Shown here: piece by piece, positions 1-64,000 of the stretch
Numbering within the stretch: position 1 is the stretch's first letter
How the letters are laid out: every line of letters starts with the position of its first letter
Assembly (NCBI GenBank): GCA_963822945.1
Contig: CAWGJO010000020.1
Location: forward strand, 608,001 to 672,000
Direction of reading: 5' to 3'
Length of the DNA: 64,000 nt
Origin: an uncultured Gemmatimonadaceae bacterium
GTDB lineage: Bacteria > Gemmatimonadota > Gemmatimonadetes > Gemmatimonadales > Gemmatimonadaceae
Notes under the pieces: model-generated
The model's database searches: none
What the model was told of the DNA's origin: nothing
The model's input: the letters and a program-made list of their open reading frames with translations, nothing else
Made by a program: the position numbers and the translations under genes

Positions 1-799
1 GGCTCACCTCACCCAGCGTGACGACCGCCGTGTCTCCGTCGGCGGCGGCGGCGGCAAACCCGGCTCGCCCCACGAACTTCGCCACCACGTACGACGCCGG
101 CGCCTGGTACAGCTCTTCGGGACTGCCCACCTGCTCCAGGCGGCCGGCGCAGAGCATCGCCACCCGGTCCGCCACGGCGAACGCATCCTCCTGATCGTGC
201 GTCACGAACATGACCGTGATGTGCAGCCGGTGCAGCATCTCGCGTAGTTCGTCGCGGGTGGTCTGGCGCAGCGTGGGATCGAGATTCGACAGCGGCTCGT
301 CGAGCAGCAGCACGTTGGGTTCGATCACCAGAGCCCGCGCCAGGGCGACGCGCTGCTGCTCCCCGCCCGACAGCGCCTGCACGGCGCGCGGGCCGTAGCC
401 GTCGAGACCCACGCTGCGGAGCGCGGCGGCGGCGTGCGCCATCCGTTCCGCCTTCGGTACCCGGCGTGCCTCGAGTCCGAAGGCGACGTTCTCCTGCACC
501 GTCATGTGCGGGAAGAGCGCGTAGTGCTGGAACACCATCCCGAAGCCGCGCCTCTGCGGCGGCTCCCGCGTGATGTCGCGTTCGACGCCGGCGGCGCTCA
601 CGAGCGCGATGCGGCCCCCGTCGGGCGGTTCGTAGCCCGCGATCATGCGGAGCGTGGTGGTCTTCCCCGATCCCGACGCGCCGATGAGGGCCATCAGCTC
701 CCCCGGCCGCACGTCGAGCGAGAGTTCCTCGACGCCGCGTCCGGATCCTTCGTAGCGGCGCGACACCCCGGCGAGGCGAAGCCCGCTCGGGTCGCTCAC
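1..799 (-). CDS. ABC transporter ATP-binding subunit, PotA/FbpC type (3' end runs off the window)
   Basis: Manual translation from GTG at 799, which overlaps the upstream stop as GTGA: Walker A GASGSGKTT, GMVFQHYALFPHMTV, LSGGEQQRVALARAL, LLLDEPLSNLD, VTHDQ. Absent from the ORF track because there is no stop in the window. Confidence 0.9.
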   Translation of the reverse strand, partial: MSDPSGLRLAGVSRRYEGSGRGVEELSLDVRPGELMALIGASGSGKTTTLRMIAGYEPPDGGRIALVSAAGVERDITREPPQRRGFGMVFQHYALFPHMTVQENVAFGLEARRVPKAERMAHAAAALRSVGLDGYGPRAVQALSGGEQQRVALARALVIEPNVLLLDEPLSNLDPTLRQTTRDELREMLHRLHITVMFVTHDQEDAFAVADRVAMLCAGRLEQVGSPEELYQAPASYVVAKFVGRAGFAAAAADGDTAVVTLGEVS

Positions 800-1845
800 T
801 TGCCGCGCTCGCTGTTCCGGATGTTGGCGTCCCAGTACTTCATCCAGGTGTCGGTGCTGTCCACCAGCATCTGCCGGTCGATCTGCATCGGCTTGATCTT
901 CGCGCGCGCTTCGCGAATCCAGTCGGGTAGCGAGTCGGCCGGAATGTCCGTGCGCACCGGGATCCGCACGAACCGGCGCGCCGCTTCGAGCAGCGCGGCC
1001 TGCGTGGTCACGAATTCGTAGAACTCACGCGCCAGCTTCGGGTGTTTGGTGCCCTTCACGATCGCGATCGCATCCACCAGCATCGGCGTACCGCTCTTCG
1101 GGATCACGTAGGCAAGCGGGAACTCCGACTTCTGCTTCAGCATCGCGATGTCGGGCATGTCCCAGAGGCTGATGAGCCCTTCCTGTCGCCCCAGCTTCTG
1201 GTAGAGCAGCGTCGGGTTGAGCGCGTACTCGCTCGTCTGCCCGTCCAGCCGCCGCAGCCAGTCCCACCCGGCCTTTTCCGAACCGGTCTGCGCAATGGAG
1301 CGGGCCACGATGGAGCTGAAGATGGCGCGCATCGACCCCGACGCGATCGGATCGCGGATGATGACCTTGCCCTTCCACTTCGGATCGAGCACGTCGTCCC
1401 AATCCTGCGGGGCGTCGGCCGCCGAGACGGCCTGCGAATTGTACGTGATGACTTCCGGCGTGAGATACGTGCCGTACCACAGATCGTGCGGATCGTGCGC
1501 CTCGGCGGGCACGTCGGCGGCCCACGTGGGCTTGTAGGGGGCCAGCAGTCCCTCTCTCGCCGCCCGCGTGAACGTCTCCGAGGGAGCGCCGAACCAGACA
1601 TCGGCCTGCGGATTGGCCTTCTCCGACCGCAGCCGGTCGAGCACGTCCTGGGACCCCATGTCCACCCACTGGACGTCGACGTCGGGGTGCACCGCCTCGA
1701 ATGCCTTCTGATAGAAGGTCAGCAGATCCTTGCCGTGCGGCGAGTACACCACCAGGGGCGTGCGCGAATCGCGCGCGCAGGCGGCGAGCGACACCGCGAG
1801 CGCGGTCGTGGCCAACCGGCGCAACGCAACGAATGAGAAGCGCAT
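796..1845 (-). CDS. ABC transporter substrate-binding lipoprotein (Fe3+/polyamine/thiamine-like SBP)
   Basis: ATG at 1845 overlaps the upstream TGA. Signal peptide with lipobox LAAC; motifs LVVYSPH, EKANPQADVWFG, PQDWDDVLDPKWKGK. Confidence 0.85.
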   Translation of the reverse strand: MRFSFVALRRLATTALAVSLAACARDSRTPLVVYSPHGKDLLTFYQKAFEAVHPDVDVQWVDMGSQDVLDRLRSEKANPQADVWFGAPSETFTRAAREGLLAPYKPTWAADVPAEAHDPHDLWYGTYLTPEVITYNSQAVSAADAPQDWDDVLDPKWKGKVIIRDPIASGSMRAIFSSIVARSIAQTGSEKAGWDWLRRLDGQTSEYALNPTLLYQKLGRQEGLISLWDMPDIAMLKQKSEFPLAYVIPKSGTPMLVDAIAIVKGTKHPKLAREFYEFVTTQAALLEAARRFVRIPVRTDIPADSLPDWIREARAKIKPMQIDRQMLVDSTDTWMKYWDANIRNSERGK

Positions 1846-4475
1846 CAGGGTACCGGCCGGCCGGCGCCCGAAGACGCCGCGTTCTGTTTGGCGGAGAGAA
1901 TGTTCACGAACAACCGGGCGGCGCCCGGATTGCCGGCCGGGAGCTGGCGGAAGAAGGTCAGCGTCACGTACTCGAACGTGCCCTTGCCCAGCGGCGCGAT
2001 CAGGATGCCTGCATCGTTCGGCGGCTCGCCGGTGTCGTGCATCGACAGGATCGCGTGGTAGTGATCGTCGAAGGTGTGCGGCATGTACGTCGACCGCTCC
2101 TGCACCCAATCGGCGAAGTCGGCCTGCGTGATCTTGTTCGGTGTGTTGAGAATGGGCGACGACGGGTCGAGAATCGTGACGGCCGCGTCCTCCTCCGTCA
2201 CGCGATTGGCCGGCCGCGAGATGGTGATCGGATAGGGCAGCAGTCCGTCGCGCGCCATTTCATACTGACCATACTGTTCCACCAGCGTGCCGCCGGCGCG
2301 CGCGTACTCGAGCAGCCGGTCGTTGTTGGCGCGCAGCACCTCGCTCGCGTCGAAGGCCCGCGGCCCGACCACCACCGCCGAGTATTTGGACAGATCCGCA
2401 TGCGCCAGCTGCTCCGGCGTGATGGTGGTGACCGAGAGGCCGAGCTCCTCCAGCATCGGCTCCACGTTGTCACCCACGCCCGGGATGTACGCGATGTGCA
2501 TGCCGGGCGCGTAGGCCACGTTCACAGCCTCCACGTTGACCGCCGCCCGGCGGTACTCGCGCCGCGTGCGGATGTGCGGATAGTCCACGGCCACGAAGCC
2601 GGTGGTGAAGGTCTGGCCGTCGCTCGTGGCGGAAGCCGAGATGGTATGGGTGCCGGGTGTCAGCGTCCCGTGCACGTGGAAGTCGAGTTCCACCTCCTCA
2701 CCCGTGTTGAGCGTCACGGTGCGTGTGGCACTGTCGGCCGTGAGACCGGCGGGGAGTGACAACCGCACGGTGACGGTCCGCGACGACGATGCGTCGGCGC
2801 GCACGTGCACCCGTTCCACGCGGTCCAGCGGCGCGTTGGCACGGGCATACTCCACCTGGCGGTCCAGCAACAGGCTCACCGGCGGCACGAAGGCGATCGG
2901 CTTGTCCACCTCGCCCGTGGCCGGATCGGCGTACCGATGGACGATGGGCGAGATATCGGCCAGGAACCGCGTGCCGGCGATCTCGAGACCGACGTGGACG
3001 CCGGAGCTCTGAACCCGGTCGGCGCCCTCGAGCAGCTGCGGCACCGGCGTGCCGCTGGTGTCGCCGGGCGGGCGCAGACGGAACATGTCGTGTTCCAGGG
3101 GATAGCGGAGCCACCAGGCCTGGGTCGGCTCACCGGTGGGCGACAGCGTGTACGTCTGTTCGGTCATCCCGCCCGGCGGGATGGTCTCCGGAGCGGCCGA
3201 GTCGTCGCGGCCGAAGAACGTCACCGGCGCGGGCCCGTGATCGACCACGGTGATCGTCACCGGCGCATGATCACCGAGGGCGATCAGATCGCGCGGCGCG
3301 GTGGCCAGCAGCTGCACGCCCGAGGCGAGAATCAGCGCTCGCCTGGCGCGCCGCGCCTGTTCGTTCATCGTCGTGGCGAAGTCACCCATGGCGCCGGAGC
3401 ACACGGGCACCGGCAGGGCGGGCGTGTCGCAGCGTGCTGCCCCCGTCTGCGCCCGCTGCACGAGCGCCAGGTAGTGGGCGATGGGCGCCACCATATCCGC
3501 CGGATGCACCAGGCTCATGTGGCGGGCGATGTCGGCGCGCACGAGGTCCAGCGAGTCGACCGCGGCGCGCACCGGCGCCGACAGCGGCAGCGCGTGGAAC
3601 CGCGCGAAACTCGTGTCCATGCCCGGGAAGAGCGTCGTCGGGTTGCCGCTGTCGGCGGGCGGCACCGCAACCTCGAGCCGCACGTGGTCCAGACGCGGCC
3701 CGAGCGGCGCTTCGTTGCCCTGCCCCTGTGAACGGTGCTGCGACCGGCTCTCGGCGGCGATCGCCGTGTACGTGCGGCCCTGGAGCACGTCATAGCCGCC
3801 GACGTCGAACGGCACGGCGCCCGGCATCGGACCGCTCGGGCCGCGGAAGCGGCGCGCCGAGCGATAGAACACCTCCGGCTGCCAGGCGCCCATGCCGTTC
3901 GTGACCGCCCGCGGGAAGCGCACGGTGTCGGCCGCTTCGTCGAACGCGATGCGCGACAGAATGCCGGATACCTGATGGTGCCCGTGTCCGTCGCGCGGCG
4001 TGCCCGACCACACCGAGATGATTACCTGCGGCCGGAAGGCGCGAATCACGCTGATCATGTCGCGGAGGATCGAATCGCGCGGCCAGTGCTTGAAGGTCTC
4101 GGCGGCGGTCTTCGAGAATCCGAAGTCGTAGGCGCGCGTGAAGTACTGCCGGCCGCCGTCGATGCGCCGCGCCGCCAGGAGTTCCTCGGTGCGGATCATG
4201 CCGAGCAGCGGGCCCAGCTCATTGCCGATCAGGTTCTGGCCGCCGTCGCCGCGCGTGAGCGAGAGATAGGCCGTCTCGATGTGCCGGCCCTTGGCCAGGT
4301 AGGTGATCAACTGGGTGTCTTCGTCGTCGGGGTGGGCGCCGATCATCAGGACGCGCACCGAGACGCCGAGGCCTTCTACCGCCTCGCCCAGCGCGGCGGC
4401 GCCGCGCCCCTGGGCCGGCAGCATGCTCGGCGCGACGACGAGAGCTGCGACGAGAACGATGAACCGAGTTCGCAC
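1845..4475 (-). CDS. Secreted PIG-L/LmbE family deacetylase with C-terminal Ig-like and glutamine-amidotransferase-like domains
   Basis: Signal peptide; AHPDDED, TRGDGGQN, RTEELLAAR and HGHH motifs; 876 aa. Confidence 0.85.
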   Translation of the reverse strand: MRTRFIVLVAALVVAPSMLPAQGRGAAALGEAVEGLGVSVRVLMIGAHPDDEDTQLITYLAKGRHIETAYLSLTRGDGGQNLIGNELGPLLGMIRTEELLAARRIDGGRQYFTRAYDFGFSKTAAETFKHWPRDSILRDMISVIRAFRPQVIISVWSGTPRDGHGHHQVSGILSRIAFDEAADTVRFPRAVTNGMGAWQPEVFYRSARRFRGPSGPMPGAVPFDVGGYDVLQGRTYTAIAAESRSQHRSQGQGNEAPLGPRLDHVRLEVAVPPADSGNPTTLFPGMDTSFARFHALPLSAPVRAAVDSLDLVRADIARHMSLVHPADMVAPIAHYLALVQRAQTGAARCDTPALPVPVCSGAMGDFATTMNEQARRARRALILASGVQLLATAPRDLIALGDHAPVTITVVDHGPAPVTFFGRDDSAAPETIPPGGMTEQTYTLSPTGEPTQAWWLRYPLEHDMFRLRPPGDTSGTPVPQLLEGADRVQSSGVHVGLEIAGTRFLADISPIVHRYADPATGEVDKPIAFVPPVSLLLDRQVEYARANAPLDRVERVHVRADASSSRTVTVRLSLPAGLTADSATRTVTLNTGEEVELDFHVHGTLTPGTHTISASATSDGQTFTTGFVAVDYPHIRTRREYRRAAVNVEAVNVAYAPGMHIAYIPGVGDNVEPMLEELGLSVTTITPEQLAHADLSKYSAVVVGPRAFDASEVLRANNDRLLEYARAGGTLVEQYGQYEMARDGLLPYPITISRPANRVTEEDAAVTILDPSSPILNTPNKITQADFADWVQERSTYMPHTFDDHYHAILSMHDTGEPPNDAGILIAPLGKGTFEYVTLTFFRQLPAGNPGAARLFVNILSAKQNAASSGAGRPVP

Positions 4476-4540
4476 GCGACACTCACCGGGTGATGGGAAC
4501 GTTCACTCGAGCCGCGCGCCATCGGCGGGCGACCCTACGG

Positions 4541-7306
4541 TTAGACCTTCGCTGTCCTGCGGCGGGAGGACCCGGCGGGAGCGAGCGTGAGCGCGTCGCT
4601 CACGATGCGCGCCTGTTCCTCCGCATGTACCGATGGATAACCCTCGGCGGGGCTGGCGCGTTCCGGCCGGCCCACGTACCGCACCGGCAACTGCGTGCCC
4701 GTGGAGGCCCGCAACCGCGGTGAGACGTAGGTCCAGGCGCCCATGTTCCGCGGCTCCTCCTGCGCCCACACGACGTCTTCGATGTTGGGATACGCGTCGA
4801 CGATGCCGGCGATGGCCTCGTGGGGCCAGGGCGACAGTTCTTCCACGCGCACCAGCGCCACGCCAGGCTCGTCGCCCGCCTTGGATCGCGCCGCCAGCAT
4901 GTCGTAGTAGATCTTCCCCGTGCAGAACACGACGCGCCGGATCCGTTCGCGGTGCTCGGCGCCCGCCGGGTCATCGAGCACCGGCTGGAAGCGCCCGGCG
5001 CTCAATTCCTCCAGCGACGACATCGCGGCGGGCAGCCGCAGCAGCGACTTGGGCTGCATGACCACCAGCGGGCGGCGCACGCGGCGCATCGCCTGCCGTC
5101 TGAGGGCATGGAAGTACTGCGCCGGCGTGGACAGATACACCACCGACATGTTCTCCTCGGCCGTGAGCTGCAGGTAGCGCTCCAGCCGGGCGCTCGAGTG
5201 CTCGGGCCCCTGCCCCTCGTAGCCGTGCGGCAGGAGAATCACGAGTCCGGAGTCCTGTCCCCACTTGGAGTGGCTCGAGGAGAGGAACTGATCCACGATC
5301 GGCTGCGCGACGTTGGCGAAATCCCCGTATTGCGCTTCCCACAGCACCAGGTCGCCCACCGTCGCCGTGCTGAATCCGAACTCGAAGCCCATGACGGCGA
5401 GTTCGGACAGCGGGCTGTTGTAGATCTTGAACGGGGCCCGGCCCCGGGTCAGGTGCGCCAGCGGCGTGTAGGTCTCGCCGGTCTTCACGTCGTGCAGCAC
5501 GGCCTGGCGGTGCGAGAAGGTGCCGCGCTCCGCGTCCTGCCCGCTCATCCGCACCCCCATGCCGTCCTCCAGCAGCGAGGCGAACGCCAGCGACTCCCCG
5601 TGCCCCCAGTCGATCCCGCCCGCCTGCAGGCCGTCCCGCCGCCGGGCCAGCGTGCGCTGCAACGTCGGGTGGAGCGTGAACCCGTCGGGCCAGGTGAGCA
5701 TCTCGGTGTTGAGGGCGACCAGCCGCTCGGCGGCCACCTGCGTCTCCGGATGCTCCAAGCGGGGCGGATGCGCATCGGCCGGAGGCCCGCCGTCTTCCGC
5801 CTTCGCCTTCACCTGCTTGAAGACCTCGCCGAGTTCGTCGGCCACGGCCTTCGCCATCGCCTCCACTTCGGCCTCGGTGAGCACGCGCTCACGCACCAGC
5901 CGGGCGCCCCAGACTTCGCGCGCCGTCGGGTGCGTCTTGATGATGTCGTACATCGTCGGCTGCGTGAACGCCGGCTGGTCGGCTTCGTTGTGCCCGTGCC
6001 GCCGGTAGCCCACGAGGTCGATCAGGAAGTCCTTGTGGAACTGGTCGCGGTACATGAGCGCCAGCCGCACCGCCTGAATGCAGGCTTCGATGTCGTCGGC
6101 GTTCACGTGCACGATCGGCACTTCGAACCCCTTGGCCAGATCGCTCGCGTAGTGCGTGGAGCGTGCGTCGATGGGATCGGTGGTGAAACCGACCTGATTG
6201 TTCGTGATGATGTGGAGCGTACCGCCCACGCGATATCCACGCAGCAGCGCCAGATTGAACGTCTCGGCCACCACCCCTTCGCCAGGGAACGCCGCGTCGC
6301 CGTGGATGCAGATGGGGAGCACCAATTGCTCGTTGCGCTCGTACGGATTCGCGGGGTTCCGCTCCAGCGCACGCGCCGCGCCCATCATCACCGGATTCAC
6401 CAATTCCAGGTGGCTGGGATTGGGCACCAGTTCGAGGGCGAGCACCGCATCGTCCACCCGGCGCTCGGACCGATAACCGAGGTGGTATTTGACGTCGCCG
6501 GAGCGGTTGGGATCGGGCGAGACGCGTTCGCCCGCGAATTCGGCGAACAGGTCGCGGGCTGGCTTGTCCATGACGTGCCGCAGCACGTTGAGCCGCCCCC
6601 GGTGCGCCATGCCGAGTACCACCGTGCGCGCGCCGCTGCGCGCCGCGCGGGCGATGGTTTCGTCCACCATCGGCACCAGGGCGTCCACGCCCTCGATGGA
6701 GAACCGCTTGGCGTTGACGAACGCGAGGCCCAGGAACCGCTCGAAGCCCTCCACCTCGGAGAGCCGCCGCAGGAGCCCCTTCTTCTCGTCCGCCGACAGC
6801 GGCGTCATGAAGCTGCCGGTCTCGATCTGATGGCGGATCCACAGCCGCTCATGCTCGTCGCTGACGTGCACGAACTCGTAGGCGAGTCCACCCTGATACC
6901 AGGTGCGCCGCTTGGCGACGACGTCGGCCGCCGTGCCCTCCGTCTCGCGCAACGCCGTCGCCGGCACGTCGCGCAGGTCGGCCTCGGTGATGCCGTGATA
7001 TTCCGGCGTGAGTTCCGCCGCGCCGATGGGGGGTGAGCCGAGCGGATCGATGGGCACCGCGAAATGACCGTAGCGGCGAATCGCCGCCACCAGGGCGCCC
7101 GCTCCCGCGGCTTTGCGCAGCGTTTCGGCGTCGTACCCCCCGGCCGCCGGTGCCGCCGCCGCACCGCCCTTCAGCGACTCCGCAAATCGAAAGAACTGGC
7201 GCCAGGACTCATCCACCGACGCCGGATCACGGCGATACGCGTCGTACTGCTCGGCGATGTAGCCGTCGTTGAATGCACCGGAAATGGGAAGCCCGCTCAT
7301 GGGCAT
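4541..7306 (-). CDS. sucA: 2-oxoglutarate dehydrogenase E1 component
   Basis: KRFSIEG, GMAHRGRLN, GDVKYHLG, HGDAAFPGEG, RGTFSHR, LWEAQYGDFAN, PHGYEGQGPEHSSAR. Confidence 0.95.
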   Translation of the reverse strand: MPMSGLPISGAFNDGYIAEQYDAYRRDPASVDESWRQFFRFAESLKGGAAAAPAAGGYDAETLRKAAGAGALVAAIRRYGHFAVPIDPLGSPPIGAAELTPEYHGITEADLRDVPATALRETEGTAADVVAKRRTWYQGGLAYEFVHVSDEHERLWIRHQIETGSFMTPLSADEKKGLLRRLSEVEGFERFLGLAFVNAKRFSIEGVDALVPMVDETIARAARSGARTVVLGMAHRGRLNVLRHVMDKPARDLFAEFAGERVSPDPNRSGDVKYHLGYRSERRVDDAVLALELVPNPSHLELVNPVMMGAARALERNPANPYERNEQLVLPICIHGDAAFPGEGVVAETFNLALLRGYRVGGTLHIITNNQVGFTTDPIDARSTHYASDLAKGFEVPIVHVNADDIEACIQAVRLALMYRDQFHKDFLIDLVGYRRHGHNEADQPAFTQPTMYDIIKTHPTAREVWGARLVRERVLTEAEVEAMAKAVADELGEVFKQVKAKAEDGGPPADAHPPRLEHPETQVAAERLVALNTEMLTWPDGFTLHPTLQRTLARRRDGLQAGGIDWGHGESLAFASLLEDGMGVRMSGQDAERGTFSHRQAVLHDVKTGETYTPLAHLTRGRAPFKIYNSPLSELAVMGFEFGFSTATVGDLVLWEAQYGDFANVAQPIVDQFLSSSHSKWGQDSGLVILLPHGYEGQGPEHSSARLERYLQLTAEENMSVVYLSTPAQYFHALRRQAMRRVRRPLVVMQPKSLLRLPAAMSSLEELSAGRFQPVLDDPAGAEHRERIRRVVFCTGKIYYDMLAARSKAGDEPGVALVRVEELSPWPHEAIAGIVDAYPNIEDVVWAQEEPRNMGAWTYVSPRLRASTGTQLPVRYVGRPERASPAEGYPSVHAEEQARIVSDALTLAPAGSSRRRTAKV

Positions 7307-7342
7307 GAATCTAATCAGCGCCGAGTGTGGACCGTGAGGCGC

Positions 7343-8977
7343 TCAGATCGTCCACGCTGGCGCTTCTCGGGGCAGAACCAGGGTGAATGTGGAGCCGACG
7401 GTCGGCGCAGACTCGACCTCGATGCGTCCCCCGAGCATGCCGGCCAGCCGGCGACTGATGTAGAGCCCGAGCCCCGTGCCGCCGTACCGGCGCGTGAGCC
7501 CCGTCTCCACCTGCGCGAACGGCTGAAAGAGCCGCCGCAGATCCTCCGCCGTGATGCCGATGCCGGTGTCCTGCACGGAGAACCGCACTTCGTCCAGGTC
7601 GCGCGACACCGACAACCGCACCTCGCCGTGGTCCGTGAATTTCACGGCGTTCCCGGCCAGATTCACGAGTACCTGGCGCGCCTTGTCGATGTCGCTCGTC
7701 ATGCGAATGGGCTCCACCGACGACTCACAGATCACGGTCACCTGTTTGCGCCGCGACGCCGGTTCGACCACGGCCGCGGTGGCCACGACCAGATCACCGG
7801 CCAGAAAGTCGGTCGGCCGAACCGTCTCACGGCCGGCTTCGAGGCTCGTGTAGGCGAGCACTTCCTCGATCATCGACGACAGATGCTCCGTCACGGCTCC
7901 CATGCGGGCGATCACGTCGAGTTGGGCGTCCGAGAGCGGACCGATGACCTGATCGCTCAACAGCTCCTGGTACCCGGTGAGCGCGGTGAGCGGCGTGCGG
8001 AGTTCGTGCGAGATCGTGGCCAGGAACCGTCCCTTGGCGACGTCGCCGGCCTGGGCCTGCTCGTACAGCTGCTCCTTCCAGAGCGCGAGCGCCGCATGGT
8101 CGGCGATGACGCTCAGCCGTTGCGCCTCGCGGGCCGTAAACGGGATCGACAGCGCATCGCGCATGACCGCCAGCGTGCCGAGCACCTGGTCGTGCGCGAT
8201 GAGCGGCGCCATGAGCATCGGGCCGATCTGCGCTTCCCCCATCAGATGCGCCCGAGGCCGGCTCGAGTGTCCGAAGTCCTCCACCGCCGCCACTTCGCGC
8301 CGCGCGATGGCCTCCTGCGCCAGCGAGCCGGCCAGTGAGAACTTGAGGCCGTCCACCTTCCGGGCGATGCCCACCGCCGCCACGATCTCGGCTTCGGTGT
8401 CGGTGGTGCGGAGCACCGCCGCGCCGTGCCCGCGGCAGAGGCTGGCGGCCGCGTCGCACAACAGCGCCAACAGCTCCGCGGAGTCGGCGACCTCGGACAT
8501 CTGGCGGGCCAGTGCCCGGAGCGACTCGTTCTCCTCGATCCGTTCCTCGAGCGCCTTGTCCCGCGCGCTGCGCAGCATCGCGAATGCCCGCGACACCGCC
8601 ACCACGAGCCCACCCGCACGGTCGCGCGCCACACGGACGCCGTACGCCCGCAACTCACCGCTCACGTTGTGCTCGAGATCGAACCGCCGCGTCACGCCGT
8701 CGGCGGCCGAACTCCGGATCAGACTCGCGCCCGGTTCGACGAGAAATCCGGGATAGGCCATCCAGAAGTCACGGCCGAGCGCCTCGTGGTGCGGCACGCC
8801 CAGGATGCGCTCCCACGACGCGTTCATGTAGCGTACGCGCCAGTCGGCGTCGAGGACGGCCACGCCGTCGCCCAGGGCGTCCATCACCGCGCGGGCATCC
8901 ACCGCGTCGTCGGCCGGACTCACGCCCAGGTCGGCGGCCCCGGCGGGGGTCTCCAGGAAGTCTCCGGAACTGCTCAC
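7343..8977 (-). CDS. PAS/GAF sensor histidine kinase
   Basis: PAS-like N-terminus, GAF domain, H-box ISHELRTPL, NLAGNAVKFT, DTGIG, GGTGLGL. Start uncertain; GTG at 8977 chosen. Confidence 0.85.
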   Translation of the reverse strand: MSSSGDFLETPAGAADLGVSPADDAVDARAVMDALGDGVAVLDADWRVRYMNASWERILGVPHHEALGRDFWMAYPGFLVEPGASLIRSSAADGVTRRFDLEHNVSGELRAYGVRVARDRAGGLVVAVSRAFAMLRSARDKALEERIEENESLRALARQMSEVADSAELLALLCDAAASLCRGHGAAVLRTTDTEAEIVAAVGIARKVDGLKFSLAGSLAQEAIARREVAAVEDFGHSSRPRAHLMGEAQIGPMLMAPLIAHDQVLGTLAVMRDALSIPFTAREAQRLSVIADHAALALWKEQLYEQAQAGDVAKGRFLATISHELRTPLTALTGYQELLSDQVIGPLSDAQLDVIARMGAVTEHLSSMIEEVLAYTSLEAGRETVRPTDFLAGDLVVATAAVVEPASRRKQVTVICESSVEPIRMTSDIDKARQVLVNLAGNAVKFTDHGEVRLSVSRDLDEVRFSVQDTGIGITAEDLRRLFQPFAQVETGLTRRYGGTGLGLYISRRLAGMLGGRIEVESAPTVGSTFTLVLPREAPAWTI

Positions 8978-9081
8978 GGCAGAACACTGCCCAGGGCGGG
9001 ATCGTCCAGTCAAGCGCGCGCCTGAAACCGCGGGCCGCGGCGGGTCGTACGACGTCACGTCCGCCCGCCCCCGGGGAGCCC

Positions 9082-11499
9082 ATGCAGGGACTGCTTCGCG
9101 ACATCCGCTACGGCGTTCGCACGCTCATCAAGAGCCCTGGCCTCACCATCGTCGCCACCCTCGCGCTCACACTGGGCATTGGGCTCACGGCCACGATGTT
9201 CAGCATGGTCTACGGCGCGATCATGAAGGGCCTCCCGTACCCCGGAGGCGACCGCATCGTCGAGATCTACCGGACCATGCCGTCACGCGGCATCCGCCAG
9301 ATGGGCGTCCCGATCGCCGATTACGAGGACTACAAGGCCCGGCAGCGGAGCCTGGGCTCGATCGCCGCGTACTACACCGGCACCGTGAACGTGAGCGGCG
9401 CCGCGCAGGCCGAGCGCTACAGCGGGGCCTGGGTGACGGCCAGCACCTTCGACGTGGCACACGTCGCGCCGGCACTCGGCCGCACCTTCCGGCCCGGCGA
9501 GGACACCCCGAGCGGCGAGCGCGTGGCGATCATCAGCTACGCCGTCTGGCAGACCCGGTTCGGGGGCGATTCGAGCATCGTCGGGCAGGTGCTCCGCGCC
9601 AACGGCCAACCGTTCACGATCGTGGGCGTGATGCCGGAGGGCTACGCGTTCCCCGGCAATGCCAGGATCTGGCTCCCGCTCCAGATGGATCCACTGGCCC
9701 TGCCGCGGGGCGACGGACAGTCGTTGACGGTGGTCGGGATGCTCAAGCCCGGCACGACGCTCCAACAGGCCGACGCCGACTTCGACGGCATCGCGACGCG
9801 ACTGCAACACGAATTCAAGGATGCGAACGAGGGCATCGGTGCTCAGGTGCGTGGATTCGTCGACGCCGAACTGGGCCCGGAGCCAAAACGCCTGCTCTAC
9901 ACGATGCTCGGCGCCGTGTTCTTCGTGCTGCTCATTGCCTGCGCCAACGTCGCCAACCTTCTGCTCGACCGCGCGGCCCACAAGACCAAGGAGATCGGCA
10001 TCCGCACCGCGCTGGGCGCGAGCCGCGTCGCCGTGGTCCGCCAGTTCCTCGCCGAAGCGATGGTGCTGGCCCTGGCCGGCGCTGTGCTCGGCACCGCCTT
10101 CGCTTATGGCGCCGTCGATCTGTTCAACCGCGTCATGACGGCATCCACCGAGGTCCCCTTCTTCATCGACGTCCGCGTGAACGGGCCGGTGCTGCTGTTC
10201 GTGATCGGCGTGACGATGCTCGCCACGCTCTTCTCGGGACTCATCCCCGCCGTCCAGTCGTCGCGCACCGACATCAACGAGGTGCTCAAGGACGAGACGC
10301 GCGGCTCGTCGAGCCTGCGCATCGGCCGCATGAGCCGCGGCCTGGTCGTGTTCGAGATCGCGCTGTCGTGCGGACTCCTCGTGGCCGCCGGCCTCACGAT
10401 CCGGAGCGTTACCAATCTGCGCACCATGGACCCCGGGTTCCGCACGGCGAACGTGTTCACGGCACGCGTCGGGTTCCCTGCGGGATACACGGACACCATC
10501 ATGCGGCAGCAGTTCTTCGAACGGCTGCGCGAACGGCTGGCCGCGATTCCCGGCGTGCGCTCCGCCGCCATCATGTCGTCTCTGCCGGGCGTGGGCTCCG
10601 ACGGCGGCAGCTTCCAGGTGGAGGGCATCGCCTATCCCACCGACCGCGACTACCCCCGGTCCAACTGGTACACGGTGTCCCCCGGGTACTTCGAGACCTT
10701 CGGCATCCGCGTCAGCCAGGGTCGCGGCATCACGACCGCCGACCGCGTGGACGCCGCCCCCGTGGCGGTGGTGAATCGCGCATTCGCCGACAAGTACTTC
10801 CCGGGCCAGGACCCGATCGGGCGCCGCATCCGCCAGGGGGCGCACGTCGCGGCACTGCCCTGGATGACGATCGTGGGCGTGGTGCCCACCAACTTCTCCG
10901 GCGATCCGGACGAGCCCCGCCCACCTGCGTACTATGTCCCGTTGGCACAGCACAATCTGCAGTTCGCCAGCATGGCCGTGTACACTGCCGGTCCGCCGAT
11001 GGCGATCACGGCGCAGGTACGGGCCGCCGTGGCGTCGCTCAACCCCGACATCCCCATCTACTGGCCGTACTCCATGGATGAGGCGCTTGCGCGCCCCCTG
11101 TGGTTCATCCGCGTGTTCGGCACGATGTTCATGATCTTCGGCGTCATCGCGCTCTTCCTGGCCGCCGTCGGGCTCTACGCAGTGATGTCGTTCTCCGTCA
11201 GCCGCCGCGCCCGCGAGGTGGGCATTCGCATGGCGCTCGGCGCGCAGGGTGGCGACGTCGTGCGCATGATCTTCCGCCAGGGCGTGCTGCAGGTCGTGGT
11301 CGGGCTGGTGCTCGGCCTCTCGCTGGCCGCCACGGTCGCGCAGTTCATGAGCGTGGTGTTGTTCCAGGTCCGGCCGCGCGATCCCATGGTATTCGGCGGC
11401 GTGGCGGGAGTGCTCGCGGTCATCGGACTGGCGGCGTGCCTGGTGCCGGCACGGCGCGCCACGCGCGTGGATCCGCTGGTGGCCCTGCGCAGCGAATAG
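9082..11499 (+). CDS. ADOP/MacB-like duplicated ABC permease
   Basis: GGGGAG RBS then MQGLLRDIRYGVR; LLIACANVANLLL; two EIG/EVGIR-ALGA repeats; C-terminus PARRATRVDPLVALRSE. Confidence 0.9.
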   Translation: MQGLLRDIRYGVRTLIKSPGLTIVATLALTLGIGLTATMFSMVYGAIMKGLPYPGGDRIVEIYRTMPSRGIRQMGVPIADYEDYKARQRSLGSIAAYYTGTVNVSGAAQAERYSGAWVTASTFDVAHVAPALGRTFRPGEDTPSGERVAIISYAVWQTRFGGDSSIVGQVLRANGQPFTIVGVMPEGYAFPGNARIWLPLQMDPLALPRGDGQSLTVVGMLKPGTTLQQADADFDGIATRLQHEFKDANEGIGAQVRGFVDAELGPEPKRLLYTMLGAVFFVLLIACANVANLLLDRAAHKTKEIGIRTALGASRVAVVRQFLAEAMVLALAGAVLGTAFAYGAVDLFNRVMTASTEVPFFIDVRVNGPVLLFVIGVTMLATLFSGLIPAVQSSRTDINEVLKDETRGSSSLRIGRMSRGLVVFEIALSCGLLVAAGLTIRSVTNLRTMDPGFRTANVFTARVGFPAGYTDTIMRQQFFERLRERLAAIPGVRSAAIMSSLPGVGSDGGSFQVEGIAYPTDRDYPRSNWYTVSPGYFETFGIRVSQGRGITTADRVDAAPVAVVNRAFADKYFPGQDPIGRRIRQGAHVAALPWMTIVGVVPTNFSGDPDEPRPPAYYVPLAQHNLQFASMAVYTAGPPMAITAQVRAAVASLNPDIPIYWPYSMDEALARPLWFIRVFGTMFMIFGVIALFLAAVGLYAVMSFSVSRRAREVGIRMALGAQGGDVVRMIFRQGVLQVVVGLVLGLSLAATVAQFMSVVLFQVRPRDPMVFGGVAGVLAVIGLAACLVPARRATRVDPLVALRSE

Positions 11500-11506
11500 C
11501 GCCGAT

Positions 11507-11524
11507 CGCGCCGCGCGCGGCGCG
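11507..11524. terminator. Short GC inverted repeat between convergent genes
   Basis: cgcgccgc-gc-gcggcgcg; no clear U-tract. Confidence 0.3.
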
Positions 11525-11530
11525 GTTGCC

Positions 11531-13402
11531 CTACGACGCGGGGAGCGGCCGGTGATGCGGCGCGCGGCGCGCGGCCGACTCGGCACCGTCTGCCTCCGTG
11601 CCGAACCCGCTCCGCAGGAGTTCGGCGAACGCACCGTTCGCCGCCGCCAGTTCGTCCCACGTCCCGATCTCCACCACCCGGCCGCCGTCGACCACCACGA
11701 TGCGGTCGGCCTTGCGCACCGTCGACAGCCGGTGCGCGATCACCAGCGTGGTGCGTCCCCGCGTGGCAGCCTCGAGCGCGGCCTGCACGAACTCCTCCGA
11801 CACCGTGTCCAGGTGCGACGTCGCTTCGTCCAGGATCAACAGCCGTGGATTGCGCACGATGGCCCGCGCAATCGACAACCGCTGGCGCTGCCCACCCGAG
11901 AGCATGACCCCGCGCTCTCCGATGGGCGTCTCCAGCCGGTCGGGCAGCGACGCCAGCAGGTCGTCGAGATACGCCGAGTGCAGCGCGAATTCGATGTCCT
12001 CCTCCGTGGCCCATGAGCATCCGAATGCGACGTTGGCGCCCAGCGTGTCGTTGAACAGAAACGGATCCTGTTCCACGAGCGCCACGTGCTGGTGCCAGCT
12101 CTCGGGCGTGAAGCTCCAGTAGTCCACTCCGTCCACGAGCACGCTGCCCCCGGTGGGCTCCCGCAACCGGAGGAGCAGCGTGGCGAGTGTGGACTTGCCG
12201 CTTCCCGATTGCCCCACGAGCGCCACCGTCGTGCCGGCGGGAATGTCGAACGACACCCCCTCGAGCGCCGTGCGGTCGGGCCGGTACCGATACGTCAGTT
12301 CGCGCACCGCGACCCGCTCGCGCACGTCCTCGAACGTCGTCGTGCCGAACGCCCGCACGGGGAACTGCGGGGTGTCGAGCCAGCGCGTGATCTCGCGGAT
12401 GCTGCTCGACAGGAACAGCAGGTGCGCCTGGACGCCGAAGAACCGGTTCACCAGCGGCACGAGCCGCAGGAGCACGAGGCCGAACGCCGTCAGCTTGGCC
12501 GACGACATGGCGCCCGGCGCCACGAGGAAGGCGTACGCGCCGAGCAGCAGCGAGATGGCGGCGACCAGCGATCCGGTTTCGACGATCGGCTGCAGCACCG
12601 CCGCGGCCCGTTGATACCGCTCGTTGACCGTCGCCTGCCCGGTGTTGGTCTGCTCGAATCGTTCGGCTTCCAACCGCTGTGCGTTCGCCGCGCGGATCAC
12701 GCGCACGCCGTTGAACGCTTCGGCCGTCCGGCGGGCCAACTGCATGTTGCCGGACGTCATCTCGCGGCCCAGCCGGCCGAAGTGCCGGTACAGGCGGCCG
12801 ATGAGCGCGGCCCCGATCACGCCGGCCACCACCGTTCCGCCCCCGAGCAGCGGGGAGATCCAGATCAGCGCCCCGATGTAGAGCAGCCCCGTGCCGACCG
12901 TCTGGATCAGCCCGACGCCCACCGGCAGGCATTCCAGCGCGCGCCGGGATTCCTCGACGAACAGGCTGGAGAGTTCCGCCGACGAATGGTGGTCGAACAC
13001 GTCCAGCGGCGCCGCCTGCAGACGCGCGAACAGCACGCCGCGGATCCGCTCCATGGCCGTGCGTTGGATGCGGGCCAGGACGCTCGTGTTGACGTACAGG
13101 GACCCGTTCTTGAGGCCGATGGCCAGGATCACCGCGGCCCCGAACCCGCCCGCCAGCGTCACCGTCGACGCGCCCGGCGCCAGCCGCATCGCGAACGTCA
13201 GCAGCCGCGTGGTACCCGTCGCGGTTCCGAGCACGAGGTTGAGCAGCTGCGCCATCAGGCCGACGGCGGCAACTTCCATCACCATGGTGACCGCGGTCGT
13301 GACCACCACGATCACCACCGACGCCACCGTCAGCGGAATGAAGGGGCGCAGCTTCGCCAGACCGCGAGCCGCGTTTCGGAGGTCTCGAAGCGAATTCCGC
13401 AT
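11531..13402 (-). CDS. ABC exporter, fused permease/ATPase (MsbA-like)
   Basis: N-terminal TM domain; GQSGSGKST, LSGGQRQR, LILDEATS, IAHRLST. Confidence 0.9.
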   Translation of the reverse strand: MRNSLRDLRNAARGLAKLRPFIPLTVASVVIVVVTTAVTMVMEVAAVGLMAQLLNLVLGTATGTTRLLTFAMRLAPGASTVTLAGGFGAAVILAIGLKNGSLYVNTSVLARIQRTAMERIRGVLFARLQAAPLDVFDHHSSAELSSLFVEESRRALECLPVGVGLIQTVGTGLLYIGALIWISPLLGGGTVVAGVIGAALIGRLYRHFGRLGREMTSGNMQLARRTAEAFNGVRVIRAANAQRLEAERFEQTNTGQATVNERYQRAAAVLQPIVETGSLVAAISLLLGAYAFLVAPGAMSSAKLTAFGLVLLRLVPLVNRFFGVQAHLLFLSSSIREITRWLDTPQFPVRAFGTTTFEDVRERVAVRELTYRYRPDRTALEGVSFDIPAGTTVALVGQSGSGKSTLATLLLRLREPTGGSVLVDGVDYWSFTPESWHQHVALVEQDPFLFNDTLGANVAFGCSWATEEDIEFALHSAYLDDLLASLPDRLETPIGERGVMLSGGQRQRLSIARAIVRNPRLLILDEATSHLDTVSEEFVQAALEAATRGRTTLVIAHRLSTVRKADRIVVVDGGRVVEIGTWDELAAANGAFAELLRSGFGTEADGAESAARRAPHHRPLPAS

Positions 13403-13449
13403 TGGCGTCGGCTAAGTTACCGCATCGCGCGGCGCCACGATATGCGGCG

Positions 13450-13918
13450 CTATGGGGCGAGCAGTTCGAACGCGGCGCCGACCACGACCTCGCCCTCCAC
13501 CAGCACCCGCGCGTACACACGGCTCCACCCCGGGTGCGCCTTCTGCGCGATGCGCCCGAAGCGTCCATCCACGAAGTACGGGCGCAGGTTGTGGCAGGGG
13601 TTCGCATAGGCCGTGACCTCGGCCTCCACCGTTCCGGCGCGGAACCGCGTGCCCACGGTCATCGCGTCCCACGCGATGCCCCGGACGGTCAGATTCTCCC
13701 CCGTCGCGCCGGGCAGTACGCCGTGGCCTTCCGCGCGCAAGCGCGTCGAGGAGCTCGGCCGAGTAGACGCAGAGCGCGCGCTGCCGCCCGCCGTGATGCT
13801 CGAGATTACGCTGCCGGTCGCCGGCCAGCCCATCGACCGTCACCTTCGCCCGGTCGACGGGGAGCTTCGGTACACCGCCCGCGGAAACGTTGATCGAGAC
13901 CACCTCCCCACGCGCCAT
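13450..13918 (-). pseudogene. MOSC-domain protein with a 1-bp frameshift near 13740 (probably a sequence error)
   Basis: MARGEVVSINVSAGGVPK..GLAGD..HGG..RALC in one frame; GENLTVRG..NPCHNL..GWSRVYARVL in another. Confidence 0.75.
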
Positions 13919-15156
13919 CAGAAGTAGATCCTCGCCGGTTCGACCTTGGTGGGAATCTCCCCGACCTCCACACGCACCGGAATCCCGCCGTTGCTCGTGC
14001 TGAGCACCGGGCGCATGGCGAAGCCCAGTTGCGACGTCAACTTCGCATCGGGACTCAGCAACGCCAACCGCCACCCGCCGCAGTGCCGCCGCAGCACGTG
14101 CCCGAGCTGCGCGTACAGGTTCCGGACCTCGTGACGGTCGCCCACGCGTACGCCATACGGTGGATTGGCCGCCACCAGCCCGGGCCCCGCCGGCGGTGAG
14201 ATGGCGGACACCGCGTGCACCGCAAGCGCGAGGTCTTCCGAGACGCCGGCTCGCTCGGCGTTGGCGCGCGCCGCGTCGATGGCCCCGGGATCACGGTCGG
14301 AGCCGTGGATCGCCACGGGGCTGCCGGGCAGGACCTGCGCGCCGGCCTCGTCGAGCAGCCGGGCGAACACGTCCCGCGGAAACTCGGGCCACTCGACGCA
14401 CGCAAACTGGCGCCGGAGGCCGGGCGCGATGCGCCGCGCGATCATCGCGGCCTCAATGGGAATCGTTCCCGAGCCGCAGAGCGGATCCACCAGCGGCGTC
14501 GTGCCGCGCCAGTCGGCCGCGAGCAGCAGCGCCGCGGCCAGCGTTTCGCGCAGCGGCGCCTTGGCCACGGCCTGCCGGTAACCGCGCAGATGCAGCAGGG
14601 CGCCCGAACTGTCGGCGCTCACCGTGCACTCGTCGTGCGCAATCCGCACCACGAACAGTTGCTCGCGCCCGGCGTCCGCGGTCTCGTCGTCGTCCGCGCC
14701 CCCGGGAGTCGTGAACGTGCTGGCCGCGCCGAGGCGGTGCTCGATGGCGGCTGCCAGCCGTTCGGCCACGGCGTCCGAATGGTAGAGGCGCGACTTGCGG
14801 CAGGTGACCCGAAATCGCACCGCGCCTCCCGGCGCGACGAACCGTTCCCAGGGAATGCGCCGCGCGTGCCGCTCCAGTTCGTAGAACGCGCGGGCCCGGA
14901 AGCGGGCCGTCCGGACCACGATGCGGCTGGCGGTGCGGAGCCAGAGATTCGCCCGGCACAGCGATTCGGCGTCCCCCTGCCAGGCGACGCCTCCTCCGCC
15001 CGCTTCGATCCGCGGCGCCTCGCCGAGCGCCGTGAGTTCGCGCGCCACCAGCGGCTCCAGTCCCGGCGCCGCGATGGCGAAGCATTCGAACGGGTTATTC
15101 GCTGCGCTGGAGGGCGGCGGCGTTCGTGACACCGGGGCGGGTCCTGACCGGTTCAT
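13918..15156 (-). CDS. THUMP-domain class I SAM RNA methyltransferase (RlmL/YpsC-like)
   Basis: APGLEPLVAREL, NLWLRTASR, LHLRGYR, APLRETLAAA, DPLCGSGTIPIEAA, NPPYG. Confidence 0.88.
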   Translation of the reverse strand: MNRSGPAPVSRTPPPSSAANNPFECFAIAAPGLEPLVARELTALGEAPRIEAGGGGVAWQGDAESLCRANLWLRTASRIVVRTARFRARAFYELERHARRIPWERFVAPGGAVRFRVTCRKSRLYHSDAVAERLAAAIEHRLGAASTFTTPGGADDDETADAGREQLFVVRIAHDECTVSADSSGALLHLRGYRQAVAKAPLRETLAAALLLAADWRGTTPLVDPLCGSGTIPIEAAMIARRIAPGLRRQFACVEWPEFPRDVFARLLDEAGAQVLPGSPVAIHGSDRDPGAIDAARANAERAGVSEDLALAVHAVSAISPPAGPGLVAANPPYGVRVGDRHEVRNLYAQLGHVLRRHCGGWRLALLSPDAKLTSQLGFAMRPVLSTSNGGIPVRVEVGEIPTKVEPARIYF

Positions 15157-15763
15157 GCCCCCGCGCGCTCCATCGCCGGACCACCCGGTACGCGAGCAGC
15201 ACGATGAAGACCGCGAGGTACACGAGGGGAAACAGCGTGTCCTTCTTCACGGCCCAAAGGTAGTGGACCGTCCCCCCGATCGCGATCAGATAGATGAGCT
15301 GGTGCAGGCGACGCCACCGTCGGCCGCCAAGCCGGCGCACCCACGCGTTGGTGGACGTCAGCGCGAGCGGGATCAGCAACACGAAGCTCGCCATCCCGAC
15401 CAGAATGTACCGGTGCTTCACGATCTCGCCGCCCATCAGGCCCCATGCGAAGAACCAGTCCACCCCCACCCACATCGACAGGTGCACGAACGCATAGAAG
15501 AACGTGAACAACCCGAACATGCGGCGGTACTTGGCGAGCACGCCCAGGTGCAGCAGTTGCCGCGCCGGGGTCACGGCCAGCGTGATGGCCAGGAAGCGCA
15601 GCGTCCAGAGCCCCGTGAAGATCTCGGCTTCCTCGATCGGATTCACGCCCAGGCCGTCGGGATGCAGCGCGCGCCAGGTGAGATCGGCGGCGGGCAGCAG
15701 GCACACCGCGAACACCGCCGGCTTGAGCCAGCGCTGGCGTGCCAGGGTTTGAGACAGGGTCAG
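15095..15763 (-). CDS. msrQ: Methionine sulfoxide reductase heme-binding subunit
   Basis: [47 protein letters not shown]; directly downstream of msrP. Both start (possibly CTG) and stop are uncertain. Confidence 0.85.
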
Positions 15764-16686
15764 AAATACTTCCTCAGATCCATGCCCGCGTACATCGACG
15801 CCACCTGGTCGCCGTAGCCGTTGAACATCAGCGTGGGGCGCCGACGGAATTCTCCGATGCGACGCTCCACCGACTGCGTCCATCGCGGATGATCGACGTG
15901 CGGATTCACATTGGCGTAGAAGCCGTACTCGTCGGGCGCGGCCAACATCCATGCCGTCATCGGCTGCTGCTCCACGAACTCGATCTTCACGATCGCCTTG
16001 ATGCCCTTGAACCCGTACTTCCACGGAACCACGAGCCGCACGGGCGCGCCGTCCTGATTGGGCAGCGTCTTGCCGTAGAGCCCCGTGACGAGAAGGGTGA
16101 GCGGATGCATCGCCTCGTCCATGCGCAGGCCCTCCACGTACGGCCACTGCAGCACGGCACGCCGCTGCCCCGGCATCTGATCCGGATCGTACAGCGTCGT
16201 GAACTTCACGTACTTGGCGCCCGGGTCCGGCTCGAAACGCTTCAACACGTCGGCCAGCACGTATCCGTTCCACGGAATCACCATCGACCACGCTTCCACG
16301 CACCGCAGCCGGTACACGCGGTCGACGCGGTTGGCCGGCTTGAACAGATCCTCGTACCGGTAGTGGCCCGGCTTCTTGCACAGACCGGCTACCTCGATGG
16401 ACCAGGGCTGCGTGCGGAACTGCTGCGCGTTGGCCTTGGGGTCGGACTTCTGGGTGCCGAACTCGTAGTAGTTGTTGTACGAGGTGATCTGGTCCCAGGT
16501 GTTGAGCTTGTCCTCCGGCGGGCCGTCGTTCACGAGGGCCCCGTGCAGCAGACCGGGCGCCAGGGCACCGCCGGCCGCGATCGCACCCACACCGCCGGCC
16601 ATCTTCAGAAACGACCGGCGGTTCAGGTAGTCGCGCTCCGGCGTGATTTCGGAAGAGGGGATGTCGTTCGGCTTCTTGATCAGCAT
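15760..16686 (-). CDS. msrP: Methionine sulfoxide reductase catalytic subunit (molybdopterin, Tat-exported)
   Basis: SEITPE..LNRRSFL Tat signal, [44 protein letters not shown]. Confidence 0.95.
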
Positions 16687-16835
16687 GGTCGTTCCTCGCG
16701 GGTGATGGCGTCCCGTCCCGCAAACATACCGGGTTCGCGTTCGATGAGTTCCCCGTTTTGGCAGACCGGGCCCCCGGTGCTGTCAACACGGACCACGCGG
16801 CGCGTTGCGAGTTTGCCACTTTGGCCGCGCGGGCA

Positions 16836-16851
16836 TGGCACGTCTCGTGCC
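16836..16851 (+). promoter_or_regulatory. Putative sigma-54 (-24/-12) promoter of hsp20
   Basis: TGGCACGTCTCGTGCC has GG-N10-GC spacing, about 85 bp upstream of the ATG. Confidence 0.6.
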
Positions 16852-16934
16852 TTCAAGCGCAGGTGAGGCGCGGGCTGCCGGTTGGCATCGCCCTGACGCC
16901 CAATCCATCGAATGCTCTCTTCAGGAGGATCGCC

Positions 16935-17387
16935 ATGATCGCCACTCGTTCCCTCTCGTCCACTCTGGACCGGATGCTCTCGCTCAACCGCGCGCTCGAC
17001 GGTGCCTTCACCGGCCCGCGTCAGGCGTTCGACGGCCACCTGTGGGTGCCGGCGCTCGACGTCGCCGAGCGCAAGGACGCGTACCTCGTCACCGTCGAAC
17101 TGCCGGGGGTCGACCCCAAGGACGTGGACATCAGCTTCGAACAGAACGTACTGACGGTGCGCGGCACCAAGGCCTCCACGCTCGTCGCCGGCGACAACGA
17201 GATGCGCGTGTACGCCAACGAGCGCGTCTCGGGCATGTTCGAGCGGTCGATCCGCCTGCCCGAGTTCGTGGACGGTGACAACATCACCGCGCAGTCGGCC
17301 AACGGCCTCCTCGAGATCACGATTCCCAAGGCGCAGGTTGCACAGCCGCGGAAGATCGAGATCAAGGCGGCCACGCCCGTCGGCTGA
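16935..17387 (+). CDS. Hsp20/alpha-crystallin small heat shock protein
   Basis: AGGAGG RBS; WVPALDVAE, ELPGV, ER.SGMFERSIRLP, NGLLEITIPK, PRKIEI. Confidence 0.93.
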   Translation: MIATRSLSSTLDRMLSLNRALDGAFTGPRQAFDGHLWVPALDVAERKDAYLVTVELPGVDPKDVDISFEQNVLTVRGTKASTLVAGDNEMRVYANERVSGMFERSIRLPEFVDGDNITAQSANGLLEITIPKAQVAQPRKIEIKAATPVG

Positions 17388-17414
17388 TCGGGTCGGTTGG
17401 ACCGCTCGTAGAAT

Positions 17415-17452
17415 CGCCGCGCCGGGCCCGCTGACCCGGCGCGGCGCTTTCG
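17415..17452 (+). terminator. Intrinsic terminator-like hairpin after hsp20
   Basis: 12-bp stem cgccgcgccggg/cccggcgcggcg followed by ctttcgt. Confidence 0.6.
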
Positions 17453-17459
17453 TATCCGC

Positions 17460-17500
17460 TTGACATTCATACGATCGTATCATATCATACGAACGTATGA
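17460..17500 (+). promoter_or_regulatory. Sigma-70 promoter with two tandem palindromic operators
   Basis: TTGACA(17460)-17 nt-TATCAT(17483); palindromes TCATACGATCGTATCA (17467-17482) and TCATACGAACGTATGA (17485-17500). Confidence 0.8.
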
Positions 17501-18114
17501 CTGACACGACCTCCACACGCGAGCGCATCCTCGCCGTCGCCCGAGAACTCTTCACCGCCCGCGGATTCGACTCCGTTTCCGTTCGCGACATCGTCTCGGC
17601 GGCCAACGTCAACCTCGGGGCCGTCACGTACCACTTCGGCTCGAAGGAAGCGCTCTACCACGCCGCCCTGGAGTCGATGGCCGATCCGTTCGCCGCCCGC
17701 ATTGCCGAACTCGCGGCCGGACCCGGCGCGCCCCTCGATCGCATCGAAGGCATCGTGCGCGGCGCCCTCGCGCACCTGCTCGACGACCCGGGGCCGCCCG
17801 TCGTGCTGCTCCGTGAACTCGCCAGCGACCGCCCGCTGCCGCCACCGATCGCCTCGCTCATGCGCCGCAACCTCGGCGCCGTCTCGGCCCTCATCGTCGA
17901 GGGGCAGCGGGACGGCACCATTCGCGCCGGCGACCCCGCGCTGCTCGCCATCACCGTGATGTCGCAGCCGTTCTTCGTCCGGGCGGCGCGCCGTGTGGTG
18001 AGCGTCGCGCTCGGGGTCGATCCCAACGCGGCCGGGCAACAGGAGCGCATTACCGAACACGTGGTCAAGAGCGTTCGCCACTCCATCGCCAACACGCCGC
18101 AGGTCTCATCATGA
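17497..18114 (+). CDS. TetR/AcrR family regulator (CecR-like)
   Basis: TRERILAVARELF..GFDSVSVRDI..AVTYHFGSKEALY HTH. Confidence 0.92.
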   Translation: MTDTTSTRERILAVARELFTARGFDSVSVRDIVSAANVNLGAVTYHFGSKEALYHAALESMADPFAARIAELAAGPGAPLDRIEGIVRGALAHLLDDPGPPVVLLRELASDRPLPPPIASLMRRNLGAVSALIVEGQRDGTIRAGDPALLAITVMSQPFFVRAARRVVSVALGVDPNAAGQQERITEHVVKSVRHSIANTPQVSS

Positions 18115-19445
18115 TCTCTGCCTTGCTGCTCGCGCTTGCGATGCAGGCACAGGACACCACACGTCTCACGCTGCAGAACGTGGTGGACCGTGCCCTGCAC
18201 ACGCATCCGGCCGTCGCCGCCGCCCAGGCCGCGCAGGACCGGTCCACTGCCGACTTCAACGATGCCCGGTCGCGCCTGCTGCCCGACCTGAACTTCGACG
18301 CCGCGCTCAACCGGTTCCAGCGGCCGATGGTGGTGGCGCCGCTGCACGGCCTCGACCTGCGCAATCCGCCGCTCTTCGATCGCACGCCGTACCAGGCGGG
18401 CCTCTCCCTCAACTGGACGGTGCTCGACTTCGGCAAGCGCTCGGCCCGGATCGATGCGCAGCGGGCGCTGCGCAACGCCGCCGGCGACGCGCTCACCGCC
18501 ACGGAGCAGCAGTTGATGACGTCCACCGTGCACGGATATCTCGCCGTGCTCGACGCTCGCCAGTTGCTGGCGGCCCAGGACCGCCTGGTCGCGGCCCTCG
18601 CCGCGGCGCAGTCCCGCACGGTGCAACTCGAGGCCCAGGGCAAGGCCGCGCGCGTGGCCGTGCTGCGCGTGGACGCCGAACTGCAACGCGCGCGAGCCGA
18701 CCGGATCAGCGCCGCCTCCCGACTGGAGGTCGCCGAACATCAGCTCGCGCAACTCGCCGACGTATCCTTCGGTGCGATCCACGGCGCGGAACTCGCCCCG
18801 CTCACGCTCGTCGACACCGCCTCGGCCGCCGACACCTCGGCCGCCGTGCGCGCCCGGCTCGTCGCCCAGGCACGGCGCACGAGCAGTGACGTCCGGCAGA
18901 TGGAAGAGCAGTCGCAGGCCGCGCGGGCCGGCGTGTCCGCCGCACGCGCCACCTGGCTGCCGACCGTCCAGATGCAGGGCGCCTACATCGACCGCGGCCG
19001 CTGGGCGGGCAACTACTCGGCCGAATGGCAGGTGGGCGTCGCGATGTCGTATCCGGTGTTCACCGGCGGCAGCCGCACCAGCGCGGTACAGCGCGCCGAC
19101 GCCAACGCGCGCGCGGCCGCCGAGCAGGTTCGTGTCGTGCAACTCGACGTCGAGCGCGGCGTGGATCAGAACCTGGCCGCGCTCCGCGAGGCGCACGCCC
19201 GCGTGGCCGCGCTCGAGAGCGCGGTCGCGCAGTCGCAGGAAGTGGAACGGATCGAGAAGCTCGCGCTCGATGTGGGCACGGTGGTTCAGACCGACTATCT
19301 CGACGCCGAAGCCAAGCTGTTCTCCGCGCAGGCCGCCCTGATCCAGGCCCGCCACGCGGAGATCGCTGCCCGTGTCGACCTGGCCCGAACTCTCGGCGAA
19401 CTGTCCCGCAGCTGGCTCGCCCGCAACGTGGAGTCCCTACCATGA
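18111..19445 (+). CDS. TolC family outer membrane efflux protein
   Basis: Signal peptide, two OEP repeats (SRLLPDLNF; ATWLPTVQM, YPVFTGG); ATGA overlap with tetR. Confidence 0.88.
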   Translation: MISALLLALAMQAQDTTRLTLQNVVDRALHTHPAVAAAQAAQDRSTADFNDARSRLLPDLNFDAALNRFQRPMVVAPLHGLDLRNPPLFDRTPYQAGLSLNWTVLDFGKRSARIDAQRALRNAAGDALTATEQQLMTSTVHGYLAVLDARQLLAAQDRLVAALAAAQSRTVQLEAQGKAARVAVLRVDAELQRARADRISAASRLEVAEHQLAQLADVSFGAIHGAELAPLTLVDTASAADTSAAVRARLVAQARRTSSDVRQMEEQSQAARAGVSAARATWLPTVQMQGAYIDRGRWAGNYSAEWQVGVAMSYPVFTGGSRTSAVQRADANARAAAEQVRVVQLDVERGVDQNLAALREAHARVAALESAVAQSQEVERIEKLALDVGTVVQTDYLDAEAKLFSAQAALIQARHAEIAARVDLARTLGELSRSWLARNVESLP

Positions 19446-20440
19446 ACCGCAAACGCATCATCCCCGCCGTCGTGGGACTTCTCGTCGTCGCCACGGCCGT
19501 CTACCTCACCGTATTCCGCGACGGCGCGAACGCCGCCGAACCCGCGGTCTCGGGAACGGTCGAGGCCACCGAGGCCGATCTCGGATTCCAGCTCCCCGGG
19601 CGCATTGCTACCGTCGGGCCGCACGAGGGCGACCGCGTGAAGGCCGGTGACACGCTGGCCATGCTCGACCGCACCGACCTGGCCGCCCGCGTGGCACAGG
19701 CGCGCGCCGGTCTCGCCGCGGCCCGAGCGGGACTGCTGGAAATGGAACGCGGGGCGCGGAGCGAGGAGTTGGCGCAGGCTCGCGAGGCCGACAGCACGGC
19801 CACGGCGCGCCTGGCCGACGCGCAGCGCGACTTCGACCGCACGCAACGGCTGTTCCAGGGCGGCGCGGTGCCGCGCGAATCGTTCGACAAGGCGAGCCTG
19901 GCGCTCGATGTGGCGCGGAGCGGCAAGGCCCAGGCCGACCAGCAGCTGAAGCTCGTGGAGAGCGGCCCGCGTCGCGAGCGCATCGCGGCGCAGCGCGCCA
20001 TGGTGGAACAGGCCCAGGCGGCCGTGCGCCAGACGGAAGCGGCCATGGACAACGGAGTGATTCGTGCGCCGTTCGACGGCGTGGTCACGATCCGCGACCG
20101 AGAACCGGGGGAGACGGTGGGCGCCGGTACGCCCGTGTTGACGGTCATGAACCTGCACGACCGGTGGGTGCGCATCTACGTGCGCGAGGACCGGATTGCC
20201 GCGGTTCGCCTGGGCGAGCCGGCGACGATCAGCACCGATACCTACGCCGGCAAGACCTATCCGGGCGCCGTGTCGTTCATCGCGAGCCAGGCGGAGTTCA
20301 CGCCGCGCAACGTGCAGACCACCGAGGAGCGGGTGAAGCTGGTGTACGCGGTGAAGGTTCGCATCACCGGCGACACCACGACCTACGATCTCAAACCCGG
20401 CATGCCGGCCGACGTACGGTTGGGAGGCTCGACGCAGTGA
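19442..20440 (+). CDS. HlyD family membrane fusion protein (YbhG-like)
   Basis: SGTVEATE, EGDRVKAGD, IRAPFDGVV, AEFTPRNVQT.EER.KLVYAVK, LKPGMPADV. Confidence 0.9.
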   Translation: MNRKRIIPAVVGLLVVATAVYLTVFRDGANAAEPAVSGTVEATEADLGFQLPGRIATVGPHEGDRVKAGDTLAMLDRTDLAARVAQARAGLAAARAGLLEMERGARSEELAQAREADSTATARLADAQRDFDRTQRLFQGGAVPRESFDKASLALDVARSGKAQADQQLKLVESGPRRERIAAQRAMVEQAQAAVRQTEAAMDNGVIRAPFDGVVTIRDREPGETVGAGTPVLTVMNLHDRWVRIYVREDRIAAVRLGEPATISTDTYAGKTYPGAVSFIASQAEFTPRNVQTTEERVKLVYAVKVRITGDTTTYDLKPGMPADVRLGGSTQ

Positions 20441-21399
20441 CGTCTGGGGATCGCGCCGAGGCGGCGATTTCGCTGCGGAGCCTGCGCCGCACGTTCGGCG
20501 ACGTCGTGGCGGTGGACGGGTTGTCGTTCGACGTCGGCCGCGGTGAGTTGTTCGGGCTCGTCGGGCCGGACGGCGCCGGCAAGACCACCACGCTGCGCAT
20601 GCTGGCCGGCGTGCTGCCGCCCACGGGCGGCGACGCGACGATCCGCGGCGTGAGCGTGGCCGGCGATCCGGAGGGCGTGAAGCACCACATCGCCTACATG
20701 TCGCAGCGGTTCGGTCTGTACACCGATCTCACGGTGCGCGAGAACATCGACTTCTATGCCGACCTGTACCGCGTGCCGCGGCGCGAGCGGCCGGCGCGGC
20801 TGGAGCGGCTGTACCACTTCTCCAACCTCGGACAGTTCGAACACCGGCTGGCCGGGCAGTTGTCCGGCGGCATGAAGCAGAAGCTCGGCCTGTGCTGCGC
20901 GCTGATCCATCAGCCCGAGATCCTGCTGCTCGACGAGCCGACCTTCGGAGTCGATCCCATCTCCCGCCGCGACCTGTGGCTCATTCTGCACGAGATGGTG
21001 GCGCAGGGCGTCACGGTGCTCGTGACGACGGCGTACATGGACGAGGCGGAACGGTGCGATCACGTGGCCCTGCTCGATCACGGCCGCATCATTGCGCTGG
21101 ATACGCCGGTGGCCCTCCAGCGGACGCTGGCCGGGCGCATGGTGGCGCTCCGTGCGTCGGAGCCGCGCCAGGCGCTGGCGGTGCTCGAGGGGACGCCGGC
21201 CGCGCACCATGCCGCCCTGTTCGGCGACACCATCCACCTGGCGCTGGACTCCACGCAGCACGACTGGCCGCAGGTGGAGGCCGCGCTGACCGCCGCCGGC
21301 ATCCGCGTGCTCGACGTCCACGACCTCGAGCCATCGCTCGAAGACGTGTTCATCCAGCGCGTCTCCGAAACCGTGATCGACGCGGCGGCGCCGGCATGA
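20437..21399 (+). CDS. ABC-2 transporter ATP-binding protein (YbhF N-half-like)
   Basis: GPDGAGKTT, YMSQRFGLY, LSGGMKQK, LLDEPT; GTG start overlaps the upstream stop. Confidence 0.9.
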   Translation: MTSGDRAEAAISLRSLRRTFGDVVAVDGLSFDVGRGELFGLVGPDGAGKTTTLRMLAGVLPPTGGDATIRGVSVAGDPEGVKHHIAYMSQRFGLYTDLTVRENIDFYADLYRVPRRERPARLERLYHFSNLGQFEHRLAGQLSGGMKQKLGLCCALIHQPEILLLDEPTFGVDPISRRDLWLILHEMVAQGVTVLVTTAYMDEAERCDHVALLDHGRIIALDTPVALQRTLAGRMVALRASEPRQALAVLEGTPAAHHAALFGDTIHLALDSTQHDWPQVEAALTAAGIRVLDVHDLEPSLEDVFIQRVSETVIDAAAPA

Positions 21400-22334
21400 C
21401 GTACGCGGTGGACGTGCACGAACTCACGCGCAGGTTCGGGGACTTCACGGCCGTGGACCACGTCACCTTCCAGGTTCCCGAGGGCGAGATCTTCGGCTTC
21501 CTGGGCCCCAACGGGGCGGGCAAGACGACCACCATCAAGATGCTCACCGGGCTGCTCGCGCCCACGTCGGGCACCGGCCGCGTGGCGGGGTTCGACGTGC
21601 GCACGGACGCCGAACGAATCAAGGAGCACATCGGGTACATGTCGCAGCTGTTCTCGCTGTACGGCGATCTGACCGTTGAGGAGAACATCGCCTTCTTCGC
21701 CGGCATGTACGGGGTGACCGGCGCGCGCCTCGAGGAGCGACGAGACTGGGTATTGCGCATGGCGGGGCTCACCGCACACCGCACCCAGATGACGGGCGAC
21801 CTGCCCCTGGGCTGGAAGCAGCGCCTGGCCCTCGGCTGCGCCGTGCTGCACGAGCCACCGATTCTCTTCCTCGACGAGCCAACGTCGGGGGTGGATCCCG
21901 TGTCGCGCCGCAGTTTCTGGGAACTGATCTACACCCTGGCCGATCGCGGCACGACGATCTTCGTGAGCACGCACTACATGGAAGAGGCGGAGTACTGCAA
22001 CCGCCTGGCGTTGATGAATCGGGGCCGGTTGATCGCCCTCGACCGTCCGGCGGCGCTGCGCCAGCGGATGGCGGAGCCCATTCTCGAGGTGGTCACCGAT
22101 GACGGGCCGGCCGCCGTGCAGGAGCTGCAGCAGGCGCCCGGCGTGATCGAGGCGGCGATGTTCGGCCGCGCCGTGCACGTCGTGGTGGAGGACGAAGCCG
22201 CTGCCCGGGCCGCGCTGCCGGGCTTTCTGGCGGCGCACGGCCGCACCTGCGACCGCATCACCACCGTCCAGCCATCGTTGGAAGACGTGTTCGTCTCGCT
22301 CGTCCGCCACGAGGGCGGCGCGGTGGAGGGCTGA
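21396..22334 (+). CDS. ABC-2 transporter ATP-binding protein (YbhF C-half-like)
   Basis: GPNGAGKTT, LPLGWKQR, LDEPTSGVDP, STHYMEEAE. Confidence 0.9.
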   Translation: MTYAVDVHELTRRFGDFTAVDHVTFQVPEGEIFGFLGPNGAGKTTTIKMLTGLLAPTSGTGRVAGFDVRTDAERIKEHIGYMSQLFSLYGDLTVEENIAFFAGMYGVTGARLEERRDWVLRMAGLTAHRTQMTGDLPLGWKQRLALGCAVLHEPPILFLDEPTSGVDPVSRRSFWELIYTLADRGTTIFVSTHYMEEAEYCNRLALMNRGRLIALDRPAALRQRMAEPILEVVTDDGPAAVQELQQAPGVIEAAMFGRAVHVVVEDEAAARAALPGFLAAHGRTCDRITTVQPSLEDVFVSLVRHEGGAVEG

Positions 22335-22337
22335 CCG

Positions 22338-23464
22338 GTGAGTCTCAGCCTGCAGCGACTGATCGCGGTGGCCCGCAAGGAGGCCATCCAACTCCGGCGC
22401 GATCCTCGCAGTCTGGCGATGGCGTTCCTGGTGCCGGCGGCGATGATCATCGTGTTCGGGTACATCATCAGCTTCGACGTGCGCGACATCCGCATCGCCG
22501 TGCTGGATCAGGATCATTCGACGCAGAGCCGGGCGCTCGTATCGGCGTTCGAAGCGGCCGGCCGGTTCGAGGTCGTGGGCCGGCTGACGCGCCCCGAACA
22601 GATCGATCCGCTCATGAATCGCGGCGCGGTGCGCATGGCGTTGGTCATTCCACCGGACTTCGAGAAGAACCTGCTGGCCCGGAAGCCGGCACCCGTGCAG
22701 GCCATCGTCGACGGGGCCGACGCCAACACGGCGTCGATCTCGATGAACTACGCCGAGGCCATCGTGACGGCCTTCTCGTCGAAGGTCGTGCTCAACCGCG
22801 CGGCGCTCCCCGTCCCGGTGACCGTCGAGAGCCGCGTGTGGTACAACGAGGCGCTCGAGAGCGCGAACATGATCGTGCCGGGGCTCGTGGCGGTGATCAT
22901 GATGATCATTGCCGCCATGCTCACGGCGCTCACGATCGCGCGCGAATGGGAGCGCGGGACCATGGAGCAGCTGGCCGCCACGCCGGTGCACCGCCTCGAG
23001 GTCATCTGCGGCAAGCTGCTGCCCTATCTCGCCATCGGCGCTCGTGGACGTCACCGCCGCCGTGCTCATCGGCGTATTCCTCTTCCACGTGCCGTTCCGG
23101 GGCAGCCCGCTGCTGCTGGCCGTGATGGCCACCATGTTCCTGCTCGGCTCGCTGGGACTCGGCATTTTCATCAGCGCCGCGCTCAAATCGCAGCTGCTGG
23201 CAACGCAGTTGGCCATGCTCGCCACGTTCATCCCGTCGCTGCTGCTCTCCGGCCTGATCTTCGACATCGCGAGCATGCCGTGGCCGCTCCGGGTCGTGTC
23301 GCTCGCGGTGCCGGCCCGGTACTTCGTGGTGGTGCTGCGCAGCGTGTTCCTCAAGGGCGTGGGGGCGGAGGTCCTCTGGCAACAGGGCGTCGCCATGATC
23401 GTGTACGCCGTGGTCGGGCTGCGGCCTCGCCGTCCACGCCTTCCGCAAGGAGATCGCCTCGTGA
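22338..23464 (+). pseudogene. ABC-2 permease (YbhS-like) with frameshifts near 23040 and 23422
   Basis: KEAIQLRRDPRS, IAREWERGTMEQL in one frame; VPFRGS..LLSGLIFDIASMP in a second; AFRKEIAS-stop in a third. Confidence 0.75.
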
Positions 23465-24603
23465 GGGCGCCCCGCGTGAACTGGTCGCGCGTGCGCCAGA
23501 TGCTGCGCAAGGAACTCCGGCAGATGTTCGCGCGACCCGCGCGCCAAGCGGGTGCTGTTCGTCGCGCCGATCGTGCAGCTCATCGTCTTCGGCTACGCCG
23601 TGAACACCGACGTGCGCAACGCGGCGACGATGGTGGTGGATCACGACCAGACGTCGGAGTCGCGCGCCCTCGTCTCGGCGCTGACGCGTCCGGCTACTTC
23701 CGCGTGGCCGGCCGCGCCAGCAGCCCCGCGACCTGGTGAGCGCGCTCGATCACGGCAACGTGCTCGTGGGCCTGGAGATTCCACAGGGCTTCGCCAAGGA
23801 TCTCGCCGCCGGCCGGGAAGCCGACGTGCAGCTTCTCGTCGACGGCAGCTCGGCCAACACCGCCAACGTGGCGCTCGGCTACGCCACGCAGATCATCGCG
23901 CAGTGGGGCCTCGCCCACGGCGGGACCGCCGCCGGCCTGGTGCGCGCCGGCCCGCGACCGGGCGTGGACTTCCGCGTGCGCGCGTGGTACAACGAGAACC
24001 TCGAAAGCCGCGTCTACAACGTGCCCGCGGTCATCGGCACCATCGTGCTGCTCATGACGCTGCTGCTCACCTCGCTCGCCGTGGTGCGCGAACGCGAGAT
24101 CGGCACGCTCGAGCAACTGATGGTCAGCCCGCTGCGGCCCCTCGAGTTGATCATCGGCAAGACCCTGCCGTCGGTGTTCGTGGCGTTCGTCGACCTGACC
24201 GTCATCACCGCCGTGTCGCTGCTCTGGTTCGACATTCCCTTCCGCGGCAGCGTCGGTGTTCCTGTTCGTGGCCAGCGTGTTCTACATCCTCACCGGATTG
24301 GGGCTCGGCCTCTACATCTCGACCGTGTCGAACACGCAGCAGGAAGCGTTCATGGCGATGTTCTTCTTCTTCATGCCGGCCATCATGCTTTCGGGGTTCA
24401 TGTTCCCGATCGCGAACATGCCGCAGGCGCTGCAGTACGTGACCTATCTCGACCCGCTGCGCTACTTCCTGGAGATCGTGCGGGGCGTGTTCCTGCGCGG
24501 CGCCGGGTGGCGGATCCTCTGGCCGCAGGCGCTGGTGCTGGCCGCCATGGGCGTACTCGTGGTCACGGCGGCGACGCGGAAGTTCCGGAAGACGACGGCG
24601 TGA
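23461..24603 (+). pseudogene. ABC-2 permease (YbhR-like) with about four frameshifts (near 23530, 23686, 23729, 24256)
   Basis: KELRQMF, QLIVFGYAVNTDV, VVREREIGTLEQL, LSGFMFPIANMP are spread over successive frames. Confidence 0.75.
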
Positions 24604-25395
24604 TCAGAACAGGCTCCGTATCCACCCCCCATCCACGGCCACCGACTGCCCGGTGATGTAGCTGGCCCGGTCCGACACCAGAAACGCCGCCAGCGCCCCG
24701 AACTCCTGCGGCTCGCCGATCCGTCCCATGGGAATCTGCGCCTCCGTTCGCGCGTTCACCTGGTTCACCGGCACCCCTTCGCGCTCGGCGTTCGCCTTGG
24801 CCAGCTGCTCCACCCGCTCCGTCCTGGTGAACCCGGGCAGGATGCAGTTCACCGTCACCCCATCCTTGGCAACCTCGGTGGCCAGGGTGCGCGCGAATCC
24901 GGTCACGGCCGCCCGCAGGCTGTTGGACAACATCAGCCCGTCCACCGGCTGCTTCACGGTGATCGACGTGACGTTGAGCACCCGCCCCCACTTCCGCTCG
25001 CGCATGCCCGGCAGCACGCGGCGCGTGAGTTCCACCGTGCTTCGCAGCAGGTTGTCCACGTGCTGCTGCCACAGCTCCCACGGCAGCTTCTCGAACGGCC
25101 CGCACGGCGGGCCGCCCGTGTTGTTCACCAGGATGTCCACGTGCCCGAACGCCTGCTCGGCGGCGTGCGCCACCGCATCGATGCCCTCCGTGGTCGCGAC
25201 GTCCGCCGCCACGGCACGGACGTCCGCCTTCGTCTCGGCGATGATCGCCTGTCGCGCCTTCTGCAGACGTTCGTCGCCCCGGGCGCAGATCACCACGCGC
25301 GCGCCCTCGGCGGCCAGTTCGCGCGCTGCCGCATAGCCGAGTCCGCGACTGGCCGCGCACACGATCGCGGTGCGGTCTTTCAGCCCCAGATCCAT
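24604..25395 (-). CDS. SDR family oxidoreductase
   Basis: MDLGLKDRTAIVCAASRGLG, DILVNNTGGP, SNSLRAAV, ITGQSVAVDGG. Confidence 0.9.
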   Translation of the reverse strand: MDLGLKDRTAIVCAASRGLGYAAARELAAEGARVVICARGDERLQKARQAIIAETKADVRAVAADVATTEGIDAVAHAAEQAFGHVDILVNNTGGPPCGPFEKLPWELWQQHVDNLLRSTVELTRRVLPGMRERKWGRVLNVTSITVKQPVDGLMLSNSLRAAVTGFARTLATEVAKDGVTVNCILPGFTRTERVEQLAKANAEREGVPVNQVNARTEAQIPMGRIGEPQEFGALAAFLVSDRASYITGQSVAVDGGWIRSLF

Positions 25396-25397
25396 GG

Positions 25398-25775
25398 TCA
25401 GCGCCGCAGGTATGCGTCGGTCTTGTTCAGCCAGTCTTCGCGAGGCGGACTGAAGATGTCCACGTCGAGCGTGTCCTGCAGCGCTTCGGCCTTGTGCCAC
25501 ACGTTGGACGGGATGTGCAGCACCTCGCCGGCCCGCACCACGACCTCCTCCTTCTCGTCCTCGCCGATCCAGAAGCGCAGCGCGCCCTCGAGGATGTAGG
25601 TGAGTTGTTCGTTCTCGTGCTGGTGCTTGGGCACCACGCAGCCCTCTTTGAGATACACGTGCGCGAGCATCATCCGGTCGCCCGTGATCAGGCGGCGGTC
25701 GATCATCGGCGAGACGGTCTCGCGGGGCATCTCGTCCCAGCGATAGAAGGTGACGGACCCAGAGGAGTTGGACAT
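25398..25775 (-). CDS. Cupin-domain protein
   Basis: PKHQHENEQ and IPSNVWH cupin motifs; DIFSPPREDW. Confidence 0.88.
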   Translation of the reverse strand: MSNSSGSVTFYRWDEMPRETVSPMIDRRLITGDRMMLAHVYLKEGCVVPKHQHENEQLTYILEGALRFWIGEDEKEEVVVRAGEVLHIPSNVWHKAEALQDTLDVDIFSPPREDWLNKTDAYLRR

Positions 25776-25916
25776 GGTGTGGAAGGTGAAGGGTGAACGA
25801 ATCGCCAGCACCGGCGGACCGGCACCGAACCACGGGCAACCGGTACGTAAATGGGGGGCTGCCCCGGGGTGCCGCCAGTGCTTGACTCATCCTCGGCGCC
25901 CGGTTTTATCTCCGGC

Positions 25917-26372
25917 ATGGTCCAGAACGCACCGACGCCCGAGCTTCCCCCCTCGATTGCCCGGCTGCTGCGCCAGTTCGCAACGCTCGGACGGGAAGAG
26001 AAGATGCAGACGCTGCTGCACTATTCCAAGAAGCTCGAACCCCTCCCCGAACGATTTGCCGCGCTCGACCGCAGCAATTTCACGGTCCCCGAGTGTCAGA
26101 CGCGGGTGGACCTCTTCCCCGAGGTCCACGACGGCACGCTGCATTTCTACGCCGACGTCGACGTTCGCCAGTCGCCCACCATCGCGGCCTTCCTCGCCAT
26201 TCTGTTCTCGGCCGTGAACGACCAGCCTCCCGGAACCACCCTCGCGATTCCGCCCGACTTCGTGCGCCGGATGATGGACGGCATCGGACTCGCCGGCCGA
26301 GAAGCGGGGCTCTCGGCGATGGTCGCGCGGCTCCAGGCGCACGCACGACGCGCGCTCTCGCCGACGTCATAG
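25917..26372 (+). CDS. SufE family sulfur-acceptor protein
   Basis: LLHYSKKL, conserved Cys in VPECQT, SPTIAAF, R.AGL.AM. Confidence 0.8.
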   Translation: MVQNAPTPELPPSIARLLRQFATLGREEKMQTLLHYSKKLEPLPERFAALDRSNFTVPECQTRVDLFPEVHDGTLHFYADVDVRQSPTIAAFLAILFSAVNDQPPGTTLAIPPDFVRRMMDGIGLAGREAGLSAMVARLQAHARRALSPTS

Positions 26373-26401
26373 TCGTCGCTCACCCGCCTCCAGAGGGCTG
26401 C

Positions 26402-26839
26402 ATGCCCGCCAAACCACAGACGTACGCGAACCACCGGCGCATCTTCCCCATCTATCACTTCTTCGCACTTCCCATTCTCACCGCGAACGTCGTGGTCGCC
26501 ATCGCGGACTTCCTCGATGCCCCGTCGTGGCACGCCGGATGGTGGGTGCTGGTCTCCATGGCCCTCGCCGCCGGCCTCCTCGCCTCGCGTGCCTCGGCGC
26601 TCATCGTGCAGAACCGGCTCGTGGGGCTCGAGATGCGCTTGCGCCTCACGGCCATCCTGCCCAACGAGCTTCGCCCGCGCATCGGCGACCTCACCCTCCG
26701 CCAGATCATCGGCCTCCGGTTCGCGAGCGACGGCGAGATGGCCGACCTCGTCCGCCGCTGCATCGCCGGCGAACTGGCCACGGCCGACGACGTCAAACGC
26801 CAGATCAGGGAGTGGCGCCCCGACATCGTCCGCGCCTGA
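26402..26839 (+). CDS. Membrane protein, DUF6526-like
   Basis: QTYANHRR..YHFF, VQNR...LEMRLR, QIIGLRFASDGE, IREWRPD; GAGGG RBS. Confidence 0.7.
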   Translation: MPAKPQTYANHRRIFPIYHFFALPILTANVVVAIADFLDAPSWHAGWWVLVSMALAAGLLASRASALIVQNRLVGLEMRLRLTAILPNELRPRIGDLTLRQIIGLRFASDGEMADLVRRCIAGELATADDVKRQIREWRPDIVRA

Positions 26840-26847
26840 GACCGCCC

Positions 26848-27894
26848 ATGGCACGCGTTACCCCCGCCTGTCCGCGCGACGAAGCCGATCTCGACGCACG
26901 GCTCGCCGCTCCGCGCACCGAGACCGTCGCCGCGCTCGCTGGCTGTCCGGGCGACCTCCTGGTGCTCGGCGCGGGAGGCAAGATGGGGCCCACACTCGCC
27001 CGCATGGCCCTCGCCGCCGCCCGCCGCGCCGACGAGGGCAGGGACGTGCGGCGTGTGATCGCCGTTTCCCGCTTCTCCTCGCCGCACGCTGAACGCGCAC
27101 TGCGCGCCGCGGGCGTGCACACCATCCGCTGCGATCTGCTCGACCGCGCAGCGGTCGCCGCACTCCCCGACGCGCCCAACGTGATCTTCATGGCCGGCCA
27201 GAAGTTCGGCACCCGCGACGCGCCGTCGCGCACGTGGATGATGAACGTCGTACTGCCGGCCATCTGCGCGGAACGCTACGCCGCGTCGCGGATCGTCGCC
27301 TTCTCCACCGGCAACGTGTATCCGCTCACGCCCGTGGCGTCGGGTGGGGCCGGCGAGATGGATGCGCCGGCGCCGGTGGGCGAGTACGCGTGGTCGTGCC
27401 TGGGCCGCGAGCGCGTGTTCGAACACGCGGCATCCGCGGGCACGCGCGTGGCGCTCATGCGGCTCAACTACGCGATCGATCTCCGGTACGGGGTGCTCAC
27501 CGATCTCGCACTGCGCATCCAGCGCGGCGACCCGGTATCGCTCGGCATGGGCCGGGTGAATGTGATCTGGCAGGGTGACGCGAACCGGGCCGCCCTCGAG
27601 CTGCTCCCGCATGCCGGATCGCCACCATTCGTGCTGAACGTGACCGGGCGCGACACGCTCTCGGTCCGAACCCTCGCCGATCAACTGGGCCGGCGTCTGG
27701 AACGCGAGCCGCGTTTCGCCGGCGTCGAGGCCCCCGATGCACTGCTCAGCAACACCCACCGGATGGCGCAGACCCTCGCGCCACCGGCCATCGACCTCGA
27801 GACGATGCTCGACTGGGTGGCCGAATGGGTGCGCGCCGGCCGGCCGTTGCTCGACAAGCCGACCCACTTCGACGTGCGCGACGGCAGCTTCTGA
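26848..27894 (+). CDS. NAD-dependent epimerase/dehydratase family protein
   Basis: LGAGGKMG, MAGQKFG, FSTGNVY, EYAWSCLGRER, RLNYA.DLRYGVL. Confidence 0.85.
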   Translation: MARVTPACPRDEADLDARLAAPRTETVAALAGCPGDLLVLGAGGKMGPTLARMALAAARRADEGRDVRRVIAVSRFSSPHAERALRAAGVHTIRCDLLDRAAVAALPDAPNVIFMAGQKFGTRDAPSRTWMMNVVLPAICAERYAASRIVAFSTGNVYPLTPVASGGAGEMDAPAPVGEYAWSCLGRERVFEHAASAGTRVALMRLNYAIDLRYGVLTDLALRIQRGDPVSLGMGRVNVIWQGDANRAALELLPHAGSPPFVLNVTGRDTLSVRTLADQLGRRLEREPRFAGVEAPDALLSNTHRMAQTLAPPAIDLETMLDWVAEWVRAGRPLLDKPTHFDVRDGSF

Positions 27895-28934
27895 TGGACG
27901 GACTGCGGGCGCACCTGCGAGACGGGGTGGTGATCCCGGCGCACCCGCTGGCCCTCACGCCACGCCGGACGCTCGACGAGCGCCACCAGCGCGCGCTGAC
28001 GCGGTACTACGTGGACGCCGGGGCCGGCGGTATCGCCGTCGGCGTGCACACCACGCAGTTCGCCATTCGTGAGCACGGCCTGTACCGGCCCGTGCTCGAA
28101 CTCGCCGCCACCACGGCCCGCGCCGCGCTTGCCGCGGGACGCGAGTTCGCGCTCGTTGCCGGCGTGTGCGGGTCCACCAAACGAGCCTGCGGGGAAGCAG
28201 CCGTGGCCGGCGCGCTGGGCTACCGGCTGGCGCTGCTCAGCCTCGGCGGCCTCGACCAACTGGACGACCGTGCACTCGTGCGGCACTGCCGCGCGGTGGC
28301 CGACGTGCTGCCGCTGTTCGGATTCTATCTGCAGCCGGCGGTCGGCGGCCGCGTGCTGTCGCACGCGTTCTGGCGCGAATTGTGTGAGCTGCCCGGCCTG
28401 TGGGCCATCAAGATCGCCCCGTTCAATCGCTACGCCACCACCGACGTGATGCGGGCGGTCATGGAGTCCGGGCGGGACGACGTGGCCCTATACACCGGCA
28501 ACGACGACAACATCGTCGCCGATCTCGTGACCCCGGTGCGCGCCCGCGTCGGCGGCGCCGTGCGCGAGCGGGGCATGAACGGCGGACTGCTCGGCCAGTG
28601 GGCGGTCTGGACGCGGCGCGCCGTGGAATTGCTCGCGGCGGCCAAGGCCGCCCGCGATGCCGGCACGGTCCCCACCTCGTTGCTCAGCGCGGGCGCCGCG
28701 CTCACCGCCGCCAACGGGGTGGTGTTCGACGCCGCCAACGGATTTGCCGGCTGCATTCCCGGCATTCACGAGGTGCTCCGCACCCAGGGATTGATGCGGG
28801 GCGTCTGGTGCCTGAACCCGCGGGAGGTGCTCTCCCCCGGCCAGCGACAGGCCATCGCCCGCCTGCGGGGGGCCCATCCCGAGTTGACCGACGACGACTA
28901 CGTGCGTGAGCACCTCGACCGGTGGCTCAGCTAG
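27894..28934 (+). CDS. Dihydrodipicolinate synthase-like lyase/aldolase
   Basis: VIPAHPLAL, GVHTTQF, GFYLQPAVGG, AIKIAPF (probable Schiff-base Lys), LYTGNDD; TGATG overlap. Confidence 0.82.
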   Translation: MDGLRAHLRDGVVIPAHPLALTPRRTLDERHQRALTRYYVDAGAGGIAVGVHTTQFAIREHGLYRPVLELAATTARAALAAGREFALVAGVCGSTKRACGEAAVAGALGYRLALLSLGGLDQLDDRALVRHCRAVADVLPLFGFYLQPAVGGRVLSHAFWRELCELPGLWAIKIAPFNRYATTDVMRAVMESGRDDVALYTGNDDNIVADLVTPVRARVGGAVRERGMNGGLLGQWAVWTRRAVELLAAAKAARDAGTVPTSLLSAGAALTAANGVVFDAANGFAGCIPGIHEVLRTQGLMRGVWCLNPREVLSPGQRQAIARLRGAHPELTDDDYVREHLDRWLS

Positions 28935-29424
28935 CGGCGATCAACGCTCCGGTCCAGGCCTCGCCCGCCCGCCGCTCGAACCCGTCTCGCCAATCACCGG
29001 CCAAAATGACGCTGGTGTCAAAGATCATCGTGTCGCCCGTCACATCCCCCCTCCCCGCAAGCGCCGAGAATTCGGCCCGACTGACCGACTGCGTGCGCCC
29101 ATCGGCGTCGCGGTAGAACACACGGCCGCCCCCCATCATCTGGGCCCCGACGGAACTGCCGATTTCGCGCAGGCGGCGGAATAGGTCATCAATCGAACAG
29201 CCGGATGCCTGCTCGGCGGTCGGATCGATGCCGACGGCCAGGAACCGGCCGTAGCGCCACTCGCGGGCGCATCGGAGTGGCATGCCGTGTGCTTTCCATT
29301 GGGCGAGATAGCCGTCCACCTGGGCAAGGAGCATCTGCGCCTGATCGGCGGCCAGCTCGCGGTCGGCCGCGAATACCCAGACACGGGCATCGGCGGGAAG
29401 TGACGAGAAGTTGACCTGAGGCAT
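28927..29424 (-). CDS. Conserved hypothetical protein (SGCSID motif)
   Basis: LPADARVWVF, W.AHG.PL, ASGCSIDDL resemble a widespread uncharacterised family. Confidence 0.7.
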   Translation of the reverse strand: MPQVNFSSLPADARVWVFAADRELAADQAQMLLAQVDGYLAQWKAHGMPLRCAREWRYGRFLAVGIDPTAEQASGCSIDDLFRRLREIGSSVGAQMMGGGRVFYRDADGRTQSVSRAEFSALAGRGDVTGDTMIFDTSVILAGDWRDGFERRAGEAWTGALIAAS

Positions 29425-29672
29425 CGTGACGGAGTGAGAATGAGTGGAACGGATTCTCCGGGAAATGTAATGCGGCCTGGCCGTCGACTCGTGCAGGGCG
29501 CATCGGGGCCGGAGATCTGCCGGCGGATCGTCGGAGGCAGACATGCTGCGGCATATGATGGAATCCAACCGTATCTTGCCGGGGATGCGCCCGGTCGGGA
29601 CTGCTCGATCGTCCATGATCTGGGTGGCTCGACAGCTATTCTCTCCTGCGACTTCCCGGAATACATGCCTTC

Positions 29673-30260
29673 ATGAGCGCAGCGACCGGCCTTCGGCTTC
29701 AACGGACTGCGGGGTACACTCTGCTCGAGGTCCTGATCGTCATGGTCATGATCGCGACGCTGGTGGTCATCGCGCGCACCAGGCTCAACGCGCCCCGCTA
29801 CCGCGCCGACGCCGCGATTCAAATGTTTCGGAACGCCCTTACGCAGGCGCAGCGCACCGCCCTGCTCAACCAGTACGACGTCCTCGTGGTCATCGATACG
29901 GTCCACCAGACGATGAAGGTCTCGGAAGACGCCAACAACGACGGTGTCATCGAGTCGGACGAGCATTCGCTGAGCTACCCCCTCACCGATGGCGTCACGT
30001 TCGTCGTCCCGCCCACGGGCCTGGACAGCGCCGTCTCCACTCCGGTGGTGGGGTCGCAGCTCGGAAGCCTCGGTGCCCTCCCCACGATCACCTTCGGGCG
30101 GGACGGCGCGGCGTCCAGCGATCTGCAGCTCTACATCGCGACGCCCCCGAATCCCGGCCGGGTCTATCGCGCGCTCGAGCTCGTCCAGAGCACGGGACGG
30201 AGCGACTGGTACCTGTACAACGCCACCGCCAATATCTGGGTCGAGGGAGGGCTGCGGTGA
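29673..30260 (+). CDS. Type IV minor pilin, FimT/GspH-like (cassette 1)
   Basis: Prepilin site G|YTLLEVL followed by a hydrophobic helix; ITFGRDG. Confidence 0.85.
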   Translation: MSAATGLRLQRTAGYTLLEVLIVMVMIATLVVIARTRLNAPRYRADAAIQMFRNALTQAQRTALLNQYDVLVVIDTVHQTMKVSEDANNDGVIESDEHSLSYPLTDGVTFVVPPTGLDSAVSTPVVGSQLGSLGALPTITFGRDGAASSDLQLYIATPPNPGRVYRALELVQSTGRSDWYLYNATANIWVEGGLR

Positions 30261-30667
30261 AGCCACGTCACCGGCGCCGGTGCCGGCGCGGGGGATTCAC
30301 GCTGGTGGAAGTCGTCATCGCCATGCTCATTCTCGGAAGCGCCCTCCTGGGCATGGCGCTGTTCGTGTCGAGCATGGCGCATTCGGCCAGCAAGTCGCGT
30401 CTGCTCGGGATCGCCAACGAGTTGGCCGCCGATCGCATCGAGACCATCAAGACATCCACCAGCTACGCCACCCTGCCCGCCGACTTCCAGGGCACGGAAA
30501 CCTCCATTCCCGGCAGCGACTTCGCCGGGTTCACGCGCCGGACGATCATCAAGCACGTGGGGGGCAGCCCGTCGGACTCCGTGGACTACATGGTGGTGAC
30601 GGTCCTCGTCTCCGATCCGACGATCAGCGACACCGTTCGCAAGACCACCGTGATCGCATCCTTCTGA
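30257..30667 (+). CDS. Type IV minor pilin, PilV-like (cassette 1)
   Basis: Basic leader, G|FTLVEVVIAMLIL; GTGA overlap. Confidence 0.85.
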   Translation: MKPRHRRRCRRGGFTLVEVVIAMLILGSALLGMALFVSSMAHSASKSRLLGIANELAADRIETIKTSTSYATLPADFQGTETSIPGSDFAGFTRRTIIKHVGGSPSDSVDYMVVTVLVSDPTISDTVRKTTVIASF

Positions 30668-30673
30668 CGCCGC

Positions 30674-31825
30674 ATGACCATCGACGCCACTCGCCGCGGA
30701 TTCACGCTCATGGAACTGCTCGTCGCGATGATCCTGATGATGGTCATCATGACCGTCGCCGTGCAGACCTTCCGGCGCAGCTCCATTCTGCTCGCCTCGC
30801 AGGCCGGGATGCTCGAGGCGCAGCAGAATGGGCGGTTCGCCGTCATGAACATCGACCGCGACCTCCGGGTGGCCGGCGCGGGTCTGGCGGCCACGCAGCC
30901 GATGATCGTTCAGGCTTCCAACACGGCGATCACCTTCAACGTCGATCTCGTGTCGCGCGATTCCACCGACCCGTCGGCGGTGTACGTCGACCCCAAAGCC
31001 GACAGCAATACGACCTCGGCCATGCGCACCAGCCGCCAGATCACGCTCCCCGGCTCCAGCAGGACCTACCCCGACAGCACCTACTACACGGCGGCCGGTC
31101 TGCTCAGCCCCGCCGAGACGATCTCGTACTACCTCGCCAAGGACTCGACGACGTCGCTGAGCAACGAGTACATCCTCTGGCGCCGGGTGAACGCGGCGAC
31201 TCCGCGCGTCATCGCCCGGGGCATCCGCTTCGATCCCACCGACACGGTCTTCCAGTACTACCGGGCAAACGACACTGGTGCGGTCTCGCTCATTCCGCAG
31301 TCGAGTCTCCCGCTCTACCACTCGGTGCCGGTACACGGGTCGCCGGCCGACACGGGACGCTTTGCGCTCATCGACAGTATCCGTAGCGTGCGGGTGCGGC
31401 TGACCGCCATCTACCACGATCCCCGGCGGGGTGATGTGCTCCGGCCCATCGAGGCCACCATCCGGCTGCTCAACGCGGGGCTCGTCAACCGCACCACGTG
31501 CGGGCAGCCGCCGCTCGGAGTCACCGTCACGACCGCCACGTCCGTGGCCGGCGCCGCGTCACCGTTCGTGAAGCTCATGTGGGGCCCCTCGCTCGATGAC
31601 GGCGGTGGTGAGAACGATGTGGACCGGTACGCCATCTTCCGGCGGCCCGATACGGCCGCAACCTTCATCCAGCCGTTCGCCAGCGTGCCCGCCGGTGCCG
31701 CGAGCTACACGTACATCGACAGCGATGTGAAATCGGGGGACCGCTGGATCTACGGCGTGGCCGCGACGGACTGCACACCCAGCAGTTCGCCCGTCGCCAC
31801 CACGGGCGTCATCGTCGTTCCATGA
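30674..31825 (+). CDS. Type IV minor pilin, PilW-like with FN3-like C-terminus (cassette 1)
   Basis: RRG|FTLMELLVAM, QQNGRFA..I.RDLRVAG; C-terminal W..S.DD..Y.IFRR..YTYID..W.YGV.A. Confidence 0.82.
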   Translation: MTIDATRRGFTLMELLVAMILMMVIMTVAVQTFRRSSILLASQAGMLEAQQNGRFAVMNIDRDLRVAGAGLAATQPMIVQASNTAITFNVDLVSRDSTDPSAVYVDPKADSNTTSAMRTSRQITLPGSSRTYPDSTYYTAAGLLSPAETISYYLAKDSTTSLSNEYILWRRVNAATPRVIARGIRFDPTDTVFQYYRANDTGAVSLIPQSSLPLYHSVPVHGSPADTGRFALIDSIRSVRVRLTAIYHDPRRGDVLRPIEATIRLLNAGLVNRTTCGQPPLGVTVTTATSVAGAASPFVKLMWGPSLDDGGGENDVDRYAIFRRPDTAATFIQPFASVPAGAASYTYIDSDVKSGDRWIYGVAATDCTPSSSPVATTGVIVVP

Positions 31826-33771
31826 CCGGCATCGACACCATGAGCCGCCGTTCTTCGACCTGCCGCATCCGCCTGCGCGGCCCGCGCCCCCACGGTGCCG
31901 GACTCACGAGCCGAACGGGGTTCGCGCTGGGTCTGGCGCTGGTGTTCACCATCGCCATCGGCGCGCTGGCCACCACGGCGATCATTCTCTCGTCCAATGC
32001 GACGATGATGGCCAAAGCGGTGGATCGCCAGCGCGACATGAAGTACGCCGCCGAGGCCGCCCTGCAGATGGCCAAGAGCCGGATCACGCAGGACGCGGCG
32101 CTCGTGCCCGATAGCGGCGTTCGCCAGATCATGACCAACCAACGGATCTATGCGGCCGACGACCGGCCGGTACCCGGGATCACCGTCAACGCGTGGGTGG
32201 GACCCTCCGGTTCCACCACCGGCCAGTTCGGCCGGTTCGTGAGTATCGTCGCCCAGGCCAACGGGCTACGCGGCGCCGGATTCGTCCGCCGATTGGAGAT
32301 GTCCGAGGAGAGCTTCGCCAAGTATGCGTACTGGTCGAACTCCGAATCGATGATGGGGACCACCATCTACTTCCAGAATGGCGATCAGCTCTGGGGACCG
32401 GTCTGGTCCAACGACATCATCCACATCGGCAGCACCGGTGCCACGTTCCACGATCGGGTGGGCACCGCACAGACGATCAGCGGGCTCCCGTACGGCACCT
32501 TCCTGCGCGGCTACGCCCAGAACCAGCCGCCGATGGCGCTCCCGTCGGACACCACACTCGCGCCGCTGGCCAATTACGCGGCATCCGCCGGCTACAGCTT
32601 CACCGCTCCCACCAACGGCGATGAGACCTCGACGCTCATGCGGATCGAGTTCGTGGCCACCGACCTCAACCACGACGGCGACTCCACCGACGACGACGAG
32701 GGGTTCTTCCGCGTCTACCAGGCCAACACCGGACAACAGGCCTGGCTGCGCGGCGACTGGCCCGGCGGTAGTTCGGTGAGCGCCTATAAGAACTGCGGCG
32801 ACTGGCACGCAGTGCCGGGGTCGTCGGAGCTCAAGTTCTTCCCCGCCTCCGTGCACCCGACTGCCTGGTTCCAGCAGTTGATGGTCGCCGCCGGCATGTC
32901 CGATCCAGCCGCGGACGCCGAGCAGTCGGCGTCCATCTCCACGATCATGCAACACCCCGGCGCCCGCTGTTATCTGGGCGGCGATCCCCACCTGGTGGCC
33001 GTTTCCCGCACGGCAGCGCTGTACCCGAATGCTGCCGACCGGCAGAAGGGTGGCGACGACACCACGTTCACTCCGGTGGGGGCGTACGGGTCGTGGCTCC
33101 AGTACTCGGCCGCTCCCAACCCGGCCGTGTCGGCCGTGCGCGCCGACGCCCGGTATCTGTTCCCCCTGTATCGCGGGTTCAACCCGAACACCAAGGGTGT
33201 GGTCTACGTCAACGGAACGGTGGGCGTGAGTGGTACGGTCCGTGGTCACGTGACCACATACGTCCGCGGCGGCGATCTGGTGTTGCTCGACGATCTGCGA
33301 TACGCCGATGATCCCGCCCAGGGAAAGTGCGCCGACGCCCTGGGGCTCATCAGCGACAACGACATCGTCGTGGCCGACAACGCCGTCAACACGCCGCAGT
33401 ACACGGGATCAACCTATCAGTCCCTGGACGACACCCAGGGGCTGGAGCTCCAGGCCGTCCTCATGGCCCTGAACACGTCGTTCCGCGTGCAGAACTACGG
33501 GTCGGGGCCGACGAGCGCCATCAACTGCCAGGGCCACTTGGTGGGGCGCGGCTGCCTGTATCTCACGGGCGGGATCATCCAGCAGTCGCGGGGCCCCGTG
33601 GGCATGGGCACGGGCCAGGGCTATTCCAAGCAGTACAGCTACGACCGGTGCGCAGCCGACGACCCGCCGCCCTACTTCCCGTCCACCGGCCGCTTCACGG
33701 ACAACCGCTACTTCGAGATCAACCCGGTGGGCTTCAACGTGACCGCGTTGTTTGCCGCCATCACGCGTTGA
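31822..33771 (+). CDS. Large PilX-like minor pilin / putative tip adhesin (cassette 1)
   Basis: G|FALGLALVF without Glu5 (a PilX trait), YAAEAAL; Cys-containing extension ending YSYD..PPPYFP. Start may be 31840. Confidence 0.72.
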   Translation: MTGIDTMSRRSSTCRIRLRGPRPHGAGLTSRTGFALGLALVFTIAIGALATTAIILSSNATMMAKAVDRQRDMKYAAEAALQMAKSRITQDAALVPDSGVRQIMTNQRIYAADDRPVPGITVNAWVGPSGSTTGQFGRFVSIVAQANGLRGAGFVRRLEMSEESFAKYAYWSNSESMMGTTIYFQNGDQLWGPVWSNDIIHIGSTGATFHDRVGTAQTISGLPYGTFLRGYAQNQPPMALPSDTTLAPLANYAASAGYSFTAPTNGDETSTLMRIEFVATDLNHDGDSTDDDEGFFRVYQANTGQQAWLRGDWPGGSSVSAYKNCGDWHAVPGSSELKFFPASVHPTAWFQQLMVAAGMSDPAADAEQSASISTIMQHPGARCYLGGDPHLVAVSRTAALYPNAADRQKGGDDTTFTPVGAYGSWLQYSAAPNPAVSAVRADARYLFPLYRGFNPNTKGVVYVNGTVGVSGTVRGHVTTYVRGGDLVLLDDLRYADDPAQGKCADALGLISDNDIVVADNAVNTPQYTGSTYQSLDDTQGLELQAVLMALNTSFRVQNYGSGPTSAINCQGHLVGRGCLYLTGGIIQQSRGPVGMGTGQGYSKQYSYDRCAADDPPPYFPSTGRFTDNRYFEINPVGFNVTALFAAITR

Positions 33772-33789
33772 CGCTCAGGTAGCCGCCGT

Positions 33790-34794
33790 TCACGACGGGT
33801 CGGGATCCCGGCGCTCGATCGCGTCGATCTCGCGCTGTGCCCCCAGTTCGCGAAACAGCCCCAGCGCCCGCTCGCGCCAGCGTTGCGCCTCGCCGTCGCC
33901 CGCGAACCGTTTCAGCTCCCACAGCTCACGACTGGCCTCCGCCTCCAGCAGCTTCACGCGGAACCGCTGCGCGACACGGGCCGCCTCCACGAGCGCCGAC
34001 TCGGCCTCGACCACATGCCCCGCCACACGGTGCGCATAGCCCAGCCACCGGTACGCCTCGCCGCGCTCTACCTCATCGCCGATGTCGATCGAGATCGACA
34101 TCGAGACCTCGCAGTTGTGCACCGCCTTGTCGAAGGCTTGCTGGGCCACGAACACTTCCGCCTGGTTGAGCAGCACCTTGGCGACCATCGGACGGTTGCC
34201 CAGGAACTCGCACAGCCCCAGGCACTGTGCGTAGGCATCGCCCGCCGCCTCCCATTCCTCACGGTCGGCGTACACCATACCCAGGTTGTGGAGCGCCAAT
34301 GCCTCGCGGCTGCGGTCCCCATTGTCGCGAAACAACGCGCGCGCCCGCAGGTAGTGCCAGAGCGCGTTCTCGAGGTTGCCCTCGATGTTGGCAATCACCC
34401 CGAGGTTCAGCATCAACTGGCCGATGAGCACGGGGTCGCTGGTGCGCTCCATGGCCATCTGGTAGGATGCCCGCGCCTGGGCGTACTCGCCGCGGGAATA
34501 GTGCACGGCCCCGATACCGTTCTCCGCCCGGGCTTCGAGATCTGGAACGCGGCCCTCGCGCGCCGTCGTGCGCGCCCGGTCGTACCACTCCAGCGCCACG
34601 TCGTACCGGCCCTGCCGCCACGCCACGCGCCCGAGCCGGAACAGCCCCTCAGCTGCGGCCGTACGATCGTCCGCCTCCGCCACGCGGGCGTAGGCGGCAG
34701 TGGCTTGCACATAGTCGCCCCGCTGCTCGGCGGCTTCGCCGTCGGACAGCGTGGATTCTGGATTCGGGGTTCGATCGAATGCCATCATCGGCAT
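33790..34794 (-). CDS. Tetratricopeptide repeat protein (no signal peptide)
   Basis: About 7-8 TPR units (LFRLGRVAW..G.Y..A; NGIGAVHY; LNLGVIA; HNLGMVY); GAGGA RBS. Confidence 0.88.
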   Translation of the reverse strand: MPMMAFDRTPNPESTLSDGEAAEQRGDYVQATAAYARVAEADDRTAAAEGLFRLGRVAWRQGRYDVALEWYDRARTTAREGRVPDLEARAENGIGAVHYSRGEYAQARASYQMAMERTSDPVLIGQLMLNLGVIANIEGNLENALWHYLRARALFRDNGDRSREALALHNLGMVYADREEWEAAGDAYAQCLGLCEFLGNRPMVAKVLLNQAEVFVAQQAFDKAVHNCEVSMSISIDIGDEVERGEAYRWLGYAHRVAGHVVEAESALVEAARVAQRFRVKLLEAEASRELWELKRFAGDGEAQRWRERALGLFRELGAQREIDAIERRDPDPS

Positions 34795-34824
34795 GTCAGT
34801 CCTCGGAGGTGGACCGCGCGCGGA

Positions 34825-35406
34825 TCACAGCGCGATCGCATATGACGAGAAGTGGTGGATCTTGGTCGTGACGGTATGGCTGCCCCCATTGAACGTGCCC
34901 TCGAGCATTTCGAGCACGTTGCCGTCGTTGTCGAGATAGTCCACATGTCTCGGTGTCTGCGCCCCCACATTACATCCGTCCGTACTCAGGACCAGGATGA
35001 CGTCCTTGTCGAAGTGCAGGCCGTGCGGCTCGAAATGGATGTCGGCCAGGGTGTCCGCCGGAATCGTGGCCGTGATCAGTGTGGAGTCCGAGAGCGCGCC
35101 CCCGGGGATGATCAGCCGGTCGTTTCCCACCTGGATGACTGCCCCCGAGGCCCCGACCCAGGCGCTGGTCGAGGCCGCAGCATGCAGGCCGCACGCCAGC
35201 AGTTGGGAGCGGCCGTCGTCGTCATTCTCGGACTGGCTGCGCTGGTCGTCGTTCTCGGACTGGCTGCGCTGATCGAGGCTGGGAGTGACACGGCTCGCGC
35301 CTGCCCCGGCGATCGTGGCCGGTGATGTCATGTCGCGACACCCGAACACGGCGGCGGCTGTCGCGCCGGCGAGGAGCAGGGTGAGCATGGCCTTGGTACG
35401 TCTCAT
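34825..35406 (-). CDS. Lipoprotein with a ZU5-like domain ending in an HFS motif
   Basis: GGAG RBS, lipobox VFGC; GASGAVI..LIIPGGAL..ITAT..FEPHGLHF.K.V.L; C-terminus HFSSYAIAL. CDS is secure; the fold is inferred. Confidence 0.65.
   Translation of the reverse strand: MRRTKAMLTLLLAGATAAAVFGCRDMTSPATIAGAGASRVTPSLDQRSQSENDDQRSQSENDDDGRSQLLACGLHAAASTSAWVGASGAVIQVGNDRLIIPGGALSDSTLITATIPADTLADIHFEPHGLHFDKDVILVLSTDGCNVGAQTPRHVDYLDNDGNVLEMLEGTFNGGSHTVTTKIHHFSSYAIAL
35221..35274. repeat. 27-bp tandem duplication, in frame (DQRSQSEND x2)
   Basis: gtcattctcggactggctgcgctggtc / gtcgttctcggactggctgcgctgatc; 2 mismatches. Confidence 0.9.
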
Positions 35407-35453
35407 GGAGCGAATCTCCGGCTTGGAAGAAGAAGTCACGTGATGATCGAGGT

Positions 35454-36275
35454 TCAGAGAGCGAGGGTCGGTTCGCGCAGCCCAGCGCGCGAGCCTGAGC
35501 TAGAGGCGTTGGCCTGGCGAACCTGACGGAGCAACGCCCGCACCACGAATGCGGCGCCGCCGCGACGGCGGATGTCGCTGGGCGTGGAGTGGAGGTAGCG
35601 CTGGCACACGTTCCGAAAGGCGCTCCCCGAGGGAAATCCGAGGCTCGAGGCCACGCGGTCCCCCGTGCGGTGCGGGTCTTCCAACATCCGGGCTGCCACG
35701 ATCAACCGCCCCCAGGTGAGGAGGCGGCGGGGCGGCGGATAGCCGGCCACGGCGAGCCGCTGGCTGACCGTGCGCCTGGGCAGCGCCAGCAGCCGCGCCA
35801 GTCCCGAGGGTGACAATCGCTCGTGGGCGCGCGTGATCACCAACAGCACCGCGTCCCGCACGCTCGGATCCACCTCGCCGAGCGCCAGCCGGACTTCGCT
35901 GCCCAGGCTGCGCGACTCGGCGTGCTCGATCCGGGCCAGCAGCTGACGGGGACTGTCATCCTGGTCGGCGATGATCAACGCATCCATGCCGATGCGCCCG
36001 GCGTCGAACACGTCCCGGACGCGCTCCATAGTGATCGTGGAATAGCTGAGCAGCGACAATCCCGGCCAGCGCTGCTTCAGCTGGCGCACGCGCTCGAAGT
36101 TGGCCTGCCCCGTGGCGTACAGGTCCACCACGGCAATGCGCACGGGATGTGCCTCGCACGCCTCCGCCAGCGCTTCCCATGTCGTGCACGGCACCAACTC
36201 GTGCCGGTCGCGAATCGCGGCCCGCAGGCGTTGCAGGTGTCCGGGCTGCGGCAACAGCGTGGCTATTACGCCCAT
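35454..36275 (-). CDS. AraC-type HTH regulator with an atypical receiver-like N-terminal domain
   Basis: LARLLALPRRTVSQRL; VASSLGFPSGSAFRNVCQRYLHSTPS; N-terminal IAVVDL lacks the usual acidic pair. Confidence 0.78.
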   Translation of the reverse strand: MGVIATLLPQPGHLQRLRAAIRDRHELVPCTTWEALAEACEAHPVRIAVVDLYATGQANFERVRQLKQRWPGLSLLSYSTITMERVRDVFDAGRIGMDALIIADQDDSPRQLLARIEHAESRSLGSEVRLALGEVDPSVRDAVLLVITRAHERLSPSGLARLLALPRRTVSQRLAVAGYPPPRRLLTWGRLIVAARMLEDPHRTGDRVASSLGFPSGSAFRNVCQRYLHSTPSDIRRRGGAAFVVRALLRQVRQANASSSGSRAGLREPTLAL

Positions 36276-36522
36276 CCGTCGACCGGGAAGGAGGGAAGTT
36301 GGACCCGCGGGACTCTGTGTGGGGAATCGGGAAGTCCCCTACGGTAGACGAGCGAAGGCATTTCAGGCAAGGCTGATTGCCATACAATGTGACGAACCAT
36401 GCCCGGACAGTGATACCCGCCGTCACGGGGCCGGTTACTGTCGAGGTCAGATCATCGTTGCCACAGAGAAGGACGACCCACTCCGCGGTCGTCACCAATC
36501 TGATTTCTTCCCGGTCCCACAT

Positions 36523-37110
36523 ATGGCCATGCGCAATCACGAATCGCCGACGCCGGCTTCGGGATTCACGCTCTTCGAAATCGTGATCGTCCTGATCATG
36601 ATGGGCGTGATCGCCGCGCTGGCAATCCCGCGGCTGGACATCCAACGGTACCGTACCGACGCGGCCGTGCAGGGGGTGCGCAGCGTCCTCATGCAGGCGC
36701 AGCGCACCGCCCTCGTCCGCCAGTACAACGTCGTGATCAGTATCGACACGGTACACAACACGCTCGAGTGGTCGGAAGACGCCAACAACGACGGCACGAT
36801 TCAGAGCACCGAGCACAGGCGAGCCTATCCGCTCAATGACGGCGTCAAGTTCGCCGTGCCTCCCACCGGGATCAACGGCTCCGTGTCGTCATCCATCGTC
36901 GGGTCGCATCTGGGCGTCCTGAACGGGCTGCCGACGGTCACCTTTCACCGTGACGGCGCCGCCACCACCGACCTGCAACTCTACGTCGCCGGCCCCGCGC
37001 AGCCCGACGTGACCTACCGGGCGGTCGAGCTCACGCTCGGCACCGGACGCACGGACTGGTACCTCTACAACAGCCAGGCCCACAAATGGGTTCTCGGGGG
37101 GGCGAAGTGA
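36523..37110 (+). CDS. Type IV minor pilin, FimT/GspH-like (cassette 2)
   Basis: G|FTLFEIVIVL; paralogue of 29673..30260. Start at 36523 or 36529. Confidence 0.85.
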   Translation: MAMRNHESPTPASGFTLFEIVIVLIMMGVIAALAIPRLDIQRYRTDAAVQGVRSVLMQAQRTALVRQYNVVISIDTVHNTLEWSEDANNDGTIQSTEHRRAYPLNDGVKFAVPPTGINGSVSSSIVGSHLGVLNGLPTVTFHRDGAATTDLQLYVAGPAQPDVTYRAVELTLGTGRTDWYLYNSQAHKWVLGGAK

Positions 37111-37514
37111 GGCGCCGGCGCAGGCTCCGGCAGCGTGCGGGATTCTCGCTGCCCGAGGTCATCGTGGCCCTGGCCATTCTGACGGCCGCGCTACTTGGCC
37201 TGGCGCTGTTCGTGTCCCGCATGGCCCACGCGACATCGGACTCCCGCCTGCTCGGGACCGCCGATGAACTCGTCACCAACCGCATCGAAGCGATCAAGGC
37301 GATCACGAATTACGCCTCGATCGACACCTGCGCGGGAACCGAGACCTCGATTCCGGGATCCGCCAGCTACAAGGGATTCACCCGCCAGACGCTGATCTCG
37401 CATGTGGGCGGGGGCGTGGCCGATTCCGTGGACTACCGCATCGTCACCGTGATCGTGAACAACCCTGTGCTGTCGTCGCCGGTGAAGAAGACCACCGCGA
37501 TCGCCGCCTTCTAG
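37107..37514 (+). CDS. Type IV minor pilin, PilV-like (cassette 2)
   Basis: G|FSLPEVIVAL; shares GTETSIPGS and DSVDY with the cassette 1 copy. Confidence 0.85.
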   Translation: MRRRRRLRQRAGFSLPEVIVALAILTAALLGLALFVSRMAHATSDSRLLGTADELVTNRIEAIKAITNYASIDTCAGTETSIPGSASYKGFTRQTLISHVGGGVADSVDYRIVTVIVNNPVLSSPVKKTTAIAAF

Positions 37515-37525
37515 CCGAGCTCCCT

Positions 37526-38683
37526 ATGTCCACACTGCGCGCACGCCGCGGCTTCACGATACTCGAGTTGCTGGTGGCCACGATCCTCCTCATGGTCGTC
37601 ATGGCCACCACCATTCAGACGTTCCGCAAGAGTTCCATACTGCTGGGCGCCCAGGGTGGGCGCCTCGAGGCACAACAGAACGCCCGGTTCGCAATCACGT
37701 CCATCGATCGCGATCTCCGGGTCGCGGGGGTGGGCGTCGTCCCCGGCCAGCCGATTCTCGTCGAGGCCGACACGACGGCGCTCGTGTTCAACGTGGATCT
37801 CATCTCGCGCGTCCTCGGCGACGTGGGTTCGGTGTACGTCGACACGAGCGCGGATTCGAACGCCGTTTCGGCCATGAAATCCGTGAACAAGCTCCTGCTG
37901 CCCGGCATGAGCACCTACTACCCGAATTCGACCTACGTCCAGTCGGGCGGCACGGTGAGCGGCGCCGAGACGGTTGCCTACTACATCGCGAAGGACTCCT
38001 CGTCCAGCGACCCCAACCAGTACAACCTGTACCGGCGAGTCAACGCGACCACCCCGCAGATCATCGCCCGAGGCATTCAGTACACCCCCGGCGATACCAT
38101 CTTCCAGTACTTCAAGACCGACACCCTCGGCAATCTCACTGCAATTCCGATGTCGTCGCTGCCTCTGTACCACAAGGCGACGATCCACGGGTCGATCGCC
38201 GACACCGGCAAGTTCGCGCTCGTGGACAGCATCCGATCGGTCAAGGTCAAGCTCGTCGCCGTCTACCACGATCCGCACGAGCCGGCGAGCGCCGTGACGC
38301 GCACGATCCGCAGCACGCTCGTCGTTGCCAACACGGGCCTCGTCAACGCCACCACCTGCGGCAACCCGCCGCTGGGGGTAACGGTCACCGACAGCACGTC
38401 CCCGCTCGGGTCGACGACACCGTTCGTCACCATCATGTGGCACCCGTCCACGGACGACGGCGGAGGTGAGCGCGACGTGGAGAACTACGCCATTTACCGG
38501 CGCCCCGACACCGTCGCCACGTTCAACCAGCCGCTGGCGAACGTCCCGGCCGGCGATACGGCCTATTCGTGGACCGACAACAATGTGGCGACAGGTGACC
38601 ACTGGATCTACGGCGTGTCGGCGCAGGACTGCACGCCCTCCAGCTCACCGATCGGCGCCACCGGCATCATCATCGTGCCCTAA
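37526..38683 (+). CDS. Type IV minor pilin, PilW-like (cassette 2)
   Basis: RRG|FTILELLVA, IDRDLRVAG; collinear with 30674..31825. Confidence 0.82.
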   Translation: MSTLRARRGFTILELLVATILLMVVMATTIQTFRKSSILLGAQGGRLEAQQNARFAITSIDRDLRVAGVGVVPGQPILVEADTTALVFNVDLISRVLGDVGSVYVDTSADSNAVSAMKSVNKLLLPGMSTYYPNSTYVQSGGTVSGAETVAYYIAKDSSSSDPNQYNLYRRVNATTPQIIARGIQYTPGDTIFQYFKTDTLGNLTAIPMSSLPLYHKATIHGSIADTGKFALVDSIRSVKVKLVAVYHDPHEPASAVTRTIRSTLVVANTGLVNATTCGNPPLGVTVTDSTSPLGSTTPFVTIMWHPSTDDGGGERDVENYAIYRRPDTVATFNQPLANVPAGDTAYSWTDNNVATGDHWIYGVSAQDCTPSSSPIGATGIIIVP

Positions 38684-38688
38684 CAGGA

Positions 38689-40659
38689 ATGGAGTCCATG
38701 CCTTCACCTCGTTCCGCTTCACTCGCGCGCCGTCGGCCGGCGCCCGCCGGCTACCGCCGCGCGCGGCCACGTCCGGGCTTCGCGCTCGGCATGGCGCTGC
38801 TGTTCACGCTGGCCATCGGCGCCCTCGCGACCTCGGCCATCGTGCTGTCGTCCAACGCCACGCTCATCGCCAAGGCGACGGACCGCCAATCGGAATTGAA
38901 GTACGCGGCGGAAGCCGCGTTGCAGATCGGCAAGAGCCGCCTCAACTACGACCCTTCGGCGCTGCCCGACAGCGGCGAGGTCCAGATCATGAGCAACCAG
39001 CCGCTCTACGCCGCTGACGGGACGACGCTCCCCAACGTGTCCGTCAACGTCTGGATCGGACCTACGGGTTCGACCACCGGCCAGTTCGGCCGCTTTGCCA
39101 GCGTCGTCGCGCAAGCGGTGGACAATCGCGGTTCGGGGTTCGTCCGCCGCCTTGAGTTGGACCAGGAGAGCTTCGCCAAGTTCGCCTACTTCACCAATTC
39201 CGAAACCTGCTGCGGTGGATTGACGATCTACTTCAACAACGGCGACGAACTCTGGGGACCCGTCTACTCCAACGACATCATCCACATTCTGAACGGTGGC
39301 GCCACCTTCCACAGCAACGTGAGCACCGCCAAGACGATCAGCGGCATCGGCTACGGTACCTTCATGCAGGGGTATACGCAGCACGCCACCCCGATCACCA
39401 TGCCGTCCACGGCCAACCTGGCCAAGCTCACCGGCTACGCAGGGCTCGCCGGCTACGCCTTCACCGCGCCCACGTCTGGCAACGAGACGACCGTTCGCCA
39501 ACGCATCGAGTTCGTGGCCACCGACGTGACCGGCGGCGGGGATTCGTTGGCCATCGAGGACGGATTCTTCCGCGTCTACACCGCAAAGAGTGGGGAGACC
39601 GCCTGGCTACGGGGCGACGCGAGCGCCAAGAGCACCAACTGCGGCGACTGGCATCGTGTCACGCCCGGCGGGCCGCTGCTGTTCTTTCCGATCGCCGTCC
39701 ACAATAGTGCCAACACGTGGTTCAAGACCGACCTCATCAATGGCGGCATGAGTTCGTCCGCCGCCAATTCCGAGTACAAAGCATCGTCCACGACGGTGAT
39801 GAACCACGCCGGGGCGCGATGCTTCCTCGGCGGCGATCCGCATCTCGTCGCGGTGGCCCGCTCGACGTCGATCACCGACCCGGCCACGGGCGCCCACTAC
39901 ACCACCGCCGCCATCGAGAAGGGCGGCAGCGACACCACGTTCACGCCGGTCGACCAGTACGGGGCGTGGTCGCTCTATTCCAACACCCCCAACTCGGCGG
40001 TTGCCACCGCGCGCCCGCAGGACGCCGAGTACCTGTTCCCACTGTACCGGGGCTACAATTCCAACGTGAGGGGCGTCGTCACCTTCAACGGCACCGTCGG
40101 AGTCAGCGGCACCCTGCGTGGCCGCGAGACGCTGTACGCCAAGGGCGGCTCGATCGTGCTCCTGGACGATCAGCGCGACGCCTATGACCCCTCCCTCGGC
40201 ACGTGCGCCGACATTCTGGGACTTCTGGCCGACGACAACATCGTCGTCGCCGACAACGCCATCAACACGCCGCAGCAGTTTACCGGCGGCTGGAGCTATA
40301 AGTCGTTCGACGACTCGCAGGACATGTACATCCAGGCCGTGATCATGTCGCTCAACACGTCGTTCACCGTGCAGAACTACAATTCGGGCCCGAGCAATGC
40401 GCTGAACTGCGCCGGAAGCTGGGACGGACGCGGCTGCCTGTACGTGACCGGAGGACTGATCCAGGAGAACCGCGGCCCGGTGGGGCTCAGCAGCGGGCAG
40501 GGCTACGTCAAGCAGTACACCTACGACCGGTGCGCGGCGGTGAAGCCGCCCCCGTACTTCCCCACCACTGGTCGGTTCCAGGACAACCGATACTTCGAGC
40601 TCGATCCCGTGGGCTTCGACGTCGTCAAGCTGTTTCAGAGCCTCACGCCGGGCAGCTGA
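38689..40659 (+). CDS. Large PilX-like minor pilin / putative tip adhesin (cassette 2)
   Basis: G|FALGMALLF, YAAEAAL; collinear with 31822..33771. Start at 38689 or 38698. Confidence 0.72.
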   Translation: MESMPSPRSASLARRRPAPAGYRRARPRPGFALGMALLFTLAIGALATSAIVLSSNATLIAKATDRQSELKYAAEAALQIGKSRLNYDPSALPDSGEVQIMSNQPLYAADGTTLPNVSVNVWIGPTGSTTGQFGRFASVVAQAVDNRGSGFVRRLELDQESFAKFAYFTNSETCCGGLTIYFNNGDELWGPVYSNDIIHILNGGATFHSNVSTAKTISGIGYGTFMQGYTQHATPITMPSTANLAKLTGYAGLAGYAFTAPTSGNETTVRQRIEFVATDVTGGGDSLAIEDGFFRVYTAKSGETAWLRGDASAKSTNCGDWHRVTPGGPLLFFPIAVHNSANTWFKTDLINGGMSSSAANSEYKASSTTVMNHAGARCFLGGDPHLVAVARSTSITDPATGAHYTTAAIEKGGSDTTFTPVDQYGAWSLYSNTPNSAVATARPQDAEYLFPLYRGYNSNVRGVVTFNGTVGVSGTLRGRETLYAKGGSIVLLDDQRDAYDPSLGTCADILGLLADDNIVVADNAINTPQQFTGGWSYKSFDDSQDMYIQAVIMSLNTSFTVQNYNSGPSNALNCAGSWDGRGCLYVTGGLIQENRGPVGLSSGQGYVKQYTYDRCAAVKPPPYFPTTGRFQDNRYFELDPVGFDVVKLFQSLTPGS

Positions 40660-40865
40660 TTCTCCCGGTGGCATCCGATGTCCGAACGCCCGTCGCGTGC
40701 CCGCGGCGGGTGTTCGTGTCATGTCCGGCCGCCCGCCCATCCCCCGGCTCCGACGGGGTTTACATCTTGCAGACACCAACGAGCACACCAATCCGTAGGT
40801 CAGGGTGTCTAACTCCGTGAGTTGCAGCCCGCGGAACCTCTCCCTCGACCCCGGGGACGTGTGCC

Positions 40866-41348
40866 ATGATCGAATCCAATCGAGCGCTAACCCTCACCGC
40901 CGACGACGAACTTCTCGAAGCCTCGTCCACCCAACCGGCCAAAATGGCCGCATCCAACTCGCAACCATCGCGCGTGGACGCCGTCGCACAGGCGGTGGTC
41001 GAACTCCTGCGGGCCGAGCGGCAGCGTGCGCGCATCGTCGTGCGGTCCGAACGCCGGCTGCTCTTCCTTCGGCAGGAGGAGATCGACTGGGTCGAGGCCG
41101 CCGGCAACTACGTACGGCTCCACGTGCGGGGCAGCACGCACGTGCTCCGACAGAGCATGAAGAACATGGAGGCCAGACTCGACCCCGATGTGTTCGTCCG
41201 CATCCACCGGTCCGCCATCGTAAACGCCGATCGGATTCGTGAGCTGCAGCCCTGGCTTCACGGCGAGTACGTCGTGATCCTCGACGACGGCACCCGCCTG
41301 TCCGCCAGCCGCGTGTTCAGCGGCCGGCTCAATGCGCTGATCGGCTAG
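40866..41348 (+). CDS. Stand-alone LytTR DNA-binding protein
   Basis: IDWVEAAGNYVRLH, FVRIHRSAIVN, L.ASR; no receiver domain. Confidence 0.88.
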   Translation: MIESNRALTLTADDELLEASSTQPAKMAASNSQPSRVDAVAQAVVELLRAERQRARIVVRSERRLLFLRQEEIDWVEAAGNYVRLHVRGSTHVLRQSMKNMEARLDPDVFVRIHRSAIVNADRIRELQPWLHGEYVVILDDGTRLSASRVFSGRLNALIG

Positions 41349-42249
41349 GGGGCGCGACGTAATTCGAAGGCCAGCCCCTCGGCGAGCGATGGAAAACGGA
41401 ACTGGAAACCGAGCTCGCCGAGCCGGCGCGGCATCACCCGCTGGCTGGCGAGCAGCGTAGCCTCCGCCATCTCGCCGAACGCCAGCTTGAGCGCCACCGC
41501 CGGCGCCGGCAGTACCGCCGGGCGATGCAACACCGCGCCGAGCGCGTGGGCAAATTCGCCGTTCCGCACCGGGTTCGGCGCAACCACGTTGACCGGCCCC
41601 GCACTCTCGGCGTTCCCGAGCAGGAACTGTACGGCGCGGCCATAGTCCTCGCGCGTGATCCAGCTCATCCACTGGGCACCGGACCCGAGCGGCCCACCCA
41701 CGCCGAGACTGAAAGGGGGCAGCATTCGCGCGAGCGCTCCGCCCGCGGTCCCCAGCACCACCCCCGTGCGCATCAGTACCACCCGTAACCCGGCATCGCG
41801 AGCCGGATCGGCGGCCCGCTCCACTCCGCCGCAACGGATGCCAGGAAGTCATTGCCCGCGCCGCTTCCCTCATCCAGCACTTCGTCGCCGCGATCACCGT
41901 AGACTCCCACCGCCGACGCCGAAAGCAGCACCAGAGACGGCTTGCGGACGGCGACCATGGCGCGGGCGACGGTCTCCGTGCCCCGGATCCGGCTTTCACG
42001 GATGCGGCGTTTGCGCTCCGGTGTCCATCGCCGTCCGATCGGCTCGCCGGCAAGGTGGATCACCGCGTCGATATCGGCCAGCGCGTCCGGATCGAGCGCT
42101 CCGGCCAGCGGATCCCACCTGATCGCGCCAGCAGGAGCCGGTTCGGCCCGTTCGCGCACCATGGGGCGGACCGAGAACCCGGCCGCGGTCAGCCGCTGGG
42201 TCACGACCGCCCCCAGAAATCCCGAAGCTCCGGTGAGCGCAATGTTCAT
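41345..42249 (-). pseudogene. TIGR01777/YfcH-type NAD-binding epimerase, frameshift near 41821
   Basis: TGASGFLG..HLAGEPI..SASAVGVYG..FLASVAAEW in one frame; ERAA..GGPLGSG.QWMSWI..SQRV.P in another. Adding one G (tggag to tgggag) restores the frame. Confidence 0.8.
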
Positions 42250-42416
42250 GTGTTGGAACCTGACCCGGGACGCCTTGCGGCGGAATCCCGACGTTTCGGG
42301 AACGATTTAGATGATGGATCAATTAATTTCGCGCGGGGTACCCTCCCGAACCCCCACCTTCGTTGCTCAAGCGATTCGAGCCTCAGCCCGCTCGCCTTCC
42401 ACGCCTGGACTCACGA

Positions 42417-43016
42417 ATGCTCGTCAGCGCGCTACTCGCCGTCGTCTTCGCTGCCGCCGGTGTGCCGCCGGATACGACGCCCCCATCGGCGCCCCCAATT
42501 TCGGTCGACTCGGTCTCGCCGATTCCATTCGCCGTCCAGATGCCGGCCGACACGGTGCATCGGCGGCGCCCGCGGCCGCGCGCCATCGAGTACCCCGACA
42601 GCTACTACACGCGTCTCGAGATCCATCGTGACCTGAGCTACGCCATTTATCCGCTGTACGTCGGGCAGTACATCTTCGGGCAACAACTGTGGAAGTACAG
42701 CCGGAACGCCCCGACCTGGGCAAAGACCGGCCATCGGGTGTTCGCCACGGCGCTCGTGGGCGTGTTCGCCGCCAACACGGTCACCGGACTCTGGAACCTC
42801 TGGGACTCGCGGCACGACCCCGACCATCGCGTCCTGCGAACGGTGCATGCGCTGACCATGCTTGCCGCCGACGGGGCGTTCTCGTACGCCGGGAGCACAC
42901 TGGCGACACAGGCACAGAACAGCCTGTCCAAGCGACGCCTCCATCGCACCATCACGATCTCGGCCATGGGCGTCACGGCCCTGAGTTCGCTGATCATGAC
43001 CTTCTACAATCGATGA
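42417..43016 (+). CDS. Membrane protein with signal peptide and four His-led helices
   Basis: IHR, GHR, VHA and LHR each precede a hydrophobic segment. Confidence 0.65.
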   Translation: MLVSALLAVVFAAAGVPPDTTPPSAPPISVDSVSPIPFAVQMPADTVHRRRPRPRAIEYPDSYYTRLEIHRDLSYAIYPLYVGQYIFGQQLWKYSRNAPTWAKTGHRVFATALVGVFAANTVTGLWNLWDSRHDPDHRVLRTVHALTMLAADGAFSYAGSTLATQAQNSLSKRRLHRTITISAMGVTALSSLIMTFYNR

Positions 43017-43078
43017 GCCCACGCGACGCCGGTCCGCGTCTGCGTGCAGGGCAGGTGCATACGACACCGGGAGAACAC

Positions 43079-43519
43079 ATGGGGTGTGAGGATTGCCTGA
43101 GCCGGCGCCAGTTTCTCGCGAAGTCCGCTGTCGCCGCGGCCGCGGTGGCGCTCGCCGCGGGCTGCGGCAACGGACAGATCGGACCCACGGCATACCAGCC
43201 GCCGAGTACCGGTTCTTCGTCCAACGGCAACACGATCAAGGTGGGTGACTTTCCATCGCTGGCGACCGTGGGAACGTTGGTGAAGGTGAACAGCTTTCAG
43301 GCCGTGAAGCGGACGGGAGCGGCGACCTTCGCCGCCTACTCGATGGTGTGCACACATCAGGGCTGTCTCACGCAGCTCTCATCGAACATGTTCTTCTGCC
43401 CCTGTCACGGCGCGGAGTTCAATTCTTCGGGGCAGGTCATTCGCGGTCCGGCGGCGCGCGCACTTGGCCAGTACGCCACGTCGTACGATGCAGCCACGGA
43501 CACCCTGACCATCGGCTAG
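43079..43519 (+). CDS. Tat-exported Rieske [2Fe-2S] lipoprotein
   Basis: GGGAG RBS; SRRQFL, lipobox AAGC; CTHQGC and CPCHGAEF boxes. Confidence 0.9.
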   Translation: MGCEDCLSRRQFLAKSAVAAAAVALAAGCGNGQIGPTAYQPPSTGSSSNGNTIKVGDFPSLATVGTLVKVNSFQAVKRTGAATFAAYSMVCTHQGCLTQLSSNMFFCPCHGAEFNSSGQVIRGPAARALGQYATSYDAATDTLTIG

Positions 43520-43700
43520 CGGGGCGCGTCGCAACCAACCTGGAGCAATCGCCGGATGGCGACATCCTCCAGTAGGTCGTAGGGTTCGACCGCGCCGCCG
43601 CGGCGCCATCGAACGCTCGGCGGCGCTGGTGCGTTAACAACTATCGTGGGCCGCTCGACAGGTGGTCCGCCGCGACCCGCAACTTCAACGAACGAGACTG

Positions 43701-44201
43701 ATGCTCAGCGCACCCGATATGCTGATTCACCTCACGAAACCGTGGGAGGAGTTCTACAGTCACTCCAAGGTGGCGCCGACCGTGGTCACCTTTCTCCACG
43801 TGGGAGCGCTGATTCTGGCCGGCGGATTCGCGTTGTCGACCGATCGCGACACGTTTCGCGTCGTGAATGCCGGCGAGGCCAAGCGCATGCAGCATCTCGA
43901 GGATCTCGACAGCGTGCACGCGTGGGTGGTCGGTGGCCTCATCGTGTCCGTGCTCTCGGGAGTGCTCCTGTTCGCGGCCGACGTCGAGACGTTCTTCAGC
44001 TCGTGGGTGTTCTGGGTGAAGATGGGGCTCATCGTCGCCCTGTTGGTCAACGGGTACGTGATGATGCGCACCCAGCGCGGGCTGCGGAGCAGCGCGGGGG
44101 ACGCCGGCATCCGATGGCGGACGCTCCGCCAGACCTCCATGGTGAGCATCGTGCTCTGGTTCACGATTTCGCTTGCTGGAATCATTCTCGTGAACATGTA
44201 A
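43701..44201 (+). CDS. Four-helix membrane protein (DUF6644/DUF2214-like)
   Basis: FLHVGALILAGG, SGVLLF, FWVKMGL...L.NG. Confidence 0.65.
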   Translation: MLSAPDMLIHLTKPWEEFYSHSKVAPTVVTFLHVGALILAGGFALSTDRDTFRVVNAGEAKRMQHLEDLDSVHAWVVGGLIVSVLSGVLLFAADVETFFSSWVFWVKMGLIVALLVNGYVMMRTQRGLRSSAGDAGIRWRTLRQTSMVSIVLWFTISLAGIILVNM

Positions 44202-44224
44202 CTCTGGTGTTTGGAGACAGCCTG

Positions 44225-44764
44225 ATGGATGAATCGAACGACAGCCGCAGCACTCCCGCCAACGACCAGTGCAATGGGTGCACCGTCGCTGCCGCGAGCC
44301 GGCGGCGGTTTCTCCGCGATGCGGCACTGATGATCGCGGGCACTCTCGCGGCCCTGTCGGCAGGACCGGTGTCGGCAGCCGCGCTCGAGCCGCGCTTCGT
44401 GCGCGCGCTCGATACGTCCGACGAACTCAAGAACTATCCGATTCCCGCCACCGACGGCGTGAACATCGACCAGGACGAGTCGGTGATCATCACCCGCTGG
44501 CAGGGCGAGCTGTTCGCGTTCTCCCTCGCCTGCCCGCACCAGAACACGGCCCTGCGCTGGGAGCCGGAGGACCAGGAGTTCCGCTGTCCCAAGCACCATT
44601 CCATCTACACCCCCGAGGGCGTGTTCATCGACGGGCGGGCGACGCGCAGCATGGATCGATTCGCGGTCACGCGGAACGGCAACAACGTGTCCGTCGATCT
44701 CGACAAGCTGTACCGCGAGGACGACGATCCGGACCTCTGGAAGGCGGCGTTCCTGAAGCTGTGA
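44225..44764 (+). CDS. Tat-exported Rieske [2Fe-2S] protein
   Basis: GGAG RBS; SRRRFL; CPHQ and CPKHHSIY boxes. Confidence 0.88.
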   Translation: MDESNDSRSTPANDQCNGCTVAAASRRRFLRDAALMIAGTLAALSAGPVSAAALEPRFVRALDTSDELKNYPIPATDGVNIDQDESVIITRWQGELFAFSLACPHQNTALRWEPEDQEFRCPKHHSIYTPEGVFIDGRATRSMDRFAVTRNGNNVSVDLDKLYREDDDPDLWKAAFLKL

Positions 44765-44831
44765 GCCGCGGCCCGGACGCTCCATGCGTCCGGCCCCTCC
44801 GCGAGCGATCTGCCGGCGCTACCTTACCCCC

Positions 44832-45518
44832 ATGCTGCTCGGCGTTGCTGGCATGGTCGGCTCCGGAAAAACGACGCTCTCCCGCGCGCTTGCCGCCCGG
44901 TTCGGGCTGCAACTCGCCCTGGAGAGTGTGGGCGACGACAACCCCTGGCTCGAGCGGTTCTACGACGGCCCCGAAGGCATGCGCTCCTTCGGCCTCCACC
45001 TCCAACTGCACTTCCTGGCGACGCGCTTCGCGGCCATGCGCCGCATACTCGGCAGCGGGGGCAGTTGGGTGCTCGACCGTACCTGGTACGAGGACGCCGA
45101 GATATTCGCCCGGGGGCTCTTCGAACAGGGGTACATGAGCTCCGACGACTGGAGCCTGTACCACCAGTTGTATGGCGAGTTGTTGCATGCCCCCGCGGCT
45201 CGGCCCCCGCGCCTGCTGGTCTATCTTCACGGCCCGGTCGAGACGATCATCGGGCGGATCGTCACGCGTGGGCGCCCGAAGGAACGGGATACCGATCCCG
45301 AATACTGGCGCGAACTGCACGAACGCTACGAGCGCTGGATCGCTGGATTCACGCCGTGCCCCGTGCTCCGCCTCGACATCCGCCAGTACGACCTGGTGGC
45401 CGAGCCGGACGCCATCGAAGACGTCGCGGCGCAGGTGCGCGCGGTGATCGGCGACGATCTGCCGCAGACGGAACTCTGGCCTCCCGTGCCTCGCCGTTCC
45501 GATCGCCGAGCGTCCTGA
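44832..45518 (+). CDS. Deoxynucleoside kinase
   Basis: GMVGSGKTT, NPWLERFY, LQLHFLATRF, LDRTWYED, RGRPKE. Confidence 0.9.
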   Translation: MLLGVAGMVGSGKTTLSRALAARFGLQLALESVGDDNPWLERFYDGPEGMRSFGLHLQLHFLATRFAAMRRILGSGGSWVLDRTWYEDAEIFARGLFEQGYMSSDDWSLYHQLYGELLHAPAARPPRLLVYLHGPVETIIGRIVTRGRPKERDTDPEYWRELHERYERWIAGFTPCPVLRLDIRQYDLVAEPDAIEDVAAQVRAVIGDDLPQTELWPPVPRRSDRRAS

Positions 45519-45616
45519 CCGGCCGGCGGCTCCCGGCGGACCTTCAGCCGGCGAACGTCCCCGGGAAAGCCGTGTATCATTGGGGTACCCCCGACTGACC
45601 GTTCGAGGAATCCGTC

Positions 45617-46507
45617 ATGTTCGCTTCGTCATCCGGTTTCGTTCGCGTGCTTGCCGTGGCGGCAGCCCTGGCAACGCTCTCCGCCTGCACGGAGCGCCGC
45701 ACCGCCGAGCGCGCCGATTCCGATCTCGCACACGATCTCGCGCTGGCCAATCAGATCAGCGCGCAGCCGGCGCTCAAGGATACGGGCGTCGCGCCGGTCC
45801 CCGAGCCCCAACCTCAGCAGCCGCCCACGCCGGCCCCCCGCCAGGAATCGCGGAGCCCGCGGCGGGAGCCGGTGCCACAACCCACCCGTGCCGCCGCGAC
45901 ACCGGTGTCGCAACCCACGATGACCCCCGTGGCCCAGCAACCGGACTCGAATACGATGGCCGCCGCGACCATGCCGGCTCCCGTGCAGAAGCTGATCGGC
46001 GCCGGCACCGGCATCGCGCTGAATTCCGGCATGAGCGTCTGCACCAACACCAATAAGGTGGGCGACAAGCTGGTGGCGACGGTCACCAGTCCGGTGCAGG
46101 GAGCGGGCGGCGCCGAGATTCCCACCGGGTCGCGTGTCGTGCTCGAGGTCGCCCGGGTGACACCGGGCGACCCCACCGACAGCAGCATCGTCGTTCGTCC
46201 GATGACGATGTACGTGAACGGCGTCTCGTACCCCGTCTCGGGCACCATTGCGTCCACCACGGCGCTGCAGCGCACCGAGGTGCCGGGCACCGGGCCCTCG
46301 GACAAGGAGAAGGTGGCGGGCGGCGCCGTCGTTGGAGCCATCCTGGGTCAGATCTTTGGGCACAGCACCAAGTCGACGGTCATCGGCGCGGCTGCCGGTG
46401 CCGCCACCGGAGCCGCCGTGGCGCATGCCCAGAAGAACTACCAGACCTGTCTGCCCGAGGGCGCGGCCCTGGTGCTGACCCTCGATGCCCCACTCACGAT
46501 GAACTGA
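45617..46507 (+). CDS. Lipoprotein with Pro-rich linker, beta domain and glycine zipper
   Basis: Lipobox LSAC; IPTGSRV; GGAVVGAILG..VIGAAAGAATG. Confidence 0.75.
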   Translation: MFASSSGFVRVLAVAAALATLSACTERRTAERADSDLAHDLALANQISAQPALKDTGVAPVPEPQPQQPPTPAPRQESRSPRREPVPQPTRAAATPVSQPTMTPVAQQPDSNTMAAATMPAPVQKLIGAGTGIALNSGMSVCTNTNKVGDKLVATVTSPVQGAGGAEIPTGSRVVLEVARVTPGDPTDSSIVVRPMTMYVNGVSYPVSGTIASTTALQRTEVPGTGPSDKEKVAGGAVVGAILGQIFGHSTKSTVIGAAAGAATGAAVAHAQKNYQTCLPEGAALVLTLDAPLTMN

Positions 46508-46532
46508 TCCGTTGACGGACGGCGACACACGG

Positions 46533-46567
46533 GCGGCGCGGCGCGAAGACGCCGCGCCGCTATTTTT
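46533..46567 (+). terminator. Intrinsic terminator
   Basis: 11-bp stem gcggcgcggcg/cgccgcgccgc followed by tattttt. Confidence 0.8.
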
Positions 46568-46611
46568 CGGTCAGCCGCTGCACGACCACCCACACGATCA
46601 CTCCACCACGC

Positions 46612-47142
46612 ATGGATCTCCGCTACCCGATCGGTCGCTTCTCCCGTCCCGTGGACGTCACCGCCGCCGAACGCGCCCGGTACATCGAAGCCGTCGCCGG
46701 CGCACCGGCGGCACTCCGCGACGCGGTGCGCGGCCTCGACGACGCACAACTCGACACGCCGTATCGCCCCGACGGATGGACCGTGCGGCAGGTGATCCAT
46801 CACCTGCCGGACAGCCACCTCAATGCGTACGTGCGCTTCAAGCTCGCGCTCACGGAAGTCGAGCCGACCATCAAGCCGTACGACGAGAAGGCCTGGGCGG
46901 AGCTGCCCGATGGGCGCGGCCCGCTCGTCGCCGAGTCGCTCGCGCTGCTCGATGCCCTGCATGCACGCTGGGTGTACATGCTGCGCGCGATGAGGGCGGG
47001 CGATTTCGCGCGGACGCTGGTGCATCCGGAACGGCCGGAGGCCCCGATGACCCTCGACGTGATGCTGGCGCTCTATGCATGGCACGGCCGGCACCACGTG
47101 GCGCAGGTCACCGCGCTGCGCGACCGCATGAAGTGGGACTGA
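46612..47142 (+). CDS. YfiT/BstA (DinB superfamily) thiol transferase
   Basis: DLRYPIGRF, TPYRPDGWTVRQVIHHLPDSH, PYDEKAWA, YAWHGRHH. Confidence 0.9.
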   Translation: MDLRYPIGRFSRPVDVTAAERARYIEAVAGAPAALRDAVRGLDDAQLDTPYRPDGWTVRQVIHHLPDSHLNAYVRFKLALTEVEPTIKPYDEKAWAELPDGRGPLVAESLALLDALHARWVYMLRAMRAGDFARTLVHPERPEAPMTLDVMLALYAWHGRHHVAQVTALRDRMKWD

Positions 47143-47173
47143 GCGGCACTCCGCGCACGATGACGCATGCAGC

Positions 47174-47215
47174 CGGGGCCCCAGACACCGCGCGAGCGCG
47201 GCGTCTGGGGCCCCG
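47174..47215. terminator. Long hairpin between convergent genes
   Basis: cggggccccagac-a-ccgcgc-ga-gcgcgg-c-gtctggggccccg. Confidence 0.65.
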
Positions 47216-47239
47216 TGAACTTCCCTGCGTGCGCCAGCG

Positions 47240-48675
47240 CTAGGCGGCCGACGCCGCGTCGTCCCCCCCAGGTCCTTCACGGCCTGGATCATCTTGACCA
47301 GCGTCTCGCGGGCGTCGCCGTACACCATGCCCGTGTTGTCGGCGTAGAAGAGCGCGTTCTCCACTCCCGCGTAGCCCTTGCCCTTGCCGCGCTTGAGCAC
47401 GTAGACCTGGTTGGCGTAGTCGACGTTCAGAATCGGCATGCCGTAGATCGGTGAGCTCTTGTCGGTGCGCGCCGCCGGGTTCACGACGTCATTGGCGCCG
47501 ATCACCAGCGCCACGTCGGTGCCCTTGAATTCGTCGTTCACCTCGTCCAGTTCGGCGATCATGTCATAGGGCACGCCCGCCTCGGCGAGCAGCACGTCCA
47601 TGTGACCCGGCATACGCCCCGCCACCGGGTGAATGGCGAACTTCACCTCGACGCCGGCCGCCTGCAGCGCCTTCACGAACTCGTACAGCTTCTGCTGCGC
47701 CTGCGCGGCGGCCAGGCCGTAGCCCGGCACGATGATCACCTTGCTGGCGTAACGCATCGTGATCGCGGCATCGCTCGCTTCCACCGGCTTCATCGAGCCG
47801 GCGATCTCGCCCTCCTGCTCGATGCTCACGTCGCCGAAGTTGCTGAACAGGACGTTGGCCACCGAGCGGTTCATGGCCTTGGCCATGAGCAGTGTCAGCA
47901 GCGTACCCGCCGAGCCGACCACCATGCCGGCAATCATCAATGCCGGGTTCTGGAGCACGAATCCGTCCAGGGCCACGGCGAGGCCGGTGAGGGCGTTGTA
48001 CAGCGAGATCACCACCGGCATGTCGGCGCCGCCGATCGGCATCGTCGCCATCACGCCGTAGATCAACGCTATTCCGAAGAACACCGCGATCAGAACCTGC
48101 GGCGGCACGTTGGGCACGCCCACCGCCACCCCGACGCCGATGGCGAGGGTGATGAGCAGAACGAGGGCATTGTAGATGTGCTGGCCGGGCAGGCGCCACG
48201 GTTTGTTGACCCGCCCATCGAGCTTCGCCCACGCCACGAGCGAGCCCGAGAACGACACCGAGCCGATCACCGCACCCACGAGCGTCACCGCCAGGTGGGT
48301 GGCGTTGTCGGCCTTGCCGCCCAGCAGCTCGACGGCGGCGATGGCACCGGCGGCCCCGCCGCCCATGCCGTTGTACAACGCCACCATCTGGGGCATGTCC
48401 GTCAGCGCGACCCGCTTTCCGCCGCGCCATGCCCAGCCGACGCCGAGCAGCAGCGCCACCAGTGTCAGCGTGAGATTCACCGACAGGTGGGCAGCGGCTT
48501 CGGGGGCGATGCCGAACACGTAAAGAAAGCCGGCCAGGATTGCCAGCAACATGCCATAGCCCGCTACGCGAACGCCCGACCGCGCCGTCACCGGCGACGA
48601 CATTCGCTTGAGGCCATAAATGAAGAGGAACGCGGCCACGAAATCGGTGGCCTGGATGATCCAGGATGTGTTCAT
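47240..48675 (-). CDS. pntB: NAD(P) transhydrogenase subunit beta (3' end inferred across a G7 tract)
   Basis: MPQMVA, PIGGADMPVVISL.N, AMNRS, IVPGYG, IHPVAGRMPGHM, GANDVVNPAA. One extra G at 47263-47269 gives a stop at 47240. Confidence 0.92.
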
Positions 48676-48685
48676 CGGTGTGTCC

Positions 48686-49000
48686 TCACTCCTTGGCTTT
48701 CGTGGGACGGCTGGACTTGAACATTTCCAGCATCCGCTCGGTCACCACGTAGCCCCCGGCCACGTTGGCCGCGCCGAGGAACACGCCGACGAACCCGACC
48801 ACCTGCTCGGGCGTCGTACTGGCATTGAGCAGGGCATACATCGCACCCACCACGACGATGCCATGCACGAAGTTGGAGCCCGACATCAGCGGCGTGTGCA
48901 GGATGGCCGGCACACGCCCAATGACTTCATAGCCGGTGAACGCCGCGAGCATGAAGATGTACAGCGCGACGAATCCGACGATTCCCGTTTCTACGGTCAT
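48686..49000 (-). CDS. pntA: NAD(P) transhydrogenase subunit alpha part 2 (membrane)
   Basis: VPAILHTPLMSGSN, NVAGGYVVTERMLEMF. Confidence 0.92.
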   Translation of the reverse strand: MTVETGIVGFVALYIFMLAAFTGYEVIGRVPAILHTPLMSGSNFVHGIVVVGAMYALLNASTTPEQVVGFVGVFLGAANVAGGYVVTERMLEMFKSSRPTKAKE

Positions 49001-49016
49001 GAATCTCTCCCGTGCG

Positions 49017-50144
49017 CTAAGCCGATTCCACGGCCGTGCGGGCCGCGTCGTTCTTGATCTCGCCACCGTGCGTGAGCGCCGTCTTGGCGACGACCTCGTC
49101 CTCCCAGTCGAGCGCGAATCCTCCGTCCTTGACCAGCAGATCGAGAAGGTTCAGCACGTTCTTGGCGTAGAGTTCGCTTGCATGTTCGCCGAGGAGCGAC
49201 GGCACGTTCAGCGGGGCGGCGACGGTCACCTGCCCCACGCGGATGGTCTCGCCGGGCTTGGTGTATTCGCAGTTGCCGCCGCCTTCGGCCGCGAGGTCGA
49301 TGATGACGGCGCCGTTCTTCATGCCGTCAACCTGTGCCTTGCTGATCAGCTTCGGCGCCGGGCGTCCCGGCACGGCCGCGGTGGTGATCACCACGTCGGC
49401 CTGCTGAATGTGCCGCGTCAGCGCCGCCGCCACCTTCTGCTTCTCCTCGGCGGTCAGTTCCCGGGCATAGCCGCCCTCACCGCGCGCGTCGACGCCCGTG
49501 TCGACGAACTTCGCACCCAGCGACGCCGCTTCCTCGCGCGTCTCCGGTCGAACGTCGTATCCCTCGACCACCGCGCCCAACCGCCGCGCCGTGGCAATCG
49601 ACTGCAGGCCCGCCACGCCGAGACCGATCACGAGCACGGTCGCCGGCCGCAGGGCACCGGTGGCCGTCGTCATGCGCGGCAGGATGCGCGGAAGCTCGGT
49701 GCCGGCCAGCAGCACCGCATAGTATCCGGCAAGCGCCGCCTGGCTGGACAGCGCATCCATGGCCTGCGCCCGCGTGATGCGCGGCACCAGCTCCATGGCA
49801 AAGCAGGTGATGCCCCGGTCGCGCAGGAGCTTCACCAGGTCGGGTTCGCGATGCGCATACACGAACGAGATGAGCACGGCGCCCTGCTTCATCGCCTTCA
49901 CGACCTCGAGCGAGGGCGGCTGCACCGCCAGCACGAGATCCGCGTCGCCGACCAGCGCCGGCAGATCCGTGGCGATCGTGACGTTTCGGTAGGCGCTGTC
50001 CGGAAGGCTCACTGCCTCGCCGGCACCCGCCTGCAACCGAACTTCTGCGCCGAGTTTGACCAATTTATCGACAACGGCCGGCACCATGGCTACGCGCCGT
50101 TCACCAGTCCGCGTCTCTTTCAATACCGCGACTTTCAGTGACAT
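49017..50144 (-). CDS. pntA: NAD(P) transhydrogenase subunit alpha part 1 (NAD-binding)
   Basis: ERRVAMVP, PRITRAQAMDALSSQA, GLGVAGLQ, GGYA, DLAAEGGGNC. Confidence 0.93.
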   Translation of the reverse strand: MSLKVAVLKETRTGERRVAMVPAVVDKLVKLGAEVRLQAGAGEAVSLPDSAYRNVTIATDLPALVGDADLVLAVQPPSLEVVKAMKQGAVLISFVYAHREPDLVKLLRDRGITCFAMELVPRITRAQAMDALSSQAALAGYYAVLLAGTELPRILPRMTTATGALRPATVLVIGLGVAGLQSIATARRLGAVVEGYDVRPETREEAASLGAKFVDTGVDARGEGGYARELTAEEKQKVAAALTRHIQQADVVITTAAVPGRPAPKLISKAQVDGMKNGAVIIDLAAEGGGNCEYTKPGETIRVGQVTVAAPLNVPSLLGEHASELYAKNVLNLLDLLVKDGGFALDWEDEVVAKTALTHGGEIKNDAARTAVESA

Positions 50145-50641
50145 CAAACGCTCCGTCAATCCGGTGCTGATGGGCACGACCGGCCCTTCGCCGGCCGCGC
50201 CGCTCGCATCATTTCTTGCGCCTGTAAGACTGGAAGACCCCGACTGCCCACGCCCGTCGGTTGGGCCCCGGACCTGGATCGGCTCCGGACACCGCCGGCC
50301 GTAGCCGGCAACCCGCGCTCGCCATCTCGCATGGCGTACCACCGAAACAACCGGCGGTCGCACGGGCAGGCGCACGAACTATAACATGATGGGACGACGA
50401 ATAGGGAGTTCGCGATCGGGGCACCCGTTGCGCTCGGCCATCGAGCGAAGACACGGTGAAATCGCCGGTCCGAACACGACCGAATCCCTCGGAATCCCGT
50501 CTGGAGCCGCGCCCGCCGTGCTCCCGAAGCCCATCCGGGTGCCGAACTGGCGTGCTCCGCCGGGTCCGCCGAGTTTGCAACGTGGGGACCCGGCGCCGGG
50601 TACCTTTCTCGCACGCTCTCTCATGGGAACCGACGACGGAC

Positions 50642-51229
50642 ATGTCGCAGAGAACCTCCTTCTGGCTCACCCTGGGCACATTCGCCACCACACTCGTCGC
50701 GATCGCCGGATACCACGGTGACGTCGCGGCGGGACACTTCATCCCGCGTGGCCAGATGGCCATCGTCGGCGTCGCGACACTCGTCGGAGCCGTCGCCGTC
50801 GGGGGAACGCTCCTCGCGGCCCTGAAGCGCCCACGCACGCCCACGCGGCCGCCGGTCGCGTATCGCGGGCAGATGGTCGTCAATGCCTCGACCGCCGCCT
50901 TCATCGTCGGGATGCTCGTCTATCTGATCATCTATCCACCGACTCCATGGGTGTTCGACACGACGCTGGCGCTCGCGTTCGTGTTCGGCATCATGCTCGT
51001 GATCCCCGTGGCCCCGGCGGACGCACCTGCAGTCGTCGCCGTGCTCAACGGCTGCGCGGGCCTCGCGGGGTGCGGCGCGGGGTTCGCCGTCGGCAACGGC
51101 ATCACCGTCATGGCCGCCGCCCTCATTGCGGCAGCAGGGTGGATCCTCGCGATCGCCCTGCAGCGGACCATGACCCGGTCACTGACCAGCGCGGTGTTCG
51201 CCGCATTCGACGAACGGCCCGGCGTCTGA
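50642..51229 (+). CDS. Truncated membrane-only paralogue of PntB
   Basis: Collinear by eye with the second half of the local PntB membrane domain: PVAPADAPAVVAVLN vs PIGGADMPVVISLYN; MTRSLTSAVF vs MNRSVANVLF. Stops before domain III. Confidence 0.75.
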   Translation: MSQRTSFWLTLGTFATTLVAIAGYHGDVAAGHFIPRGQMAIVGVATLVGAVAVGGTLLAALKRPRTPTRPPVAYRGQMVVNASTAAFIVGMLVYLIIYPPTPWVFDTTLALAFVFGIMLVIPVAPADAPAVVAVLNGCAGLAGCGAGFAVGNGITVMAAALIAAAGWILAIALQRTMTRSLTSAVFAAFDERPGV

Positions 51230-51306
51230 CACGGTGAAGCAACCGGTCGCGTATTGACCGCAAGCATCGGATAGCCGGCGCGCGCCCGGCGCGTAGCTTC
51301 CCTCGT

Positions 51307-52410
51307 ATGTCGGAACGGACGCATTCGCCCATCACACACGCGAGCACGCTGTCGGCTGCCGTCGCCTGGCGCGCGATCGTCGCGCGCGATGCCCGCTATG
51401 ACGGCCGTTTCGTGTACGGCGTGACGTCCACGGGCATCTTCTGCCGTCCCTCATGCCCGTCGCGCCGTCCGCGGCGCGACCGCGTGCGCGTGTTCGCCGA
51501 CGCGCCGGCCGCCCGGACCGCCGGGTTCCGCCCGTGCAAGCGCTGCCGGCCGGCCTCGGACGCGCCGTCGCGCATCCAGGCCGCGGTCGCGCAGGCCACG
51601 GAGTACCTGCACCGGCACGCCGGGGAACGCGTCACCCTGGCCACCCTTGCGGGCGAGGTCGCCCTCAGCCCGTATCATCTGCAGCGCGCTTTCACGCGGG
51701 CCGTGGGCGTCTCGCCCCGGGAATACCAGGATGCGCTGCGCCAACGCCGCTTCGTGGAGCGGCTCCGCGCCGGAGATACCGTGAGTCGCGCCACCTACGA
51801 AGCAGGCTATGGATCGAGCAGCCGCGTGTACGGCCGCCGCGAAGTTCGCGCTGGATTGACCCCCGCCGTGTACCGGCGGCGGGCAGCCGGAAAGCGCATG
51901 CACTTCACGATCGTTGCCGTGCCCCTCGGGCGCCTGCTCGTGGCCTTCACCGACGACGGCGTGTGCGCCGTGGAACTCGGTGACGACGACGCCACCCTGG
52001 AGCGCACCCTGCGAGCGGACTTCGCGAACGCCACCATCGCCCGTGCGTCCGGCGGCGCCAACGCCTGGGTGCGCGATATCGCCGAACGCGCCCGGGGACG
52101 TCGGCCCTCGGCCTCCGTCCCCGTCCCCCTCGACGTGCAGGGAACGGCCTTCCAGTGGCGGGTCTGGAAGGCGCTCCAGCGCATTCCGTTCGGGCAGACG
52201 CGATCGTACGCCCAGGTGGCGCGCTCGGTCGGCCGCCCGCGCGCCGTGCGGGCGGTGGCCAACGCCTGCGCGCGCAACCCGGTGGCGCTCGTCGTCCCCT
52301 GTCACCGCGTCGTGCGAAGCGACGGTGCCTCCGGCGGCTACCGCTGGGGGGAAGCACGGAAGGAGGAACTGCTGCGGCGCGAGCACGCGGGCGACGAGCG
52401 GCACCGCTGA
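51307..52410 (+). CDS. ada: Bifunctional Ada regulator / O6-methylguanine-DNA methyltransferase
   Basis: GIFCRPSC, FRPCKRC, AraC HTH, GTAFQ, PCHRV. Confidence 0.93.
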   Translation: MSERTHSPITHASTLSAAVAWRAIVARDARYDGRFVYGVTSTGIFCRPSCPSRRPRRDRVRVFADAPAARTAGFRPCKRCRPASDAPSRIQAAVAQATEYLHRHAGERVTLATLAGEVALSPYHLQRAFTRAVGVSPREYQDALRQRRFVERLRAGDTVSRATYEAGYGSSSRVYGRREVRAGLTPAVYRRRAAGKRMHFTIVAVPLGRLLVAFTDDGVCAVELGDDDATLERTLRADFANATIARASGGANAWVRDIAERARGRRPSASVPVPLDVQGTAFQWRVWKALQRIPFGQTRSYAQVARSVGRPRAVRAVANACARNPVALVVPCHRVVRSDGASGGYRWGEARKEELLRREHAGDERHR

Positions 52411-52510
52411 CGCGCCCGGACGGGCGGGGCGGCGTCTCGCTTCAACCTTTCCCGTCGGCGGGTTGTCCAAGCCGGTGCGTCACAACCTCACTCTCGCACC
52501 GATCCGACCC

Positions 52511-53416
52511 ATGCAATCATTCGCTCGCTCGACCACCACGGTCGCCCTGCTGTTGGCATCTCTCGCCGCGCCGGCCGTGGTCGGCGCGCAGACGGACAAC
52601 CCCTTCACCTGGTCTGGCAGCATGCGTCCGGGCGCCACACTCACGGTGCGTAACTTCAACGGGCGCATCGACGTGCGAGCCGGCACCGGAAGCCGGGTCG
52701 AGGTACGGGCCGAACGCATGTCGTCGCGCAGCCGTTGGGCCGATCTCACCTTCGAGGCCCGGAACGACGGCGGAGACGTCTCGGTCTGCTCCGTCTGGCG
52801 CGGCCACAGCGCCTGCGACCACAGCCGGGGTGGCGACTGGGACGACGATGACCACGACGGGCGCGACATGCGGGCATCGATCTCGATCACCCTGCCCAAG
52901 GGCGTCGCGCTCCGCGGCGCCACGGGAAACGGGGCCGTGACGGTGGAGGGCACCGGCGGTGACGTGGTGATCAGCACCGGCAACGGGGACGTCACCCTCC
53001 GCGGGACTTCCGGAACGGTGAAGGTCTCGTCGGGGAACGGCGGAGTCGAGGTAACGGGCGCCGAGGGCGCGGTGACCGCCAGTACCGGCAATGGGCGGGT
53101 GCGGGTGACCACGGGGAAGGGACCGGTGAATGCGTCCACCGGCAACGGCGACATCACGGTGGACATGCGGTCCGTGGCGGGCACTGAGGACATGAAATTC
53201 ACCACCGGGCACGGCGACATCGACGTCACGCTGCCGGCCTCCATCAACGCCGACTTCGAAGCCAGCACCGGGTGGGGCTCCATCCGTACCGACTTCCCGA
53301 TCCGTGTGGACGGATCTCTCAATCCCCGCCACATCAGGGGAACGATCGGTCGGGGAGGACAGCGGATCCGAATGTCGACCGGTTTCGGCACCGTCGAATT
53401 GCGCAAGGCGAACTGA
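52511..53416 (+). CDS. Secreted DUF4097 beta-strand repeat protein
   Basis: Signal peptide; repeated (S/T)TGNG.V motif. Confidence 0.8.
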   Translation: MQSFARSTTTVALLLASLAAPAVVGAQTDNPFTWSGSMRPGATLTVRNFNGRIDVRAGTGSRVEVRAERMSSRSRWADLTFEARNDGGDVSVCSVWRGHSACDHSRGGDWDDDDHDGRDMRASISITLPKGVALRGATGNGAVTVEGTGGDVVISTGNGDVTLRGTSGTVKVSSGNGGVEVTGAEGAVTASTGNGRVRVTTGKGPVNASTGNGDITVDMRSVAGTEDMKFTTGHGDIDVTLPASINADFEASTGWGSIRTDFPIRVDGSLNPRHIRGTIGRGGQRIRMSTGFGTVELRKAN

Positions 53417-53467
53417 TCGGGCGCTCCCCTCTAGTTGCCGGTCGGGCGTCAGGGTTAAGATGCCCGG

Positions 53468-54673
53468 ATGGTGGCTCCCCTCCCCCAATCCCAGTTCTCG
53501 GTTCCGGCCGACCTGACGTACGTCGCGCTGCTGTTCGCGTTGTTCGTCGTGCCCAAGGCGCTGCAGCGGTATCGCATCCCCGACGCCGTGACGTGCCTCG
53601 TGCTCGGATTCGGTGCGGCGGCGCTGGGGTTGGAACGCGGCAATCAGACGGTGGAGCTGCTCTCCACCTTCGGGATCACCGCCCTGTTTCTGTTCGCCGG
53701 CCTCGAGATCGACGCCCGCGAACTTCGGCGCGACGTGAAGACGCTCGTGCAGCACGTGACGGTCTGGTCGGCCCTGGCGCTCGTGGTCGGCGCGCTCGCC
53801 GTCCAATTCCTGCACCTGCCGTGGCGCGCCGCCGCCCTCACCTCACTGGCACTCGTCACCCCGTCCACGGGATTCATCCTCTCGTCGCTGCGAGCCTTCG
53901 GACTGTCGCCGGCCGAACAGTTCGCCGTGAAGACGAAAGCGGTTGGTTCGGAGCTGGTGGCCCTGGCCGGCCTGTTCTTCATTCTGCAGACGACGTCGTG
54001 GGAGCGCTTTCTCGTTGCCACCGTCGCCATGGTGCTGATCGTCGCGTTCATCCCGTTCGCGTTTCGTGTGTTCGCGACGCGTATCGCGCCGTTCGCGCCG
54101 CGTTCCGAATTCGCGTTTCTGTTGATGGTCGCCGTGGTCTGCGCGTACGCCACACGCGCGCTCGGCGTCTACTATCTCGTCGGCGCATTCCTCGTGGGAG
54201 TGGCGGCCCAGCGCTTCCGCATGCAGCTACCGGCGATGTCGTCGGAGAAGATGGTGGATGCCCTGGAGGCGTTCGGCTCCGTGTTCATCCCGTTCTACTT
54301 CTTCGCGGCGGGCACCCACGTGGAACAGGGACAGTTGGGTTGGTTCGCCGCCGCGGTGGCCACGGGCCTCCTGGTCGTGGTCACGCCGCTACGGGTCTTC
54401 TCCGTGACGACGCACCGTCGCGCGGCCCTCCACGAGTCGTTCTCGCAGAGTCGACGCATCGGGATTGCGCTGGTTCCGACACTCGTCTTCACGCTGGTCC
54501 TGAGCAGCATTCTCCAGCAAGACTTCGGCGCGCCGCAATGGCTGGTGGGCGCGCTGATCATCTACACGGTGGTGAACACGCTGATGCCGGCGTTCCTGCT
54601 GCGCGGGCAGGCGCCCGAGTTCACCGAACCGCTGGCGGAGCGGGCGGCGGAACTGGAAGCGCCGATGCCGTGA
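53468..54673 (+). CDS. Cation:proton antiporter (CPA2-like)
   Basis: About 12 hydrophobic segments; LFLFAGLEID, LVGAFLVG, FIPFYFF..G. Confidence 0.8.
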   Translation: MVAPLPQSQFSVPADLTYVALLFALFVVPKALQRYRIPDAVTCLVLGFGAAALGLERGNQTVELLSTFGITALFLFAGLEIDARELRRDVKTLVQHVTVWSALALVVGALAVQFLHLPWRAAALTSLALVTPSTGFILSSLRAFGLSPAEQFAVKTKAVGSELVALAGLFFILQTTSWERFLVATVAMVLIVAFIPFAFRVFATRIAPFAPRSEFAFLLMVAVVCAYATRALGVYYLVGAFLVGVAAQRFRMQLPAMSSEKMVDALEAFGSVFIPFYFFAAGTHVEQGQLGWFAAAVATGLLVVVTPLRVFSVTTHRRAALHESFSQSRRIGIALVPTLVFTLVLSSILQQDFGAPQWLVGALIIYTVVNTLMPAFLLRGQAPEFTEPLAERAAELEAPMP

Positions 54674-55686
54674 GTGACGCCGCCCACGATCCAGGCGTCG
54701 CCGAAGCCCTTCGACGCAGCGAGCGGGCGGGCCAGCGCGAACTCCGCGTCATCACCACGCCGTCGGGATGCCGCATCCGGATCGGCACCGCCAGTTGGAC
54801 GGACCCGACGATGGTCGCGCCCGGCGTGTTCTATCCGGACGGCGTCGCCAGTCCCGAAGCGCGGCTCCGGTATTATGCATCGCGCTTTCCGCTCGTCGAG
54901 GTCGATTCCACGTACTACGCCATCCCGGCGCGGCGTATGGGCGTGATCTGGGCCGAGCGAACGCCGGCGGACTTCACCTTCAACGTGAAGGCGCACGCGC
55001 TGATGACCGGCCAGCCCACCGAGACCGCGCGCCTGCCGAAGTCGCTCCGTGACGCGCTCCCGAAGGCGACACGCGACAAGCGGCGGATCTACGCCCGGGA
55101 CCTCCCGCCGGAGTTGCTGGACGAAGCCTGGTCGTCGTTCCTCGATGCCCTGGAACCGTTGCGCGCCACGGGAAAGCTGGGAGCCATTCTGCTGCAGTAT
55201 CCACGCTGGGTGCGCCCGTCACGCGCTTCCGCCGCACTGATCGCCGACGCCCGGCGCCGGTTGGGCGACCGGCACGGGGCCGTGGAGTTCCGGCATCGGG
55301 ATTGGATGGCCGACGCCATGCGCGACCGCACCCTCGCGTTGCTCGAACGCACCGGCTTCGCGTATGTGTGCGTGGACGAGCCGCAGGGCCTGGAGAGCAG
55401 CGTCCCGCCGGATGCGGTGACCACCGACCGTCGGCTGTCCATGGTGCGCTTCCACGGGCGGCGGGCGGAATTCTGGGAGGGCCCGGTGGCGAAGGTCAGC
55501 GAGCGATTTCGATATCTGTACGACGACGGACAGCTGCGCGAGTGGCTGCCTCGCATCGCGCGCCTTGCCGAGCGCGCCGAGGAGCTCCACCTGGTCTTCA
55601 ACAACTGCTACGCCAACTACGGCACGACCAATGCCCTCGAGATGGGACGGCTGCTGCGCGGGACGGAGGGCGCGGCGGGGGAGTGA
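54670..55686 (+). CDS. DUF72 family protein
   Basis: IGTASW, LVEVDSTYY, F.VKA, LLQYP, AVEFRH, VDEP, VRFHGR, Y.Y, FNN; GTGA overlap. Confidence 0.88.
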   Translation: MSDAAHDPGVAEALRRSERAGQRELRVITTPSGCRIRIGTASWTDPTMVAPGVFYPDGVASPEARLRYYASRFPLVEVDSTYYAIPARRMGVIWAERTPADFTFNVKAHALMTGQPTETARLPKSLRDALPKATRDKRRIYARDLPPELLDEAWSSFLDALEPLRATGKLGAILLQYPRWVRPSRASAALIADARRRLGDRHGAVEFRHRDWMADAMRDRTLALLERTGFAYVCVDEPQGLESSVPPDAVTTDRRLSMVRFHGRRAEFWEGPVAKVSERFRYLYDDGQLREWLPRIARLAERAEELHLVFNNCYANYGTTNALEMGRLLRGTEGAAGE

Positions 55687-55722
55687 ATGACTGCGGCTAC
55701 ACGCTCTGGCCGCCGCCCGGAA

Positions 55723-58122
55723 TCACTCTCCGTACGGGATCCAGATGTTCTTCACCTGCGTCGCGGCCCGGAGGAACTCGCGCCCCTCACCCTGCGTCCC
55801 GTGCAGCCAGTCACGCTGCCGCCACGAGCACCAGGTGCGTTTCATGTTGGACGCCGAGGCCTGTTCGACCATGCGGACGCCGTCGCGCGAGCCGAAATAC
55901 CACATCGCTTCCACGTCATCGTGCTCGGCGAGCACATTGGCCAGCGCGTCCGTGTCCCCGGTGACGATGTTGACCACGCCGCCGGGCAGATCCGACGTAT
56001 CCAGCACGCCGTAGAAGTCCGTCGCCGAGAGCGGGTGTGCCTGCGACGGAATCATGACCACCGCGTTGCCGCTCCCGATGGCGGGCGCCAGCAGCGATAC
56101 GAAGCCGAGGAGCGGTTGCTCCTCCGGACAGGCGATGCCGATCACACCGATCGGTTCGTGCATGGCCAGAGCGACGCCGCGGATCGGCACGTCGTGCACG
56201 GCCCCGTCGTACTTGTCGGCCCACGCCGCATAGGTGAACAGCCGGGAGATGGCGGCCTGAACCTCGCGCCCGGCGGCGCGGCGGCCGACGCCGGTCTGGG
56301 CGTCGATCCGGGCGGCGAACTCCTGGTCCCGCGCCGAGAGATTCTCGGCGATGTAGTACAGGATCTGGGCGCGCAGATGGCCACTCGCCCTGGCCCACGC
56401 CGGCCACGCCTTGTGGGCCGCTTCCACGGCGTTCCGGATGTCCTTCCGGTTGCCGTCACCCACCTCGCCGAGAAATCGGCCCTTCGGGCCGACGACGGCG
56501 CGCGAGTATCCGCCGTCGGGACGCGCCTGCTTGCCGCCGATGTAGAGTTTGGGCGTCCGGTCGATGGCCGGTCCGCTCCGTCCCTTCACGGTCTTTCCCG
56601 CGCGTTCCGCGGGCTCCGTGGCAAGCGGCTTCGCAGCCGGCCGCACGGCAGCCCCGCGCTCCCAGTCGGCCTTGAGGTACTCCCACATCCCCTCGCGCCC
56701 ACCCTCTCGCCCGAACCCGCTCTCCCGGTAGCCGCCGAAGCCGGCCGACGCATCGAACATGTTGGTGGAATTGATCCACACCACACCGGCTTTGATCTTC
56801 GGCGCGATGTCCAGCGCCAGATTGATGTTCTCCGTCCACACGCTCGCCGCCAGACCGTACGGCGTGTTGTTGGCGAGCGCCACGCTCTCGGCCGGTGTCC
56901 GGAACGTCATCTCCACGAGCACCGGGCCGAAGATCTCCACCTGCGCGATCGTCGAGGCCGGTTCGACGTCCGTGAACAGCGTGGGCGGGTAGAAGTAGCC
57001 ATCGGTCGGGCAGGCCCACGACGGCTGCCACATGGAGGCGCCTTCGGTGACACCCTGGTCCACGAGCTGTTTGATGCGGGCGAGTTGCACGGGCGCCACG
57101 ATTGCTCCCATGTCCACCGCCTTGTCGAGCGGCGAGCCGATTCGCAGCGTCTCCATGCGGGCACGCAGCTTGGCGATCAGGCGATCGGCCACTCCCTCCT
57201 GCACGAGCAGGCGCGAGCCGGCGCAGCACACCTGCCCCTGATTGAACCAGATCGCGTCCACCACGCCCTCGACCACGCTGTCGAGATCGGCGTCCTCGTA
57301 GACGATGAAGGGGCTCTTGCCTCCCAGTTCGAGGCTCAGCTTCTTGCCGCTCCCGGCCGTGGCGCGGCGAATGATGCGTCCGACTTCGGTGGACCCGGTG
57401 AACGCGATCTTGTCCACGTCGTCGTGTTCGACGATCAACCGGCCCGTGTCGCCGTCCCCCGTGACCACGTTGACGACGCCGGCCGGGATTCCGGCACGCT
57501 CGGCGATTTCCGCGAACAGCAGCGCCGTGAGCGGCGTGAACTCCGCGGGCTTCAGCACAACCGTGTTCCCGGCCGCGAGCGCCGGAGCAACCTTCCAGGC
57601 AAGCATCAGGAGCGGGAAGTTCCACGGGATGATCTGACCGACCACGCCCACCGCGCTGTAGCCCGTGAACTCCGTGTCCAGCAGCTGCGCCCAGCCCGCA
57701 TGGTGATAGAAGTGGCGCACCACGAGCGGAATGTCGATGTCGCGGGTCTCGCGGATCGACTTGCCGTTGTTCATGCTCTCCAGCACGGCGAACAGCCGCG
57801 AGTGCTTCTGCACCTCACGGGCCAGCGCGTACAGGAACCGCGCCCGGGCATGACAACCCACCCCCTGCCAGGCGGGCAGCGCCTTTCGCGCTGCCTGCAC
57901 GGCTGCGTCCACCTCCGCTGGTGTGCCCTGCGCCACGCGGGCCAGCACATTGGCCGTCCCGGGATCGATGACGTCGAAACGCTTCGCGGGCTTCGTCCAT
58001 CGGCCACCGATGAAGTGTCCGAACTCGCCGCCGTGGCGCTCGAGCCACTGTTGCGCCTCGGCGCGGCTCTCCGGAGCCGGGCCGTACTCCATCGTTTCGA
58101 AGATTGCGGGAACGCTGGCCAT
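55723..58122 (-). CDS. Two-domain aldehyde dehydrogenase (ALDH16-like)
   Basis: IIPWNFP, AFTGST, LELGGK, GQVCCAG, EIFGPV, then a second degenerate ALDH domain; 799 aa. Confidence 0.9.
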   Translation of the reverse strand: MASVPAIFETMEYGPAPESRAEAQQWLERHGGEFGHFIGGRWTKPAKRFDVIDPGTANVLARVAQGTPAEVDAAVQAARKALPAWQGVGCHARARFLYALAREVQKHSRLFAVLESMNNGKSIRETRDIDIPLVVRHFYHHAGWAQLLDTEFTGYSAVGVVGQIIPWNFPLLMLAWKVAPALAAGNTVVLKPAEFTPLTALLFAEIAERAGIPAGVVNVVTGDGDTGRLIVEHDDVDKIAFTGSTEVGRIIRRATAGSGKKLSLELGGKSPFIVYEDADLDSVVEGVVDAIWFNQGQVCCAGSRLLVQEGVADRLIAKLRARMETLRIGSPLDKAVDMGAIVAPVQLARIKQLVDQGVTEGASMWQPSWACPTDGYFYPPTLFTDVEPASTIAQVEIFGPVLVEMTFRTPAESVALANNTPYGLAASVWTENINLALDIAPKIKAGVVWINSTNMFDASAGFGGYRESGFGREGGREGMWEYLKADWERGAAVRPAAKPLATEPAERAGKTVKGRSGPAIDRTPKLYIGGKQARPDGGYSRAVVGPKGRFLGEVGDGNRKDIRNAVEAAHKAWPAWARASGHLRAQILYYIAENLSARDQEFAARIDAQTGVGRRAAGREVQAAISRLFTYAAWADKYDGAVHDVPIRGVALAMHEPIGVIGIACPEEQPLLGFVSLLAPAIGSGNAVVMIPSQAHPLSATDFYGVLDTSDLPGGVVNIVTGDTDALANVLAEHDDVEAMWYFGSRDGVRMVEQASASNMKRTWCSWRQRDWLHGTQGEGREFLRAATQVKNIWIPYGE

Positions 58123-58195
58123 GAGCCGCTCGTGTTGGGATCAACTGACAACTGATCAACGTCGTGCAGTCCGACTGCCCGACGGTCCGACTCCC

Positions 58196-59266
58196 TCAGC
58201 CCATCGGTTGCCGGTAGCCTGCCGCATACCGTCCCGTCAGGAACATCTCCAATTGCCGTTCGATGTCGGTGAGCAGCGAACTGGCGCCGAACCGGAAGAG
58301 GTCGGCACGCAGCCACCGGGTGCCCAACTCCTCCTTCATCAGGTACATGAATTCGAGGGCTTGCTTGGCAGTGCGGATGCCGCCCGCCGGCTTGAAACCC
58401 ACCGCGTAGCCGGTCTGCTCGTGGTACTGACGGATCATCCGGGTCATCACCAGCGCAAAGGGGAGGGTCGCGTTCACACCTTCCTTGCCGGTGGACGTCT
58501 TGATGAAGTCGGCGCCAGCCTGCATGGCGACCATGCTCGCCCGGGCCACGTTGCCGAGCGTCGCCAGTTCGCCGGTGGCGAGGATGGCCTTCATATGTGC
58601 ATCGCCGCAGGCCGCGCGGAAGGCCTTCACTTCGTGATAGAGAGCTTCATAGTTGCCCGTGAGCACGTGCGCGCGGGTAATGACGATGTCGATCTCGCGC
58701 GCGCCGGCCGCAACCGACGCGTGGATCTCCTCCAGGCGCTGCTCGAAGGGATTCAAACCGGCCGGAAACCCGGTCGAGACCGCCGCCACGGGAATGTCGG
58801 TGCCGCGCAGTGCCTCAACCGCCGTCTGCACCAGCGCGTGGTACACGCACACCGCGCCCACCGTGATGTGGAGGTCCTCGACCCCGAGCCCCGCCGCCAC
58901 GTCGTCACGCAGCGGGCGCTGCGCCTTGGCGCACAACCGCCGCACGTTACCGGGCGTGTCGTCGCCGGAGAGGGTCGTCAGGTCGATGAGGGTGATGGCG
59001 CGGAGCAGCCAGGCCGCCTGCCACTCCTTCTTCACGGTGCGGCGCGTAGGAATCGTGGCCGCCCGGCGCTCCACGGCACTCCGGTTCACCCGGATGGCGC
59101 GCACGACGTCGAGATCGAGCGGCGTGCCCGCATTCCGTTCCAGATGGGAGGCCGGCGGCCCGGACCGATCGGCGGTCACCAGCACGGGGCGGGGGCCATG
59201 CCCGGCACTGGCGGCGGCTTTCCGCGTCGCCGGCTCGAGGTTGCGATTCGCAGTCATGGAAGCCAC
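58196..59266 (-). CDS. deoC: Deoxyribose-phosphate aldolase
   Basis: IDLTTLSGDDT, EIDIVI, DFIKTSTGKE, GFKPAGGI, FRFGASSL. Confidence 0.93.
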   Translation of the reverse strand: MASMTANRNLEPATRKAAASAGHGPRPVLVTADRSGPPASHLERNAGTPLDLDVVRAIRVNRSAVERRAATIPTRRTVKKEWQAAWLLRAITLIDLTTLSGDDTPGNVRRLCAKAQRPLRDDVAAGLGVEDLHITVGAVCVYHALVQTAVEALRGTDIPVAAVSTGFPAGLNPFEQRLEEIHASVAAGAREIDIVITRAHVLTGNYEALYHEVKAFRAACGDAHMKAILATGELATLGNVARASMVAMQAGADFIKTSTGKEGVNATLPFALVMTRMIRQYHEQTGYAVGFKPAGGIRTAKQALEFMYLMKEELGTRWLRADLFRFGASSLLTDIERQLEMFLTGRYAAGYRQPMG

Positions 59267-59351
59267 GGAGCTACATCACGGACGGCATGCCCGGATGGAC
59301 CTGTATACTAATGTCTACCAAGCGCTTCCGCACGAACTGCGGCCCCGTCTG

Positions 59352-60014
59352 CTACTCCTCGGTCAACAGCCCCAGATGCAGCGCGAACTGCACGTACTCC
59401 GACCGGTGCTGCAGGCCGAGTTTCTCCTGGATGCGTTGCTTGTAGGTATCGACGGTCTTGGGGCTGATGAACAGCCGCGCGCCGATCTCGGGCGCCGAAT
59501 ACCCCTGGGCGACCAGTCGGAGCACGTCTCGCTCGCGCTGCGTGAGACGCTCGTACTTGGTCCGCTCGTCGATATGCTCGGCTTTCTTCCGCAACCCACC
59601 GGCCAACACCCGTGCCGCCGATGGCTGGAGGTACGTGTCGCCGTGCGCCACGGCCCGCACCGCGTCCACCAGCTCGCGATCGGCCGCGCTCTTCTGCAGG
59701 AACCCGCTGGCCCCACTCTCCAACAGAGGCACGAGTGCCTCGTCGGGGGAGTGCATGGTCAGAATCAGGATCCGGGTCCGCGTGCCGGCCGCCGAGAGCG
59801 TCTTCGTCGCCTCGGCACCGTCCATCTGCGGCATGGATAGATCCATGACCAGTACGTCGGGATCCATCTTCTCGGTCATCGCCACCGCGTCGGCGCCGTT
59901 CGCCACCTCGCCGATCACCTGGATGTCCTTGGCGCCACCGAGCACCGCTTTCAGGCCGGCGCGAACTACGGTGTGGTCATCTGCGAGTACGACGCGAATG
60001 ATGTCGTTGGTCAC
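59352..60014 (-). CDS. NarL/FixJ family response regulator
   Basis: LADDH, MDLSMP, LTMH, FLQK, LuxR HTH (LTQRE..ISPKTV). Confidence 0.93.
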   Translation of the reverse strand: MTNDIIRVVLADDHTVVRAGLKAVLGGAKDIQVIGEVANGADAVAMTEKMDPDVLVMDLSMPQMDGAEATKTLSAAGTRTRILILTMHSPDEALVPLLESGASGFLQKSAADRELVDAVRAVAHGDTYLQPSAARVLAGGLRKKAEHIDERTKYERLTQRERDVLRLVAQGYSAPEIGARLFISPKTVDTYKQRIQEKLGLQHRSEYVQFALHLGLLTEE

Positions 60015-61096
60015 TGGTTCAACCCCTCGTGCACGGTGGCCGTCGCGACCACACTGGTTCCACTCCCCGGCGCGCTGGAAATCTGCATGTCGCCCCCGGC
60101 GTGCGCGAGCAGTTCCCGCGCCCGGAACAGGCCGATGCCACTCGACATTCGGTCTGCCGTTTCCACGTCGAAGCCGAGGCCGTCATCCTCGATCTGCAGA
60201 CGTATCCCGCTGCCGTCACGCGACAGACTGATCCAGACCGAGCCCGCATGGGCGTGACGTTCCACATTGCGCACTGATTCCTCGGCGACCCGGTACAGGG
60301 CGGTCACCAGAGCCAACGGCATTGGGGAGTCGTTGCCGTCGGTCGTGACGCTGACGTCGAGATTCGTGCGCCGCGACACCCGCCGGCCCAGAGCCTCGAG
60401 CGCCGCCGCCAATCCGAATTCTCCCAGCAATCCCGGGTAGACCGACTCGGCCACACCCTGGATGTCCTCCACCATGTGCGCCGCGATATCGCGCGCCGCC
60501 GCCAGGTTGGGGGCCTGCTCCGGATTGTTGCACTCCCGGACGGCCGCCGACAGGTGCATGGTCAGCGCCGACAACTGCTGCGCCGTCGCCTCCCGGAGTT
60601 CGTCCGCAATCCCGGCCCGCTCCGCCTCGCGAACGCGCAGGCTCTGCCGCACCAAGTGCCGAATGCGCGCCCGGTCGCTCTCCACCCGGCTCAGCAGCCG
60701 ATTGAACGACTCACCCAACTCACCCATCTGGCGGTCGGCGATCGGCGACGCCGGCACCCGAGCGGAGAAGTCGCCCTCCGAGACCTGCTGCGCCACCTCC
60801 TGCAATCCGTCCAGCGGGAGCAGCGCCAGCCGCACCAGCAGCGCGTTGGCCACGAAGCTGACTCCGAGCGCCAGACAGACCAGCGCAAAGAGGCCGGGAT
60901 GCCCGAAGACGGCCGAAACCGACAGCGCCGCCAAGGCAATCAGCATATTGGCGCCCAACAACTTACCGATGAGCGGCATGCGCAGGATCCGCTGGCGCCA
61001 AGTCGGCATCGGGTTGATGTCCGTCGTGGACAAATCGGACGTTCGACTTGGCGGGATCACGGTGGGCTGGGCTTCGGTCATGGTCATCGGGCACAC
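60011..61096 (-). CDS. HAMP / HisKA_3-type sensor kinase lacking the phospho-acceptor His
   Basis: 2 TM, HAMP, ER..IADELREATAQ (canonical ELHD), EESVRNVERHA, DDGLGF, GIGL. Start may be 61087 or 61081. Confidence 0.82.
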   Translation of the reverse strand: MCPMTMTEAQPTVIPPSRTSDLSTTDINPMPTWRQRILRMPLIGKLLGANMLIALAALSVSAVFGHPGLFALVCLALGVSFVANALLVRLALLPLDGLQEVAQQVSEGDFSARVPASPIADRQMGELGESFNRLLSRVESDRARIRHLVRQSLRVREAERAGIADELREATAQQLSALTMHLSAAVRECNNPEQAPNLAAARDIAAHMVEDIQGVAESVYPGLLGEFGLAAALEALGRRVSRRTNLDVSVTTDGNDSPMPLALVTALYRVAEESVRNVERHAHAGSVWISLSRDGSGIRLQIEDDGLGFDVETADRMSSGIGLFRARELLAHAGGDMQISSAPGSGTSVVATATVHEGLNQ

Positions 61097-61292
61097 TCGT
61101 GCGCATACCGAAGCGAGCGCCCCGATGGGGCGCTCACTTTCCGCGCATGTTGCTTGGAACTGCTACTCGAGGTGCCGTGGAATGGCATGGCGTGAACCGG
61201 CCAATTGTGACGTCGCCGCTGAACCTACTGGCCGGGATATCCCTACACTGTCGGGAATGAACGGGCTTGTGCTCAGGGGTTTTCAGTAACAT

Positions 61293-61311
61293 TGTCAGGG
61301 AATCCCTGACA
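61293..61311. promoter_or_regulatory. Perfect 8-3-8 palindrome, candidate regulator-binding site
   Basis: TGTCAGGG-AAT-CCCTGACA in the divergent intergenic region. Confidence 0.6.
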
Positions 61312-61376
61312 GTCCCCCCTACCGCTGCCGGGTGATGCCTTGAATTATGATTCCCATACCCTCATTGCACTCTTCG

Positions 61377-62954
61377 ATGACCGCGTCACTTCCCGGCTCC
61401 CTACTCGCAGAAATCATCGGCATCTCCGCCGACGCGATCATTTGTATCGGGAGCGACCACCGCATCATCTTCTTCAACGAGGGTGCGGTCCGGATCTTCG
61501 GGTACACGCCCGATGAAGTGATGGGCCAGCCACTGGATATGCTGCTGCCGCCCACCCTCCGTGCCGGGCACAAGCGGCACATAGAGGCGTTCGTCGAGTC
61601 GCCGGTCACGGCCCGCCGAATGGGCGAGCGTCGGGAGATCTCCGGCGTGCGGAAGAACGGGGACGAGTTCCCAGCCGAGGCCGCCATCGCCAAACTGCGC
61701 GCCGAGGGCGACGTGTTTGCCTCGGTCGTGCTGCGCGACGTCACCGATCGCAAACACGCGGAGCGGCGCCAGCAGTTCCTGGTGGAAGTGTCGGAGCTGC
61801 TCGCGTCGTCGCTGGAACTCGGCGAGACACTCGGCATGCTGGCGCGGCTCTGGATTCCTTCGCTGGCCGACCTCGCCGTGGTCGAGATGAGGCACCGCGG
61901 CGAGATCTGCCACCGGCGAGCGATGATGCGCCCGGATGGCAGTCTGGATGAGTCGGCCGTCGCCGTGGCAGCCGGTGAGCCCTGGACTTCTGTGGAAGGG
62001 GGAGACGACTCCGCGGCTCAGCCCGTGTCGGCGCTGTCGGTGGACGCGGCCCTGGACGCCATTCCAGCCGTCTATCGTGACGACGCGGCCCAGGTCGGCG
62101 CCTGTCTGGCCTTTTCGGTATCGCTCGTTCGTGGCGGCGAGATCTTCGGTCGTATCATCGCGTTCAGCCGCCACCATGCCTCGTTCGGCGTTGATGACCT
62201 CACACTCATCAACGATCTGGCGCGACGCGCCTCGATGGCAGCGGAGAACGCCCGTCTCCACGACGAACTCCAGTGGGCGCTGCGGGACCGCGACGATACG
62301 CTGAGCGTGGTCTCACACGACCTTCGCAATCCGGTGAACGCCGTCAAGATGCTCGCCGGCGCCGTGCTCCGGCCCGGTTCCGCCGAGCAGTTGCAACCGG
62401 CCGTGATCGATCAGGTGCGCGTGATCCAGAGCGCGGCGCAGCAGATGGACACCCTGATCCAGGATCTGCTCGACATGAGCCGCGCCGAGGCGGGGCGGTT
62501 CGCCGTGGACATGCGACCCGTTCACGCGGGTACGCTGTTGCGCGATGCCCTCCGTACGCTCGGGCCCCTGGCCGAAGACAAGGGGGTCACGATCGTGACG
62601 GCATGGAAAGACACACTGCCCGACGTGCAGGTGGAACCGGAGCGGATCACGCAGGTGATCTCGAACATCGTCGGCAACGCCATCAAGTTCAGCCCCACGG
62701 GTGGCGAGATTCGCGTGTTGGCCGAGGAGCGCTCGGACGCCGTGCTCGTAACCGTCGCCGATAACGGGCCCGGCATTCCGGCCGAGCACCTCGCCCATGT
62801 GTTCGATCGCTACTGGCAACTGAGCCGCCGTAACCGCGGCGCCGGCCTGGGATTGCCGATTGCCAAAGCCATCATCGAGGCCCACCAGGGACGGATCTGG
62901 GCCGAGAGCGTCGAGGGAGAGGGCGCGAAATTTCACTTCACGCTGCCCCTCTAG
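61377..62954 (+). CDS. PAS/GAF sensor histidine kinase
   Basis: PAS (FNEGA.RIFGY, RKNGDEFP.E), GAF, SHDLRNP, NAIKFS, DNGPGI, GLGL. Start at 61347 or 61377. Confidence 0.9.
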   Translation: MTASLPGSLLAEIIGISADAIICIGSDHRIIFFNEGAVRIFGYTPDEVMGQPLDMLLPPTLRAGHKRHIEAFVESPVTARRMGERREISGVRKNGDEFPAEAAIAKLRAEGDVFASVVLRDVTDRKHAERRQQFLVEVSELLASSLELGETLGMLARLWIPSLADLAVVEMRHRGEICHRRAMMRPDGSLDESAVAVAAGEPWTSVEGGDDSAAQPVSALSVDAALDAIPAVYRDDAAQVGACLAFSVSLVRGGEIFGRIIAFSRHHASFGVDDLTLINDLARRASMAAENARLHDELQWALRDRDDTLSVVSHDLRNPVNAVKMLAGAVLRPGSAEQLQPAVIDQVRVIQSAAQQMDTLIQDLLDMSRAEAGRFAVDMRPVHAGTLLRDALRTLGPLAEDKGVTIVTAWKDTLPDVQVEPERITQVISNIVGNAIKFSPTGGEIRVLAEERSDAVLVTVADNGPGIPAEHLAHVFDRYWQLSRRNRGAGLGLPIAKAIIEAHQGRIWAESVEGEGAKFHFTLPL

Positions 62955-63242
62955 CCGGCAATCCCTCCGGAAGCCTCGGCCCAGGCCAATGTGATGGCGG
63001 CCGGCCCCGGTGATCCGAATCGTTCATACTGCCGTTGCGAGTTACTCTGTACGAATTAGAAACAGATTGACACTAATACGGGCACGAAGCGACGATCCGG
63101 GGCCGGCGCGCCTGCCCGCGCCTCCCGGTTCGGCATGCCCTTCACAACCCGTCCACGGGTCCCGGCATAACGCGCCGCCGATTCTGCGAATACCTTCATC
63201 CCACACCTCCCCCCGACCATTTCCCTCCACCCCAACTGACCC

Positions 63243-64000
63243 ATGAATCGCTCCCCCCGCCCCACCGTTGCCGTGTTGGCGTTGGTTGCGCTGCTTGCCG
63301 CCGCCTGCGCTTCTCCCAAAGCACCGCAGACTCCGGCGCTCAGTCGGGCCAATCTCGACACCACCTGCGCGCCATGCACCGACTTCTACCAATACGCCAA
63401 CGGCGGCTGGCTCAAGCGAGACACCATCCCGTCTGCCTATCCCTCGTACGGCGCATTCTTCGCTGTGCAGGATCACAACTGGGACGTGCTGCACGAGATC
63501 CTGGATCGCGATGCCAAGGACGCGGCGGACGGCAAGCTCACGGCGGGATCGGGGCCGTGGAAGGTCGGGACGTTCTACGCCAGCTGCATGGATACCGTGG
63601 CGATCAACAAGCAGGGCCTTGCGCCGCTCCAACCGGTGCTCGACGTCATCGCCGCCATCCAGGCGCCGAGCGATATCCGCACGGGGATGGGCATGCTCGA
63701 ACACGTGGCCGGACTGGCGCCCTGGTCCAACGGCGCCGGGCAGGATGCCAAGGATGCCACTCAGGAAATCGCGGTCCTCGGCCAGGGTGGGCTCACCCTC
63801 CCGAACAAGGAGTATTACACCAAGACCGACCCCGCCTCGCAGAAGATTCGAGACGAGTTCGTCGCCCACGTGGCGCGCATGTTCCAGTTGATGGGCGACT
63901 CCGCGAACGTCGCGGCGGCGGAGGCAAAGACGGTGTTGTCGATCGAGACTCGGCTGGCCAAGGCGTCCAAGGCACCCGTGGAGCTGCGCGACCCGAACGC
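63243..64000 (+). CDS. M13 family metallopeptidase lipoprotein (5' part only)
   Basis: Manual translation: lipobox AAAC, PCTDFYQYANGGWL, FYASCMD, GQGGLTLPNKEYY, IETRLAKAS; runs off the window. Confidence 0.88.
   Translation, partial: MNRSPRPTVAVLALVALLAAACASPKAPQTPALSRANLDTTCAPCTDFYQYANGGWLKRDTIPSAYPSYGAFFAVQDHNWDVLHEILDRDAKDAADGKLTAGSGPWKVGTFYASCMDTVAINKQGLAPLQPVLDVIAAIQAPSDIRTGMGMLEHVAGLAPWSNGAGQDAKDATQEIAVLGQGGLTLPNKEYYTKTDPASQKIRDEFVAHVARMFQLMGDSANVAAAEAKTVLSIETRLAKASKAPVELRDPN

Follow-up and report, generated by a model that had tools for sequence, protein, structure and literature searches.

A truncated leftover of native PntB retained under selection beside an imported pnt operon in one genus of Gemmatimonadaceae

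Introduction

In a review, domain II of transhydrogenase is described as always accompanied by domain III, and no description of a membrane-only PntB was found among the literature matches listed. The window analyzed here, a stretch of 64,000 nucleotides from an uncultured Gemmatimonadaceae bacterium, contains a PntB-like open reading frame that has no domain III and is divergent from a pnt operon, which raises the questions of where this gene came from and what it is kept for. The original prediction, made from the letters of the DNA, was of a membrane-only paralog of the adjacent pntB that had diverged under selection and might serve as a regulatory pseudo-subunit, an assembly factor, or an uncoupled channel. 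Our analysis points instead to the native NADPH-producing transhydrogenase that the adjacent operon displaced; the genus offers a natural, selected, membrane-only transhydrogenase derivative, against the rule given in the review.

Results

The open reading frame proved intact, with 195 translated codons and no internal stop (Table 1), and its PntB affiliation was confirmed by a Pfam match of residues 1 to 190 to positions 80 to 269 of the 456-position profile PF02233 (96.5 bits against a cutoff of 31.7; E 2e-27). BLASTP aligned it with the adjacent PntB at 47/161 identities (29%; E 7e-15), and this alignment contains the segment pairs that had first suggested the relationship. The match extends from the loop ahead of TM9 to just past the hinge helix, so that TM6-8 and domain III are missing; the absence of the first helices and of the NADP(H) domain, with an end at the hinge, had thus been read correctly. 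Only 77 nt separate the stop from the start of ada at 51307, leaving no room downstream for a remnant of domain III. Instead of the nine TM helices of PntB (TM6-TM14), the protein has six and the hinge; domain III is absent from the chain in all 11 truncated copies found in the genus, which end at or before the hinge; and the gene shares no operon with a cognate pntA1 or pntA2, being divergent from a noncognate pnt operon.

Table 1. Features of the remnant locus, in window coordinates
Feature	Position	Strand	Basis
Truncated native pntB remnant, 195 aa, TM9-TM14 and hinge helix	50642..51229	+	Translation, Pfam, structure model, tree
TACCTT, -10-like hexamer about 30-40 nt ahead of the start, common to several orthologs; possibly the remnant's own promoter	50601..50606	+	Alignment
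Loop 9-10 (aa 24-39), presumed outer side; Y24, R36, and M39 invariant in 20/20 truncated rows	50711..50758	+	Alignment
TM11, outer loop, and TM12 start (aa 80-107; AFxxGMxxYLxxYPPTxWVF), where the remnant is under strongest constraint	50879..50962	+	Site rates; synonymous sites vary
D127 (T. thermophilus D202, E. coli D213); varies within the remnant family	51020..51022	+	Alignment, PMC5742237
N136 (T. thermophilus N211, probably E. coli N222 by offset)	51047..51049	+	Alignment
R179 (T. thermophilus R254, E. coli R265); missing where orthologs end after TM14	51176..51178	+	Alignment
Conserved promoter-like element 5' of ada, present also where the remnant is absent	51254..51299	+	Alignment
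ada, synteny marker after native pntB in sister genera	51307..52410	+	Pfam, synteny
pntA1 (domain I), imported operon; divergent from the remnant	49017..50144	-	Pfam, synteny
pntA2, imported operon; TM3 His kept (NFVHG)	48686..49000	-	Pfam, alignment
Imported pntB; stop missed in the assembly, one base short in a G run at 47263-47269	47240..48675	-	Comparison with relatives

The remnant and the adjacent PntB are the two PNTB matches in this genome, and a search of the ESM Atlas with the remnant returned PNTB clusters alone. With the NCBIfam model PRK09444, the remnant scored 46.7 bits against a cutoff of 689, which the adjacent full-length PntB also failed to reach (373 bits). All of the best 120 of 306 longer homologs were annotated as PNTB; there was one PntA2-PntB fusion and no fusion to an unrelated domain. 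An AlphaFold2 model built from a 78-row alignment shows six helices and a short C-terminal helix (pLDDT 89.8) and superposes on residues 81-263 of Thermus thermophilus PntB with a Z score of 20.2 and an rmsd of 2.7 A over 183 residues, a likeness that is partly inherited from the native PntBs among the alignment rows. This model replaced an earlier one from 15 truncated rows, which had a pLDDT of 59 and no Foldseek match at E<=0.001. A GGAG-like sequence precedes the start in the alignment of several orthologs. A sigma-70 scan over 50100-51350 reported no site and left the TACCTT hexamer unflagged, and an Rfam search over 49900-51400 gave no match. A longer form of the gene starting at 50456 was rejected, as the upstream frame was not conserved.

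Homologs of similar length beside pnt operons do exist, at the same site within the genus. The 17 genomes sampled, the genus being known here from assembled genomes alone, comprise 11 with an intact truncated copy upstream of ada (G000, G001, G003, G006, G008, G009, G011, G012, G013, G014, and G015), one with a full-length, channel-degenerate copy (G005), two that have lost the gene and have nothing at the site (G010 and G016), one with a single pnt operon of a different, native type (G007), and two without a pntB match (G002 and G004, 93% and 95% complete). All 11 truncated frames are open. In 10 of the 11, pntA1 lies back to back with the truncated copy on the same contig, the G013 contig ending in the pntA1 leader. 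Remnant and ada match share a strand in 10 of the 11 loci, with the remnant lying upstream by 56-116 nt. The N-terminal boundary is the loop preceding TM9 in eight copies, and the other three retain a TM8-like segment; at the C terminus, the last element is the hinge in seven copies and TM14 in four. The protein collection contained 14 further proteins of 178-202 aa, some of them identical to the genus loci. Beyond the genus, the 22 multimatch genomes among the matches listed, a listing that stopped short of 233 weaker matches, yielded no fragment of this kind; from their ranges, the matches in these genomes were judged to be full-length copies, contig-edge pieces, or frameshift-split genes. 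The TM11-12 motif pattern, itself derived from the remnant family, occurred in 7 of 401 genomes of the order, all in the source genus. No conserved neighbor of the remnant was found besides the imported operon and ada.

Phylogeny did not bear out the supposed duplication of the adjacent pntB. In a tree of the shared region (58 rows, with 17 of 75 left out), 17 truncated rows and the full-length G005 copy form one clade (SH-aLRT 99), the sister of which is the native PntB of G007 (SH-aLRT 86), and the adjacent PntB is placed among mostly proteobacterial sequences. Forcing the remnant and the adjacent PntB together cost 164 log units and was rejected by the AU test (p-AU 1.1e-10). The remnant is not a recent duplicate of its neighbor but descends from the native PntB lineage. 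The adjacent PntB is 70-73% identical to proteins from Dyella, Nevskia, and Steroidobacteraceae and 42-49% identical to PntBs of the family, and the named records that are 89-99% identical to it belong to Gemmatimonadaceae; judged by these likenesses, the neighboring operon is a proteobacterial-type import.

Gene order leads to the same lineage. In six of seven sister-genus loci, selected as best hits, native pntB lies immediately 5' of ada; in a broader set, 2 of 20 loci have this order. In two sister-genus loci, the whole dnk-gly-dinB ... ada-duf72-aldh block matches the window. An ABC permease gene sits between the remnant and ada in G008 and likewise beside the native pntB in G007, where the comparison spans two contigs without overlap. 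The remnant still occupies the ancestral site before ada and is what is left of the native pntB of Gemmatimonadaceae. In a tree of five neighbor genes, the 14 import-bearing genomes form a clade that excludes G007 (100/99), and G010 pairs with G016 (90/89); by these placements, one import and one complete loss would suffice for the pattern in the genus. The differing ends of the remnants suggest several trimming events, with the backbone of the tree unresolved.

The remnant is under purifying selection. Nei-Gojobori estimates of dN/dS, for which duf72 was left out and the G009 and G015 rows lacked about 15-20 N-terminal residues, were 0.19-0.33 for seven pairs among G000, G012, G006, G001, and G003, and no upper bootstrap limit exceeded 0.49; given the kinship of these genomes, the pairs do not count as independent. 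For the same pairs, the adjacent pnt genes gave 0.02-0.12 and ada gave 0.15-0.22, so that the value for the remnant is 2 to 15 times that of the adjacent pnt genes. Eight deeper pairs gave 0.45-0.82, with one interval including 1 and dS probably saturated. In neutral simulations from the remnant sequence, dN/dS was 1.1-1.4 and 1-26% of pairs stayed stop-free. GC3 of the remnant is 0.86, similar to that of neighboring genes. The close-clade values and the simulation together indicate real but relaxed purifying selection, and the selection suspected in the original prediction was thereby upheld. The gene could not be classed as a pseudogene or decaying duplicate, since the 11 frames are intact, close-clade dN/dS lies far from the neutral range, and the gene did not arise from the adjacent one.

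Constraint has moved within the protein. The Asp, Asn, and Arg said to be retained do occur in the window, where D127, N136, and R179 align with T. thermophilus D202, N211, and R254; D202 and R254 are equated with Escherichia coli D213 and R265 in PMC5742237, and N222 as the counterpart of N136 would follow from the same +11 offset. Their retention did not hold for the family: among 20 truncated rows (those of G009 and G015 again without about 15-20 N-terminal residues), the Asp is found in 12, the Asn in 16, and the Arg in 11, with six rows gapped at the last position, whereas all three are invariant in working PntBs (17/17 native and 25/25 imported-type rows). The GGADMP and MNRS motifs are eroded in the truncated rows, as are the TM10 Glu and S137, and the TM14 Asp, present in 17/17 native PntBs, is found in 0/20. 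The position of E. coli His91 is Leu in all 17 truncated rows that have a residue there and was already Leu in G007. Invariant in 20/20, by contrast with these eroding coupling residues, are Y24, R36, M39, A86, F87, G90, Y94, L95, Y98, P99, T101, W103, and F105.

Site rates of the remnant and native PntB, computed with the same N-terminally short G009 and G015 rows, are uncorrelated in rank (rho -0.10), compared with 0.69-0.70 between native and imported-type PntBs; for the 11 syntenic copies, a sample found by Pfam and hence independent of the motif, against 30 close natives, rho was -0.14. Residues 80-107, a window chosen after the data were viewed, rank 1 (slowest) of 163 in the remnant, 163 in native PntB, and 162 in imported-type PntB. 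In TM11, conservation has shifted around the helix by about 125-140 degrees, onto positions that are hypervariable in working enzymes. Fourfold sites in this block are nearly as variable as elsewhere (0.44 versus 0.50-0.53), and the constraint therefore acts on the protein. TM9, TM10, TM13, TM14, and the hinge have relative rates of 0.8-1.3 in the remnant versus 0.2-0.4 in native PntB. Constraint is thus inverted: the TM11/outer-loop surface is the slowest part of the remnant and the fastest of native PntB, and the coupling residues erode.

The locus in G005 is of an intermediate kind. At the same site, its contig C248 (locus L047, 3123-4828) carries a pntA2-like gene of 98 aa together with a full-length pntB-like gene of 470 aa, the sole copy at the remnant site with domain III and the sole survivor of the cognate pntA2 (PntA2'). 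This PntB' is 67% identical to that of G007 in domain III and 52% in TM9-14; it lacks the equivalents of N222 and R265, and PntA2' lacks the TM3 Thr/Asn, yet PntB' already has the TM11-12 motif. The new constraint therefore predates trimming, which fits an old side role of the subunit that was kept while the catalytic parts were shed. G005 contains two copies of the imported operon, on C339 (L046) and C248, that are 91% identical over 2770 nt within one bin, and C248 may come from a cobinned relative; such an origin would not alter this argument.

Discussion

A well-supported history begins with a genus ancestor whose native operon, pntA1-pntA2-pntB, lay upstream of ada. Back to back with this operon, one of proteobacterial type was inserted, and the native pntA1 was lost. 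The native pntA2 and pntB shed their coupling residues and were trimmed, more than once, to TM(8)9-14. After xenologous displacement, a catalytically dead homolog can be retained under selection as a pseudoenzyme once a foreign gene has taken over catalysis. What distinguishes the present case is a staged record of displacement within one genus, comprising the intact native operon, a dead full-length copy, several truncations, and loss; no prokaryotic example of a selected remnant after xenologous displacement was found among the literature matches listed.

Compared with PntB (PF02233; T. thermophilus 4o9u_B and 4o9p_D; E. coli 9l76), the remnant shares TM9-TM14 and the hinge helix, both in sequence and in predicted fold, but differs in the absence of TM6-8, domain III, and a cognate PntA1, in its eroded coupling motifs, and in its inverted conservation. 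The native PntB of the G007/P0021 type resembles an ancestor more closely: it is 46-47% identical to the remnant, occupies the equivalent place with respect to ada, and has a precursor of the TM11-12 motif already, but it is full length and has GGADMP, LNSYSG, the TM14 Asp, and MNRS intact in a complete operon. The gene is well supported as a selected, repurposed leftover, confined so far to one genus, and the inverted conservation names specific residues to mutate, by which the question of what the remnant of a displaced enzyme is kept for becomes testable.

We give slightly better than even chances to the remnant being an exapted membrane docking surface and not a channel. It would be translated as a six-helix inner membrane protein, production being suggested by the TACCTT and GGAG-like sequences, would be inserted with the ancestral topology, and would mediate neither hydride transfer nor proton conduction. 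The selected role would be carried by one TM11 face plus the two neighboring outer loops. These would most likely serve, close to the periplasmic side, as a docking site for a lipid or for another protein of the membrane or the periplasm, by means of a surface absent from the imported enzyme. The topology of PntB would place loops 9-10 and 11-12 on the periplasmic side, with which the Lys/Arg distribution of the orthologs agrees; the conserved TM11 face is presumably lipid exposed, as judged from its variability in working PntBs and not from coordinates. The terms TM11 and TM12 were not found in PMC9529548. Against docking stand dN/dS values that exceed those of the adjacent pnt genes and rise further in the deeper pairs, the loss of the gene from G010 and G016, end points that vary among species as in slow decay, and a neighborhood in which no gene but ada and the imported operon is conserved beside the remnant. 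It is unlikely, if still worth considering, that the remnant serves some bioenergetic complex, perhaps the imported transhydrogenase, as an accessory peculiar to this lineage, docking via a surface evolved on the old PntB; for the enzyme, an accessory bound through its outer face is conceivable. If this were true, a natural domain-II-only protein would embody a moonlighting role of transhydrogenase that split off once horizontal transfer supplied a new catalyst.

Slow decay, in which residual selection merely keeps a harmless, well-folded membrane peptide until deletion, would account for the remnant being the fastest-evolving protein at the locus in most pairs, for the high deep-pair dN/dS, and for the variable ends, the loss in two genomes, and the restriction to one genus. 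We consider it improbable: the gene is intact in 12 of 14 import-bearing genomes; A86, F87, G90, Y94, L95, Y98, T101, and W103 are invariant in all 20 rows over a tree length of 11, with AT-rich codons among the invariant positions despite the high GC3; and few simulated neutral pairs remain stop-free. No less doubtful is a repacked, self-associating protein in which, PntA2 being lost, two or three copies would pack via TM11-12 into a homo-oligomer, possibly forming a small pore or transporter. The single continuous conserved helical face would suit such an interface, and an internal repeat of PntB relating the TM8-9 and TM12-13 junctions (a weak second HMMER domain) could allow the missing hairpin to be supplied in trans; however, the full-length G005 copy carries the same motif with PntA2' still present, and no conserved polar residue lines the old channel.

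According to PMC5742237, the transhydrogenase channel is formed by TM3, 4, 9, 10, 13, and 14, with the dimer contact at TM2 and Asp202 at TM13's cytosolic end, and PMC13635403 names His91 and Asn222 as pore residues. That the channel helices and those facing PntA2 are under no special constraint argues against both an uncoupled channel and a PntB mimic. A regulatory pseudo-subunit or assembly factor, as in the original prediction, here taken to replace PntB on the imported PntA2 and to tune transhydrogenase activity, accordingly rates as a poor prospect. All 12 copies adjoin the imported operon or its leader, and the fold of four of the six channel helices (as assigned in PMC5742237) is kept, but the adjacency is explained by descent, and TM9, TM10, TM13, TM14, and the hinge include the very contacts of TM3/4 and domain III. 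Moreover, no residue of the imported PntB is common to G010 and G016 and absent from eight remnant carriers, although with one loss event this is a weak test. An uncoupled proton channel or leak seems very improbable even though N136 is kept in 16 of 20 truncated rows and the imported PntA2 could supply the TM3 His, for there is no His at the His91 position, the TM14 Asp, TM10 Glu, and S137 are gone or eroded, and only four of the six channel helices exist. We attach the lowest probability of all to a frame kept open merely to shield ada transcription from polarity or because it overlies a DNA or RNA element. Its closeness to ada on the same strand and the TAT codon at Y98 in 10 of 11 copies could be cited in favor; but a conserved element of its own lies upstream of ada whether the locus is native, carries the remnant, or is free of it, the conserved block varies at synonymous sites, none of the antisense frames stays open throughout the copies, and Rfam gave no match.

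Several further observations concern the surroundings. The stop of the imported pntB is missed in the window (47240-47272, minus strand) and the frame reads on to 745 aa, while the gene in six relatives ends 4-7 codons past the conserved KDLGG/KELGG end; the window is one base short in a run of seven G, probably through a homopolymer assembly error. The pntA1 leader (50142-50386, minus strand) is a noncoding stretch of about 230 nt that follows an extended -10-like TGnTATAGT. Every one of the 14 import-bearing genomes conserves it, those without the remnant included, and it had no match outside the genus among 162 loci searched. Its multihairpin consensus, with two-sided changes in 4 of 56 pairs and no Rfam match, makes it a candidate cis-regulatory RNA. 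The element upstream of ada reads TTG..GCAA-N5-CGGATAGC with a TAG(C/T)TT hexamer and is conserved in the source genus and sister genera; it resembles an Ada-box promoter. At the loci 55723-58122 and 58196-59266, both on the minus strand, a 799-aa aldehyde dehydrogenase with two ALDH stretches is encoded downstream of deoC.

Elsewhere in Gemmatimonadaceae, several other genera, g90 and g64 among them, have two full-length pntB genes, with a tandem pair in G109:C4 (321964-325128; L164). The channel-degenerate PntA2'/PntB' pair of G005 C248 has a well-kept NADP(H) domain and no cognate pntA1 and might work with the imported PntA1 as an uncoupled partner or else act as an NADP(H) sensor. In the native transhydrogenase of G007 and sister genera (L048 1174-2855, L156, L157, L158, L160, L162, L051, and L060), both known gating positions lack His: the TM3 sequence of PntA2 is NAISG, and the PntB of G007 and of its nearest relatives has Leu, Phe, or Met in TM9. 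This enzyme does have an invariant Asp in TM14, which is a possible alternative proton carrier.
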